Source: Octopus vulgaris
Lineage: Eukaryota
Direction of reading: 5' to 3'
Assembly (NCBI GenBank): GCA_951406725.2
Contig: OX597840.1
Location: forward strand, 19,158,001-19,222,000
Length of the DNA stretch: 64,000 nt
Shown here: positions 1-64,000 of the stretch, piece after piece
How the letters are laid out: the number at the start of each line of letters is the position of its first letter
Numbering within the stretch: position 1 is the first letter of the stretch
Program-made: the position numbers and the translations under genes
The notes under the pieces: model-generated
Told to the model about the DNA's origin: nothing
The model's database searches: none
The model's input: the letters and a program-made list of their open reading frames with translations, nothing else

Positions 1-363
1 CTTTGTTATGGTTAGTTAATGGATAACCGACAACATAAATCAAATTAGGCAAAAAAAAATATATAAATATATATATAAGAATGTTTCCCGAACTTGTGAA
101 ATAGAATTTTATGAATGTACAAACAACTTGTTTATTTATATAAAACATTGCTTTTGTTTTTTAGGTTGAGGCTCCATGACAATGGTGATAGATAGAAATA
201 TAGGTAGGGAGATAGTCTGACAGATAGATAGATAGTCAGACAAATAGCTAAATAGATAGATAGGTAGATAGATAGGTAGGTAGACAGAAGGTAGATAGAT
301 AGATAGACAGTCAGACAAATAGCTAAATAGATAGATAGGTAGATTGATAGTCATATAGATAGG

Positions 364-442
<79 letters not shown>

Positions 443-559
443 GGAGAGAGAGGGAAAGAGAAAGAAGGAAGATCCCCCTTCCTATTAACCATTTATTTAT
501 TTATTTAGTCATTTACCATTGTATTGGAATGGATTTAAGGATGGTGACCTTTTAAAAAA

Positions 560-1960
560 AGATTTCATCCAACAAATACCTCCCGCTGTCACAGGAGGTA
601 CTATACTTATATAACCCATACTTTAGGCCTAGAAGCAATCATACACTGGGTAGAGAAACATAGAAGACGGATAAATGAACGCTTCAAGGCTGACTTCATC
701 ACCAAGGCCACACTCCTAGCACTAGAAGAAAATAACTTTAGTTTCGACAATAAGACATATCGACAGATAAAAAGGCACGGCTACGGGGATGCGGTTTGCG
801 CTCCCTCATACGCAAAGTTAGTTGTGGGATACTTGGAAGAAACACTTTATGAGGAAGTAGAAAAACTTTTGATCAGGAGCACAAAAAATACATCATTAGA
901 AAATGGAAACACTTCCTTGATGATTGTCTCATGTTCTGGGACAGATCGCATGAAGATCTAACTATATTTAACAATATGCTGAACACATTTCACCCATCCA
1001 TCAAATTCACGACAGAATCCAGTTGCAATGAATTACCATTCCTGGAGATCCACTTAAAAATACAGAACTCCACAGTCACAACAGACATATTTTACAAAAC
1101 AACTGACACACACCGATATTTAAATTTCTATTCTTGCCTTCCATCATACATCAAAAGAAACACCCCATATAGCATGGTAAAACGCATCTGTGCTATAGCG
1201 ACTGACCTCAAAATACGTGAAATCCAACTCAACGAACTCAAAAGCTTCCTCACCATTCAGAAATACCCCTTAGGATTAATTAATGAGGGAATTAAAAAGA
1301 CGATGAAACTGACCATCACCCAACTACGGACACTTAAGGAAAAAGTTAATGAAAACACGATTCCGTTCGTTAACACACACAGTCCTGGAATAACCAACAT
1401 CTTTCACACCATAAAATCGAACCAGTCTATACCCCTACAAAGCCCCAAAATGAAAAATCTGATTGAAAAAATACCTTACGGAATAGTAGATACCAACCAA
1501 AAAAATCTTAAAATACACCTCACAAGGGCAGAATTCAAATCAGAGAACGAATCGGAATTCTTAGTAAAAGAATGAAGAAATAGGAGACTTGGAACATGCG
1601 ACAACAACATCTTTAAATACTTAGAAAGTGGTTCCCACATAAAATTCAAGAGCGGACCCCTTTTCAAAATAAATGCAGATATCAACTGCAAAAACGCAAA
1701 ACCTCATATACTGCATTAACTGCCTAAACTGCAAAGAAAATTACATTGGTGAAACAAATAATTTCCTCTGCCAACGTGCAAGAATCCACAGGCAACATAT
1801 CCGACAAGAGGAATTACGCAAGATTCCATTAAGTAAGCACCTGGAGATATTCAGCAATGGAAGATTCAAAAATTTTCCTTTTACAAGTGTGTTCGGGACT
1901 ATCCGCAAAACCGAAAAGCAATGGAACTACATTTCATCAAAAAATTCTCTCCAGAACTGA
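560..1960 (+). pseudogene. PLE reverse transcriptase + GIY-YIG endonuclease, frameshifted
   Basis: KWKHFLDDCL at 901-930 in frame with 931..1575 (HPSIKFTTE..LPFLE..TDIFYKTTDTHRYLNF, typical PLE RT/thumb). 1673..1960 reads NLIYCINCLNCKENYIGET..R..H (GIY-YIG). Confidence 0.9.
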
Positions 1961-2082
1961 ATGTTTGAAAGAAAAGGGAGGTGAAAAAAGGAAGAAAAGG
2001 GAAAAGAGAGTGGGGAAGAGAGGAGAGGGAAGAGAGAAAGGAAGAAAAAAGACTTTCAGTGATGACTACCCCACACTTTTTT

Positions 2083-2136
2083 TTGTTTTGAAGAGGTCAC
2101 CATCGTTAAACCCATTCGGAAACAAATGTAAATGAC
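2083..2136 (+). ncRNA. Degenerate hammerhead-like motif in PLE 3' pseudo-LTR (further-decayed mirror at about 508-558, minus)
   Basis: ttgtt-TTGAAGA-ggtc...ttcg-GAAA-caaatg-TA-aatga. Stem I pairs only with wobbles and stems II/III are imperfect. Confidence 0.35.
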
Positions 2137-3489
2137 TAAATAAATAAATGAATGGTGAATAAGAAAGGGGATCCCCTTCTCTCTTTCTCTCTCTCTCTAT
2201 CTATCTGTCTGATTATCTATCTATCTATTTATTTATTGATCGATCGATCGATCTATCTATCTATCAACCTATTTCCCTGCCTATATTTCTATCTATCTCC
2301 ATTGTCATGGAACCTCACCCCCAAAAAAACAAAAACAAGTTCTCCTCTTCTAAACAAAACCCCCAAAAAGCATCTGTTGCATATAAATGAACAAGCTGTT
2401 TGTACATTCACAAAATTTTATTTGACAAGTTCGAGAAACAAACAAAAGCGCTAATAATAATGAAAATAATAATAATAATAATAAAATGATTTTTTTCCAA
2501 AATTCTGACGACCTTTTTTCTCAATATTCAATTTCTGTACACCATACCTAACACTCTATACACACACACACACATACACACACGCACACACATACACACA
2601 CACACGCACACACACATACGTAGTTTCATGTTCATTGGTGCGCGCGCGTGCGTGCATGCGTGTGTGCGTTAGTGTGTGTGCATGCGTGTGTGTGCGAGTG
2701 TGTATGTGTTCGCGCGCACGTGCGTACGCTTATAGGCGTGTGTATGTACGCGTATGTATGGATGTGCCTTGGTGAATTTCATGTAATTGTAATTTTTGTT
2801 TCAGAAAATCTTTTCTTTTCATCTTTATGCTAACTACCTACTATATACATATACACGCACTCAGGCGTTTATACACACATACATATATACATCCATATAT
2901 ATACATCTACCAATACATATATAAGTGCATGTACATGCATACACACAAAGATAATTATACATATATACCCACACTAACTCACACACAAATATATAAACAT
3001 ATATATACATACATATACATACAGACTTACAAGCACACACGTGCACATACGCACGCACACACACATATAGATATATATTGATACACACATATGTACATAC
3101 AAACATATACATACATACATACGTATATGTATACGGTTGCATGTACGTACGCGTCCATATATTCGTGTGCTTCTCACATACTCATACATATACATATACA
3201 CATATATGCACATAGGCATACATGCATGCATATTTACAAACATACATACATACATAGTTAAACCAGCGTGCATAAAAACAAACATATACACAGACACGTG
3301 CGCGCGCATTCATATGTATGCATACACAACATGATTCACTTAATATTTTCATTACAGTTGTATCCGTTGCTTCCTTTTCATTTTAAGCACACCTTGGGAG
3401 TACTTATCTACTAATCGCATAGATAATCTCAGTTGATAGTAGATTTTCAACTCCATGTGAATTCATGTGAGCATACATGTGTTTGTGCA

Positions 3490-3784
3490 TGTATGTATGT
3501 ATGTATGTATGTATGTATGTATGTATGTATGTATGTATGTATGTATGTATGTATGTATGTATGTATGTATGTGTGTATGTATGTATGTATGTATGTATGT
3601 ATGTGTGTATGTATGTATGTATGTATGTGTATATGTATATATATATGTCTATATGTGCCTACATATATACATATACACATATATATATATATACACACAC
3701 AATCGTATGCATTTATGTATATGGCGCAGAAGCATTTATACGCACATATACATGCATATACATATATGTGTGTGTGTGTGTATG

Positions 3785-3860
<76 letters not shown>

Positions 3861-3972
3861 TATATACATATATATATATACATACGAATATGTATATATG
3901 AATATATATATATATGGATATCTATCTATCTGTCTATATATGCATATCCAGCTGTCTGTATATGTATATCTA

Positions 3973-4024
<52 letters not shown>

Positions 4025-4069
4025 CATACATACATATATACGTATATACATATATATATATATATATAC

Positions 4070-4115
<46 letters not shown>

Positions 4116-4120
4116 GTATA
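3490..4120. repeat. (TATG)n/(TA)n/(CA)n microsatellite block
   Basis: Direct reading. Confidence 0.95.
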
Positions 4121-4479
4121 TATGCATGCAGACGTGTTTGTTTTTCTGTGTGTATGTGCATATGTATTTTCTATCATTTGGGCTTATATTCCTAAACGTG
4201 TAATAATCCTTTCTCCGATGTTCTCAGCTGATATTTACTTTCCCGGACTCTTAAGCCGCCGATAAAATATCACGTGAAAGATTGAACACGCTCACATTAA
4301 AAACACAACAACAACAATAACAAAAACAGCAGCAGCAGCAGAAGCAGCAGTAGCAACTACAACAACCATGACAAAAACGTCTTAAGCCGTTGATAAATAT
4401 CTCTTGAATGATTCAGCAATACGCATTAAGGCAACGACCTGTCTTGTATCACGTCTGTTTTGTCGTGATGGCTCTATAG

Positions 4480-4934
4480 TTTTTCCACACCGTTACGGAA
4501 GGCAAGTGTCCCTTTATCAATGCTATTGTATATATTAGACACATGCGTGAATGTGTGGTAAGGAGTTTACATCCTAACCCAATGGTTCAAGGTTCATTCC
4601 CACTGCGTAGAACCTTGGGCAAGTGTTTTCTATCAACTATAGCCATGAGCTAACAAAAACCTTGTAAATGGATTTGGTTGGCAGAAACTGAAAGAAGCCG
4701 GTCGCTTATATATATATATATATATATTTCTGCCAACCAAATCCATTTACAAGGTTTTTGTTAGCCCATGGCTATATTTGATAGATAACACTTGCGCAAG
4801 GTTCCACGCAGTGGGAATGAACCTTGAACCATTGGGTTAGGATGTAAACTCCTTACCACACAGTCACGCCTATGTCTAATATATACAAAAGCATTGATAA
4901 AGGGACACTGGCCTTCCGTAACGGTGTGGAAAAA
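4480..4934. repeat. Fold-back inverted duplication (about 210-bp arms) around a (TA)n tract, containing a tRNA-SINE head
   Basis: 4480-4688 vs 4727-4934 reverse complement, with several substitutions. Confidence 0.9.
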
Positions 4935-4944
4935 TTGAGCATGT

Positions 4945-5323
4945 CCCTTAATGGCTGTCGATATGTGCATCTCTGATCAAGAGCAGAAGTGGGGGAGCAT
5001 CATAGCCATGTGTTGAGAGGGATTCTTTGGGTTTGAATAATTCACCTCTGGAAACATGATTGTTTCGTTCAACATCCTTAAACAAACCTTATTCAGGGAC
5101 CTTTTGAGTGGGATGGGTTACTTAACCAGAAGAAAATTCTAACTGGTCCCACCTGTAAGCTGATGTGCTGTTTATCTTGATATGGGAGCACCATGTCGTG
5201 CACATATGGTTGTGATGCATGTGCCTGGTGTACCCTTATCAGACGGGTAGTCATGATGGGCATACTGGGCTTCGTATATTTTACCCCAGTGTCACTTTGA
5301 TGGCATGCACTGCTCTCTCACTC
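4945..5323 (+). mobile_element. Non-coding retroposon 3' segment ending in (TAA)n
   Basis: Homologous to 41236-41783 (minus). Tail ...gtcactttgatggcatgcactgctctctcactc is followed by (TAA)n. Confidence 0.8.
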
Positions 5324-5367
<44 letters not shown>

Positions 5368-5417
5368 TGATGATGATGATAATAATAATAATAATAATAA
5401 TAACAATAATAATGATG

Positions 5418-5498
<81 letters not shown>

Positions 5499-5814
5499 GT
5501 AATAATAATAATTATTATTATTATGATAATGATGTATTCGCTATCAACTAGTAAGGATTGACGTCCTTGGGCTGCTCATGCAGATCTCATAAAACTCTTC
5601 ACATTCTCCTAAACTAATAGTGATGATGGGGGTAGTGATGGTGGTGGTGGTAATGCCATGATGATGTTGAGCAATTGAATAAAGAAGACGAAAAAGAAGA
5701 CGAAAAGGAACGAAGCAAGGAAAGAAGAGAAAGACAAGGGAGGAGGGAGAAGTGTAGGAAAAGAGGGAGGAGGAAAGCGAGGTTAGGGGAAGTAGGAGGA
5801 GAGAAGCGAAGGAA

Positions 5815-6068
5815 GAAGAAGAAGAAGAAGAAGAAGAAGAAGAAGAAGAAGAAGAAGAAGAAGAAAAAGAAGAAGGAGAAGAAGAAGAAGAAGAAGAAGA
5901 AGAAGAAGAAGAAGAAGAAGAAGAAGAAGAAGAAGAAGAAGGAGAAGGAGAAGAGGAAGAAGAAGAAGATGAAGAAGAAGAAGAAGAAGAAGAAGAAGAA
6001 GAAGAAGAAGAAGAAGAAGAAGAAGAAGAAGAAGAAGAAGAAGAAGAAGAAGAAGAAGAAGAAGAAGA
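5815..6068 (+). repeat. (GAA)n tract, about 250 bp
   Basis: Direct reading. Confidence 0.97.
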
Positions 6069-6339
6069 ATCGGAACCACAACTGCAATGAGGGGAAGAAA
6101 GAAACAAGAAGAAGAAAGGATAGCAATTAGCGACCAAATTAATTGGTCGGTTTAAAAAAAACAGTCGTTCAAATATTTATAGCGATTTTTAGCCGATGTC
6201 CGAAAAGACTGCTCATCCTAAAAGTGTTTTATTAACTTTGTGACATCTGCACTATCTTTATAATAACAGGGTAAAAGGTGTTTTGAGATAATGTCATAAT
6301 TGCCCCTGAAGTAAAGGACAAAGTATTGATTATATATGC

Positions 6340-6906
6340 ATGTATGTATGTATGTATGTATGTATGTATGAATGTATGTATGTATGTATGTATGTATGTA
6401 TGTACGTACGTATGTATGTATGTATGTATGTATGTATGTATGTATGTATGTATGTATGTGTGTGTATGTATGTATGTATGTATGTATGTATGTGTGTGTG
6501 TATGTATGTATGTATGTATGTGTGTATGTATGTATGTGTGTATGTATGTATGTGTGTATATATGTATGTATATATGTATGTATGTATGTACGTATGTATG
6601 TATGTATGTATGTATGTATGTGTGTATGTATGTATGTGTGTATGTATGTATATGTGTATATATGTATGTATGTATGTGTGTATGTATGTATGTGTGTATG
6701 TATGTATGTGTGTATATATGTATGTATGTATGTATGAATGCATGTATGTATGTATGTATGTATGTATGTTTGTATGTATGTGTGTATGTATGTGTGTATG
6801 TATATATGTATGTGTGTATGTATGTGTGTATGTATGTGTGTATGTCTGTATGTCTGTATGTATCTATCTATCTATATGCTAGTCAGTCTGTATATTTATC
6901 TATCTG

Positions 6907-6980
<74 letters not shown>
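6340..6980. repeat. (TATG)n + (TG)n microsatellite
   Basis: Direct reading. Confidence 0.95.
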
Positions 6981-6982
<2 letters not shown>

Positions 6983-7099
6983 TGTCTATGTCTGTGTGTG
7001 TAACATGTGTTTAAAAACTTCTAGCGAACGTGAAATTATTCGTTTTAATGGTTGAAATTGAAGTAGATAAAGCTATTAATGTGGCGTGTAAATTTTTAA

Positions 7100-7155
<56 letters not shown>

Positions 7156-7417
7156 GTATATATATCTTATATCGGGCGTTCGAGGTACAAGGACCAAGTT
7201 GTGCGTCATTAACCAGCTGGAAAAGATATTTTCCTGGGGTGAAAAAATCGTAGTAACATCGTCCTAATCGGGACTGCCACTTGAGGTTGGCAAATAGTAT
7301 TTACTATCTACTACTTTTACTGCTTTCTTGTCGCTCAGAGATTTAAACTAATTGTTTTTTTCCTTACACGCACACACACACACACACAATCAAACACACA
7401 CACACACACACAAACAA

Positions 7418-7450
<33 letters not shown>

Positions 7451-7636
7451 CAAACACACATATTGTTGTGTCTGGGGAGAGTAATTTTGTCTTAGGGCTT
7501 TTTACAAAAGCGAAGTATACATAATATACGTATATATTCATATATGTATATGTGTGTATATGTGCATGTATGTATACAGAAAGAGTGAGATCATACATAC
7601 AAACACACACACACACACACACACACATTTATATAT

Positions 7637-7679
<43 letters not shown>

Positions 7680-7907
7680 CTTCCATGCATACTTACAGAG
7701 GCTCACATTAAAGTGCCAACACATATATACATACATGTTTATATACACACACTCCTAGCTTCCGTTTAGTTTCCGTCTACTAAATTCTACTCACAAAGTA
7801 CTGATGAACCCAGATCTATCGGCGAAGACTTTACCCCCCCCCCTTATCTCGAGAGAGCTCCATTAAATATTAAAATAGTGGCGATAACAACAACAACATA
7901 ACAACAA

Positions 7908-7996
<89 letters not shown>

Positions 7997-8048
7997 GCAA
8001 CAACACCAGCAACAACAAAAACAAAAAACAATGATGATGATGATGATG

Positions 8049-8081
<33 letters not shown>

Positions 8082-8085
8082 GAAC

Positions 8086-8147
<62 letters not shown>

Positions 8148-8535
8148 TAAAATAATATAAAATAATAATACTATTATGGAAAGCCTAAAATAACATGGTG
8201 TCGTAAGACTGGCGTATATAATTTACCTGCTGTGTATGAATCAGTTAATGTTTTTTATGAATGTGGTGGTTGAAGTTATTGTAATTGTTATCGATGTTGA
8301 TTGTTTTCAGTTCTATTCTTGTTCGTGTCTCAGTTCACTCGAAAATGGCGACCACTCTGTTTGTCTGTCTGCCTGTCTGACGGTTTGCCACTATTATCGT
8401 TCAATGGCCTTTGAAGAAACAGGCACGCTTTACTATATATACATATGGAAACTTGTCCGTATCGTCTCTTTTCTCTTGTTGTAGCACATTCGTCATATAT
8501 ATATATATATATATATATAGGTGTGTGTGAGTGTC

Positions 8536-8766
8536 TACTCTTTTACTTGTTTCAGTCATTTGACTGCAGCCATGCTGGAGCACCACTTTTTGTCGAATAA
8601 ATCGACCCAGGACTTATTCTTTGTAAGCATAGTACTTATTCTATAGGTCTCTTTTTGCCGAACAACTAAATGACTGGGACGTAAACATGCCAACATCGGT
8701 TATCAAGCAATGGTGGGGGACAAACACAGACACAAATAACAAACACTTACATACATACATACATAA

Positions 8767-8799
<33 letters not shown>

Positions 8800-8958
8800 C
8801 ATACACACACATATATATAGATACGATGGGCCCCTTCAGCCTCCGTCCAACAAATCCACTCACGAGGCTATAGTAGGAGACACTTTCCCAATGTGCCACA
8901 CAGTGGGACTGAACCCGGAACGATGTGGTTAGGCAGCAAGCTTCTTACTGCACAGCCA
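8536..8958 (-). mobile_element. tRNA-derived SINE, family A (internal microsatellite)
   Basis: Reverse-complement homolog of 39519-39933, with head ..ccgggttcagtcccactgtgtggc.. and tail ..gcagtcaaatgactgaaacaagtaaaagag. Confidence 0.85.
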
Positions 8959-9629
8959 AAAAAGATCATACAGGCGACAACAAAACATCCAGACAGTTGG
9001 ATGATACAAAAAGGGACATGAAAAAACAAGGACGAGTCATTCGGAGTTTTCTTTCATCAGTCGAGTTCCAAATTATCTTTGCATTTTCGGCTGGTTATAG
9101 TCGTGACTGCTCCAATTTGGCCAACCCCAAGGAAAGTCTAAGCTAAGAGCAGTAGATTACTTGGAAGAAAGCAGTGAATGCATACGAAAACAAGGACGGA
9201 AAAAGACGGAGAAAGACGGAGAAATGGTACAGAAATAAAAATGTAAACAACAGGATATTAACAACAGGTGTCTTTTGACTAAGGATGAATTAAAGGATGA
9301 ATTAAGCTGGCGTATGTGGAAGTGAAGCCTTACGGCAAGCACATGGGAGATGTCAGGCATGTGAAGGAATATAGATGTTGCACAGATGGTAGTGAAACCG
9401 AGAAAGAAATGTCAGGCTGACCTTGACATTATAGATAAATTCGACACTTTCCTTCTAGGCATGGTTATTATACATTATACAGAAATACACGGGTGCAGAA
9501 GATAGTAAACAATGACAATAACTGGGCAACGAAAATTATATTTCTTAATACGATGGGCAATAATTAAATAAGAATTTTTTACGGAAAATACAGAATTGTA
9601 CGGGTTGAAGCGAAATTTGTCAGCGAATC

Positions 9630-9690
9630 ACGGTTTATTCTGATTCCTTCGATATTGACTCCAGTATCGAAGGAATCAGAATAAAACCGT
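9630..9690. other. Near-perfect 61-nt hairpin
   Basis: acggtttattctgattccttcgatattg-actc-cagtatcgaaggaatcagaataaaaccgt; about 28-bp stem with one bulge and one G-U. Confidence 0.85.
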
Positions 9691-10185
9691 TAACAGAAAA
9701 ACACAAGACCGTTGCAAGTTTAACTCATTTTTACATTTTTACCTTGTTTTGTACTGGTGCAAACTCCGTTGGTGAAAACCACGCGCACATATACATAAAC
9801 ACACATATATAAATACACATATGAAGAGAGTGAGATATAGGGGGGGGAGGATTGTTGTCATGTCGACAAAGCTGTAAATCCAACAACCAACTATCACATG
9901 CACACTAGAAAAATAAAGATGTTTCATTTAGAAAATAAATAACGACGTACAACAGATTTCCACCATTTTGAAACTCCTCATCCTACACCTGCTTCGTACT
10001 TTGCTATTGATACATAAAACTACGTATCCTTGGAGTCAGTTTTCCCATTGTGTGGAAGTTTTTAAGACGTCATTAATGATTCATCCTAAAATCCTCAGTT
10101 ACTTCATTTGTTTGTACGAGAAAAATAGAAGTGAAAACAATAAAATAATAATTATAATAATAATAATAATAAAAATAAAAATAAA

Positions 10186-10217
<32 letters not shown>

Positions 10218-10231
10218 TAATAATAATAATG

Positions 10232-10297
<66 letters not shown>

Positions 10298-10357
10298 GTA
10301 ATGATGATAATAATAATAATAATAATAGTACTGATAATAATAATAATGATGATGATG

Positions 10358-10412
<55 letters not shown>

Positions 10413-10414
<2 letters not shown>

Positions 10415-10553
10415 GGCACTGCACACATCCTACGCAGAACACTTTCCATACAATAACCATCAGAGCATCACAACAAATCACAGCACATACCCAAGGCACA
10501 CAGAGCTGCGCTCGGTAGTGAAGTGAAAGCACGCTATAAAAATAAAACTACTG
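10413..10553 (+). mobile_element. Dong/R4-type RLE retrotransposon 3' terminus in (TAA)n
   Basis: GTAHILRRTLSIQ* plus a 3' UTR nearly identical to 51960-52104; (TAA)n on both sides. Confidence 0.85.
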
Positions 10554-10572
10554 AATAATAATAATAATAATG

Positions 10573-10661
<89 letters not shown>

Positions 10662-10819
10662 AATAATAATAAAAATAATGATAATAAACGATGATATTGA
10701 TGATGATGATAATTATGAAGCGAAAGCATTTACAAGTTGTGTATCAACGTCAGTTACTTGTTCTCAGCGTTGACATTCTGATTTCTATATGTACGTGTGT
10801 GTGTATATATATACGTATT

Positions 10820-10886
<67 letters not shown>

Positions 10887-11411
10887 TTTTCAGAGCCAGG
10901 GTTTGACTGCTATTTCGGCATGATGGTATCTCTCAGATACCCTTATTTATAGTTGTGAAAAATTATTACCTTTGTATGGTATTTATTCCCATGCTGGCCA
11001 CTTGATAATATCGATATTTAAATATCGATATTATCCTTATTTATAAATATATATATATATATATATATACATATTCGTACGTATGTAAAAGCGTATATAT
11101 ACATACATACATACATACATACATACATACATACATACATACATACATACATACATACACAGACACATATACACGCAAAGAACTACGCAAGTGCTGTCCG
11201 CTGCATGTCTCTCTTCAGGCGTCGCCATATTGCCTTCATCCGTTTGTAGCAATAAATCAGTTGCGTTTGTTTTGGGATTTGTTATAATTGTTTTACACTG
11301 CTTCATATACACAAACACACACACAGACGCACAAATATTCTTACACACACATCTGTATAATTAAATGCGATGTTGGGAAACGTAATATGCCGATGCAAAT
11401 TGATAATTGTG

Positions 11412-11474
<63 letters not shown>

Positions 11475-11544
11475 ATTATGCGTGTGTGTGTGTGTATATA
11501 TATATGTACATATATGTATTTCCCCCTCTTTCTCTCTTTCACTC

Positions 11545-11612
<68 letters not shown>

Positions 11613-11689
11613 TTGAGTTGTGGGGTATCGCACGAGTGGGATTATATAAGAAAAAAGGTTTGAAAATGCAATTTAAACGATGTTTATTT

Positions 11690-11730
11690 ACTTAACCGGT
11701 TTCACTCTTTGGTAAAAGATTGTCAAAAGT
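11690..11730 (-). ncRNA. Minimal type I hammerhead ribozyme variant (U3-A8)
   Basis: Mirror copy of 14168-14208. Confidence 0.6.
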
Positions 11731-11744
11731 TACATTTAAGGAAA

Positions 11745-11971
11745 CATTGAATAATATGGGTTCAAAAAAGTTTTTTACATAATTGTCACATTGAATATTA
11801 TGCATTCAAAAAAGTTTTTTACATAATTGTCACATTGGATAGTATGGGTTCAAAAAAAGTTTTTTACATAATTGTCACATTGAATATTATGCATTCAAAA
11901 AAGTTTTTTACATAATTGTCACATTGGATATTATGAATTCAAAAATGTTTTTTATACATAATTGTCACATT
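11745..11971. repeat. 5 x about 44-bp tandem repeat (mirrored at about 13926-14153)
   Basis: Unit cattgaatattatgcattcaaaaaagttttttacataattgtca, with alternating gggttc/gcattc variants. Confidence 0.9.
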
Positions 11972-12116
11972 ATTTGGGAAAATTTGGCAGAAAAGGATAA
12001 AACAAATATATTATTGGGAATTGGTTGCGTTAATTATTGGTTGTCGCAAATTGTCACATTACATGTATATATATACAATCTTTGGTATATATATACAGCG
12101 TTTTGACAGCGTTTTG

Positions 12117-12193
12117 ACGTATGTGCGCGGTCAATGCCCGCTAGTGTGTCCACGCATAGGACACACTAGCGGGCATTGACCGCACACATACGT
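12117..12193. other. 35-bp-arm hairpin with 7-nt loop
   Basis: acgtatgtgcgcggtcaatgcccgctagtgtgtcc-acgcata-ggacacactagcgggcattgaccgcacacatacgt (1 mismatch). Confidence 0.9.
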
Positions 12194-12245
12194 GGCATGC
12201 ACACGCATGCATTATATATATGTAGGTGATGTATGTGTGTGAGTG

Positions 12246-12283
<38 letters not shown>

Positions 12284-12382
12284 ACTGTGTGCGTGTGTGT
12301 GTATATGTGTGTGTGCGCGCGTTGTATGTGTGTGTGTGTGTGCACGTGTGTATATATGTGTGTGTGTGTGTGCACTGTGTGC

Positions 12383-12423
<41 letters not shown>

Positions 12424-12460
12424 CATTGTGTACGTGTGTATGTATTTACATATGTATCTG

Positions 12461-12507
<47 letters not shown>

Positions 12508-13314
12508 TGTGTGTGTATATGCATGGTATGTGTGTATATGTTAGTACTTTGTTTGTGTGTATGTGCGGCATGTAGAGATATATTTGAGTGTGTACGCTAT
12601 AGGTTTGTAATTTGTGTGTGTGGGGGGGGTGAATTTTTTATATATATATATGTGTGTGTATGTGTGTGAAAAAATATATGTATGTGCATGTATGTATGTA
12701 TGTATGTGTGTATATATATATATATATATATGTGTATATATATGTGTGTGTGTGTATGTGTGTGTGTGTATATTTATTTGCATGTTTATGTGTGTATAAA
12801 CATGTACATTATTTGCATGCGCATTGTGTATATGTATATTGTATGTATGTGTATTGTATATGTACGTGTACAATTAAGTGTATATATTTGTGTGTATGTG
12901 TGCACTGTATATATGTATATTGTAGGTGTGCTATATGTGCATGAATACATGTATATGCATTGCGTGTATATATATGTATGCATTGTGTGTGTATGTATGT
13001 TATGTGTGTGTGTGTGTATATATATATTATATGTATGCGTACGTGTATGTGTATGCATTGTATGTATGTGTGTTGTGTGTATATGTGGTACATCTATGTA
13101 TGTGTATGTAAACACTATTTATATGTATATGTGTATATATGTATATACATTGTCTATATATATATATATTATATGTATGTATTGCGTATGTATATTGCAT
13201 GCATATATTGTGTATGTATATTACTTACATGCTGTATGTGTGTATTGTATGTGTGTATATATATGCTAGGTGTATTTGTGTGATATTTATATTATGTATG
13301 TATGTGTGCGTGTG

Positions 13315-13363
<49 letters not shown>

Positions 13364-14167
13364 TTATATATCTGTGTATGTTATATATAGATACATGTTA
13401 TATTTGTGTGCTGTGTGTATATGTGATATATGTGGGTGCGTTGTGTGTGGGTGTGTGTGTTCTGTGTGTGTGTGTGTTGTTTGTATGTGGTGTGTGTTTG
13501 TATACTATGTGTGTGTGTGTGTGTGTTGTTGTGTGTGTGTGTGTTTGTGTGTATATATATGTGTGTGACAAACAGACGCTGTCTGACCAGCAGGCATGGA
13601 CACATCTATTCACACCCGCATACTAACCTCCTGATAACCCCAAAATCATTCATGCATAAAGGGGAAGTATACACCACATTGGCTACTTCTTCTGTTCTCT
13701 CAGTTCAGCCTTTCTGCTAATACTGACAGGTCAGTAAAAACATACTTAAAATATTCTGAGATGTACAAAAAATCCATTTTAATTTTTGCTGTCAAAACGC
13801 TGTATATATATACCAAAGATTGTATATATATACATGTAATGTGACAATTTGCGACAACCAATAATTAACGCAACCAATTCCCAATAATATATTTGTTTTA
13901 TCCTTTTCTGCCAAATTTTCCCAAATAATGTGACAATTATGTATAAAAAAACATTTTTGAATTCATAATATCCAATGTGACAATTATGTAAAAAACTTTT
14001 TTGAATGCATAATATTCAATGTGACAATTATGTAAAAAACTTTTTTGAACCCATACTATCCAATGTGACAATTATGTAAAAAACTTTTTTGAATGCATAA
14101 TATTCAATGTGACAATTATGTAAAAAACTTTTTTGAACCCATATTATTCAATGTTTCCTTAAATGTA

Positions 14168-14208
14168 ACTTTTGACAATCTTTTACCAAAGAGTGAAACC
14201 GGTTAAGT
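14168..14208 (+). ncRNA. Minimal type I hammerhead ribozyme variant (U3-A8)
   Basis: actt-TTGACAA-tcttt tacc aaaga gt-GAAA-ccgg-TT-aagt. Stem I actt/aagt, palindromic stem III accggt, GUU site; the stem II junction is non-canonical (U/U). Confidence 0.6.
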
Positions 14209-14247
14209 AAATAAACATCGTTTAAATTGCATTTTCAAACCTTTTTT

Positions 14248-14308
<61 letters not shown>

Positions 14309-14317
14309 GTGATCTGA

Positions 14318-14444
14318 AGGCGCGCCATGACTTCGATTCCTGGCAGTGCGTTGTGTCCTTGAGCAAGACACTTTATTTCACGGTGATCCAGTCCACTCAC
14401 CTGGCAAAAATGAGTTGTACCTGTATTTCAAGGGGCTAGCCTTG

Positions 14445-14445
<1 letters not shown>
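14318..14445 (+). mobile_element. SINE fragment (tRNA B-box + ccttgagcaagacactt core); related pieces at about 26400-26540 (-) and 34435-34530 (+)
   Basis: ttcgattcctggcagtgcgttgtgtccttgagcaagacact. Confidence 0.6.
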
Positions 14446-14486
<41 letters not shown>

Positions 14487-14789
14487 GTACATGGTGCAGG
14501 ATGACGCTGGGTAAATTTAATACTCAATATATTGCTGAATTCTTGAAGCTAGGAAGCAAGCCTATTGCCTAAGATGCCGTGTTTTGCGATCCAACCCAGA
14601 GTTATGTGTTTGAAAAACGAAACTCTTAATAACGCTCCCTTTTCTTGTTTTTTTCCCGTGTCTCTTTTCGTCCCCTATTGTTCTGTGGGGGGGGGCGTGC
14701 GTGTGTGTATACATATACAAAGAGAAAGAGAGGGAGGGAGAGGGAGTCAACAGATGATATCCAGAAAGCCTCAATATAAAAAACACTTA

Positions 14790-15880
14790 GTAGCGCTGAA
14801 ATGATTGGAGCTTACACTCCGACGTCTTGGTGAAGGACCAAGTCTGCGGGTTGATGTTTGTAAGAGAAATCTTAGTAGAACAGTCCACAACTCTTCTACT
14901 TTACAGTAGGTATGTAGATGACATTAATATCACAGTTAAGACTAACTCTATTAACGGTAATGTAGAATCTGAGAGGAACGTAACGGAGAGCATTCAGCAA
15001 GTAGCTATCTCCATCCACCAAAGTATCAAGGCAACTATAGATTACCCCACGAGGCACCCCAACAATAGACTCCCCGTCCATGATACTGAACTTTGGTTCG
15101 TGACTGTGAAGAACAGAGTGCAGCTCCTCCACTCCCATTACATGAAACCCATAGCTTTGAAATATGTTGTTCACAAGAACACAGCTTTGTTACACAACAT
15201 GAAAATTAACATATTGATAGCAGATTTAGGGTAACGAACAACGTGTCCCCACAATGCAAACCCTATGAAATTAAGAAGCGTGTACAGAACTTCATGTACC
15301 GCATGAAATCCTCTGGATATAATCAGAAAGATAGGGTTCGAGTATACAGGGTTGCTAGAAAGAAGTTAGATAACATTATATATAATGATACCAGTGGTAC
15401 GTGCCCTAGATATAGAAGTAAAGACTTGAATAGAATACAAAGAGCTTTTGAGAAAGCAAACAGGGAAAGCACGTGGTATAAAACCGGCAAATATCAAGGA
15501 GTGATGTTAGTAGAGGCCACAACCCATAGAGAACAAGCCTGTAGATTTAGGAAAGCTCTGAAGGAGACCAAACTCAACATTAAGATTTTTGAAAAGCCAG
15601 GGATCTCCATCAGATCACAACTATATAGGACGTACTCCTTTGAGAATACCATATGCACCAATGATAAATGCACGGCATTAACTGTAAAACTAGAAACGTA
15701 GTCTACAGCATAAGTTGCACATAATGTGCTTGTAAGGGGAGACATCTAGGAGCATTGTGGAAAGACTAAATGACCGTTTGAGACAATATGACGACAAAAA
15801 TAACAGTTTTCTATACTCTACGTTGCCAAGGACCAACATGGAGGCAGCCTGGGTCAACTTGACATACGCATTTCACTTCA
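14790..15880 (+). pseudogene. Second, divergent Penelope-like element (RT + Cys linker + GIY-YIG), decayed
   Basis: LYSRYVDDINI; IHQSIKATIDYP..RLPVHD; HYMKP; MKSSGY. Then INCKTRNVVYSISCT*CACKGETSRSIVERL at about 15677-15770. Confidence 0.85.
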
Positions 15881-16394
15881 CAGAAGGACATATATGGAGA
15901 CACACGTCCACACATACAGACACAGTATATAGTCACAAAAACTCATACACACACAGACACACCCAGACATGCACACACAAGGAGACAGAGGTACACACAC
16001 ACACATACACATAAGAACACACAAACACATGAATATGCAGAATACATACATACAAACGTACACACATACATATATACATACGCACACACACATACATGCA
16101 TACACACAGTTACAAGCATACATACATGTGTATGCGCACACACACTAACCTACACACATACGCACAAAGAAACAAAAAGAAGGCAGCGTGAATAATGGAC
16201 AGAGGCAACAACTATTGAAAAGACGCAACGAATATTTTATAAAAATAAATTAAGTAAATGAGCGGAAATTTTACCGGTGCGTGTGTTAAATTGTAAGACA
16301 CAAAAAAGAGAATGACTCTCCCCAGACACAACAGAATATGCTTCAACACACGAACTCACATAAAAAAATCTTGCAGACCAAATACAAAAACGGA

Positions 16395-16500
<106 letters not shown>

Positions 16501-16600
16501 GTATGTATATATAGTTGAAATTTACAGAAAATCAAAAGACGAAAACAGGTGTATAAACAATAAACAGATGCATTAGTTTCACGCTTGGGAAGGTGAGAAA

Positions 16601-16637
16601 GTCTTTTACGTTTCGAGCCTAGGCTCTTCAATAGAAA
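16601..16637 (-). ncRNA. Degenerate minimal hammerhead-like motif
   Basis: ttcta-TTGAAGA-gcctaggctc-GAAA-cg-TA-aaaga; palindromic acgt stem III but poor stem I. Confidence 0.35.
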
Positions 16638-16714
16638 CGAACACGAGGAAATAAACAGAGAGAGAATATGAAAACATTTGGAGTTAGCGGTCAATCGTGC
16701 ATCATATATACGTG

Positions 16715-16875
<161 letters not shown>

Positions 16876-16991
16876 ATACATAAACATACATACAACTTAT
16901 GCCGAAAGTTATACATTTCTGTCAACAATCTATCATGTTACGAGTATATAATTATAGAATGATATATTTGTTTTTGTTGCGTGCATAAACA

Positions 16992-17037
<46 letters not shown>

Positions 17038-17294
17038 GATCTATCTATCTATCTATTTATCTACATCCATCCATCCATCCATCCATCCATCCATCCAAAC
17101 ATATATATATATATATAGATGCATGTATGTATGTATGTATGCATGTATAGCTAGCTAGATAGATACTGAGACAAAGCCTGCCAAATTTACGCTCCCCTTA
17201 CATCTATTATCACTTTGCAAGCATATAATTATTATTGACACATTTCTGCTCGGTATATATAAATATGTATCTCTACCCATATATATGTACATAC

Positions 17295-17476
<182 letters not shown>

Positions 17477-17949
17477 GTATATATATATGTATATATAGTT
17501 ATAGGCATGTATGTATGCATGTATGCACATCTTGCATCATGTATGCATATATGTATATATTCATGTACCGAAATATATGCCTGAATGCATGCGTGTTACA
17601 AATACTTTATTTGTAGCTTTTGTTGTTTTTTTATTTATAAATTTATAATTACTGTTATCATTTCATCATTTATCGATTAGCTGGATGCACCAATGCATTC
17701 AACATATTTACTCGATCGTATCAAATGAAAGAATTATTCTAGCACGAGAATTATTCATCGATCTCTACTTATCGAATCACTAAGGTACTATTTACACTGA
17801 CGTTTATGTTTTTAGACTGGGAAACATAAACATTGATACAGAACATACACGCTTTCAGACATATATATAGAGAGAGAGATGCATTTATACATATACATTT
17901 ATGTATACAAACATATTTATAGATACATATATACATAAATACATCTTGT

Positions 17950-18156
17950 TTCTTTACTGCCCACAAGGGGCTACACACAGAGGGGACAAACAAGGAAAGA
18001 CAAACGGATTAAGTCGATTATATCGACCTCTGTGCGTAACAGGTACTTATTTAATCGACCCCGAAAGGATGAAAGGCAAAGTCGACCTCGGCGTAATTTG
18101 TACTCAGAACGTAGCGACAGACGAGATACTGCTAAGCATTTCGCCCGGCATGCTAA
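17950..18156 (-). mobile_element. tRNA-derived SINE, family B
   Basis: Reverse-complement homolog of 25148-25360. Confidence 0.85.
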
Positions 18157-18278
18157 TTTAAACACATAAGAAGTGCCTTGACACGACACCTAGCATACTA
18201 GAAGGACCAGTCAAAATGTAAACCACGGTTAGGGATAATTTCGAAGGGAATGAAAAATTAAAACATTTACCATATCTT

Positions 18279-18353
18279 GTTACCGGACAATAGTTTCGGA
18301 CTTTAATTAGTAAATAAAATAATTCGCTAGGCGAAGTTCTCATCAGCGGGAAC
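18279..18353 (-). ncRNA. Type I hammerhead ribozyme, canonical core
   Basis: gttcccg-CTGATGA-gaactt...aagtcc-GAAA-ctattg-TC-cggtaac. Stem I 6/7 bp, stem II 5/6 bp, near-palindromic stem III, GUC site. Confidence 0.75.
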
Positions 18354-18572
18354 GCCAAAGATTATAAGGCAGAATAGTGCATGTCTCATCTTTATATATT
18401 ATAATTTTTCAAATACACCACGCAAGCGCAGTTTTTGTTGGCAGCAAATAAAAATCCAAACTGAGGTTTGGATTTTGACTGGTCCTTCATATATTTCTAC
18501 CCCAGCGTCACTTTGATGGCGTGTGCTGCTCTCACATACATACATACATACATACATACATACATACATACA

Positions 18573-18606
<34 letters not shown>

Positions 18607-18868
18607 CATTCACAGCAAACTTCTGCAGTTTTCTATCAATCAATTTCAAGCAAGGTCTGATTGGTTTACTGAAGTGTAGGCTATCAAGACATTTACTCGG
18701 TGATATGCTGGATATTCGGGTGGAAAGACGGTGCCAAATATTTTCTGAAAAGAAAATGCGAAAACATCTCAAGTACATGAATATTCCAGTGTCTCTGCCA
18801 GCATATATGTCTATCCGCGCGAGTTTCTGATTTGTGAATGAATACATACATATACATATGTACGTATG

Positions 18869-18900
<32 letters not shown>

Positions 18901-19528
18901 TGTATGTATGTATGTATGTATGTATGTATGTATGTATGTATGTATGTATGTATGTATGTATGTATGTATGTATGTATGTATGTATGTATGTGTGTATGTA
19001 TGTATGTATGTATGTGTGTGTGTATGTGTATGTGTGTGAGTTTAGAAGGTTTATCAAAAACGCTAAAATATTGCCGTTTAAATCAAAAGTGACTAAAATT
19101 AATAATAAAAAAATAATGGTAACTTTGAGATAATACTAAATCTTTTCTACAGACATTGTTTACAAAAAAACAGACAGTTCTTCGAATTTAGAGGAAATCA
19201 AAGACGTATATTATTCTCCCACATTATTTTTTTTGTTTTTGTTTCTTTTTTTTGCTCGTTGTTGTTGTTGTTCCTGTTGTTTTGGTGGAAGAACTATTGT
19301 TACTATTATTATTATTATTTTTATCATCATCATCACCATCATCATTACATCACCACTTTTATTATCATCATGATCACCATTCTTATCATTATCACAATCT
19401 CCATCATTCTCATAGTCATCATCATCATCATCATCATCACTATTACTGTCGCTGCTGTTGTTACTGTTGTTTTGTTATTGCTGTTTTTTCTTCTTCCTCT
19501 TCTTCCTATTTTTATTCTTATTATTACC

Positions 19529-19564
<36 letters not shown>

Positions 19565-19582
19565 GTAGTAGTAGTAGTAGTT

Positions 19583-19621
<39 letters not shown>

Positions 19622-20300
19622 ATGTTGTTGTTGTTATTCTGCTGCTGTTTGGTTTTGCTAGTTTTATTATTCGTGTTATTGTTACTTTTATTAGTATTAT
19701 AATTGGCAACATCACCATCATCATCATCATCATCATCATTACCACCACCACCATCACCATCACCACCACAATCACCAGCATTATCCTCCTCCTCCCCCTC
19801 ATCCTCATCATCATCGTCGTCATCATCATCATCATCATCATCGGCAGTACTGTCACTGTATTTTTGTAGTTTCCTCTTCACAAATTTCAAAAACACGTTC
19901 ACTGAATCCTGAAGAGCAAATTCTGTTTAAGGTACCGTTTATCTTTTTAGATAAATATATATCCACGTGCACGCGCACACACACACACACACTGATACAC
20001 AGCATCACGCTCTTATTCGAGATACAAGTATTTACATAACAAACAATACATCAGACACGCACACACTCCATGCGCAAACACAGTCAGAAGGAAAATACGG
20101 ACACACATTCGTTAATGTCTGATTCTATGAATATATACATACATGCATATGTAACTATGTATATATATATATATATACACACACAAACTTACGTATAAAT
20201 ATACGTTTATATGTTAGAATGTCTCCCACACTCTCATTCCCACTCTGTTTCTCTCTATATATACATATATATATATATTTATATATACATATACATACAC

Positions 20301-20353
<53 letters not shown>

Positions 20354-20365
20354 TATATATATATA

Positions 20366-20420
<55 letters not shown>

Positions 20421-20814
20421 TGTATATACATATGTACATATATATATATATATATACGTATGTATGTATGTATGTATGTATGTATGTATGTATATCGCGG
20501 TTTATGTGTGTGCATGTGCCTCTTCCTGTATGTATGTATGATGCTATATATAAGTGGGTATTGATTTGCTATTAACAAAATTTTTGGCGAGAAATGTGAA
20601 AATATGACTTTGAGTTTTGTTTCTGCTTTTATGTACTCTAATATTTCAATTACGTATACATGCATACATCAATACACACAATCAGACATACATGCATATT
20701 TTCATACATGTAGACATGCAGGCATACGTATGTGTGTGTATGAACATTGTTTTGGTTTTACTGCTTATTATTCTAATTACATCAACACACATATATATGT
20801 ATTTATGTATATAT

Positions 20815-20856
<42 letters not shown>

Positions 20857-20983
20857 CAGCTATACACGTACATACAAAATATCTAAATATATAGACACAC
20901 CTATATCTATAATAGATGTGTATATATACACATATATGCATATTGTATATATTTATATATACATAGAGGCACATAACACACAC

Positions 20984-21033
<50 letters not shown>

Positions 21034-21292
21034 ATATATGTGTGTGTATGTATTTATGTATGTATGTGTGTGTATGTATGTATGTATGTATGTATGTATG
21101 TGTGTGTATGTATGTATGTATGTATGTATGTATGTATGTATGTATGTATGTATCTATATATGTATGTATGTATGAATATATATATGTATGTATGTATGTA
21201 TGTGTATGTATGTATGTGTATATGTATGTATGTATGTATGAATATATATATGTATGTATGTATATGTGTATGTATGTATGTGTATATGTATG

Positions 21293-21326
<34 letters not shown>

Positions 21327-22077
21327 TGTATGTATGTGTGTGTGTATGTATGTATGTATGTATGTATGTATGTATGTATATATGTATGTATGTCTGTATG
21401 TACGTATATATGTATGTGGGGGCGTAATTGCTCAGATTTTCAATCTATTTCTTGTGTGATAATAGCGTGACGCTGTTGTTGTTGTTGTTGTGAAAGTTGA
21501 ATGGGTGATGATGGTGGTGGTGGTGGTGGTGGTACTGGAAATGGTGATGGTGGGGCAGGTGTTTTGCATTGTTTTGTAGTTGTGTGCGTTAATGAGGGCG
21601 TTAATGATTGTAGTGGTGGTAGTGGGGGTAGTTGCAGGATAGAAAATCGTTGTGATAGTGATGTTGGTGGTGGTGGTGTTTGTGGTGGTGTTGGTGGTGG
21701 TGTTTGTGGTGGTGTTTGTAGTGGTATTGCTGATGGTAGTGTAGTGTCGCTGGTGGTGATAGAGAGATGGCGGAGGGAGACGGGTATAAGAGATATAGAA
21801 AACGAAAGAGAGAATGCGGAGACGGAGAGATGGGAGCAGAGAGAATGAGACAGAAAGAGAGAGAGAGGAGGGTATTGGGTAGAGGGTTGAAGAAAGAGAT
21901 AGAAAGATGGGGGAAAGTGAGATATGGACAAAGAGGAAGAGGGGAAAGGAGAGAGGGGATGCAGAGAGAGAGAGAATAGAGAACAAATAGAGGACAAAAG
22001 GAGAAAGAGGGAAGAGAGAGGGGGCAAACAGAGAAACAGGAGAAGGAAAAAGAAGAGATGGGTGTAGAGATAAATGG

Positions 22078-22133
<56 letters not shown>

Positions 22134-22163
22134 GTCCAGAGATGAAATCCAATTATTCTCAGC

Positions 22164-22194
<31 letters not shown>

Positions 22195-22197
<3 letters not shown>

Positions 22198-22400
22198 CGG
22201 GTTTCTTTCAGTTTCCGTCCACCAAATCCTCTCACAAGTCTTTAGTGGGACTGAACTCGGAACCTTGTACTTGAGAAACAAACTACTTATCAAACACACA
22301 CACATAAGACGGTCCTCTTTCAAGTGCCTCGCAGTGGAGCAGAACCCGGAACCATGTGTTTGGGAAATAAACCTCTTACCAAACAGCCACACCTCTACCT
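22195..22400 (-). mobile_element. Family A SINE head fragments
   Basis: gacgggtttctttcagtttccgtccaccaaatc and ..gaacccggaaccatgtg.. match the family A head. Confidence 0.7.
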
Positions 22401-23293
22401 AATACAGATGATTACCTTCTTCACCTCCATGCAACTTGACTGGCGTTGTAGCATTTAAACTGACCACGCAACTCCCTCTGTTCTTAACATTAGACTCATT
22501 AATCTAATTAAGTGTATTTCCTGCAGTTAATTACGTTTCTCATACATAGAAACATTTGCTATCCAATTTTCTAATTATATTTTCCAAATAATTAAAAACA
22601 AGTTGTCAGTTTCACTTGCCCCTCTCTCCCTTACTCTCTCTCTCTTTCTCTCTCTCTCTCTTGTTCTCTCTTTTGCTCCCTTTCTTGCTCCTCCTCCTCC
22701 ATCTCTCTCTTCTTCTTGCACTCTCTTTCCATCACTTGCTCTCTTCCCTTCTCTCTTTCTCGCTTTGCCTCTCTTTTGCTATCTCTCTTGCTCTCTCTCT
22801 CTCTCTCTCTCTCTCTTGATGCATCTTTCTCTCCTCCTCTCTCTCTCTCTTGCTCTCTATTCTGCTCTCTCTCTCTTTCTCTTGCTGTCTCTCTCTTTTT
22901 CTCTCTCCTGCTCCCTTTCTCTCTTACTGCCCCTCTATATCACTCTTGTTTTCTATTATTCTCTTTGTTTCTCTTTCTGCCTCTCTATATCTCTCTTACT
23001 TTCTGTCTCTCTCTCTCTCTCTTGTACCCCTCTTATTTGCTCTCTCTCTCTCACTCTCTCTCTCTCTCTCTCTTGTACCCCTCTTATTTGCTCTCTCTCT
23101 CTCACTCTCTCTCTCTCTCTCTCTCTTGTGCTATCAATTTACATCTCTCTTACTCTCTATATTTCCCTTCCCCCTCTCTTATCTTTGATTTCTCTGGTTC
23201 TCTATAATGCTCTCTTTCTCATTATCACGCTATTTCTGTCTGTCACTCAATGTTATCTAACATTCTATCTTCACCTCACACACACACACACAG

Positions 23294-23345
<52 letters not shown>

Positions 23346-24036
23346 ACACACACAACCACATACACATTTTCCCAAATCATAGCTTTGACACAAAATTATA
23401 TTTTCCTTCCTTTTAAACATAGTTATACATTTCTGTCTCCTTCACACGCAACTACAGCATTTAATTTTTTATTTATTTATGATTTCACAAATATTGTCTT
23501 AAAATGTCTCCTAATAATTTAAGTAAATATATACACAAATAAAGAAAAGAAAGAAAGAAGAAAGAAAAAGAACAACAACAAATGAACAAGATTGATTCTT
23601 TGGTTAACAAGTTCGGTTTGCAAGCACCTGTACCTCTGATCGATCATGTTGCGAAGCAACTTTAGGAAAGTACTAGAATGTTGGGTTCACCAATACCTCG
23701 AGAAGAAAGAGCAGCACCACAAAATGAAGCTTTAATAATGTATTAAATATCATATATACATGTGATGAAGCTATAGGGTGTTATTCAGGGACTCGACTAT
23801 GAGTCCACTACATCTAACCACAGAAACAGCTGTAAGGTAATAAAGTTCATAAGACAAAAATTTATTCCTTCGTCATCCCTCTTTCTGTAATAATGAGATA
23901 AAGAAATTTGAATTATATTTTATTCTTCGAGAAACCAGGATTTTCTACACCTGAAGAATTTCGGTTTTAATTACCCAGAACACGAGTTGAGTGTTTCATT
24001 GGAAATGCCCAATCTTTATTCCCCACCAGGATCTCT

Positions 24037-24070
<34 letters not shown>

Positions 24071-24140
24071 ATTATCGGTAGGAACTTTAACAAAAAGTTC
24101 TTTATATATATATATATATATATACATATATATATAAAGA

Positions 24141-24196
<56 letters not shown>

Positions 24197-24258
24197 CATA
24201 TATATATACATATATATATATATACATATATATAAATGTATACATATATACATGTATG

Positions 24259-24326
<68 letters not shown>

Positions 24327-24452
24327 ACAACAATTGAGGAACGGCTACAATAGGCCGTTCGACCCACTAGAAATAGCAGCCAGGGCTCCAACCGCAAATA
24401 GTAGTAATTCCGAAATCAAAGGAAAAATTAAAAAAACATTTACCCTGTTCTT

Positions 24453-24563
24453 CTTTAGACAATGCATTGTTTCGGCGTTTTTTAATGGTAAACCAGCCTG
24501 ATTAAATTAAATTAAACTTAATCAAGTCAACCTTCCAAAAGGCCAACGCGCTCATCAGTAAAG
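24453..24563 (-). ncRNA. Type I hammerhead ribozyme, intact core
   Basis: cttta-CTGATGA-gcgcgtt...aacgcc-GAAA-caatgcattg-TC-taaag. Perfect stem I, palindromic stem III acaatgcattgt, GUC site. Confidence 0.85.
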
Positions 24564-24753
24564 GAGCCAGAAGGGACAGAAATTACACGAGGCAGCTACC
24601 TTCATGCCTAGGTAATATCTGACCTAAAATTTTCAAAATCATCGTACTCGCGCCAACTTGTCGGCAGCAAATATAAACTGCCGATTCAATTTCGGAATTA
24701 ATCAGAAAATTATCAATTAATCAATTGACAGTAATTTCTGTCCCTTCTGGCTC

Positions 24754-24874
24754 CTTTAATGATGAGCGCGTTGGCCTTTTGGAAGATTGACTTGATTAAG
24801 TTTAATTTAATTTAATTTAATTTAATCAGGCTGGTTTACCATTAAAAAACGCCGAAACAATGCATTGTCTAAAG
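24754..24874 (+). ncRNA. Mirror hammerhead copy with C3->A core substitution
   Basis: cttta-ATGATGA-gcgcgtt...aacgcc-GAAA-caatgcattg-TC-taaag. Confidence 0.75.
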
Positions 24875-25093
24875 AAGAACAGGGTAAATGTTTTTTTAAT
24901 TTTTCCTTTGATTTCGGAATTACTACTATTTGCGGTTGGAGCCCTGGCTGCTATTTCTAGTGGGCCGAACGGCCTATTGTAGCCGTTTCTCAATTGTTGT
25001 TGAATTTATTCATAGTCTCTGACTATTTCCTCTTTCTCACTAGACCGCTGGTGGCAAAATAATTTCTATTGAATTTTTTGCTACCCTAAATTG

Positions 25094-25147
<54 letters not shown>

Positions 25148-25149
<2 letters not shown>

Positions 25150-25357
25150 CGGCGAGCTGGTAAAACGTTAGCACGCCGGGCGAAATTCGTCTGTCGTTAC
25201 GTTCCGAGTTCAAATTCCGCCGAGGTCGACTTTGCCTTTCATCCTTTCGGGGTCGATAAATTAAGTACCAGTTACGCACTGGGGTCGATGTATCGACTTA
25301 ATCCCTTTGTCTGTCCTTGTTTGTCCCCTCTGTGTTTAGCCCCTTGTGGGCGTAAAG

Positions 25358-25360
<3 letters not shown>
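25148..25360 (+). mobile_element. tRNA-derived SINE, family B (Meta-domain-like core, Tx1-like tail)
   Basis: A-box-like tggtaaaacgttag, B-box gagttcaaattcc, core gcctttcatcctttcggggtcgataaattaagtacca, tail ..tgtgggcgtaaagaaa; inserted in (TA)n. Confidence 0.88.
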
Positions 25361-25396
<36 letters not shown>

Positions 25397-25411
25397 TATA
25401 CATATATATAC

Positions 25412-25457
<46 letters not shown>

Positions 25458-25650
25458 ATATGTATACATACATATATATGTATATGAATATTTAAGTAGG
25501 TGAATGAATTATCCTATGTTTATCGTCAGCATGGAAAATTCGTTTAACCGAAACCTGGGTAGCAAATTCACGTCAGAAAACACGGTTGAAGCGACCTGTC
25601 AAGGGTAGAAACTCCGGGTTTATGTACAGAAATGTGTGTGTTGTATATGA

Positions 25651-25900
25651 ATAAATGAAAGAATGGAGTCGAACGGAGATGTTAACAAAATTCCTTTACT
25701 TTCGACACATGTTTCGAAGACAGCATATTTTCATTCCGAAGAAAGGGAGCCTCTCTCGACAACAAGACAAACAAAAATTCGATGATTGCCTACAATGCAC
25801 CCTTTATTCCTTCAGAATGAAAATATGCTGTCTTCGAAACATGTGCCGAGAGTAAAGGAATTTTGTTAACATCTCCGTTCGACTCCATTCTTTCATTTAT
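25651..25900. mobile_element. Small fold-back cassette (about 90-bp arms) with hammerhead remnant
   Basis: 25651-25741 vs 25810-25900 reverse complement. Confidence 0.85.
25751..25852 (+). ncRNA. Hammerhead variant (UCGACAA core), degenerate
   Basis: ctctc-TCGACAA-caagaca...tgtcttc-GAAA-catgtg-CC-gagag. Stem I 5 bp, stem II aagaca/tgtctt; the mirror arm retains GUC (gaaacatgtgTC). Confidence 0.6.
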
Positions 25901-26046
25901 ATGTATGTATGTATATATATATATATATATATCAATAATATAAGGGTAAATAATTATTAATTTTAAAATTAATAATTATTACCGAGTAGTTTCGGTATGG
26001 AAATCTAACCATTATCGGTAGGGACTTTTACAAAAAGTTCTTTATA

Positions 26047-26080
<34 letters not shown>

Positions 26081-26246
26081 TTGTTATCGCCATATTAATA
26101 TGGCATTCTTATAGATATAAGAATAATCGCTGCCGCTGGTCAGCTCCATGAGGCCACCGCCATCAAGATAGCTATTGATACACGATCTGTATCCATTATA
26201 ACCTTCGAACAAGGGAGGTCAGCCGCTTCACACTGCCAGTCCGACA

Positions 26247-26288
26247 GCTACAGACGCGTTTCGGGGTATTGCCCCTTGTCAATGTAGC
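26247..26288 (-). ncRNA. Compact type I hammerhead ribozyme with U3-A8 covariation
   Basis: gctaca-TTGACAA-gggg caata cccc-GAAA-cgcg-TC-tgtagc. 6-bp stem I, 4-bp stem II, palindromic acgcgt stem III. Confidence 0.88.
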
Positions 26289-26829
26289 GCAGTCAGACCC
26301 GCAGGTGTCGCCACTGACGTCTCTGTTCGAAGGTTTCTATGGACTTACACGCGCGCGCACACACACACGTGCATCACAGCATTGACGGTATTGCTGCTAC
26401 CCCACTGGCCAGGTGAGCAGGCCAACATTCTCCACTGGTCAGGGTTACCCATTTACTGCTGAGTGAAGGAGAGCCACGGGAAAGGAAGTGTTTTGCTTAA
26501 CAACACAATGCAACACACTCACCACTAAGCCACGCGCCTTCATACACACACACACATACACACACACACACACACACACATTCGCACACATACACATGTA
26601 TATAGACTGAACCACAAAAGAAACGTCGCGCACATACTAAGTAGAAATTAGTTTATTAGCAAACTGCCATAGCGTTGATTGAAAAGTGCTAATTAAGAAA
26701 CCGTTCTTTCCTAATGATAAAACGCCATTTCAAGAAACATGTTTGCCGTCACATGATGTCACGTGAATACGGAATGTCCTGGATCCAAAGTGATGAACTC
26801 AATATCTCGTGTGACCACCGTTAGCATTG

Positions 26830-27560
26830 ATTACCGTCAGGCATCTTCTATACATTGAAGGCACCAAGCGATTGATGAAGACCATGGGGAAAGCAGCCCC
26901 ACATTGTTAAAACTTGTAGTGAGTTGTGCCGCAGTTGTCGGCCCTGGACGGATGTCATTTAACCTTCTTTGAATCTCGTCCCACAGGGACTCTATGGGGT
27001 TCAACTCCGGACTTAGGACAGGACATGGCAGTATCTGGATGTTGTGCTGTTAGAAGAATCTTTTATCAACCTGGCAGTATGGGTACGTGATTCCGATGAC
27101 ACAATGTGAGGCCTCAACAGTAGGTCGATGTAGCGAGCAGTGTTTAGTCCAATGCTCCGGTCTTGGCCGATGTGTTTTGGAAGACCACTGGCCCAAGTTT
27201 CTGGTTGAGTGCAATCCCGCCCCATACCATGATGCTCTGCCCCCCCCATGAGTCTCGCCACTACACAACCATCGGCATGACGTTCACCCCTTCTCCAAAC
27301 CCCAGCTTTGCCATCTCTCTCTCTCTCTTTTACTCTTTTACTTGTTTCAGTCATTTGGCTGTGGCCATGCTGGAGCACCGCCTTTAGTCGAGCATCTGTT
27401 TTGTTTGTAGCATTGTATCGTTCTCTCAGCAGCGCAATTGTCTGAATACAGCAGTTCAAGTTATTAGCAATGACCCATGAACGTTGACCAGTATGGAGAA
27501 GTCCGATGGCTTGCTCCCTCTGATTTCGTATGTCTTGGCATGCTTGCCGCGTTCGGGATA
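26830..27560 (-). mobile_element. Tc1-family transposase remnant, internally deleted, with a SINE-A tail inserted at about 27330-27390
   Basis: QREQAIGLL..IANNLNC..TI (HTH); GGQSIMVWGGI; RYIDLLLRPHIV; SPELNPIESLWDEIQRRL. Confidence 0.85.
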
Positions 27561-27567
27561 CGAATGA

Positions 27568-29300
27568 TTTTTTTTTATTGCCCACAATGTGCCAATCATA
27601 GACGGGGACAATATAAATACACAGAGGGGTCGCGAATAATTATTACATTAAGATAAAGATATCATAAAAAATTTATGACATAAAACGGATGAAAACGCAA
27701 AACAATGGGACAATACAATGGAGTGGGGGGCGGGTACAGCTTTGGCCCCGCAAACCCCGGTGCTCCCTTGAAGCTTTGCCTTACTTCCATGGTTTACAAT
27801 CAAGAGGAGTCAGCCATTGTCAACTTTCGCGCCACATCCTTCCATCTTTTTCCATATATATCACGCGACATACACTTCCTCTCCCGTCTTATTTTCCTTT
27901 TAAGAGGGAAAATAAAAAAGCTCGCTAGAGCGAGACCGGAGATGGAGGTGCCTGTTGCTACTCCTTTCATTCTTGTCTTCCAAACCACCTCTTTTGCTAT
28001 AGCAACCACAGCGAGAAAACAAACTTTTCCTTCTCGATTTAAGGAAGAAGATGGAACAATCTTAATGATTGACTCGGAGGACAGATGTACTCCTCCTAGA
28101 CATGACAGCAGCTGTTCGATGTAAACCCACAGTTCCGATATTCTCGAACACTGCACAATCGCGTGCAGAACGTTTCGTCGTTCTGTTCGCACCTTGGGCA
28201 CATGGGCAGGCAATAATCACCCTGCCTTGCGAGTTTATCTCGAATTGGTAAAACCCCTCGGTAACATTGCCAGGCCAGAGGCTTTTGGAAATTATCCAAA
28301 GGCCCCGGCCCGAATGTCGGAACAGGCTGGCGAGTTAAGTAACGTCGAGGCCCAGAGGACGTCGTCGCACTTGCCCCCTACCAACCCTCTATAAAAGAAC
28401 CTGGTGGAATCCCCGCTGCTGGCATTACCCGTGTGAGAGAGGAGCACGAGAGTCTGACGGCACTCGGCTTACCATTCTCCCAACCTTGGTCTTTGCTTGA
28501 TCCACGTTTCCAGTTCACCGAAACTAGTAAACCTGGGAGGCATCAGTTTAACGAACGGAGACCATACCCGTTCACCATCAAGATAGAGCCATAGATGCCT
28601 CAGCCTCAGCACATGTCTGCGCATCAACAGCTAAGAAATCCATAGCCCTCCCTTTAGCGGCTGTTGTCATCAGATAGAGCGCCTTACAAGCGGACTTGTA
28701 CCCTTCCACAAAAAGCGGAAGAGCAAGCGCTTTAGCTTGCTTATCCGCAAAGCGGGGAAAGGCACGACCGTCAGGCGGTAGGTGATCACAGATGCGATAA
28801 ACACATTTGCGACCTCCGCCTTCCCTTTCAGAAATAGCCACCGCTCAGACCAGGTCCGAGTTAGGAGGGTCACCCTACTCGCCACCACACTCCAATTCTT
28901 CTCTATCTGGAGGTCCGTCCAAACAAGACCCGTAGCATTTTAACCAGTCCCACCGTCCAACGTCCGACGACGCTGTTGGGTGACACCGACTTGCTCCTCC
29001 ATGTGCCGAGTTGCAAGCCGACTGATTTATCCCGTTTAATTTTTGCTCCTGAAGCCGCTTCGTAATCCTTAATGGCTGCACCTAACCTCTGTATGTGATC
29101 CACCTCGGATACGATGATGGTGATGTCATCCGCAAAGGTAGAAACCAACTTTGCGTACCCTAGATCATGCGGGATGTCCCTCATCTCCCCCAATTTCCGC
29201 AGCGAAGGCTCCAGAACCAACACATACAGAAGTGGGGAGAGGGGTCACCCTTGACATACCGAGCGCTTGATTCAGAACGGTTTCGCTCGAATGATCGAAA
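27568..29300 (-). mobile_element. Tx1/L1-clade LINE, 5'-truncated ORF2 + 3' UTR + poly(A)
   Basis: QG*PLSPLLYVLVLEP; STFADDITI; SGAKIKRDKS; CLPMCPRC..ET zinc-knuckle-like region; aataaa + A-run at 27568-27580. Confidence 0.9.
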
Positions 29301-29389
<89 letters not shown>

Positions 29390-29746
29390 AATATTTATAC
29401 ATACATACATACATGCATACATACATACATACAATACATACATACATATATATATATACATATATATATATACACATATACACAAAAACATACGCACAAC
29501 ACACACATACGGACACATATAGAATACATGGTCCAACTTTTTGAGTGATTTGGCTGCTATTTCCCATTTAGTGAGTCGACCGACTACATCGATGTTTCAC
29601 CAGATATAAATAAATTCGTTTAATATAGAACGATGATTCAATTATGCTGCGTTCGTACTATTCCATGGGAAGAATTTAATATGAAGAATGGCCAATATCG
29701 CGGATATTATTGAAAATACTGTTCATAAAGTCACACATCAATAGAC

Positions 29747-29749
<3 letters not shown>

Positions 29750-29802
<53 letters not shown>

Positions 29803-29815
29803 CATACATACATAT

Positions 29816-29903
<88 letters not shown>

Positions 29904-29908
29904 ATATG

Positions 29909-29980
<72 letters not shown>

Positions 29981-29983
29981 TAC

Positions 29984-30082
<99 letters not shown>

Positions 30083-30094
30083 TATACATATATG

Positions 30095-30140
<46 letters not shown>

Positions 30141-30216
30141 CATACAGATATATACATATATGTATATACATACAGATATATGTATACATACATACAGATG
30201 TATATAAATATGCATG

Positions 30217-30255
<39 letters not shown>
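29750..30255. repeat. (TA)n-rich block
   Basis: Direct reading. Confidence 0.95.
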
Positions 30256-30975
30256 CGCCTACACACACACATATACACCTGCATACACACACGTGCACAC
30301 GTACCTGAGAGATAATCGCATACAGATGCACATAAGCATTCATACACATATACATACCCATTCACAGATACGCAAATACATACGCGCCCGCGCGCTCACT
30401 TCCAGCTCCAATTGTCATTTTGGAATCTAATTATCTACAAATATTCCTTCTCCAAAGATCATAGTTACGGCACCACCAATCTCTTGGATATCGATATTCT
30501 GTCAATAGTTTTGGAAACAGATCTCATTATGTTTTATAACCGCTATCGATTATTTGTTTTTAGCAAAACACACACTACACACACATACACACAGACACAC
30601 ACAGACACACACAGACACACACAGACACACACATAAACTCATACGCGTGCATGCACCCGCATGTATATACATATATATACACTCAGAGACTTTGTTAAGA
30701 AGAAAAAAACAATTAAACAATTGTTTCGCATCAAAACATTCACTCTTTTATGAACAATTAAGAATGAAATTAAATTTTCTCCATCACTCTCTCTCTCCTT
30801 CTCTCTCTCCCCCCTCTCTCTCCCTCTGTCTCTCTCAGTCTAGATCTATTTCTGTTTATCTGTTTGTGTATGTATCTATCTCTTCCTGGCTCCCTTTGGC
30901 TCTTCGTCTGTCTGTCTGTTTATTTGTGCCTCTCCCCACCTCTCTCTCTCTCACTCCGTCTTTCTTTTTTATCTC

Positions 30976-31130
30976 TTTCCCTTTTTCTGTCTGTCTGTCA
31001 TTCCCTCTCTCTCTCTTCATCTTTCTTTTTCTCTCTTTTTCTTTCTCTGTATCTCTAGCCATCTCTCTTCCCCTTTCTGTCTGTTTCTCTCTCTCTCTTC
31101 CTCCTCTCTCTCTCTCTATATATATATATT

Positions 31131-31174
<44 letters not shown>

Positions 31175-31340
31175 AGGAAGAGAGAGAAAACAGACAGAAA
31201 GGGGAAGAGAGATGGCTAGAGATACAGAGAAAGAAAAAGAGAGAAAAAGAAAGATGAAGAGAGAGAGAGAGGGAAAGACAGACAGACAGAAAAAGGGAAA
31301 GACTGATATATATATATATATATATATATATCAGTCTTTC
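30976..31340. repeat. Fold-back duplication of CT-rich DNA around (TA)n, plus nested mini fold-back
   Basis: About 30976-31115 vs 31155-31300 reverse complement (ORF track MARDTEKEKERKRKMKRER on both strands); aaagactga-(TA)n-tcagtcttt at about 31298-31339. Confidence 0.85.
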
Positions 31341-31659
31341 TCAGTCATTTTGTCTCACTTTGCATTTACGTATATATATATATATATATCTACCATTTAC
31401 TCTATCTCTCTGTCTGTCTCTTTTCCTGTTTCTCCCTACCTCTCTCCATGTCTCTACATCTGTATCTATCTCTCCCCCCCTTTCACTCTCCTTCTCTCTA
31501 TATCTCTATCTCATCTTGTTCCTTTCTATTTCCTCTCTTTCTCCCACACACTTTATACCTTTTCATATCTCCATTTCTCTCCTTCTGAAAAGAAAAAAAA
31601 AATGTCCGTGCATAACGGTATCATCCTTCCTGGTAGCTTTTAAATTACTCTTTTAAGCT

Positions 31660-32100
31660 TCGAATTGCTCATAAGTCCTTTTATTCCAATAGCTTCTTTC
31701 CCCGAACAGCTGCTCTCTGGAATTCAGTCTCATCATCTTGTTTTCGAAATATAGAATCGAGTTCAACATGGTGGGCCTTCTTCTTTCTTCTAGGTTAGAA
31801 TCTTTGGTGCATCGTCAAAAATGTATCTTGGTTGTGTCTTTTCTATAATTATTTCCCTTGTCATAGCTCTCCTTTCTCGAGACCTTTAAACGTATCACCT
31901 GCTTCTCAGACTCATCGTTTCTCTGTCGAGCTTCCTGTTAGTTATAGGTCATTCTATTCCAATAGCTTCTTTCCTCCAACTACTGCTCTCTGGAATTCAC
32001 TAGCATCGTCTTGTTTTCGGATTCAGAATCGAGATGTTAATACATGCGGTCACTTCTTTCTACTGGATTGGATTCTTTGGGTCATCTTTGAAATGTATCA
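31660..32100 (+). mobile_element. Two tandem CR1/Jockey-type LINE ORF2 C-terminal remnants
   Basis: SFYSNSFFPRTAALWNS / SFYSNSFFPPTTALWNSL. Confidence 0.65.
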
Positions 32101-32719
32101 TCGTAGTAACTTTTCTAAAATAAGCATTTCAGTGTTCATTGCTCTGACGAACTTTCTGTTCTAAATCCTTTGTCAAAATCTTTAAAAGTATCACCCGATT
32201 CTTTTCTTGGGTGCAAACTTTCTTTGGTGAGCTTTCTGTTAGTCAAAAGTTCATTTATTTTAATAACCTCTTTCTTCGAACTGCTGCACTCTAGAACTTA
32301 CTTCCATCGTCTTAATTTCCTCTTTTCTAAGATATTCAGACATTTAAGCTTTCTGCCAATCAACTCCTTTTGGGTTTGTAGGCCCCTTTCTTTTCCTCCT
32401 TTCTTTTAGTCCATCACGCTACAGTCGTTTCAAGCCCTTTTGGGGACAAAACCGTATATATAGAAAACAAATCTGGACTAATTTTTCCAAGTCACCCTAC
32501 CAAATTTTCTGAGGCCTTGCCGGCTTTCGAGAACCATGCTGATTTTCGGAGACACGAAAATATAAGATGTCCTTTACATTGAACCCAACTGGTTAATGTT
32601 TCCTTGCATTTCTTAGAAAGGTTACTCAAGAAAACCTCTGAGTTTCTTGAAAATAGTTAAGGAAAAATACCATAAGCCTTTTAATAACAACTCGCCTGAG
32701 ATCTGTTTTGCCTTTCAAC

Positions 32720-34430
32720 CCCCAATCCCGAAGGAGATAAAAAACTAAAGTAGATCTCGGCGAATTTTGAATTCAGAACGTAAAACCAGAAGCAATCCTG
32801 AAAAGACGGAAGAAATGCCAGCATTGCTAGCGATTCTGCCAGCTCGCCGCCTTTTTCATAATCCTTTTTACTAAAGCCACAAGGCTTGAAATTTTGGGGG
32901 AGGGGCTAATCGATTATATCAACTACAGTACGCAAATGGCACTTATTTCATCGACCCCCGAAGGGAGAAAGGCAAAGTCGACCTTGGCAGAATTTGAACT
33001 CAGAACATAAAGACAGACAAAATGTCGCTAAGTATTTTTCCGCGCTGTGCTAACAATTCTGCCCGCTCACCGCTCTCCAAACGCAAACAAAATAATGATA
33101 TATATATCGTTCTAAATTGCTCCTTACTTTAAGAATTAATTAAAAGCATAGGCTGTATATTTCAACAGAAATATGGTAACAGGAGTGTTAATAAGAATTT
33201 AGCTTTATGTCGTTTATTACAATTCGAATTTGCCTGGATATTGGATATGTATAGATTTATAGGACGTATATTGTCATATTGATATCATTAAAGAGACGTC
33301 AGGCAATGAGTTGGCAGAATCGTTAGCACGCCGGATAAAACGTGTAGCGGCATTTCGTCCGTGTTTACGACTGGGGTCAATGTAATCGGCTTACCTCCTC
33401 CGCCAATATTGCTGGCCTTGTGCTAAAATTTGAAACCAATAATATTTTAGAATCCAAGGCGGCGAGTTGGGAAAGGCATTAGCACACCGAGACTTTGCCT
33501 TTCATCCTTTCGGGGTCGATAAAATAAGTACCAACTGAACACTGGTGTCGATGTAATCGACTTACCTTCTCCATCGATTTTACTGGCCTTGTGCCAAAAT
33601 TTGAAAGCAATATTATTGAAGAATCTAAGGTGGTGAGTTTGCAGAATCATTACCACACCGAACAGAATGCTTAGAGCCATTTCGCACGTCTTTAGATTCT
33701 ATGTTCGAATTCTACCGAAATCGACTTTGCCTTTCATCATTTCGGGGTCGATAAAACAAGTAGGAATTGAGCACCGGCTTCGATGTAATCGATTTAACCC
33801 TCCCACGAACTTACTGGTCTTGTGCCAACATTTAAAATCGATATTATTTAAGAATCCGTTGAAACGTTTATGGCAATGAAAAAGCAACAGCTACACGTAT
33901 AACAAAATGTCTCGTGACATTTAATTTCATAATTTATACATCTTCATTTTTGGGGAATCGAAAATACAAAATATTAGACGTGACTGGGGGCATCTGAACC
34001 TTCACCAAACATACATGGATTAGTTTCCCATGAGTATTATCTGAAATCAGCAAAATACTGGAGAAATTCAGCTAAATTAAAGGGGCATTCTAATATAAAC
34101 AAACAAAATTGTTTCGGCTTTAGAATAATTTTTATTTCTTTATTGCCCACAAGGGGTAAACATAGAGGAGGACAAACAAGGACAGACAAGCGGATTAAGT
34201 CGATTATATCGACCCCCATTACGTAACTGGTACTTATTTAATCGACCCCGAAAGGATGAAAGGCAAAGTCGACCTCGGTGGAATTTGAACTCAAAACGTA
34301 GCCTCAGGCACGTGATTGTCTTTCATCCTTTCGAGATCAATAAAATAAAGTACCAGATATGTACTGTACTCGATAGTATTGGCTAATCCCTTCTAACATT
34401 GCTGGCCTTGTGCCAAAATCTAAAACCGTG
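32720..34430. mobile_element. Cluster of degenerate family-B-related SINE copies in both orientations
   Basis: Repeated gactttgcctttcatcctttcggggtcgat / ggccttgtgccaaaatttgaa motifs. Confidence 0.8.
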
Positions 34431-34667
34431 ATATTGGCATGTGGGCCTGGAGGTTAAGATGTCAGGCTCAAAGTCATGCGACCGCGAGTCCGATTCCTAG
34501 ATAAGGTGGTGCGTTGTACTTTAAACTACATATTAATATCACGCTGACCGAATATAAATCTTTGTGAATCGGGGAGGAGGGAGAAAAAGATGCCAGTGTA
34601 TATCGTAAAAGCATAGGACATGCTGTCGTCCTCGCTTGTGAAGAGTAAGCATTATATGCATACAGTA

Positions 34668-34705
<38 letters not shown>

Positions 34706-34912
34706 TGTATACATGCGTGCGTGCGTGTGTGTATGTATATATATATATATATATAACGTGTATACGTCTGAGTATTTTATTTGCCTATCTGTGTGCGATA
34801 ATTACATATACACTACTCATATACATGCATGTATATGCATCTACATACATGCACACATCCATTCACGCATACATATATGTATGTATATATATGTATATAT
34901 ACACTATATTTA

Positions 34913-34950
<38 letters not shown>

Positions 34951-35093
34951 TACACGTACACATATATATATATACGTATGTATAGATGTATGTATAGATG
35001 TATGTATATAAGTATATATATAATATATATATATATTCATGTATGTATATATGTATATATATATACACATATACATATATGCATGTATACATG

Positions 35094-35197
<104 letters not shown>

Positions 35198-35707
35198 TAC
35201 ATATATACATATGTATATATGTATATCGATCCACGGTTAGTGCGTTTAATGGTTTATTTCATTCCATTTATTCTGTTTATTCGTTATTTACTGCCTCTTC
35301 TTGTTGTGTTTATTCTATTCATGTTCGTTTATTGCTTTCCATTCTTCCACTCCTCAAAATCTCCTAAAACGCCAAACCATACATCATCTCGGCGTCCGTC
35401 TTTGATTTATTGCTCTATGAAATTTTTCCTTATATTAAAAATTCTTTGTTAATCTCCTCCCAATTTTCCAAACAAATTTTAATTATGTTGCCCATCAGAT
35501 ATATATATATACAATAACTCCATTAATCTTCATAACAGGCCGCATTTGTTATCTTTCGAATTAATTTCTAAATAACTTTGGATATCATATACCTTATATA
35601 ATATGTAATATATAATACATGATGTATTATATTCTTTACTCTTTTGCTTGTTCAGATAATTTGACGCCGACGACGACGACGATGATGGGGAACCGTTTAG
35701 AATAATT

Positions 35708-36167
35708 TTCATTTCTTTATTGCCCACAGGGGGCTAAACATAGAGGAGACAAACAAGGACAGACAAAGGGATTAAGTCGATTACATCGACCCCAGTGTGT
35801 AACTGGTACTTAATTTATCGACCCCGAAAGGATGAAAGGCAAAGTCGACCTCGGCCTTTCATCCTTCCGGGTCGATCAAATAAGTACCAGTTACGCACTG
35901 GGGTCGATATAATCGACTTAATCCCTTTGTCTGTCCTTGTTTGTCCTCTCTGTGTTTAGCCCCTTGTGGGTAGTAAAGAAATAGGAAATTTTGTCTGCTG
36001 TTACGTTCTGAGTTCAAATTCCGCTGAGGTCGACTTTGCCTTTCATCCTTTCGGGGTCCATAAATTAAGTACCAGTTACGCACTGAGGTCGATGTAATCG
36101 ACTTAATCATTTTGTATGTCCTTGTTTGTCCCCTCTATGTTTAGCCCCCTGTGGGCAATAAAGAAAT
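35708..36167. mobile_element. Three family B SINE pieces (one minus, two plus) forming an inverted repeat
   Basis: 35708-35836 (-), about 35833-35983 (+), about 35985-36167 (+). Confidence 0.85.
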
Positions 36168-36619
36168 ATATATTTATTTACACATTTGACATGCTTAGAG
36201 TGACGACCGTTTCGCACCCTTTTTCATGTAGTGATAATTATGGTATGGAATAAATTATACTTACATTATTAAATATATATGTATGTTCTGCATTATATAT
36301 GCAAATAAATAAGGCTAGCTCCTCAGATCTCCAGGATACCATACTTATTCACACACATAAATTCATGTATGTATATATGTACACACAGATATATATATAA
36401 TAATACACACGCACAAACACAAACACACACACACACATATATGTATATAGAAAGATAGGTAGAGAGAAAGAGAAAGAGAGAGGGTGAGACGGAGAGAGAG
36501 AAATAGATAGCTAGAGGAAACGATGTCTCCACACTAAAGTCCCTTCACTGATGTAACCAGTCATTGGGGTGCCACTCTAGACGTTTTTCCAGCCAACCGT
36601 CGAACCGTTCTCCCAACCG

Positions 36620-36958
36620 TTTTTCCAGCGGACCGTCGAACCTTGCTCCTTCAGACTACCATTTGTTTCGTAGTTTACAGAATCATTTGGGGGACATAAA
36701 CAAGCCAGGAGGAGGTCGAAACGGACATTTCAGAGTTCTTCGCTTTGAAACCAAAAGAGTTTTACATTGATGGGATTAAAAAGCTTGTAAATAGATGGAA
36801 GGAAGTCATAGATAAGCAGGGAAAGTGAGTCTAATATAGGTACATAATATAGGTACATAATATAGGTACATTGATGATTAAGTTTCAATTAAATATAACA
36901 TTTGATCACTTGTTTTATTTATTCAAAATTCAGACAGAATTTATGGGACGACCTGATA
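36620..36958 (+). mobile_element. Mariner transposon 3' end
   Basis: LAPSDYHLFRSLQNHL; SEFFALKPKEFYIDGIKKLVNRWKEVIDKQG; TIR-like end ..atttatgggacgacctgaTA. Confidence 0.85.
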
Positions 36959-37064
36959 TATATAAATGAAAGCTCGTCAGAAACTATCTTGTTTAGCGTG
37001 CTAGAAATAGCAGCGATCACATAGTTATTATTATAAGCTTATAGCGTTCCAAGTAGCCATCAAC

Positions 37065-37345
37065 AAAATCACTTCTTTAAAAGATAGAAAAAAGTTATCC
37101 CGCCATATTAAATCATTTTCATTTTATCAAAAATATTCATTTAGCAAACTCCGGAAACTGATAATATTCTGGAAATTGTACCGCGTATCAAAATTATACA
37201 GCTATTTTGTGTAATAGCATGCATTCATTCAAAGCAAAATCACTTAAAAATGATACCGGTATATAAAAAAAATGCTCATTTTATCAAAAACATTCATTTA
37301 ACAAGCTCCGGAAACTGCTAATATTCATGAAATTATGTCTCGTAT
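37065..37345. repeat. Degenerate tandem duplication (about 170-bp period)
   Basis: aaaatcactt..tcattttatcaaaaa(t/c)attcattta..ctccggaaactg..cgtatcaaa occurs twice. Confidence 0.75.
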
Positions 37346-37772
37346 CAAAGTTAAATAGCCATTATTAAATTATCATTAATGAAAATAGAGGCGAGCGTGA
37401 ATGAGAGACTGTTGCGAATAAAAAACGTAAAATGTTGCCTGCAACGAATTAATACTGTTTATTATTAAACATTAAAATGTACTCCGCAGTGAATGCAATG
37501 AATATTTAAATTCATGAAGAATTGAACGCAGTGGATGTAATGGATATTTAAGTTTGCGAGAATTTGGAGCTAAAAAAATTCAATAAACTTGAGAAATCGA
37601 AACTAAGTGCAATTTCTTAGAACATGAATTTATAAAACTATTTCCAGACAGTCAATTTTTTAATAATTGCTTTCTTTTAGTACTTTTAATAATTGTAACA
37701 TACTTAATTAACAAGCAGCTTTCTCCGTTATCGTATAGATTATTATTATTATTATTAAGGCAGCGAGCTGCC

Positions 37773-38080
37773 TTATATTGGTCGGAAATTTCCAACTGCA
37801 TTCCTTTGACTTGGGTGCTTCTGATATAATACCGCTCTTCCTCTTGTCATCCAGGCCGGTACTTGAATGTCACTATTCAGTATTTCGTCCTGCTGTCTCG
37901 CAATTCTCTGCAGAGCTGTCAAGTTTTTAAGCCAAAAGCCATGAACCCTGTCTGGGCCAGGCGCTTTCCATTTAGGAATTTTCCTGCACTGATCTCTAAT
38001 CATCTCTTCGGTTATTGTCAAATCCTCCGGCTGATACACTCCACTCCTCTTTTCAGTTTCGTGTTGTTTCTTCCGAGGCC
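37773..38080 (-). mobile_element. Dong/R4-type RT N-terminal fragment next to (TAA)n
   Basis: ITEEMIRDQCRKIPKWKAPGPDRVHGFWLKNL..PAWMTRGR..NFRPI. Confidence 0.85.
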
Positions 38081-38108
38081 ATTATTATTTTTATTATTAT
38101 TATTATTA

Positions 38109-38167
<59 letters not shown>

Positions 38168-38639
38168 GAATGAAAGAGCAGAGCATGCCGTTTTATTCTG
38201 AGACAAAACCACCTATATTAGTCTCACTTTTCCTGCTTCAAACATTATTATTCCGGTTTAAGAATTCGGAAATATTCTTCACGATTGTACATTTTCAGTA
38301 ACTCGCTCATCTCTTTGATTTCTCAGACACACACTAGTAATACCGAAAAAGAGGAAAAATAGAGAATTCTTGTAACCAAGTTACTGTCTAAGAAGTATGG
38401 AATCGATAAATCTGAAGCTAAGGTGAAATCTTTTGGATAACATCATCACAGAATGATTCTTCAAGCGAACTAAGAACTTCCAACCTTTCTTTCGATTAAA
38501 ATCGCCAAAATTTGATTCAAAATGACCTGCGACGTCACACGCAAAGTTGAAATGTATCAATGGAGATGTTATTAAATTTGTCTCGTCTTTGTCTTGGAGA
38601 AACAACAACAACAATAATAATAATGATGATGATTACAAC

Positions 38640-38858
38640 AGTATTAATTTCTATATAGTAATGATAATAATGATGATGGCGATAATGACGACGATGACGA
38701 CGATGACGACGATGATGACGATGATGATGATGATGATGATGACGATGATGATGATGATGAGGATGACGATGATGATGATGATGACGATGATGGTGACGGT
38801 TATGATGATGATGATGATGATGATGACGATTATGATGATGGTGATGATGATGACGATT

Positions 38859-38893
<35 letters not shown>

Positions 38894-38910
38894 AATGATG
38901 ACGACGACAA
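38640..38910. repeat. (GAT/GAC)n trinucleotide tract
   Basis: Direct reading. Confidence 0.95.
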
Positions 38911-39518
38911 CAGTGACAATAATACAAATAAAAGTATGCTACTGGGTTGGTGTCCAGCGTAGAATAGCTCAAACTTTTATGGGTAGAGAGATCCTTTCAA
39001 GTGCTTTGAGACAAAAAACCCTTCTAGAGATGGTGTCTCCATAGAAATACTTTGCTCTTCATGGGAGTAATGGATAAAAGGATTAAAACAAACAACGGCG
39101 CAAATGAGGACGGAACTAGGGGTGACGGGTTTTCCGTGGGTGAGCAGCACAGGCCTGGTCGTCATTATACAGCGCTGCCAGAACAATATGGGGACTAAGA
39201 TGGGGACTAATACAGCTGCCACAGGATAGTATTTTTTGAATGCATCTGTTGACGATGAAGGAAATGCCATAAGAGAATACAGAAAGAGGATGCCATGGCA
39301 TTTGGATAGAAACGCAGGATTCAGATATTACGGAACAGAGACTCTGTGATCAGTTAAGGGCAACAAGGAGGAAAGGGTAGCTTAGAGTATTAGTGGTTGA
39401 GGAGATTAAGAAGAGGGTGACGGTTGAAAACGCAGGGAGTGTCGTAGAAGTGGCTGCAGCAGAAGTTAACGAAGTTGTATTTAATTGAGATGCCGAGGAG
39501 AATTATACTGAGAATATA

Positions 39519-39933
39519 GCGCAGGAGTGGCTGTGTGGTAAGTAGCTTGCTTACCAACCACATGGCTTCGGATTCAGTCCCACTGCGTGGCACCTTGGGC
39601 TAGTGTCTTCTACTATAGCCTCGGGCCGACCAAAGCCTTGTGAGTGGATTTGGTAGACGGAAATTGAAAGAAGCCCGTCGTATATATATATATATATGTA
39701 TGTATGTATGTGTGTGTGTGTGCGTGTGTGTTTGTGTGTCTGTGTTTGTCCCCCTAGCATTGCTTGACAACCGATGCTGGTCACTTATGTCCCCGTCACT
39801 TAGCGGTTCGGTAAAAGAGACCGATAGAATAAGTACTGGGCTTACAAAGAATAAGTCCCGAGGTCGAGTTGCTCGATTAAAGGCGGTGCTCCAGCATGGC
39901 TGCAGTCAAAATGACTGAAACAAGTAAAAAGAG
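39519..39933 (+). mobile_element. Full-length tRNA-derived SINE, family A
   Basis: A-box tggctgtgtggtaag, B-box ggattcagtccc, ccttgggctagtg core, internal (TA)/(TG), tail ..gactgaaacaagtaaaaagag. Confidence 0.9.
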
Positions 39934-39939
39934 AAAAAG

Positions 39940-40745
39940 AGAAAAAGGAGATGAGGAGAGAGGAATAATCGAAGATGTCACTTGAAGCATTAAGGAAAAT
40001 CTGGACATGGAAGTAAATGGATTCAGGAAAGTAGTGAGAACTTTGCTCAAGAGATGGACCCAAAAGGTAAATAAGATACCGAGAGAAATTAAGACAGATA
40101 ATATAGCAGGAGCGAATAGATTGATTAAAGTTTGTTTCTTCTATACAGGAAGGAAAATAGGACTTGGACCAAACCGTAAAAAAGGGAATGTAGAAAAAGT
40201 ACCTTGGTGGAAAAGAAGGATAAAGCAATCAGTGAACGAACTACGAAATCATATCAACACCTTGGAAAGGAAGAAACAAGATGAAATCAGGAAGGAGATA
40301 TATCAGGAACTGGAACGTAGGCATAGGATAAAAAAGTGGTGCCTAAATGTAGTTCTTGAAGAGCTGAAACAAAGACTGCAGGCTAAAGCTACAAAGATCA
40401 AGAGATGTGGCTAAAAAACTGAATAATATAAAATCAGCAGATTGTTCTAGTAGGATCACAAAAGGGTTCATTAGCAGCTGAATGGGGATCTCGGAGCATA
40501 ATTACCCAGTTCGAAAAATATGTCGGAAAAACTGAAATTGACATAAAAAAACCTACTCCTACTCGGATAGCTAAGATTTTGAGATTGGATCTTAGGTGGT
40601 TAGTATCTTCCATGAAACTTAAGGCCTAAGTACCAAGTCTTATAGCCTGTAGAAAGAGAACATGCGAGACATTTAACAACAGGATGCTGTCCACTCTCAC
40701 AAAATTAACCGAAGCAAGTAAAATCGAGATCTCTGAGAAGTAAAA
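39940..40745 (+). mobile_element. Dong/R4-type element remnant (pre-RT region plus probable 3' end)
   Basis: IKTDNI...N.LI...VPWWKRRIKQSVNELRNHINTL...LEELKQRLQAKATKIKR; LLLG..KILR-like sequence at about 40555-40585; ends in TAA repeats. Confidence 0.75.
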
Positions 40746-40993
40746 TGCAAATAATAATGATAATAGGTTCAAATTTTGGCACAAGGTCAGCAGTTTCGTG
40801 GAAGGAGGTAAGTCGATTACATCGACTCCAGTGTTCAGTTGGTACTTATTTTATCGACCCCGAAAAGATTAAAGGGAAAGTCTACTCTTTTGAGTTCAAA
40901 TGCCACCGAAGTAGACTTTCCCTTTCATCCGTCGGACAAAAGGCCGCTAAGCATTTTGTCCAGCGTGCTAACGATTCTGCCAGATTCCGCCTT

Positions 40994-41024
<31 letters not shown>

Positions 41025-41176
41025 ACAACAACAACAACAGCAACAGCAACAATAATAATGACGATGATAACAGGAGTATTAATAATGATAACATTAATAG
41101 TAGTAGTAATGATTAATAGTAGTAGTCATGTAACTGTCATATTTATAGTAATAATGATAATAATAGTACTATTATG

Positions 41177-41235
<59 letters not shown>

Positions 41236-41236
<1 letters not shown>

Positions 41237-41783
41237 GAGTGAGAGAGCAGTGTATGCCATCAAAGTGACACTGGGGTAAAATATACGAAGCCCAGTATAC
41301 CCATCATGACTACCCGTCTGATAAGGGTACACTAGGCACATGCATCATAACCATATATGCGCGACATGGTGGTCTCATATCAAGATAAACAGCACATGAC
41401 CTTGCAGGTGGGGCCCAGTTAGAATTTTCTTCTTGTCAAGTAACCCATTCCGCTCAAAAGGTCCCTGAATAAGGGTTGTTTAAGGATGTTGAACGCAACA
41501 CCCATGTTTCCAAAGGTGAATTATCCAAACTCCAAAGAGTTCCTCTCAACACATGGCTATGATGCTCTCCCACTACTTCTGCTCGTGATCAGAGATGCAC
41601 ATATCGTCAGCCACTAAGAGACATGCTTAACTGGTTAAGGTCAAACAACTGACAAGCAAATCTGTGGTATTGAGCAGAATATTTGCTGTAGCCCATCTTT
41701 TATACCAAGACAAAACAATGTACATGGTAACACTTCCAATCAGTTAAGATCAGAAGCCACGAGAGCCACTGCCTGGTACTGCA
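41236..41783 (-). mobile_element. Non-coding retroposon, about 550 bp, flanked by (TAA)n on both sides
   Basis: Homolog of 4945-5323; short tail pieces also at about 18490-18535 and 38168-38191. Confidence 0.85.
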
Positions 41784-41795
41784 TTATTATTATTA

Positions 41796-41917
<122 letters not shown>

Positions 41918-42479
41918 TTTAACGATAATGTAGAAATGTTGTCTGAAGCCTGACATGTTAACGCAGACTATTGTAATTAAAACTCTAATCCACGCCACCA
42001 CTTCCATTCATGTTGACAAGCAGCATAAAAGATCGTTGAAATGGCTGATATCTGCCATAAAAGCACTTCATCTTACAGTAATTTCAGAGTGACAGCACAA
42101 GTCAGCATTTTCCATATTTTTAGCTGAATCAGAATTTGATTGCAATTAATATATCAAAGTCCTGTTTAATCAGCCGTCTCTTGCGAGCGAGGGTGGCTTC
42201 ATAGCAAGTAGTATTCTTTCGTTGTTTGTTTTAGGTCGCGCGTTTAGTCGCGAACAGCCATAGTAGATATATTCATTCTTGGCTCTGTATGCCTTTAGCC
42301 CAGCAGAACATTACGGATGCGGCAAGGATTTGAACTTGAAATGTAAAGTGATATAGCTTAAAACGACATGGCTTTTGGCTAGATGGTTTGCCAGTTCTAT
42401 AATCTATTGCATGTGATAATTTGTACGTATGCTAGTTGTTGTTGCTGTTGTTGTTGTTGCTGTTGCTGTTGCTGTTGAG

Positions 42480-42826
42480 CGAGCGGTCTTCGTCCCAGAG
42501 CTCGCAAGATGGGAGAAGTCCGAAACGTGGTCCTTTGCTATTCGTAAGAGCCGCAGAAGAGAAAACAGGCCAACCCCTGACACCGAGAGCATCGACGGAT
42601 GAATGAATGCATATCCAGGCTCAGCGGTTGCGTAGGAAGTCGGGGACAAGAAACAGGAAGAAAGAGTGACAGAAAGTTGGAGCGAAAAAGTACAACAGGG
42701 GTCGCCACCACCCCCTGCCGGAGACTCGTGGAGCTTTTAGGTGTTTTCGCTCAATAAACACACACAACGCCCGATCTGGGAATCGAAACCGCGATCCTCC
42801 GACCGCGAGTCCGTTACCCTAACCAT
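42480..42826 (-). mobile_element. tRNA-derived SINE, family C (tail type 1)
   Basis: Head ggttagggtaacggactcgcggtcggaggatcgcggtttcgattcccaga shared with 55152. Confidence 0.85.
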
Positions 42827-44574
42827 TGTTGCTGCTGTTTTTGTTGTTTATCTTTAGTCTACCATTCTAGAGACCACGGGATGGGGTGAAACAAAGAAAG
42901 ATTAATTCTATCACTGAAAGACAGGATGGAAGGTCTTGCCCGATAGGATTCTACGCAAAATCTATCTACCAAATTTCACTCACAATGCTTTAATTACTGC
43001 TACCGTTTTTTTTTGTAGCATGTTAGAAAATTTCCCTGCTCAACACCTCTCGATTTCCTACTGTAATCGCTCAACACCTCTCGATTTCTTACTGTAATTA
43101 ACCATGCTTCTGTTTCAGTGAAGTATTGCTAATTTTAGAGACAGAAGAATCAGTACCAATTCACAACCAGTATTTTATTTATTGGTTTATTTATCAACCC
43201 CGGAAGGTTGAAAGTTAAAATTGACAGAAATGATAGAATGGGCACCTAAACAGCAAGCTTTCTTTTCAAATATCGATAAGTTTGACTTTATAAAAGAAAT
43301 AAAGGGTTGAAAAACTTTTGAGCAATGTGGGTACTTTCATACTTAAGCTTCCTTTCCTTTGGTTTATAGGCCTTCGACGACATATCTATGTAGGAGTATT
43401 GGCCTTAGGCAAACCAATTTTTACTTCTGGAAAAAGCTAGTCCATTAAATCTAGCCTCTACCCTTTTATCTGTCCAGCACAAGAGGTTCTAGCAGGAAAT
43501 TTCACTGCATTTGCATTACTCTTGTGGGTCAATGAGGCATGTAAGCCACTACATCACAACTAGAAATAGACCTTGTGGCAGAAATGCGGTTAAGATATTA
43601 AAAAATGTTTGTAAATTAATCAATGAATGAAATTGAAATAATGTATTACTTATCAAATGTTTTTCAATGATCCTATAATATTTCGGGAAAAAATTACCTT
43701 CTCAAATAAAACAAAAAGTAGAGCAATGAAAGATTCCAGAAAATACGTTGGAACCAGTGAACCCCCCAGTGGGTTACGGTCACAACGTTTGTTCTTTTTT
43801 CAGTTGTTTCGAAGAAAATCAATATAACCGTGGGAAATATAACAGTAGAAAAATCAATTTCTCTCTAAGACGAATAGACAGGTCGGAACCGTGAGATTCC
43901 TTTTTCTCTTGTCAGCATTCAAATTTATCCTAACACTCGAATTAGTTTTGCCGATGCAAAATGACACTTCTACTCTTTCTGTGTAGTTTTTTTCTTCAAT
44001 TCTACTGGGCAATGCATAAAAAGCTATACTTCAATATTTTCTGTGTGCTATTCTGAATGTTGATTTCCGGTGGATGACAAATCACAAACGTCTCTCTGTA
44101 CCAAGTGAATTTCATTCCTGGGTTAATGAGCAGATTCCTGTCGTAGAAGTAATACTCTCTGTTGTTAGAACAATGAAGCACCACTAATTTTTTGGAATAT
44201 AATTTAATCCTTTTTTCACGAATGCATCGCTGGAAATTTTTTAATAATAAATTTGCAAATAGCGTATTTTCAAATCTGGAAAAGATCTTTAAGAAAAATA
44301 GATAGAGCGAAAAACAATTTAAAATTTTTTAAAATGTTAAAGCAATTAATAGTCCACTCTGTATCACAGCTTTGATTCAAATACATCAAATTCTAAGCCT
44401 AAAAATGGATGTCCTTTTGCTGCTCTTAAAAGTAACATTAAATTTGACCATTTAACCACTCTGATTAATTAAGAGTATTGATTAATGCATCTAATTAGAT
44501 GTCCTTTCAAAAACGTCTTCCGAGAAATTCATATTTAATATTCCATAGTTTACACGCATCTGAGATGTTATGTA

Positions 44575-45137
44575 TTGGGTTGTCCGGAAAGTTCGCGCCG
44601 ATTTTTAAAGGAAAGAAAAAGGTCAATAAATACTCGCCATTACATTTTTAATCAACCAAATATGAACCATTTTGTTGCACAATGCATCTCCATCTTTCCT
44701 TTCACTTGAAAATACCCCCTTCCCAGAATTGAGGTGGTTTCATGGCAAAGAATTCATCAAGGCATCTTTTTACGTCATCCAAGGAATTGAATTTTTACCA
44801 TTAAGACTATTCTGCAGAGACCTGAATAAGTGGAAATCCGAAGGAGCAATATCGGGTGAATATGGAGGGTGGGGTAACACATCCCAGCCGAGCTGCAGCA
44901 ATTTTTGTCTGGTTCCCAAAGCATCAAGTGCCGAAAATGAACTTTCTTATCTTCCATTTTAAAGGGTTACAGAATTAACACAGGTTATAGGAACATAAAC
45001 CTTCCACGGAAAGATAGCTTAAACTGTGCTCTAAATGGAGGTGTAGTCAAATCCTATTTTATGGACTCAACCACGTTCTAAATTAAGTCGAAAGGTAAGC
45101 TACTATAAATCGGCACAAACTTTCCGGAAAAACCCAA
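44575..45137 (-). mobile_element. Internally deleted mariner element with both TIRs and TA TSD
   Basis: TA-ttgggttgtccggaaagttcgcgccgattt ... aaatcggcacaaactttccggaaaaacccaa-TA; SPDIAPSDFHLFRSLQNSLNGK on the minus strand. Confidence 0.92.
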
Positions 45138-45539
45138 TATAATTAATTGCGAGTCTTCGTGAAGAAAGGAATTGGCAGAGTTGCAAGAGTATTCCATAGA
45201 ATGATTTCCAGTATTTATTTCGGTTCTTTATTTTCTGGGTTCAAACCCCTCTGTAGTCAATTTTATCTTTCATCATTCCGAGGGTCGATGAAATTAAGTG
45301 ACATTCAAGCGAGCCGAGAATATGTAAAACGTTAGTTACCCAAGTTTCCACGCCATGAGAACTTAACTTGGAACCTGGTTTTTGAGAAACTAACTTCATT
45401 ACACTTCACAAGCACATCCATTTATATCATTTCTGAAACGTAGTTAGAGGGGTGATATATAAGGGTGGGGCATGTATCCGTTTCTCTACATGGCAAGTTA
45501 CACCCGCATCACTCCACATTTAGAATGGGGCTGGAAGAA

Positions 45540-46557
45540 TTAACATCGAATACTAAATCAATCGATTCAGTGGGCAGGGCCTTACATCAGCGAGACGGAC
45601 CGGTGCGCTGTAAAATTATCGAGAGGAAAGCCCCAAAACGCTACATATTCTCTCCTGAAGACACCTGAAATTTACTAGTTGATCAATACAATAGGCGGAG
45701 CTTCACTTCAGTGTGTTAGGGGATGCACTGTAAAACCGCCGAGAGCTAGGCCCTAGAACAGTACGCATTCTTTCCTGATAAACTCTGAAATTTACTAGTT
45801 AATCCGAGCCGTCAAGAAGGCCCCAAAACGGTACGCATTCTTTCTTGATGACACCTTCGCGTCACTGTGTATATGGGAAGAGTTGGTGCACGATAAAACC
45901 GTCGAAAGGAAAACCCCGAAACAGTAGAGATTTTCTCCTGATGACACCTGAAATTTACTAGTTAATCAATCTAGCAGGCGGGGTATCACTTCAGGGTCTG
46001 TGAGGGGTGGACTGTAAAGCCCTCGTGAGGAAAACTGTGAAATAATACGCATTCTCTCGTGACACCTGAATTTTGCTAGCTAATCGATCCAGTAGGCAGT
46101 GCCTTATATTGATGTGTGTGTGTGAGTGGGGAGGTTATGAGATACACTGTAAACCCGTTGAGAGGAAGGACTCGAAACGGTACGCACTCTCACCAGATGA
46201 CCCCTAAAACCTACGGGCGTCCGGTATGGGAATAATTTCATTGACAGTAGTTTAGTCAGCAAGTTGTTTGAAGGCATCTAAAACACGAGAATGCCATAAG
46301 GAGAAAGGCCCCGAAACAATCGGAACACTCTCCGGATGACCCTTCAAAATATTTGCTGGCGGCTGGTGTGCAAAGATTTCGAATGGCATCATTTCAACAA
46401 GCAAGCTGTTTGCAGGCATCTAAAACACGAGAAAACCCCCCGAGAGAAGGATTCCGAGCGGTAGGCACTCTCCAGATAAGCCCTAAAACTTACATGCGTC
46501 CGGTAAAAGAAGATTTCCATTGACAGCAAATTATTTGGAAGCATCTAAAACACAAAC
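45540..46557. repeat. Degenerate tandem array, 8 units (about 85-150 bp) sharing an approximately 50-bp core
   Basis: Core gagaggaaggccccgaaacggtacgcattctctcctgatgacacctgaaa recurs at about 45621, 45741, 45815, 45904, 46025, 46160, 46301 and 46442. Confidence 0.85.
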
Positions 46558-46907
46558 AACAGAGTGTTCATAAAGAAAAACAGCAACATATCTAACATTA
46601 AAAACACGTTAGACTAACACCATCAATATATTGCAGTCTACTGTACAGTCGTCTGTTGCTATAATTTGAAAGGGTTTGAAATTTGTTCCCGACCGGATGT
46701 AGACAAATTGACAGGAAACCGCCACCAAAAATTAAAATGTAGAAGCCATAACTTTAAGCCATTTTTAAAGTTTGTTTAGTTTTATTTTTGTTGGATTTTT
46801 TATTGATTCTAATGAGTTTGGCACATATACAGTGGTTATGTTTTTATGGTTATATGCATGTATGTATAAGTATATGTGGTTACGTGTCTGTGTGAATAGA
46901 TAATGTA

Positions 46908-46972
<65 letters not shown>

Positions 46973-46975
<3 letters not shown>

Positions 46976-48100
46976 GGGTTGGGCAAAATAATGGAAACAC
47001 CTTTAAATTTCAAACAAATTTATTTTAATATGAAGTAGGACCACCTTTAGCAGTAATTACGACTAGAATTCTACGAGGTATAGACTCGTACAAAGTTTGA
47101 ATTGTTTCCAAAGGAATTTTTGTCCATTCTTCAGCTAAAACAGTCTCCAGTTCTTGTAGTGATGATGGTGGAGGATATCAATTCCTTACTTGTTTTTCTA
47201 AAATGCACCAAAAATGTTCAATAATATTGAGATCTGGGTGCTGTGGTGGCCAGATAAGATGTTCAACTTCACTAGAATGTTCCTTGTGCCATTCAGTAAC
47301 AAATTTAGTTGTGTGAATTGGTGCATTATCATCCTCAAAGATTGTGTTTCCCTCCGGAAACAGTTCCGCAACCATACGATAAATTTGATCAGATAAAATG
47401 CATAAATAGTCTTGACTATTAATTCTGCCATGATGGGAGACCATTGGGCCGGTGGATTTCCAAGATATACCCCCAACCCCACCGCAGATCATTACAGATC
47501 GTCTTCCATGTTTAACAGTTGGAAGAAGGCAGTTTGGTGCAAATGCTTCTTTTGGATGTCTCTACACGTATACTCGGCCGGTGGTCGGAAGTAAGGTAAA
47601 GGAGGTCTCGTCCAAGAAAATAACATTCTTCCACTGCTCTAGGGACCATTCCGGTAGATTTTTGCTCCACTCTAAACGCTTTGCAACGTTTGTTTTTTAA
47701 AGTAGTGATTTTCTGATTGCAGCCCTCCCATGAAATCTGGCTTTGTGCAGTTCCCAGCAAACAGTTTTTTGTGGAAACTGGGTTCTCAAGGTAGTCATTA
47801 AGCTCTGCGGTAGTTTTGGGAGCTGTATTTTTGTGATCCTTTCTAACAATTCGCATAAGAGTCCGACGGTCCCTATCTGAAAGTTTTGGTTTTCTTCTGG
47901 AGTTTTGTTTCGACGAGGAGGTTTTTCCCTCTTTCTCAAAGGCGGTCATTACTCTCGAGACAGTACTTCTTGATACACCAAACATTTCGGCTGTTTTCGT
48001 TACGCTAGCGCCTGCCAACAATTTGACTTCTTTGAAAGTCCAATAGATCTGTCCTTTTAATGAATTTTAATTACCTTTTTTCTGAAAAGAAACAGCAATT
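46973..48100 (-). mobile_element. Tc1 transposon, near-complete frameshifted transposase, one TIR, inserted in (TA)n
   Basis: AGASVTKTAEMFGVSRSTVS (HTH); FEDDNAPIHT..WPPQHPDLNIIEHFW; TIR caggggttgggcaaaataatggaaacac after TA. Confidence 0.92.
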
Positions 48101-48104
48101 TTAG

Positions 48105-49100
48105 CAAAACGTTCCCCACCAACAGAAAATCCATACCCCACCAACAGAAAAATACGCCATATTGAAAGATAGGCTAGTGGTTACATTCCGATGCAGTGAA
48201 AGAGAAGCGGAAGCTAGGATACTGGAGGATGAATTAGGCGATTCCAAGCCTTCAAAACTGATGGACAGGATGTTGGCATTAGTCCCCCTCCCACGGTGAG
48301 TCACCTTCCTTTTTGTTTAAAGAAATATTTCTCCGCAAGCTGCCACCCCAGGTCCTGGTCAACGCCATAGGGTCGGCCCCGAGACGGGGTAGGGTTAAGC
48401 ATGATGGCATGTGCTTCTACCATGCAAAGTTTGGAAAAAAGGCGACAGAATGTAAACAACCATGTAACTTCAGGACCCCTTCACCAGTGACCCAGGGAAA
48501 TTCCAGGGCCGCCTGCCATTGAATACCCTCAATGTCTGCGATCGCAGCTCCGAACGCAGATTCCTCATCGACACAGGAGCAGAAGTTAGCGTGATCCCGG
48601 CATCGGCAAAGGACCTCCGTCACGGAAAGTGTAGCCAACCTTTAATAGCCGCCAACGGGTCCACAATCGAGGCATACGGTCGTCACACCCTTTCCCTCAA
48701 CAGCGGCTCCTGAAAATACACCTGGGCATTCACCAACGCCGATGTCCATTAGCCCATAATTGGTTTCGAGCACACTTGCTACTGGTGGATTTGCGGGGAA
48801 GATGATTCCTCAACAACACATACGCTTCCGTGCCTCTTGCAACATCTGCACATGCCATCCGCCCCCCGCTTAGCAACAATCTCGTAGACCAAGAACAAAT
48901 TCTCAGATCTTCTTGTTAGTCGCCCCAATCTCACCACTCCGACATTCTCCAAAACTACAGCCCGCCACGGGGTGACAAACCACATCTCCACTACCGGCCC
49001 TCCAGTGTACAGCCGCGCACGTCGTCTATCACCAGACAAACTTGTAATCGCAAAGGCCGAGTTCGACAATATGGAGGCATTTTGTATAGTATACTCAGAT
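48105..49100 (+). mobile_element. Ty3/Gypsy LTR retrotransposon fragment (gag-protease-RT start), CsRn1/Kabuki-type
   Basis: Gag CFYHAKFGKKATECKQPC (Cx2Hx9Cx3C); protease FLIDTGAEVSVIP..AANGSTI; HISTTGPPVYSRARRLSPDKL..AKAEFDNM. Confidence 0.88.
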
Positions 49101-49301
49101 TCGTTCCACGCTCGCAGCAGGCATTCTTCTGTTTTTGTTCTCCTGCCGGAAGTTCTTTTTTTCTGCTGACCAACTTCCTAGGTAGCCCGCAGCGAAGTAT
49201 CTGTCTACAGCGAATATCTGTCTACAGTTCGTTTGTCACGAATCTTTCCCTACACACATGTATGTCTGTTTGTACGTATGTGCATATGGATGTATGAATA
49301 C

Positions 49302-49515
49302 ACGAGGGGGCTGGCAAGTTCCTAGCTTTAAGGTTGTTGCGAAAGACCTGGTTGGACGCCCAACCTTCCGAGTTCTTTAACATGGCTTAGAAAACCTTAA
49401 GGACTACTGCAATAAGTGTATGAACCTGAGAGGGGAATACCTTGAATAAAATCATAATTAACTGATCTTCCTGTATTTTCTTTCTTTTACCCAAAGCTAG
49501 GAACCTTTCAGCACT

Positions 49516-49522
<7 letters not shown>
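49302..49522 (+). mobile_element. Mariner-derived MITE
   Basis: TIRs acgagggggctggcaagttcctagcttt / aaagctaggaacctttcagcactccctcgt; internal KCMNLRGEYLE* mariner C-terminus. Confidence 0.8.
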
Positions 49523-49557
<35 letters not shown>

Positions 49558-50374
49558 CGTGCGTACGTGTATGTAAATGCGTGTTCACGTACCCACAGCA
49601 ACAATCGTTCCGACGCGCTTGCTTCACAGAGTTTCGCTCTACTCGACTTTACGAATATGACATAGATCGAACCGAGACTGTAACAAAAGTTCTACGCCCA
49701 ACAGTTGCTAACTGTAACGCAACCACACGTAGCTATACATATGGAAGAGGTTCTCAACTATCAACTTACCTATTGCTGACTCGTGTAAAGTATCTCTTGT
49801 TGGTTTCTGTCGAATCTTCATCGATATGCGACACCGCGTGTCCGTTGTAGGAAGCGACAACAAGCAGTTGGTTACTGGATACAAGGTACAATACTGCTTG
49901 CCAAATGGCTGCCAGTACCATATCCTTCGGTTATCATATTTCGATGATGTCTCGATCACTTCATTATTGGCATCTTAAAACTCCACTTACATACAACACA
50001 GTTCATACAAATTTATCGATTTCACACTTACCTAAAATCGATAAATTCACGCTGGCTTTAACGAACATTTTGTCTGTGAATCATATCTATTCATGATTTA
50101 TTTTATAATTTTAAGTGTGAACAATAGCGTCGTTAGTCACGGTTTTCTTACGGTCCCATCACTGATTTAATGCATTTGTGACAGCCAGATTGACAAGGAA
50201 ATGTCTCTAGCAGTTCGATTTTTCACCGATATAATTCAGTGAAAGAGAAAATACATTAAGTGGAGCTCAGCTGGTTTTCAGCGAAGAGTATTCCATTGTT
50301 CTAAAAACTGAACTACCTACAAATTGAATTAACTATGCAAGTGGCTGAGTATTCCATAGACAATTGTATTTTTA

Positions 50375-50503
50375 AAGTAATCGGTAGTAGATGACGGACG
50401 CGATATAAGTGTTCGCCACCTCCGCCCGACCATTTCGGGACAGCTTTCTCTCGGCCCATTGCCGGCTGAGAGTGGCCACCCTACTCGTTATCTCGTCCCA
50501 GTT
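50375..50503 (-). mobile_element. Tx1-type LINE fragment next to (GATA)n
   Basis: [42 protein letters not shown], homologous to 28670..28888. Confidence 0.85.
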
Positions 50504-50561
50504 AGACAGATAGATAGAAAAAGTAGAAAGATAGACAGATAGAAAAAGTGGTAGGATAGGC

Positions 50562-50733
<172 letters not shown>

Positions 50734-50972
50734 AATAGAAGATCGGGTTCGGAAAGTGAAATAGAACCCACAGTAAGCACTCTCGTGAGGAATAGGAAAT
50801 CAATTCACATAGTAATAAAATAACTATTTAAATTGTGTTCAATATAGATCCTGGATTTTCCGGTCTATGGTATGACGAATTAGTTTTCTCTGTTATACAT
50901 CTCTATATGAATAAACAATTGTTTTATATAATATGTACGTATATAATTTTCAGTATTAAAAACTAATGATGC

Positions 50973-51001
50973 TACATTGAAGAGTTGACGAAACGGCTGT
51001 A
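50973..51001 (+). ncRNA. Decayed minimal hammerhead-like motif
   Basis: taca-TTGAAGA-gttgac-GAAA-cg-GC-tgta; stems I and II pair but U16.1 is replaced by G. Confidence 0.4.
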
Positions 51002-51355
51002 ATCACGTGGAAATCAAATGGAAATAATAGAACCGTATTCACTTATCATACCTGATTCCATGTTTTTACATATATTTTCCCTGTGTGTGTGATTGTCTTG
51101 CACTAAATTCCAATCAGTATTTATGGGCCAATCCGAGGCTATAGCACAAGTCACTTGACCAAGGCACCATCTGATGGAACTAAAAAGCACATCTTTGCTT
51201 AACGAGCTTTTTAAATATACACACGCAGCCATACATTTTATCTTAAGCATTACAGATATTATAATTCACGTTTTCACAAGATTCGATATAATTTTAGAAA
51301 ACATGGCTTCCACAACAATCAGGCATTCATTTTGTTTTATCCATTTATGATAATG

Positions 51356-51428
<73 letters not shown>

Positions 51429-51541
51429 TAATAATAAAAATAATAATAATAATGATGATAATAATAATAATTATTATTATTATTATAATGATGATAATAA
51501 TAATAATAATGATGATAATAATAATAATAATAATAATAATG

Positions 51542-51572
<31 letters not shown>

Positions 51573-51628
51573 TAATAATAATAATGATGATGATGATGAT
51601 GATGATAATAATAATAATAATAATAATG

Positions 51629-52748
<1,120 letters not shown>

Positions 52749-53296
52749 TATAATAATAATATTATAACTGCTGTTGCTGTTTGATTATAGTTGTTAATTA
52801 CAATGTGTAGAAAAACTGACAGTAAACCTATAAACGCCAAGGAATACGTAAGGTGTCTTAGATTAACACGAGGACATACGACATAAGACATGTGACAAAT
52901 TCCATTATCGTCACAATTATCCGACAGTCATTTAAATAGCGCCATGCTCCGAATTGATCACAGCAGCCATTTGAATCTGTTGCTCGGTTTCTTTCTTTTC
53001 TCTTTGGCTGTCATTGCATCAACATCATCTGCTGTTATTTTGATTATCTGTAAATGCGATAGCGGTAATGGCTGAAAGCTTCTGGATTGTTCGTGTCATG
53101 ATTGGCCGGAGAACAAGGCCATCAAGCTGAAAGGGAAAGCCATATAACTGGATGAATTTGTTTGGGACATGAATGGAAGTGTGGCTGCGAGGTCAATATG
53201 TCTGTTTCGAAATAGTGCGACGCTGCTTTTCGTTCGATCCCGTCTGAAAAGCAATGCGCATGTTTTTATAATTTAATATATAACCTCCGGGATAAG

Positions 53297-53655
53297 AAGC
53301 TGAGCTGGCAGAATCGTGACCTCGGCAGCATTTCGGCAGTCTTTACATTCTGAGTTCAAATGCCACCGAGGTTAACTTTGCTTTTTGTTCTTTTGTATTT
53401 GATAAAATAAGTACCAGTTGAGTACTAGGGTCGATTTAGTCAACTTAGCTCCCCTCCTGTAATCGATTGTACTGTGCCAAAATTTGAAACCAATATATAA
53501 CCTACGGTATAATGCGGCATTTAAGTTCAAATGCTGCCGAGGTTGACTTCGCCTTTTATCCTTTCGGGTTTGATAAATGAAATACCTGTTGAAAACAGGG
53601 GTAGACATAATCGATTTACACCCTACTCAAAATTGCTGGCCTTGTGCCAAAATCT
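53297..53655 (+). mobile_element. Tandem degenerate family-B-related SINEs
   Basis: gagctggcagaatcg..gagttcaaatgcc..gaggttaactttg; the core occurs twice. Confidence 0.75.
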
Positions 53656-53719
53656 TAAATAAATATATAGCCTATGGTCAAACAAACATTTTCTGACGAA
53701 AGTGTAGAAGAAAAGTTCA

Positions 53720-53775
<56 letters not shown>

Positions 53776-54902
53776 ATGTGTGTATGTACCTGTATGAGTG
53801 TGTACCTTGATCCTTGCAATTATGCTCAAAACATACATGCATATATATGATGTAGGGTGATTGCTTCTTCTTTAAAAAATGTATATACGTCCGTCTAAAA
53901 GAGAAGTACAACGTAGATCAAATTAAAAGATACATACATACATACAAACACACACACACACACACACACATAAATATACTTGTATACATACATACATACA
54001 TACATACATACATACATACATACATACATACATACATACATACATGCATTATGATAATGTGCCACAGGGGACAAAACACGAATTCGCTGTAAAATATAAA
54101 AGACACGGACAACGATGGCAGACGAGAAATTTCTCAACTATATATCAGCACAATTTCGACACCATCGTGTGTATGTGTATATAACTAAGTTTGTAAATAA
54201 CGGCGTAAAATCAGTACAAATTTCCTGTCGTATTTGTTCCTTGAGGGGAGATAGATTATTAAAAAATAAAAGAACGTCTCTGAAGGTAAAAATTCACTCA
54301 TCCGAGAAACCTATTACTAGACTAAACACTGGAAATTGATATAAAAAAATTCTAAACATCCTCTTGAAAGTCACAATCCTCCGCATGAACGCCTCGACTC
54401 GACAAAAACCTCTAAATCACAGCAAAAGATTAGACACTTCAAATACACTTTCGTTTTGTATTCGCAAGTAAACATAATCATTTGGCCCTAACAGATTTAT
54501 AGGATTCACATTTTGGTTCCTCTGTCATTTCTATTATCTTCAAGTCAAATAATAATTCTGTAATATCAAAGAGAAGAACCACATCAAAAGTGTTCTATAT
54601 ATAGATGGCCATTAACTAAGTTATATGTTATTTATCGGATGTGCTTAGCGGATCAGTGCGTTGGTCACTTTCGCTGTTCATTTCTTCATTTGTATTTTTT
54701 TTTTTTTGGCTTTGGTTTTTGCCTTTTTTCAGTCATCTAAAAATGTTTATTTGCTGAAGTGCAATGTTTAATGTTGTAACTTACATAATGTTATAATGAA
54801 GTGTATATATATATATATATATATCAAATACATATATATTACATATAGAATGTGTATATGAATTTATACAACTACGTATAAATATACGTCTGAATGAATT
54901 CT

Positions 54903-54939
<37 letters not shown>

Positions 54940-55007
54940 TATACATGTATATATATAATATATAAAGTATGTATGAATGCATATTATATTTATGTATTTG
55001 CATACGA

Positions 55008-55064
<57 letters not shown>

Positions 55065-55151
55065 TTATCTATATATATATATTATATACATACATACATA
55101 CATACATACATACATAAATACATACATACATATATATATATATATATGTGT

Positions 55152-55445
55152 GGAGGCGAAATGGCCCAGTGGCTAGGGCAGCGGACTTGCGGTCGTAGGA
55201 TCGCGGTTTCGATTCCCAGACTGTTTATTGAGCGAAAACACCTAAAGCTCCACGAGTCTCCGGCAGGGGGTGGTGGCGATCCTTGCTGTACTCTTTCGTC
55301 AGAGCTTTCTCTATTTCTTCTGTTGGCCTGCTCGCTTAGCCAGCGGGGTGGCGTCATTTGAAGGCTAAAACAATGCGAAGCGCATTGTGACCAGCGATGT
55401 GTAGCAACATCTGATAGCCTGGTCGGTCACGGTGATCACAGTGAT
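55152..55445 (+). mobile_element. tRNA-derived SINE, family C (tail type 2)
   Basis: A-box tggcccagtggctagg, B-box ggtttcgattccc. Confidence 0.88.
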
Positions 55446-55447
55446 AT

Positions 55448-55533
<86 letters not shown>

Positions 55534-55934
55534 GTACATATATAAATATGTATACATATATATACGTACAGACTGGCTCGCTTCACACATACATATATAC
55601 ATACCTAGAAACACACATATAAACGCTCATAGATGCGCCCACACATTCATACCAGCACACACATGCAAGTACCGCTAAGAAACATGACGGTAACTGAGTA
55701 ACTAGCAGTGCCATCATGCGGCAGGGATCGTCAGACTGTGAAATTTTGAGAAATAAATATTGTAAGTATCAGGAATGAATTTCTCCCTCAGAGAGGAGAA
55801 ATTTTTATGATATGACTGTGATTATTTTCTTTCGGGCATGGGTGGGGTGTCGATTTTATTATTTGTTTCTGGTGTTTCTGTGAAATTCTTGCAGGTGTAA
55901 GTAGCTGTGAGAATGTATGTGTGTGTATACGATC

Positions 55935-56390
55935 TTTTGACTTTTACTACTTTCATTCGTTGGACTGTGGCCAGGCTGGAGTACTGTCTTGAAGAGTTTT
56001 ATTCGGAACAAATCAACACTGTGTCCAGCATTTATTTTAAAATCTGGTAGTTGTTCTATTCTTCTGTCGGTCTCTTTAACAGCCGGACCATTAATTTTTC
56101 CTGATCATAAATAAACCAACACCGGTTGTCAAGAGTTGAAGGAACAAATAAAAATGACACACGCACACACATATTCATATATATATATATACACATATAT
56201 AATACTTTTCACACTTATATATATGTATGTGTGTACGTACATGACGGGCATCTGTACAATTTCTACCTATCAAATTCATTCACAAAGCACTTCTTGATCC
56301 AAGTCTATATAGTAGAAGACACTTGCCCAAGGAACCACGCAGAGGAACTGGACGCGAAACCACGTAGTTGCAAAGCGAACTTTAAAAGAT
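55935..56390 (-). mobile_element. Old family A SINE (further pieces at 59041-59190 and 61440-61640)
   Basis: Degenerate head and tail matches to 39519-39933. Confidence 0.75.
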
Positions 56391-56955
56391 TAGTATAAAG
56401 AAGGTTTCTCTTTTGTTTTTCTTGTTGGCAAATGAAAAATAAAGCGAGATAAGTTTAATTTGCCAGTCAATGTCTGGATATGTAGTAAGCCTTGACAATC
56501 AAATAAAAGGGCGAAGAGAAAATAGACTTCTGTATTGATTATTGGATTTTAAGGGGCATAATCTTTTTGTTTTTATTTCTGCAAACAGTCTTAGTCAGAC
56601 ATCAGATAAAAGATTTTTAAATATATAGTGGCGCAGTGACTTGTTAACGAGTACAGAATTTGAAAGTAGATAAATTTGTTTTGGATGCAATGGAGGTCAA
56701 GGAGTAGAGTAAAGTCGGATCTGAGTGGTATACGTTGAGTTTGGACAGGACGGATGGAGAGTCGTTTGGACAAGACGGAGGGAGAGTCGTTTGGGAAGAA
56801 TGTTTGTTACTTTCCAAGTTGTGTAAAAGTTTGTATAATAGGGAGCGTGTGTGGAATGCAGTAGACAGAACAGTATTCACTATTAGCACTAAAAACCTAC
56901 CCACATTCTTATAAACAACTTCGTTCTTTTTCTCCATCTCTCTCTCTCTCCCCCC

Positions 56956-57004
<49 letters not shown>

Positions 57005-57080
57005 CACACACACACATACTTACATAGAACTCCTTTCATAGACACTTTATCTGCTAAGCACAATATATACATCAACATAT

Positions 57081-57140
<60 letters not shown>

Positions 57141-57906
57141 TATACATATATTCTCATACATATGCATTGTCGTACACGCGAAACCTTTCCGATATATTCA
57201 CGCGCATACACTCACACATGCACACATATTCACATACACTCATTCATTTAATGTATGTCTTCCTTTTAAACTACCACTAAGTTTCTTACTCGCTTCCTTT
57301 CTTTTTGTTTCTGTCTCCTTTTCTTTCTTTATGATGAAAGACTATCGTTCGAAACGTTTACTCTTACTTTTTACATCTGAACTAATTACTATATTCGTCA
57401 AGTATCCTGTATTGTTTTCCTTTTTAATAAGTATATTTCCTCTTCTACCGAAATGTAAGCGCTAACAAAAAACAAAACAATGAAACCATCTGATATACTT
57501 CTTTTCAGTTTCCTATCACAAACCACCACCATCACCACCATGGGTACAACTCCATGAGCTTTCAACACCTCCACATGCATTCACCTATCGAATCTGATCC
57601 CCGGACATTTGCAACCGTTGCATATATTTGCATATCTACATTTCAATTCCTTCTACTCAATCGTCATCACCATCACTAACATCATGATCATGATCATCAT
57701 CATCATCATAAGCATTCTCACAATCAACATCACTATCATCATAATCGTAAGCATCGTCACCGTCGTCATTATCATCAATATTAATGTTCCTGTTCTTACT
57801 TGCGCTAATCTGTCGTTCAAATGTTTTTTCTTTAGCGATTTTCAGTTTATTCGAAATACTTTTAGCTTTAAACAAACGGTGGTCATACACACACACACAC
57901 ACACAC

Positions 57907-57995
<89 letters not shown>

Positions 57996-58447
57996 AAATT
58001 ATTTTAAGACAAGAGTGAAAGAAAGCTAAACTTCCTTGTCAAATTTTAACATGCTTTCTGCCCGGCGGCAAATTCAAATATACGTATATAAAAAAAGAGG
58101 AAGATAGAAACGACTATTTCCTTGCATATTGAAAAAAATAGATGCCTTAATGAAACATCTATAATTCACCATGATACGAAGAAAGCTGTCAACGGGCGAG
58201 ACAAACACAATAATTTTTTTTAAATTACTGTGAGTTAATAGTGTGCTATAGTTTCGGGTGTAACTTACAAATTAAATTAATTAATTTTAAAAAAGTTAAT
58301 TTGATTTAAATTTGTCAAGTTTTAAGAAAACTATGAATAATATTTCGTCCCCAGCCATTCGAATTTCAGGGTATAACATTATACTAAAGCTAAACATCTT
58401 TATCAAGTTTCAACATACTTCTGCCTGGCGGCAAATTCAAGTATCCG

Positions 58448-58482
<35 letters not shown>

Positions 58483-58507
58483 CATGTATATATATATATA
58501 TATATCG

Positions 58508-58568
<61 letters not shown>

Positions 58569-58785
58569 CGTGTATATATATATATGTGTGTGTGTGTATA
58601 TATATATATGTATATATATGTGGAGGGGTAGTGTCTCACTATTTCCATTTTTAAACCTCTGTAACTTTCTTCACCAAATTTTTCTCCACAACATCATACC
58701 TTCAAAGTAATGACACGGGAAGGCTACATTATTATAACCGATTTTCAGATTTTTTACTGTCTTTTAAAAAATGCGTATATATATG

Positions 58786-59037
<252 letters not shown>

Positions 59038-59727
59038 TATGACGGGATTCTTTCAGTTTCCCCCTACCAAATCTTGATCGGCTCGAGGGTATAGTAGAAG
59101 ATACTTGCACAAGATGTCACGCCAGTGGGACTGCATCTGGAATCATGTGGTTAGGGAGGACGTTTCTTACTACACAATTACTCCTACTCCTAAATATGTA
59201 TGTGTGAGTGTGCATGTATGCATGCATGTATGTATGCATGTATGTATGTATGTATGTATGTATGTATGTATGTATGTATGTATGTATGTACGTATGTACG
59301 TGCGTATGTATGTATGTATTAGCTATGTTCTCGTTACTCAAACGCTGAAAGCAAACAACCATCAGCGATCTTTCAAGCAATGGCTGAGCTTACTAAATCT
59401 ACAAATGCTGTTTCTTACGAAGCCCTTCGCTGACAGTTCCTTGTCTTTCTTCTTGCTGTCACTTCATATCTATACGCAAACGTGTCTAGATAGAAATACA
59501 TGTCTGAATCTATACATGCACAAGCATTTATGCATTGATAAAACATGTTTCTATACATAAGCGCATAAGTGTGATTGCTGTGTAGGCTAACAGATGATCA
59601 GTACATTCGTAGCTAGCACGTATACATGCTTTATCTTCCACATGCATCTGCTGTCTTTCTCTGTATCATAGATTCTACCATATATATGCATGTGTGTGTG
59701 AGTGAGTGTATATGTATATATACACAA

Positions 59728-59760
<33 letters not shown>

Positions 59761-60328
59761 TGTATGTATGTATGTATGTACGTATGTATGTACGTATGTG
59801 TATATATGCATAACATGTATGTATTATATACTGTTTATGCATATATACATATGGATAGGGAAATATGAAGATAATTTTTTATGCATATGTATGTACATAT
59901 GTATATACATACAACTCCCCTCTCTCCTCTCTCTCTCTCTATTTCTCTCTGTCTCCCCTCCTCTCTCTCTCTCTCTCTCTCTTTGTACATATATATATAC
60001 ACAGATAGACAGATAGATAGATACATAGATACATAAATAGATAGATAGATATAGATATATATATATAAACATATGCATACACATCTACATAACATCTGTG
60101 TATAAATAAATATTTATATACATATGTATATTCTTATATATTTTGCCTGTGTATATATAGATATATATATACATATGTATATTTTAATCTACGTGTATAA
60201 TGTATAATATGAGCTCACACACATTCATATACAAACTCACATACACATTCGTATACATACGCGCACACATACACATATACACACAGACATATATAATATA
60301 GAATGTAATATGTGTGTGTGTGTATATG

Positions 60329-60376
<48 letters not shown>

Positions 60377-60790
60377 CATGTATGTATGTATGTATGTATG
60401 TATGTATGTATGTATGTATGTATGTATGTATGTATGTATGTATGTATGTATGAATGTATATATATATAATTGAAACTTACATGCACGTAGATATCTGCAT
60501 CACTAGTTCTGAAGTAATTCAAGTGAATAACATCGTCTTATCTTCGAAAGACTTTTCTTTCTTTCGTTTCCAGAACATTTCTGCATCATTTCACTAATTA
60601 ATTTAATCCATGTGACAATTCAATTGTTTATAAACCCACGTAGTTTCGTCTTTTGAAGCCCCACGAATTTGTGTGCATTTTGAATTTATTTTCAACTCTG
60701 CTAGTTATGTATCTGTGGGATAACACCATAACATATCTTGTAACCCGATTTCCTATGCGCCAAAGCGAAGAGTTAATTAACCCGACTTAG

Positions 60791-61225
60791 TTAGTTAATT
60801 TTTTGGCTCAAAAAGCAAAAAGCAAAACCATGTAGGGGGACATGGAGTTATGTACAGGGTGGTGTTCATGTAAAGAGTTCAGGCCACTTGTGATTAAGGG
60901 AGACTTTGAACCGAGCGGTCGTCAGCATCTTCACTATCTCGTCCAGCAGCTTGTTCCACGGATCCGCAACCCGGACGGAGAAAGCCCCTCTCCTTCGATT
61001 GAGATGAAATCGTCGCAGATAGAGCTTTTCGGAGTGACCCCACAGCCGACGCTCTGGAGCAGGAGTGAAGAACAGCTCTTTCGAGAAGTTGGTGCCTTCC
61101 TCTCAGATCGCTCCTTCCAAGTCCAAGTTAATGGTTCGCTGTCCGACGTCTCCAGTGCGAGCAGTGGCGTGCCTCAAGGTTCAGTGCTTGGGCCCTTATT
61201 GTTCTTAGTCTTCACAAATGACTTG
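60791..61225 (-). mobile_element. CR1-type LINE insertion with inverted 5' segment and 10-bp TSD
   Basis: Minus-strand 3' end (VRVADPWNKL..FK..; tail ..aattaactaa) at 60791-about 61086; plus-strand RT piece FLSDRSFQVQVNG..SGVPQGSVLGPLLFLVFTNDL at about 61087-61225; cccgacttag at 60781-60790 and 61226-61235. Confidence 0.85.
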
Positions 61226-61645
61226 CCCGACTTAGAGTCTGACTAAACGACGGTTTGGCGCATGCGTGCATGTATTTATCCAATCACCCGCCCATCTTCC
61301 TGCCCACATTTCCTGGGCTGGTCATGAAGATAGAATCCTCAGGAACCTCCTTAATAGGGTCCTATCAGAAGTTAATACCTTTCCTCTTTCCTCCTGCATT
61401 CCGAAACATGTACCAAATGAGACTATTTGTAGCATTCTTTTATCCTTTACTTGTTTCAGTCATTGGACTGCAGCCATTCTGCGACACCGCCTTTAAGAAT
61501 TTTAGTCGAACGAATCGATCCCTGAACTTAGTAATTTTGGAAAGCCTGGTATTTATTCTATCGGTCCCAAAATGACAAACGGGTATGTTACGGGCACGTG
61601 GACATATCAAGATCGGTTGTCAGTCGGTGGTGGGGGACAAAGATG

Positions 61646-61697
<52 letters not shown>

Positions 61698-61811
61698 TAC
61701 ACTCGCGCACACACACACTCACACACACACACGCACACACACACTCGCACACACACACTCGCACATACACACACACACTCGCGCACACACACGCACTCAC
61801 ACACACACACA

Positions 61812-61858
<47 letters not shown>

Positions 61859-61959
61859 TCGCACACACACACACTCGCGCACACACACACACACTCGCAC
61901 ACACACACAGGCACACACACACACACGCACACATATATTTATACAGAAATATCTCATAA

Positions 61960-62135
61960 TCCACATTTTGGTTGCATCTTGGAACTCCAAGTCCTTCACT
62001 TTCTCTTTTGTTGATGAGTTATTTAGTAGCAATCTCCCATTCTTGGATTGCAAATGCAAAGCCTTTGAAGTGTGATGTAATTTGGCGGTCATAAGTCCAA
62101 GAGGGACTTCGCTTCATGTCAATGTTTCTATCTTC
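61960..62135 (-). pseudogene. Possible PLE RT N-terminal remnant
   Basis: VPLG....TSKAL....[19 protein letters not shown] resembles the PLE region preceding the vSfDV motif; weak. Confidence 0.35.
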
Positions 62136-62861
62136 ATCAATTCTTCGAGAAATATATCGAAGCTGAACGTTTCAGCTCCAGGTCTTATTTGAAGTATGCT
62201 AGCCCGGTTGATTTGGGGTTGTATGGGAGATCATCAGGAGGATATTGTTTGTATGTATGTATTCATGTATGTATTTATGTGTGTGCATGTGCGTATGTCT
62301 GCTGTATATACGTATGTATGTATATATGCATGTTTGTATGTATGTATTCATGTATATATTTATGTGTGTGCATGTGCGTATGTCTGCTGTATATAGGTAT
62401 GTATGTATATATGCATGTTTGTATGTCATTATTCGATTTTATTTCAAGATTTCTTGCCAATGCACAAGGAGAAGGTTTCTAACTAAGATCCAAGGCTCCT
62501 TCATTGGAATCTCAACAACATCAACCGGATATTTTTGCACGTATTTGTGCACGTATGTGCAGTATTCTAAGTCAGTGCATGTGCAGATTTGCAGATTTTG
62601 TTTTATGTGCGTCTCCTCATACGTATAGTTGTCTCTTTAGACGTGTGTTAAATGATAAACTTCTCGAAAGTTTTATATAATTTAAAGATCTAGTGATGGC
62701 TTGGATCTATAGTCGTCGAATTAGCTTTCGCCTTTCCTGGTTTGAGAAGCATAATTTCTCAAGATTGGTATTTAGGCAGTGTGGTACACATCCCAGTGTA
62801 TGTATGTATTTATGTATCCATGTATATATGTATGCATATATGTATGTATATATGTATGCAG

Positions 62862-62892
<31 letters not shown>

Positions 62893-62949
62893 TGTATGTA
62901 TGTATGTATGTATGTATGTATGCATGCATGCATGCATGTATGTATGTAC

Positions 62950-63420
62950 GTAGAGAAATCTCGAGTTGCACATGAGAAAGTAAGGAGAGATGTCAGGAAG
63001 GGCATCGCTGTTACACTTCCAGAAGGGAAGGGTCTTCCTTTGATTCTGACATGCAATGTCGGTGCAAGACCCTGCCTTAGTAAAGCTGGACTCATGAGTC
63101 ATCTTCGTAGTCATAAAACGAGACAGATGAGTGACAACCTGGCCACTATTGGTGGTGTAACACACCATACTAATCATATCTGTCGGGCATGTGGAAGAGA
63201 GTGTAATTCAGCAGGAGGACTTAAACGACATGCAAAGGTACATGAAGCCCAGTTACAACTACAGCCGACTATTACCAGTAAAGGTTTTAGTTGCCAATGT
63301 TGTACAAGACATTGTAGATCTTTAGCTGGGCTAAAAAGTCACATTCGATCACAGCACCAGTAACAGTTAAGCTTCGTGCAATGGCCATACTCGATAACGA
63401 GGGGGCAGCCATGATGTATG
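62950..63420 (+). mobile_element. RTE-type LINE 3' end with three C2H2-like fingers, inserted in (TATG)n
   Basis: EKSRVAHEKVRRDVRK..CNVGARPCLSKAGLMSHLRSH..CRACGRECNSAGGLKRHAKVH..CQCCTRHCRSLAGLKSHIRSQH*; short 3' UTR ending in gatgtatg repeats. Confidence 0.75.
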
Positions 63421-64000
63421 TTTGTATGTCTATCTTTCTCTTCTTAATTTAGAATAAATTTTGGCCGGCCTCCCGCTTGACAGCAAGCTTGTGAAGAAAA
63501 GCGTCTCGTTTTAACCATGATCCAATCAATCTGAAGAAAATCTTGCAGATAGTCCTAGATATCGTCATCATGTATAGTACGTTTGTTTGTCTGTATGTAT
63601 GCGTATGTACATAAATGTGTGTACCATAAAGACTGTTAACCACCATCAACATTAATGCACCACCGCAACTACCATTCCAGGGATCGTCATCACCACAACA
63701 ATGACTGTTTCTCTTGTTACCATAACAACATAGTAATCACTACACTAGCTACTATGCTTATCATAAACGTCGTCGTTACATTTACTGCCACTACCACTAC
63801 CAAAATTAGCAGTACCACAACTGTAACAGTCACAAACATCGTCAGCACAACCATCTCCTCTACCGACACAACCCAACCACAAAAAGCGACACCACAGTCA
63901 CTGCAAAATCCGCCACAACCACCATCGCACCCCACCATCCCCACCATCACGCTACAACAAATAGACAAATAACACCACTGTCATACAGCCATCGCCACCA

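Follow-up and report, generated by a model that had tools for sequence, protein, structure and literature searches.

Metazoan non-LTR retrozymes are among the closest described counterparts of the locus analysed here: they are reported as non-coding, low-GC units arranged head to tail, present in high copy number, predicted to form self-paired circles and carrying one type I hammerhead ribozyme each (Cervera and de la Pena 2020, PMC7229834; Li, Clavereau, Pollet 2026, 10.64898/2026.07.22.740005). Hammerheads also lie in the repeated part of endonuclease-bearing Penelope-like elements (PLEs), whose insertions are described as an inverted, 5′-truncated copy standing head to head with a direct copy, with a tail at one end and a (TA)n target (Arkhipova et al. 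2013, PMC3846280; Craig et al. 2021, PMC8557442). Pairs of hammerheads on opposite strands, 100–700 bp apart, have been ascribed to truncated PLEs, with palindromic helices III suited to dimers (Cervera and de la Pena 2014, PMC4209133). Finally, L1 elements acquire 5′ inversions by twin priming, in which the second target end anneals internally on the same RNA, so that on the template the inverted part ends, on its outer side, beside the point where the direct part has its 5′ end (Kojima 2010, PMC2912911).

The locus compared here is a 772-bp insertion at 24325–25096 of a 64,000-nt stretch of Octopus vulgaris DNA (GenBank assembly GCA_951406725.2, contig OX597840.1, positions 19,158,001 to 19,222,000), referred to below as the window. 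It holds about 1.5 units of a roughly 490-nt hammerhead repeat, with the 5′ part inverted. The unit does not code for protein (across two units, stop-free frames reach at most 59 aa), has a GC content of 37.5% and, at 488–498 nt, exceeds the 150–450 bp given for the 2020 retrozymes (PMC7229834) and falls within the 51–972 bp of the 2026 preprint (10.64898/2026.07.22.740005). Judged from its sequence, it would work like a non-LTR retrozyme rather than as an autonomous PLE, there being no frame over 59 aa that could hold reverse transcriptase (RT) and GIY-YIG domains. Unlike retrozymes, the octopus copy is dispersed and half inverted. It is the insertion that resembles PLEs, and the link to Penelope hinted at in the preliminary description is supported: an inverted, 5′-truncated copy is set head to head with a direct copy, the tail is one-sided and the target is (AT)n, in which no target-site duplication is readable. 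It departs from endonuclease-bearing PLEs in lacking an RT or GIY-YIG frame, in a 94-nt tail against a published 30–40 nt, and in that its tail stops at the very place where the other copy has its 5′ end. The explanation that we favour, and consider probable, is that a non-autonomous Penelope-type element, similar to a retrozyme, was inserted half inverted by twin priming on an uncleaved RNA of at least 1.5 units, and that one of its ribozyme copies has decayed.

The arms of the palindrome, 24325–24586 (262 bp) and 24731–25002 (272 bp), are 94.9% identical as inverted repeats (BLAST, E 1.6e-118), in keeping with the earlier estimate of about 265 bp each, and have no further copy elsewhere in the 64-kb window by BLAST. 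As had also been noted from the letters, they differ by one indel of 10 nt, in a (TTAAA)n tract, and by a few substitutions, of which there are four (24339/24988, 24362/24965, 24531/24786 and 24558/24759). A spacer of 144 bp (24587–24730) separates them, and the element runs 94 bp beyond the right arm, to 25096. Both ends of the insertion abut (AT)n: a left flank at 24278–24323, which belongs to an impure AT stretch beginning near 24040, and a right (AT)24 flank at 25098–25145. Read as copies of the repeat, the direct (3′) copy occupies 24325–24726 on the minus strand (402 nt, 5′-truncated) and comprises the left arm and the part of the spacer at 24587–24726, an internal piece of the repeat unit upstream of that arm with a short hairpin at 24661–24684. 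The inverted (5′) copy occupies 24731–25096 on the plus strand (366 nt) and comprises the right arm and the tail, which is present at one end only (25003–25096) and contains a stable hairpin at 25050–25085 (z −5.4). Between the two copies lie four extra bases, 24727–24730; together with the first bases of the right arm they form a hairpin of 5 bp (24727–24742). Two other palindromes occur in the window, neither with a hammerhead match: one at 4480–4934, with 208-bp arms that are 95% identical around a 39-bp centre holding an (AT)n run, and an imperfect one of 250 bp (83%) at 25651–25900, beside microsatellites and 550 bp from the hammerhead palindrome.

Read outward from the centre, each arm encodes a type I hammerhead with a 5-bp stem I, core, stem II, GAAA, stem III and GUC, and the preliminary claim that both arms hold the same ribozyme with a 12-nt palindromic stem III is borne out in each arm. 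The left hammerhead (24453–24563, minus) is predicted to be intact: its core reads CUGAUGA at 24558–24552, with the CUGANGA, GAAA and NUH elements all present and the predicted cut between 24458 and 24457. The right one (24754–24874, plus) reads AUGAUGA at 24759–24765, exactly as first described, and the other sequence statements of the preliminary description hold as well. The altered base was correctly named C3, the position that pairs with G8; with A at position 3 and G8 unchanged the C3–G8 pair is lost, and the core is predicted to be inactive. Single changes C3G and G8C are reported to abolish activity, C3A not being among the changes given in that source (PMC11167929), and C3–G8/U3–A8 covariation is described in hammerheads (PMC3088659). 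The palindromic stem III and GUC site lie at 24854–24869 (plus) and 24473–24458 (minus); palindromic stems III that need dimers are described as usual in animal type I hammerheads (PMC4209133, PMC3088659). The surrounding helices are present, namely 5 bp in stem I, a G–C pair, bulge and 5 bp in stem II, and 4 bp or, in a dimer, 12 bp in stem III.

The feature that sets these ribozymes apart is stem II, put at about 80 nt in the preliminary description and here measured at 78 nt on the left and 88 nt on the right; in both arms it is predicted to form an extended hairpin (z −2.4 and −3.9, 200 shuffles each). Retrozyme helices are given as 4–8 bp, the dual PLE hammerheads are minimal motifs with a helix II of 7–8 bp (PMC4209133) and a shorter stem III than the 12-nt palindrome seen here, and the ‘long helix II’ of PMC13725137 spans 6–8 bp. 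The two octopus cores, on opposite strands and 201 bp apart, fall within the spacing of the dual PLE hammerheads. Neither this family nor a stem II of 80 nt was found in the main-text passages of the retrozyme and hammerhead literature searched, octopus and cephalopods included. Rfam gave no match at gathering score in the 64-kb window and ten weak matches, none to a hammerhead, in 24300–25050. A descriptor scan that accepted canonical or U3–A8 cores, the latter also described (PMC4209133), returned three matches in the window, all on the minus strand (24558, 26282 and 43705), and none in 30 of 30 shuffles; the copy at 24759 was the sole one-mismatch match in the window (mean 0.03 in 30 shuffles).

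The match at 26282 belongs to a separate minimal type I hammerhead (26236–26292, minus) with a compensated U3–A8 core, a 4-bp stem II and a 6-nt palindromic stem III, which adjoins (AT)n and is probably the end of another truncated PLE. The match at 43705 also has a U3–A8 core, has AT-only stems and may be due to chance. By eye, 25982–26020 (minus) resembles a degenerate hammerhead.

Public sequencing runs place the insertion within a repeat family. Of 24 runs listed, 20 contain part of the stretch, from 10 studies under 5 organism labels, and none is on record as RNA. We compared four of them, X1, X2, X9 and X12 (3 organism labels), over 24535–25108 at 85% identity or more, with 594, 817, 55 and 100 contigs aligned, respectively; each of the differences listed is 31 or more letters away from the contig end in one run or more. 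The border between left arm and spacer at 24586/24587 was spanned by contigs in all four runs (24535–24643 at depth 679 in X1, 24543–24628 in X2, 24535–24722 in X9 and 24535–24651 in X12), and the spacer therefore belongs to the minus-strand, left copy. The 144-bp spacer is thus not a separate PLE 3′ end; it forms part of the repeat unit and is continuous with the arm in four of four runs. All four runs also contained an opposite-strand joint leading from 25089–25096 to 24718–24725 (depths 713 in X1, 626 in X2, 70 and 6 in X9 and 41 in X12), and the 8-mers at 25089–25096 and 24719–24726 are exact reverse complements. The family order is thus tail, spacer, arm and tail again, passing from 25096 on the plus strand on into 24718 on the minus strand. 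This closes the unit at 488–498 nt on the evidence of short contigs in each of the four runs; an array of two full units was not seen directly among their contigs, and the locus itself does not hold two consecutive units with complete hammerheads, its copies being inverted and one core broken. Modelled as a circle, the unit is predicted to fold better than shuffles (z −3.9, 60 shuffles), with 58% of its bases paired.

The family is abundant and includes diverged subfamilies. In X1, summed depths are about 33,000 over the 3′ half of the ribozyme and 800–1,500 over its 5′ half, while the tail end and spacer reach as much as 400,000, compared with depths of 24–63 for the shallowest contigs listed, depth not being equivalent to copy number. 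At 85% identity or more in this run, the 5′ half of the ribozyme is 20–40 times less deep than the 3′ half. By eye, loose contig ends at 24605 and 24845–24854 resemble the neighbouring window sequence, so the diverged subfamilies seem to have in common both the order of the unit and the 3′ strand of its long stem II. Public contigs cover the segments 25035–25096 and 24605–24725, which contain stable hairpins, about ten times as deeply as the 3′ half of the ribozyme; these segments may together form a module common to a wider family whose ribozyme has diverged or is missing. At the cut site, A replaces C in 19% of X1 depth, a change compatible with the NUH rule, and listed variants affect 0 of 15 positions at 24854–24868 against 19 of 188 at 24869–25056, a difference that is not significant (chance about 0.2). 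An intron in the tail, with a donor-like site at 24884 and an acceptor-like site at 25042–25043, was considered and rejected: no joint skips it, and X2, X9 and X12 have loose ends without the acceptor. Two exact-pattern scans of metagenome contigs each returned no loci.

Set out in unit order, the insertion reads arm, tail, spacer and arm, 760 nt or 1.54 units, of which the first 366 nt are turned round, and since the unit repeats, this inversion yields the 262-bp palindrome. The inverted part has its outer end (25096) just where the direct part starts (24726), the two overlapping by 8 nt (24719–24726, minus), which is the adjacency expected of twin priming. Two independent ends would meet so closely with a chance of about 0.04, reckoned on a 488-nt unit for one locus and noticed post hoc. 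Sequence is kept on both sides of the cut site in both copies (139/227 and 269/133 nt), and the template must accordingly have been uncleaved or re-ligated. The differences from L1 twin priming are the missing poly(A), the missing readable target-site duplication and a different enzyme, and a palindrome arises here only because the template repeats. This meeting of ends was not found in the literature searched, and no record of twin priming in Penelope was found by title or opening of the abstract.

Under the explanation that we favour, the source would be a non-autonomous, non-coding retroelement of head-to-tail units of about 490 nt with one type I hammerhead per unit, and the template an uncleaved RNA of at least 1.5 units, either a tandem transcript or a circle. 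A Penelope-type RT/GIY-YIG enzyme acting in trans would nick both strands of an (AT)n run. At the first nick, cDNA synthesis would start 133 nt past the second hammerhead site, on its downstream side, and extend 402 nt to 24726; the other nick would prime on that RNA too, exactly where the first cDNA stopped (25096, with the 8-nt overlap), and extend 366 nt further upstream, after which the two cDNAs would be joined head to head at 24727–24730. The change of C3 to A in the inverted copy would be a private one without function at the locus, and read-through RNA, folded into a long hairpin, would not cleave itself. The likely agent is a Penelope-type enzyme: an inverted 5′-truncated copy, a one-sided tail and a (TA)n target are presented as standard PLE features (PMC8557442, PMC3846280), and a purified PLE protein is reported to cut AT-rich DNA, to extend both strands, to start inside RNA and to use uncleaved RNA (PMC11167929); a decayed element with RT and GIY-YIG frames and inverted flanks is also present in the window, at 82–2440. 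The anatomy, the continuity and closure of the unit in the family and the presence of C3 in its aligned contigs are observed; the priming mechanism, enzyme, RNA template, timing of the mutation, order of events and any ribozyme activity we infer from them.

A close rival differs only in the detail of priming. An inverted pLTR with a tail, as in PLEs, could arise from two cDNAs, primed from the two target strands and begun at two fixed start sites, possibly on two RNAs, or from snap-back, with the 8-nt meeting a coincidence. Such an architecture is the published PLE norm (PMC8557442, PMC3846280), in PAc the tail is set by a pair of start sites of the RT (PMC11167929), and the 5-bp hairpin at the junction recalls the self-priming model of PMC3846280; moreover, the arms differ at four sites, and the window base at 24965 retains a residual 5–6.5% of the depth in X1 and X2, a possible sign that two units served as source. 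Against it, family contigs continue through 25096 to the spacer and show no drop in depth beyond 25002, with the result that neither end looks like a dominant fixed start; the ends would have to meet by the chance given above; and snap-back alone leaves no 140-nt one-sided segment. We regard this rival as rather unlikely, while the two explanations taken jointly are very likely to include the true one.

Inverted duplications are a mark of staggered-break inversions. The 8-mers at 24719–24726 and 25089–25096 form one that flanks the inverted part, and a direct 1.5-unit insertion might have been inverted later at the DNA level through staggered breaks that left this duplication. That history is improbable: the second break would need to hit the exact 5′ end of the element, and no (AT)n was carried to the centre, where only the four bases of the junction are found.

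A palindrome of this kind also raises the question of assembly, namely whether two family copies were mis-joined, or fused into a fold-back chimera, across AT microsatellites. The inversion junction at 24727–24730 was crossed by no contig in the four runs, which by itself neither supports nor refutes it, and inverted PLE structures are stated to trouble assemblies (PMC8557442). The arms differ, however, at four sites and an indel, a mis-join would not be expected to keep the unit coordinates to within 8 nt, and the gaps in cover of the runs prove nothing. The right arm, besides its A at 24759, carries the family-minor allele at 24988 and 24965. Of the minor alleles at 24965, 24988 and 25011, two or more are present in an X1 contig of depth 44 that matches 24909–25018 with one difference, and this argues against the palindrome being a mere mirror artefact. 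The view that the palindrome is not a simple assembly mirror thus holds, a mirror being unlikely, and an artefact of either kind has a low probability, though marginally above that of a later inversion. Among the arm differences that could be polarised, with 24531/24786 and the 10-nt indel left out, three of three place the minor allele on the right arm (chance 0.25).

The close subfamily, at 85% identity or more, keeps C3. Long contigs cross 24558 well inside their length, and no G-to-T change is among the listed differences in any of the four runs. The A at 24759 appears in no aligned contig, X2 contigs there lying too near their ends for differences to be listed; depth is zero over 24735–24814 in X1, X9 and X12, the gap in cover at 24735–24834, part of which was skipped as repeat, being no sign of absence. 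The change looks private to the locus, and the broken ribozyme copy is most likely a matter of ordinary decay and not a direction switch.

The preliminary description expected self-cleavage for only one direction of transcription; in a functional form of this reading, the locus would be kept in order that only minus-strand transcripts cleave themselves. The minus copy alone has an intact core. Folding predictions bear on the rest. A transcript of the whole cassette in either direction is modelled to fold to about −510 kcal/mol, and forcing the hammerhead in this read-through RNA costs a predicted 153 kcal/mol (minus) or 147 kcal/mol (plus), the ribozyme being buried in a hairpin of about 260 bp. 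In both directions the antisense arm would be made first and would trap the ribozyme as it emerges. Only an RNA that starts within the spacer is predicted to escape the long hairpin, at a hammerhead cost of 9.3 kcal/mol against the 153 kcal/mol of read-through, a point in the switch’s favour. With the ribozyme trapped in read-through RNA whichever way it is transcribed, a one-way switch is unsupported. The A, in addition, occurs in no aligned family contig, the locus sits amid microsatellites and decayed transposons, and it is not rare for one of four substitutions to fall on the approximately 13 core bases of 262. We therefore hold a maintained switch to be the least probable of the readings weighed here, and highly improbable in itself. 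In short pieces the hammerhead fold is modelled at 6.5–7.6 kcal/mol above the minimum, or up to 9.3 kcal/mol with the spacer-start RNA counted in; pairing of dimers through the palindrome is predicted to gain 16.7 kcal/mol over two monomers of the same elements, and a double hammerhead built by hand (−59.3 kcal/mol) is calculated to lie above the free cofold (−69.7 kcal/mol).

The surroundings consist of microsatellites and decayed transposons. A Pfam search of 94 of the 227 stop-free frames of the window identified a decayed PLE at 82–2440, with broken RT and GIY-YIG frames at 548–1960 and inverted flanks of about 85% identity; its GIY-YIG match is weak (E 4e-4, below the Pfam cut-off), and we take the degenerate Cys motif in front of it to suggest the Neptune clade. 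The octopus unit shares no sequence with the PLE pieces of the window (best E 0.19). Fragments matching DDE_3 and helix-turn-helix families (transposase-like) and RVT_1 lie at 26840–27049, 47181–48066 and 28906–29244, and seven further matches were of low complexity or to host domains. A dispersed SINE-like family of about 180–200 bp is present at 25148–25360, 17946–18124, 34119–34302, 35696–36178 and other places, with some inverted pairs; the short repeat at 25148–25360 is presumably an octopus SINE. A 36-bp motif is repeated at 24068–24103 and 26008–26043, each time directly in front of an (AT)n run.

A palindrome with opposed hammerheads is thus a described by-product of Penelope-type insertion, and the unusual part of this one is the very long stem II. 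A larger reading, which we advance tentatively and think less likely to be right than wrong, is that the locus samples an undescribed and very abundant retrozyme family with a circular RNA of about 490 nt, an active hammerhead whose 80-nt, microsatellite-tipped stem II would be missed by standard descriptors and Rfam, and insertion into (AT)n by a Penelope-type enzyme, with the two strands of the target primed on a single RNA, multimeric or circular. If that reading is true, the inverted copies would be insertion-level evidence that PLE proteins mobilise retrozymes, and would read out how the inverted ends of PLEs are made. The finding bears on which enzyme moves animal retrozymes, for which PLEs are proposed candidates (PMC7229834), and on how PLE inverted ends arise, where self-priming has so far been inferred (PMC3846280); an abundant repeat unit lets both questions be tested by counting junctions. 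And if a hammerhead with an 80-nt stem II is active, descriptor searches would be undercounting the ribozymes of animals.

What the first reader, a model, noticed from the sequence alone, without database searches (positions are those of the whole stretch)
26190..26348. Compact hammerhead with compensatory U3-A8 core at the tip of a long rod-like hairpin
The minus strand reads gctaca-UUGACAA-gggg/caata/cccc-GAAA-cgcg-UC-tgtagc. Both partners of the conserved C3-G8 pair are changed to U3-A8. Stem I extends (gtctgac/gtcggac) and the outer flanks also pair (aaccttcgaaca/tgttcgaaggtt), giving an approximately 150-nt GC-rich rod in very AT-rich DNA. The acgcgt stem III is too short to fold alone, which suggests dimer cleavage. 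Predicted cut is between 26253 and 26252.
Basis: partly seen in the sequence, partly recalled or inferred. Interest (0 to 1): 0.8.

Follow-up and report, generated by a model that had tools for sequence, protein, structure and literature searches.

The report
Hammerhead retrozyme copy with variant core
This hairpin is part of one truncated copy of a young, non-coding 363-base jumping repeat present well over a thousand times in the genome, whose RNA is predicted to cut itself with an already described variant of the hammerhead ribozyme and is likely copied back into DNA by Penelope-type retrotransposon enzymes, so it is a good new example of a known kind of element (a retrozyme).

Summary
The hammerhead-shaped motif, U3-A8 core, rod and predicted cut (26253/26252, minus strand) are as described. 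They are not a lone RNA. They belong to a 5'-truncated copy (26076-26340) of a 360-364-nt non-coding repeat with at least 1,458 motif matches genome-wide, in tandem and inverted arrays. Across subfamilies, stems I and II covary, position 7 varies, and stem III stays palindromic while changing sequence, which supports dimer cleavage. Insertions end at two fixed points in TA repeats and start at scattered points, the Penelope-like footprint; many exceed one unit. A modest excess of copies starting at the cut hints at cleavage in vivo. U3-A8 is published (natural, active in vitro, found in Schistosoma Penelope elements), as are retrozymes. No C3-G8 relative was found, so the 'compensation' is relative to the consensus only. 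Cleavage, circles and the mobilising enzyme are untested. A Tx1-like LINE inserts at one site in the rod. The scan found this family and relatives before, in this and other genomes.

The parts
26076..26340 (-). 5'-truncated solo copy of the ~363-nt retrozyme unit (unit positions 277 through the cut to +177), subfamily A
   Evidence: BLAST to other copies 97-99.7%; 265 nt, 99.2% to a tandem monomer
26200..26335 (-). Rod: extension of hammerhead stem I; the closing stem that brings the monomer's two ends together
26283..26288 (-). Hammerhead stem I, 5' strand (6 bp)
26289..26291 (-). Internal loop I, 5' side, ending in a pyrimidine (counterpart of the Schistosoma extrahelical C)
   Evidence: one search counts; PMC2632901 passages
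26276..26282 (-). Core positions 3-9, UUGACAA (U3-A8 variant; position 7 is C, A or U in the family)
26263..26275 (-). Stem II (4 bp) with loop II CAAUA
26253..26262 (-). GAAA core, palindromic stem III hexamer (26259-26254) and C17; predicted cut between 26253 and 26252
26246..26252 (-). Stem I 3' strand, and the unpaired U of internal loop I (26246)
26076..26199 (-). Branched AT-rich part of the unit up to the first fixed 3' end (about +177 after the cut)
26043..26075 (.). (TA)n target microsatellite abutting the element's 3' end
26300..26316 (-). Position in the rod's 5' arm that, in copies of other subfamilies, is the insertion site of a Tx1-like LINE (empty here)

Best explanation
This is a 5'-truncated solo insertion of a young ~363-nt non-coding repeat family (a non-LTR retrozyme), whose RNA is predicted to self-cleave, likely as a dimer, and is likely copied into TA repeats by the enzyme of a Penelope-like element. 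Shown: the family, its unit length, tandem and inverted arrays, fixed 3' ends in TA/TAA repeats, scattered 5' ends, and conservation of the hammerhead structure. Inferred steps: (1) a tandem array is transcribed; (2) two hammerheads pair through their palindromic stem III and cut, helped by loop I/loop II contacts, with U3-A8 standing in for C3-G8; (3) the released monomer folds back on the rod so that its ends meet and are ligated to a circle; (4) a Penelope-type reverse transcriptase/GIY-YIG protein nicks a TA repeat and primes at one of two internal sites (about +177 or +237), copying through the re-formed hammerhead, often for more than one round. A monomeric circle would be protected from re-cutting because stem III needs a partner. 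The window copy stopped after 265 nt and is probably a dead end.
For: Copies: 322, 1,164 and 1,458 pattern matches against 0, 0 and 2 in reversed-pattern controls; 333 more for older subfamilies. 21 tandem units of 360-364 nt, GC 40-43%, two groups 83-89% alike; each folds with its ends adjacent. Structure on 30 hand-picked rows: 92.5% of cells paired; 22 cells with two-sided change, against 4.8 in shuffles (0 of 500). Stem I position A-U/G-U/G-C; stem II base G-C/G-U/A-U; rod pair G-C to A-U. In 248 distinct copies: U3 in 247, A8 in 247, position 7 variable; stem III ACGCGU 182, ACAUGU 31, ACGU 9, ACGUCGU 9; the internal-loop U in 247. These stem III motifs give no hairpin but self-duplexes of -1.7 to -7.5 kcal/mol. 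Ends: 173 of 206 segments from 140 loci end at +165-185 (86) or +228-245 (87); 153 of the 173 abut TA/TAA repeats; 80 of 173 exceed one unit. This matches the tandem/inverted/tail layout and microsatellite targeting described for Penelope-like elements (PMC8557442 passages). Three young Penelope-like families with long open frames exist in the genome. Copies starting at the cut: 13 (subfamily B) against 1 and 5 at two control positions, p about 0.002, post hoc.
Against: No cleavage, transcript or circle is shown. No autonomous element sharing sequence with the unit was found among three families examined. Covariation comes from a few subfamily-level events among related rows: pairs with a two-sided change 6 against 3.0 in shuffles (14 of 500), further pair types no better than shuffles (464 of 500), and one row was mis-cut. 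Loci were chosen by patterns containing the hammerhead, which inflates core conservation and the share of segments crossing the cut. More-than-unit copies could come from uncleaved multimeric transcripts rather than circles. In this subfamily the minimum-energy fold pairs core bases 5-7 with the cleavage triplet; opening the core costs 1.5 kcal/mol, and forcing the lone 15.1-16.1 pair costs 7.1. In Xenopus only 1 of 9 retrozyme dimers cleaved in vitro (bioRxiv 10.64898/2026.07.22.740005). The excess of starts at the cut could reflect stalling or template switching at the rod tip.
Confidence: 0.82

Rival explanations
1. The units are terminal repeats (pseudo-LTRs) shed by an autonomous Penelope-like element that carries this hammerhead; the solo and tandem copies are truncation products of its long RNA, not an independent retrozyme.
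For: [quoted passage not shown] U3-A8 hammerheads are known from their terminal repeats (PMC4209133). Retrozymes are reported to derive from such repeats.
Against: Wherever read, the sequence upstream of a unit is another unit, an inverted piece or host DNA. The four widely spaced pairs checked held microsatellite/host DNA (L031, L051) or Tx1-like sequence (L032, L141), not a Penelope frame. Three Penelope-like families share no sequence with the unit. Arrays of pure units reach about 2 kb.
Confidence: 0.08
2. The element spreads as a Penelope passenger from uncleaved multimeric transcripts; the hammerhead is a weak or silent relic and no circle is made.
For: Most insertions read through the cut site (139 of 173, biased by selection). 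Penelope hammerheads cleave poorly in vitro. 8 of 9 Xenopus elements did not cleave.
Against: Stems, palindrome and loop-contact residues are kept across subfamilies 15-18% apart while position 7 drifts. There is an excess of starts at the cut. No G17 was seen among 12 copies with a changed position 17 (small sample).
Confidence: 0.12
3. The hammerhead cleaves efficiently as a monomer, with the long rod and loop contacts making up for the short stem III.
For: Canonical helix I (6 bp) and helix II (4 bp), with Schistosoma-type contact residues. Coral and mussel retrozyme monomers cleave at about 0.8 and 0.1 per minute (PMC7229834).
Against: Stem III offers one or two base pairs as a monomer, and in some subfamilies is only a 4-nt palindrome. 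Its self-complementarity is kept through sequence change. Axolotl hammerheads with short helix III need dimers.
Confidence: 0.2
4. It is a satellite or foldback DNA element spread at the DNA level, and the hammerhead likeness is incidental.
For: Tandem arrays and strong hairpins occur in such repeats. Rfam does not score it as a hammerhead.
Against: Fixed 3' ends with scattered 5' ends and inversions are a reverse-transcription footprint. G-U intermediates indicate strand-specific RNA pairing; the opposite strand folds less well over a slightly shorter stretch (z -7.2). The motif is not produced by chance.
Confidence: 0.02

Closest known systems
Metazoan non-LTR retrozymes (Cervera and de la Pena 2020, PMC7229834; passages and section 14 read, supplements not seen)
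   Same: Non-coding tandem units in the 170-400 nt range (mussel 350-390 bp), one type I hammerhead per unit, GC under 45-50%, self-paired monomer, thousands of copies.
   Different: U3-A8 core; loop-contact residues kept, whereas the mussel family lacks most of them; dispersed short arrays with inversions and two fixed ends in TA repeats. Expression and circles are shown there but not here.
Hammerheads of Penelope-like elements, including the U3-A8 family of Schistosoma mansoni (Cervera and de la Pena 2014, PMC4209133; parts 1-2 of 4 read, supplements not seen)
   Same: U3-A8 core (about 1,300 hits there), palindromic short helix III, proposed dimer cleavage and circular template for more-than-unit reverse transcription.
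   Different: Those are minimal motifs with long helix II, an extra base after position 9 and a poorly defined loop 1, in repeats flanking a coding frame. This one has canonical helix sizes and loop contacts, and no coding frame.
Natural U3-A8 hammerheads (Perreault et al. 2011, PMC3088659; passages read)
   Same: The same core covariation, reported as natural and previously shown active in vitro.
   Different: Different organisms and contexts; no retroelement analysis seen in the passages read.
Schistosoma Sm-alpha tertiary-stabilised type I hammerhead (as described in PMC2632901; passages read)
   Same: Internal loop I with a 5' U and a 3' pyrimidine facing an apical loop II that begins with C and ends in A; 4 of 248 copies have the same CAAAUA loop II.
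   Different: U3-A8 core; loop II is mostly 5 nt; stem I continues into a rod of about 48 pairs.
Retrozymes as non-autonomous Penelope derivatives (Li, Clavereau, Pollet 2026, bioRxiv 10.64898/2026.07.22.740005; parts 1-3 of 5 read, supplements closed)
   Same: Same proposed mobilisation; monomers, dimers and multimers coexist.
   Different: They rely on co-occurrence and terminal-repeat homology, mainly in vertebrates. Here there is an insertion-end footprint but no homologous autonomous partner.

Membership tests
Type I hammerhead ribozyme | Three-way junction with conserved core and a 3-8 base pair | tested here: met
   U3-A8 in 246 of 248 copies; G5, A6, A9, GAAA and U16.1 as in consensus (partly fixed by the search patterns)
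Type I hammerhead ribozyme | Stems I and II supported by covariation | tested here: met
   Two-sided changes in stems I and II and the rod; few independent events
Type I hammerhead ribozyme | Cleavable triplet (position 17 not G) | tested here: met
   C 238, U 5, A 5, G 0 of 248
Type I hammerhead ribozyme | Loop I-loop II contact residues | tested here: met
   Loop-I U 247 of 248; 5'-side triplet ending in a pyrimidine in at least 237; loop II C...A in at least 240; the contact itself is not shown
Type I hammerhead ribozyme | Scores against an Rfam hammerhead model | tested here: not met
   No match at E up to 10; likely due to the variant core and very short stem III
Type I hammerhead ribozyme | Site-specific self-cleavage | not testable with these tools
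   Only indirect: excess of insertions starting at the predicted cut
Non-LTR retrozyme | Tandem units of 150-450 bp with one type I hammerhead each | tested here: met
   21 units of 360-364 nt
Non-LTR retrozyme | Non-coding, no LTRs, GC below 50% | tested here: met
   No frame of 100 aa or more overlaps 26076-26340; GC 40-43%; no LTR layout in the loci read
Non-LTR retrozyme | Dispersed high copy number with signs of retrotransposition | tested here: met
Non-LTR retrozyme | Expressed as linear and circular monomeric RNA | tested here: inconclusive
   No holder on record as RNA; contigs cannot show ends, strand or circles
Autonomous Penelope-like element | RT plus GIY-YIG open frame between terminal repeats | tested here: not met
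   None linked to any copy read
Penelope-mobilised non-autonomous element | Tandem/inverted insertions, 5' truncation, tail at one end, microsatellite targets | tested here: met
   compared with PMC8557442; the tail here is about 60 nt rather than 30-40
Penelope-mobilised non-autonomous element | 3' end shared with an autonomous partner | tested here: inconclusive
   No match to three young families; other families not surveyed

The most novel reading that the evidence does not exclude
A three-tier parasite chain is active in this genome. A Penelope-type enzyme rolls around a circular, self-cleaved 363-nt RNA from two internal priming sites without any shared terminal sequence; occasionally it copies the linear cleaved form, leaving insertions that start exactly at the ribozyme cut. 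A Tx1-like LINE has in turn specialised on one site in the ribozyme's rod. The genome would then hold a direct record of in-vivo hammerhead cleavage and rolling-circle reverse transcription, plus a retrotransposon that targets a ribozyme element, which I did not find in print.
Probability: 0.35. Interest if true: 0.62.

Novelty: new member of a known kind. Interest (0 to 1): 0.4.

Why it matters
Retrozymes, U3-A8 cores and dimer cleavage are all published, so the motif itself is not new. The family is useful as a test system. It is young (copies up to 100% identical) and has natural variants of stem III that keep the palindrome. Its insertion ends bear on two open points: which enzyme copies animal retrozymes, and whether the template is a circle. 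Standard descriptors and Rfam miss it, so counts of hammerheads in such genomes are likely too low. A paper search for retrozyme with cephalopod and hammerhead returned only PMC8557442, so a family in what looks like an octopus-type genome may be unreported; the library lacks most subscription journals.

Tried and rejected
Rfam at gathering and E-value thresholds: no hammerhead match. C3-G8 relatives: none among the first 100 listed of 322 matches with free positions 3 and 8, none among all 86 canonical-core ACGCGU matches, and two single-change copies among 248. Autonomous partner: four widely spaced pairs opened, none held a Penelope frame; three young Penelope-like families showed no match to the unit beyond 17-18-nt chance-level hits; Pfam did not recognise four decayed frames in the window or the third family's protein. 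Expression: no RNA holder on record; contigs of four guessed-RNA runs cover much of the unit, mostly with subfamily B letters, but cannot show transcription, ends or circles. Variants in the other organisms that hold the sequence were not examined, so conservation beyond this genome is open. Whether the Tx1-like element inserts only into this family was not counted. The idea that an excess of A at position 17 (8 A, 4 U, 0 G) marks a ligation scar was dropped, since transversions were as common at a control position. The outermost helix of the fold was rejected as involving host flank. Lunse et al. (PMC5785218) is not held; seen only as a reference title and a summary sentence in PMC6765202.

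Full report
Observation. It forms a type I hammerhead: a 6-bp stem I, core UUGACAA, a 4-bp stem II with loop CAAUA, GAAA, the hexamer ACGCGU, C17 at 26253 and a predicted cut at 26253/26252. The region folds as a rod with z -9.5. A descriptor for such a motif finds only this site in the window and none in 100 resampled windows. Rfam does not recognise it.

It is one copy of a large family. A DNA search of the window's genome (2.8 Gb, microsatellite-rich, octopus-like by inference) gave 1,576 candidates; 40 were scored and gave 47 matches, 41 of them near full length at 97-100% identity. Patterns gave 322, 1,164 and 1,458 matches, against 0, 0 and 2 in controls. A motif seen in the loose ends led to 333 matches for older subfamilies. 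Consecutive hammerheads define 21 units of 360-364 nt, GC 40-43%, in two groups 83-89% alike; the older subfamilies align at about 80-88%. The window holds a single 265-nt piece, 26340 to 26076, ending in a TA repeat. No frame of 100 aa or more overlaps it. The monomer between two cuts folds back so that the rod joins its two ends, and the rest forms short hairpins.

The structure is under selection. On 30 rows that I picked across subfamilies (one mis-cut), 92.5% of cells pair. 22 cells change on both sides, against 4.8 in shuffles. Stem I shows A-U, G-U and G-C at one position, and the base of stem II shows G-C, G-U and A-U. Against this: the rows are related, the number of covarying pairs is only 6 against 3.0, and further pair types do not exceed shuffles. 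Among 248 distinct copies, U3 and A8 each occur in 247, position 7 is A, C or U, and position 17 is never G. Stem III is ACGCGU (182), ACAUGU (31), ACGU (9) or ACGUCGU (9). None of these folds as a hairpin; all form self-duplexes. The loci were found by patterns that fix part of the core, so conservation is overstated; one search left positions 3 and 8 free, and all 100 listed matches were U3-A8. No C3-G8 member was found. The residues that make the loop I-loop II contact in the Schistosoma hammerhead (PMC2632901, passages) are kept: the loop I U in 247 of 248, a pyrimidine at the end of the opposite strand, and a loop II that starts with C and ends in A. So this is a canonical rather than a minimal hammerhead.

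How it moves. Of 206 segments from 140 loci, 173 end at +165-185 or +228-245 after the cut, and 153 of these abut TA or TAA repeats; of the other 33 ends, 7 do. The 5' starts are scattered, and 80 of 173 exceed one unit. Inverted partners are common. This matches the layout described for Penelope-like elements (PMC8557442, passages). Because priming is internal and copying passes through the cut, the usual template must be a circle or an uncleaved multimer; these data do not separate the two. A genome-wide test found 31 places where the sequence after the cut lacks C17. Of 30 fetched, 17 begin there, 1 is an inversion through stem I, and 12 keep the hammerhead with A or U at 17 (classified by eye, overriding the script's label in two cases). 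Two control positions gave 2 of 20 and 5 of 12 starts. For subfamily B this is 13 against 1 and 5, p about 0.002. This is a post hoc, modest hint that cleaved linear RNA is sometimes the template; stalling at the rod tip is an alternative.

The enzyme is not identified. Two young families with intact 775-aa frames (RT and GIY-YIG by Pfam for one of them) and a third with a frame of up to 1,151 aa exist in the genome. None shares sequence with the unit. An earlier scan note claimed an end match to a partner; I could not confirm it.

A passenger on the passenger. In L032 a full-length LINE (515-aa and 1,140-aa frames; APE, RT and zf-RVT by Pfam; 'Tx1-like' is my label from recalled architecture) sits in the rod's 5' arm with a duplication of about 17 bp. 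The same tail-to-site junction occurs 34 times, control 0. It involves two related tails and includes tandem LINE arrays separated by the duplicated site. The pattern could not match the window's subfamily, and off-target insertions were not counted.

Comparison with what is known. Non-LTR retrozymes are tandem 170-400-nt units with type I hammerheads, expressed as circles in coral, mussel and axolotl, with dimer-dependent cleavage where helix III is short (PMC7229834; passages and section 14). U3-A8 is a natural, active variant (PMC3088659, passages) and occurs about 1,300 times in Schistosoma, linked to Penelope-like elements (PMC4209133, parts 1-2 of 4). A 2026 preprint argues that retrozymes are non-autonomous Penelope derivatives, and found only 1 of 9 active in vitro (parts 1-3 of 5; supplements closed and may list related families). 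Searches for retrozyme with cephalopod and hammerhead, hammerhead with Penelope and octopus and retrozyme with Tx1 found no description of this family or of a LINE targeting a retrozyme. The scan's own notes hold the same reading for this and other genomes; they are not independent evidence.

Verdict. The feature is real and well formed, and it is a new member of a known kind. Cleavage, circularisation and the partner enzyme remain untested. Interest 0.4.

Noticed in passing
L032:2033-7003 and 34 genomic junctions; L141, L217-L219: Two related Tx1-like LINE families insert at one site in the 5' arm of the retrozyme rod, with a duplication of about 16-18 bp, and form tandem arrays there.
   Followed up: partly
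window 25651-25900: Near-perfect foldback with arms of about 100 bp (-153.7 kcal/mol as RNA) containing a GAAACAUGU motif; possibly an inverted remnant of another Penelope-like terminus or a MITE. No complete hammerhead could be read.
   Followed up: partly
window 24313-25014: Inverted repeat with 213-nt arms, 96% complementary, 276 nt apart, beside TA repeats; looks like a MITE or another inverted Penelope-type insertion.
   Followed up: no
window 548-1575 and 14800-15701: Decayed reverse-transcriptase frames of two Penelope-like lineages; both have young relatives with long open frames elsewhere in the genome.
   Followed up: partly
L173 (G000:C1:27839500-27849400): Young Penelope-like family in 4,271-bp tandems with an upstream 454-aa frame overlapping the 775-aa RT/GIY-YIG frame; no canonical hammerhead found in its 3' region by my pattern.
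   Followed up: partly
L205 (G000:C6:62871500-62878500): [quoted passage not shown]
   Followed up: no
window 26368-26530: SINE-like repeat directly upstream of the retrozyme copy on the minus strand (recognised from recall only, no call).
   Followed up: no
one search list, e.g. G000:C1:210063315: A further repeat family with a canonical CUGAAGA core, a weak stem II and the same ACGCGU palindrome (about 30 of 86 listed matches).
   Followed up: no
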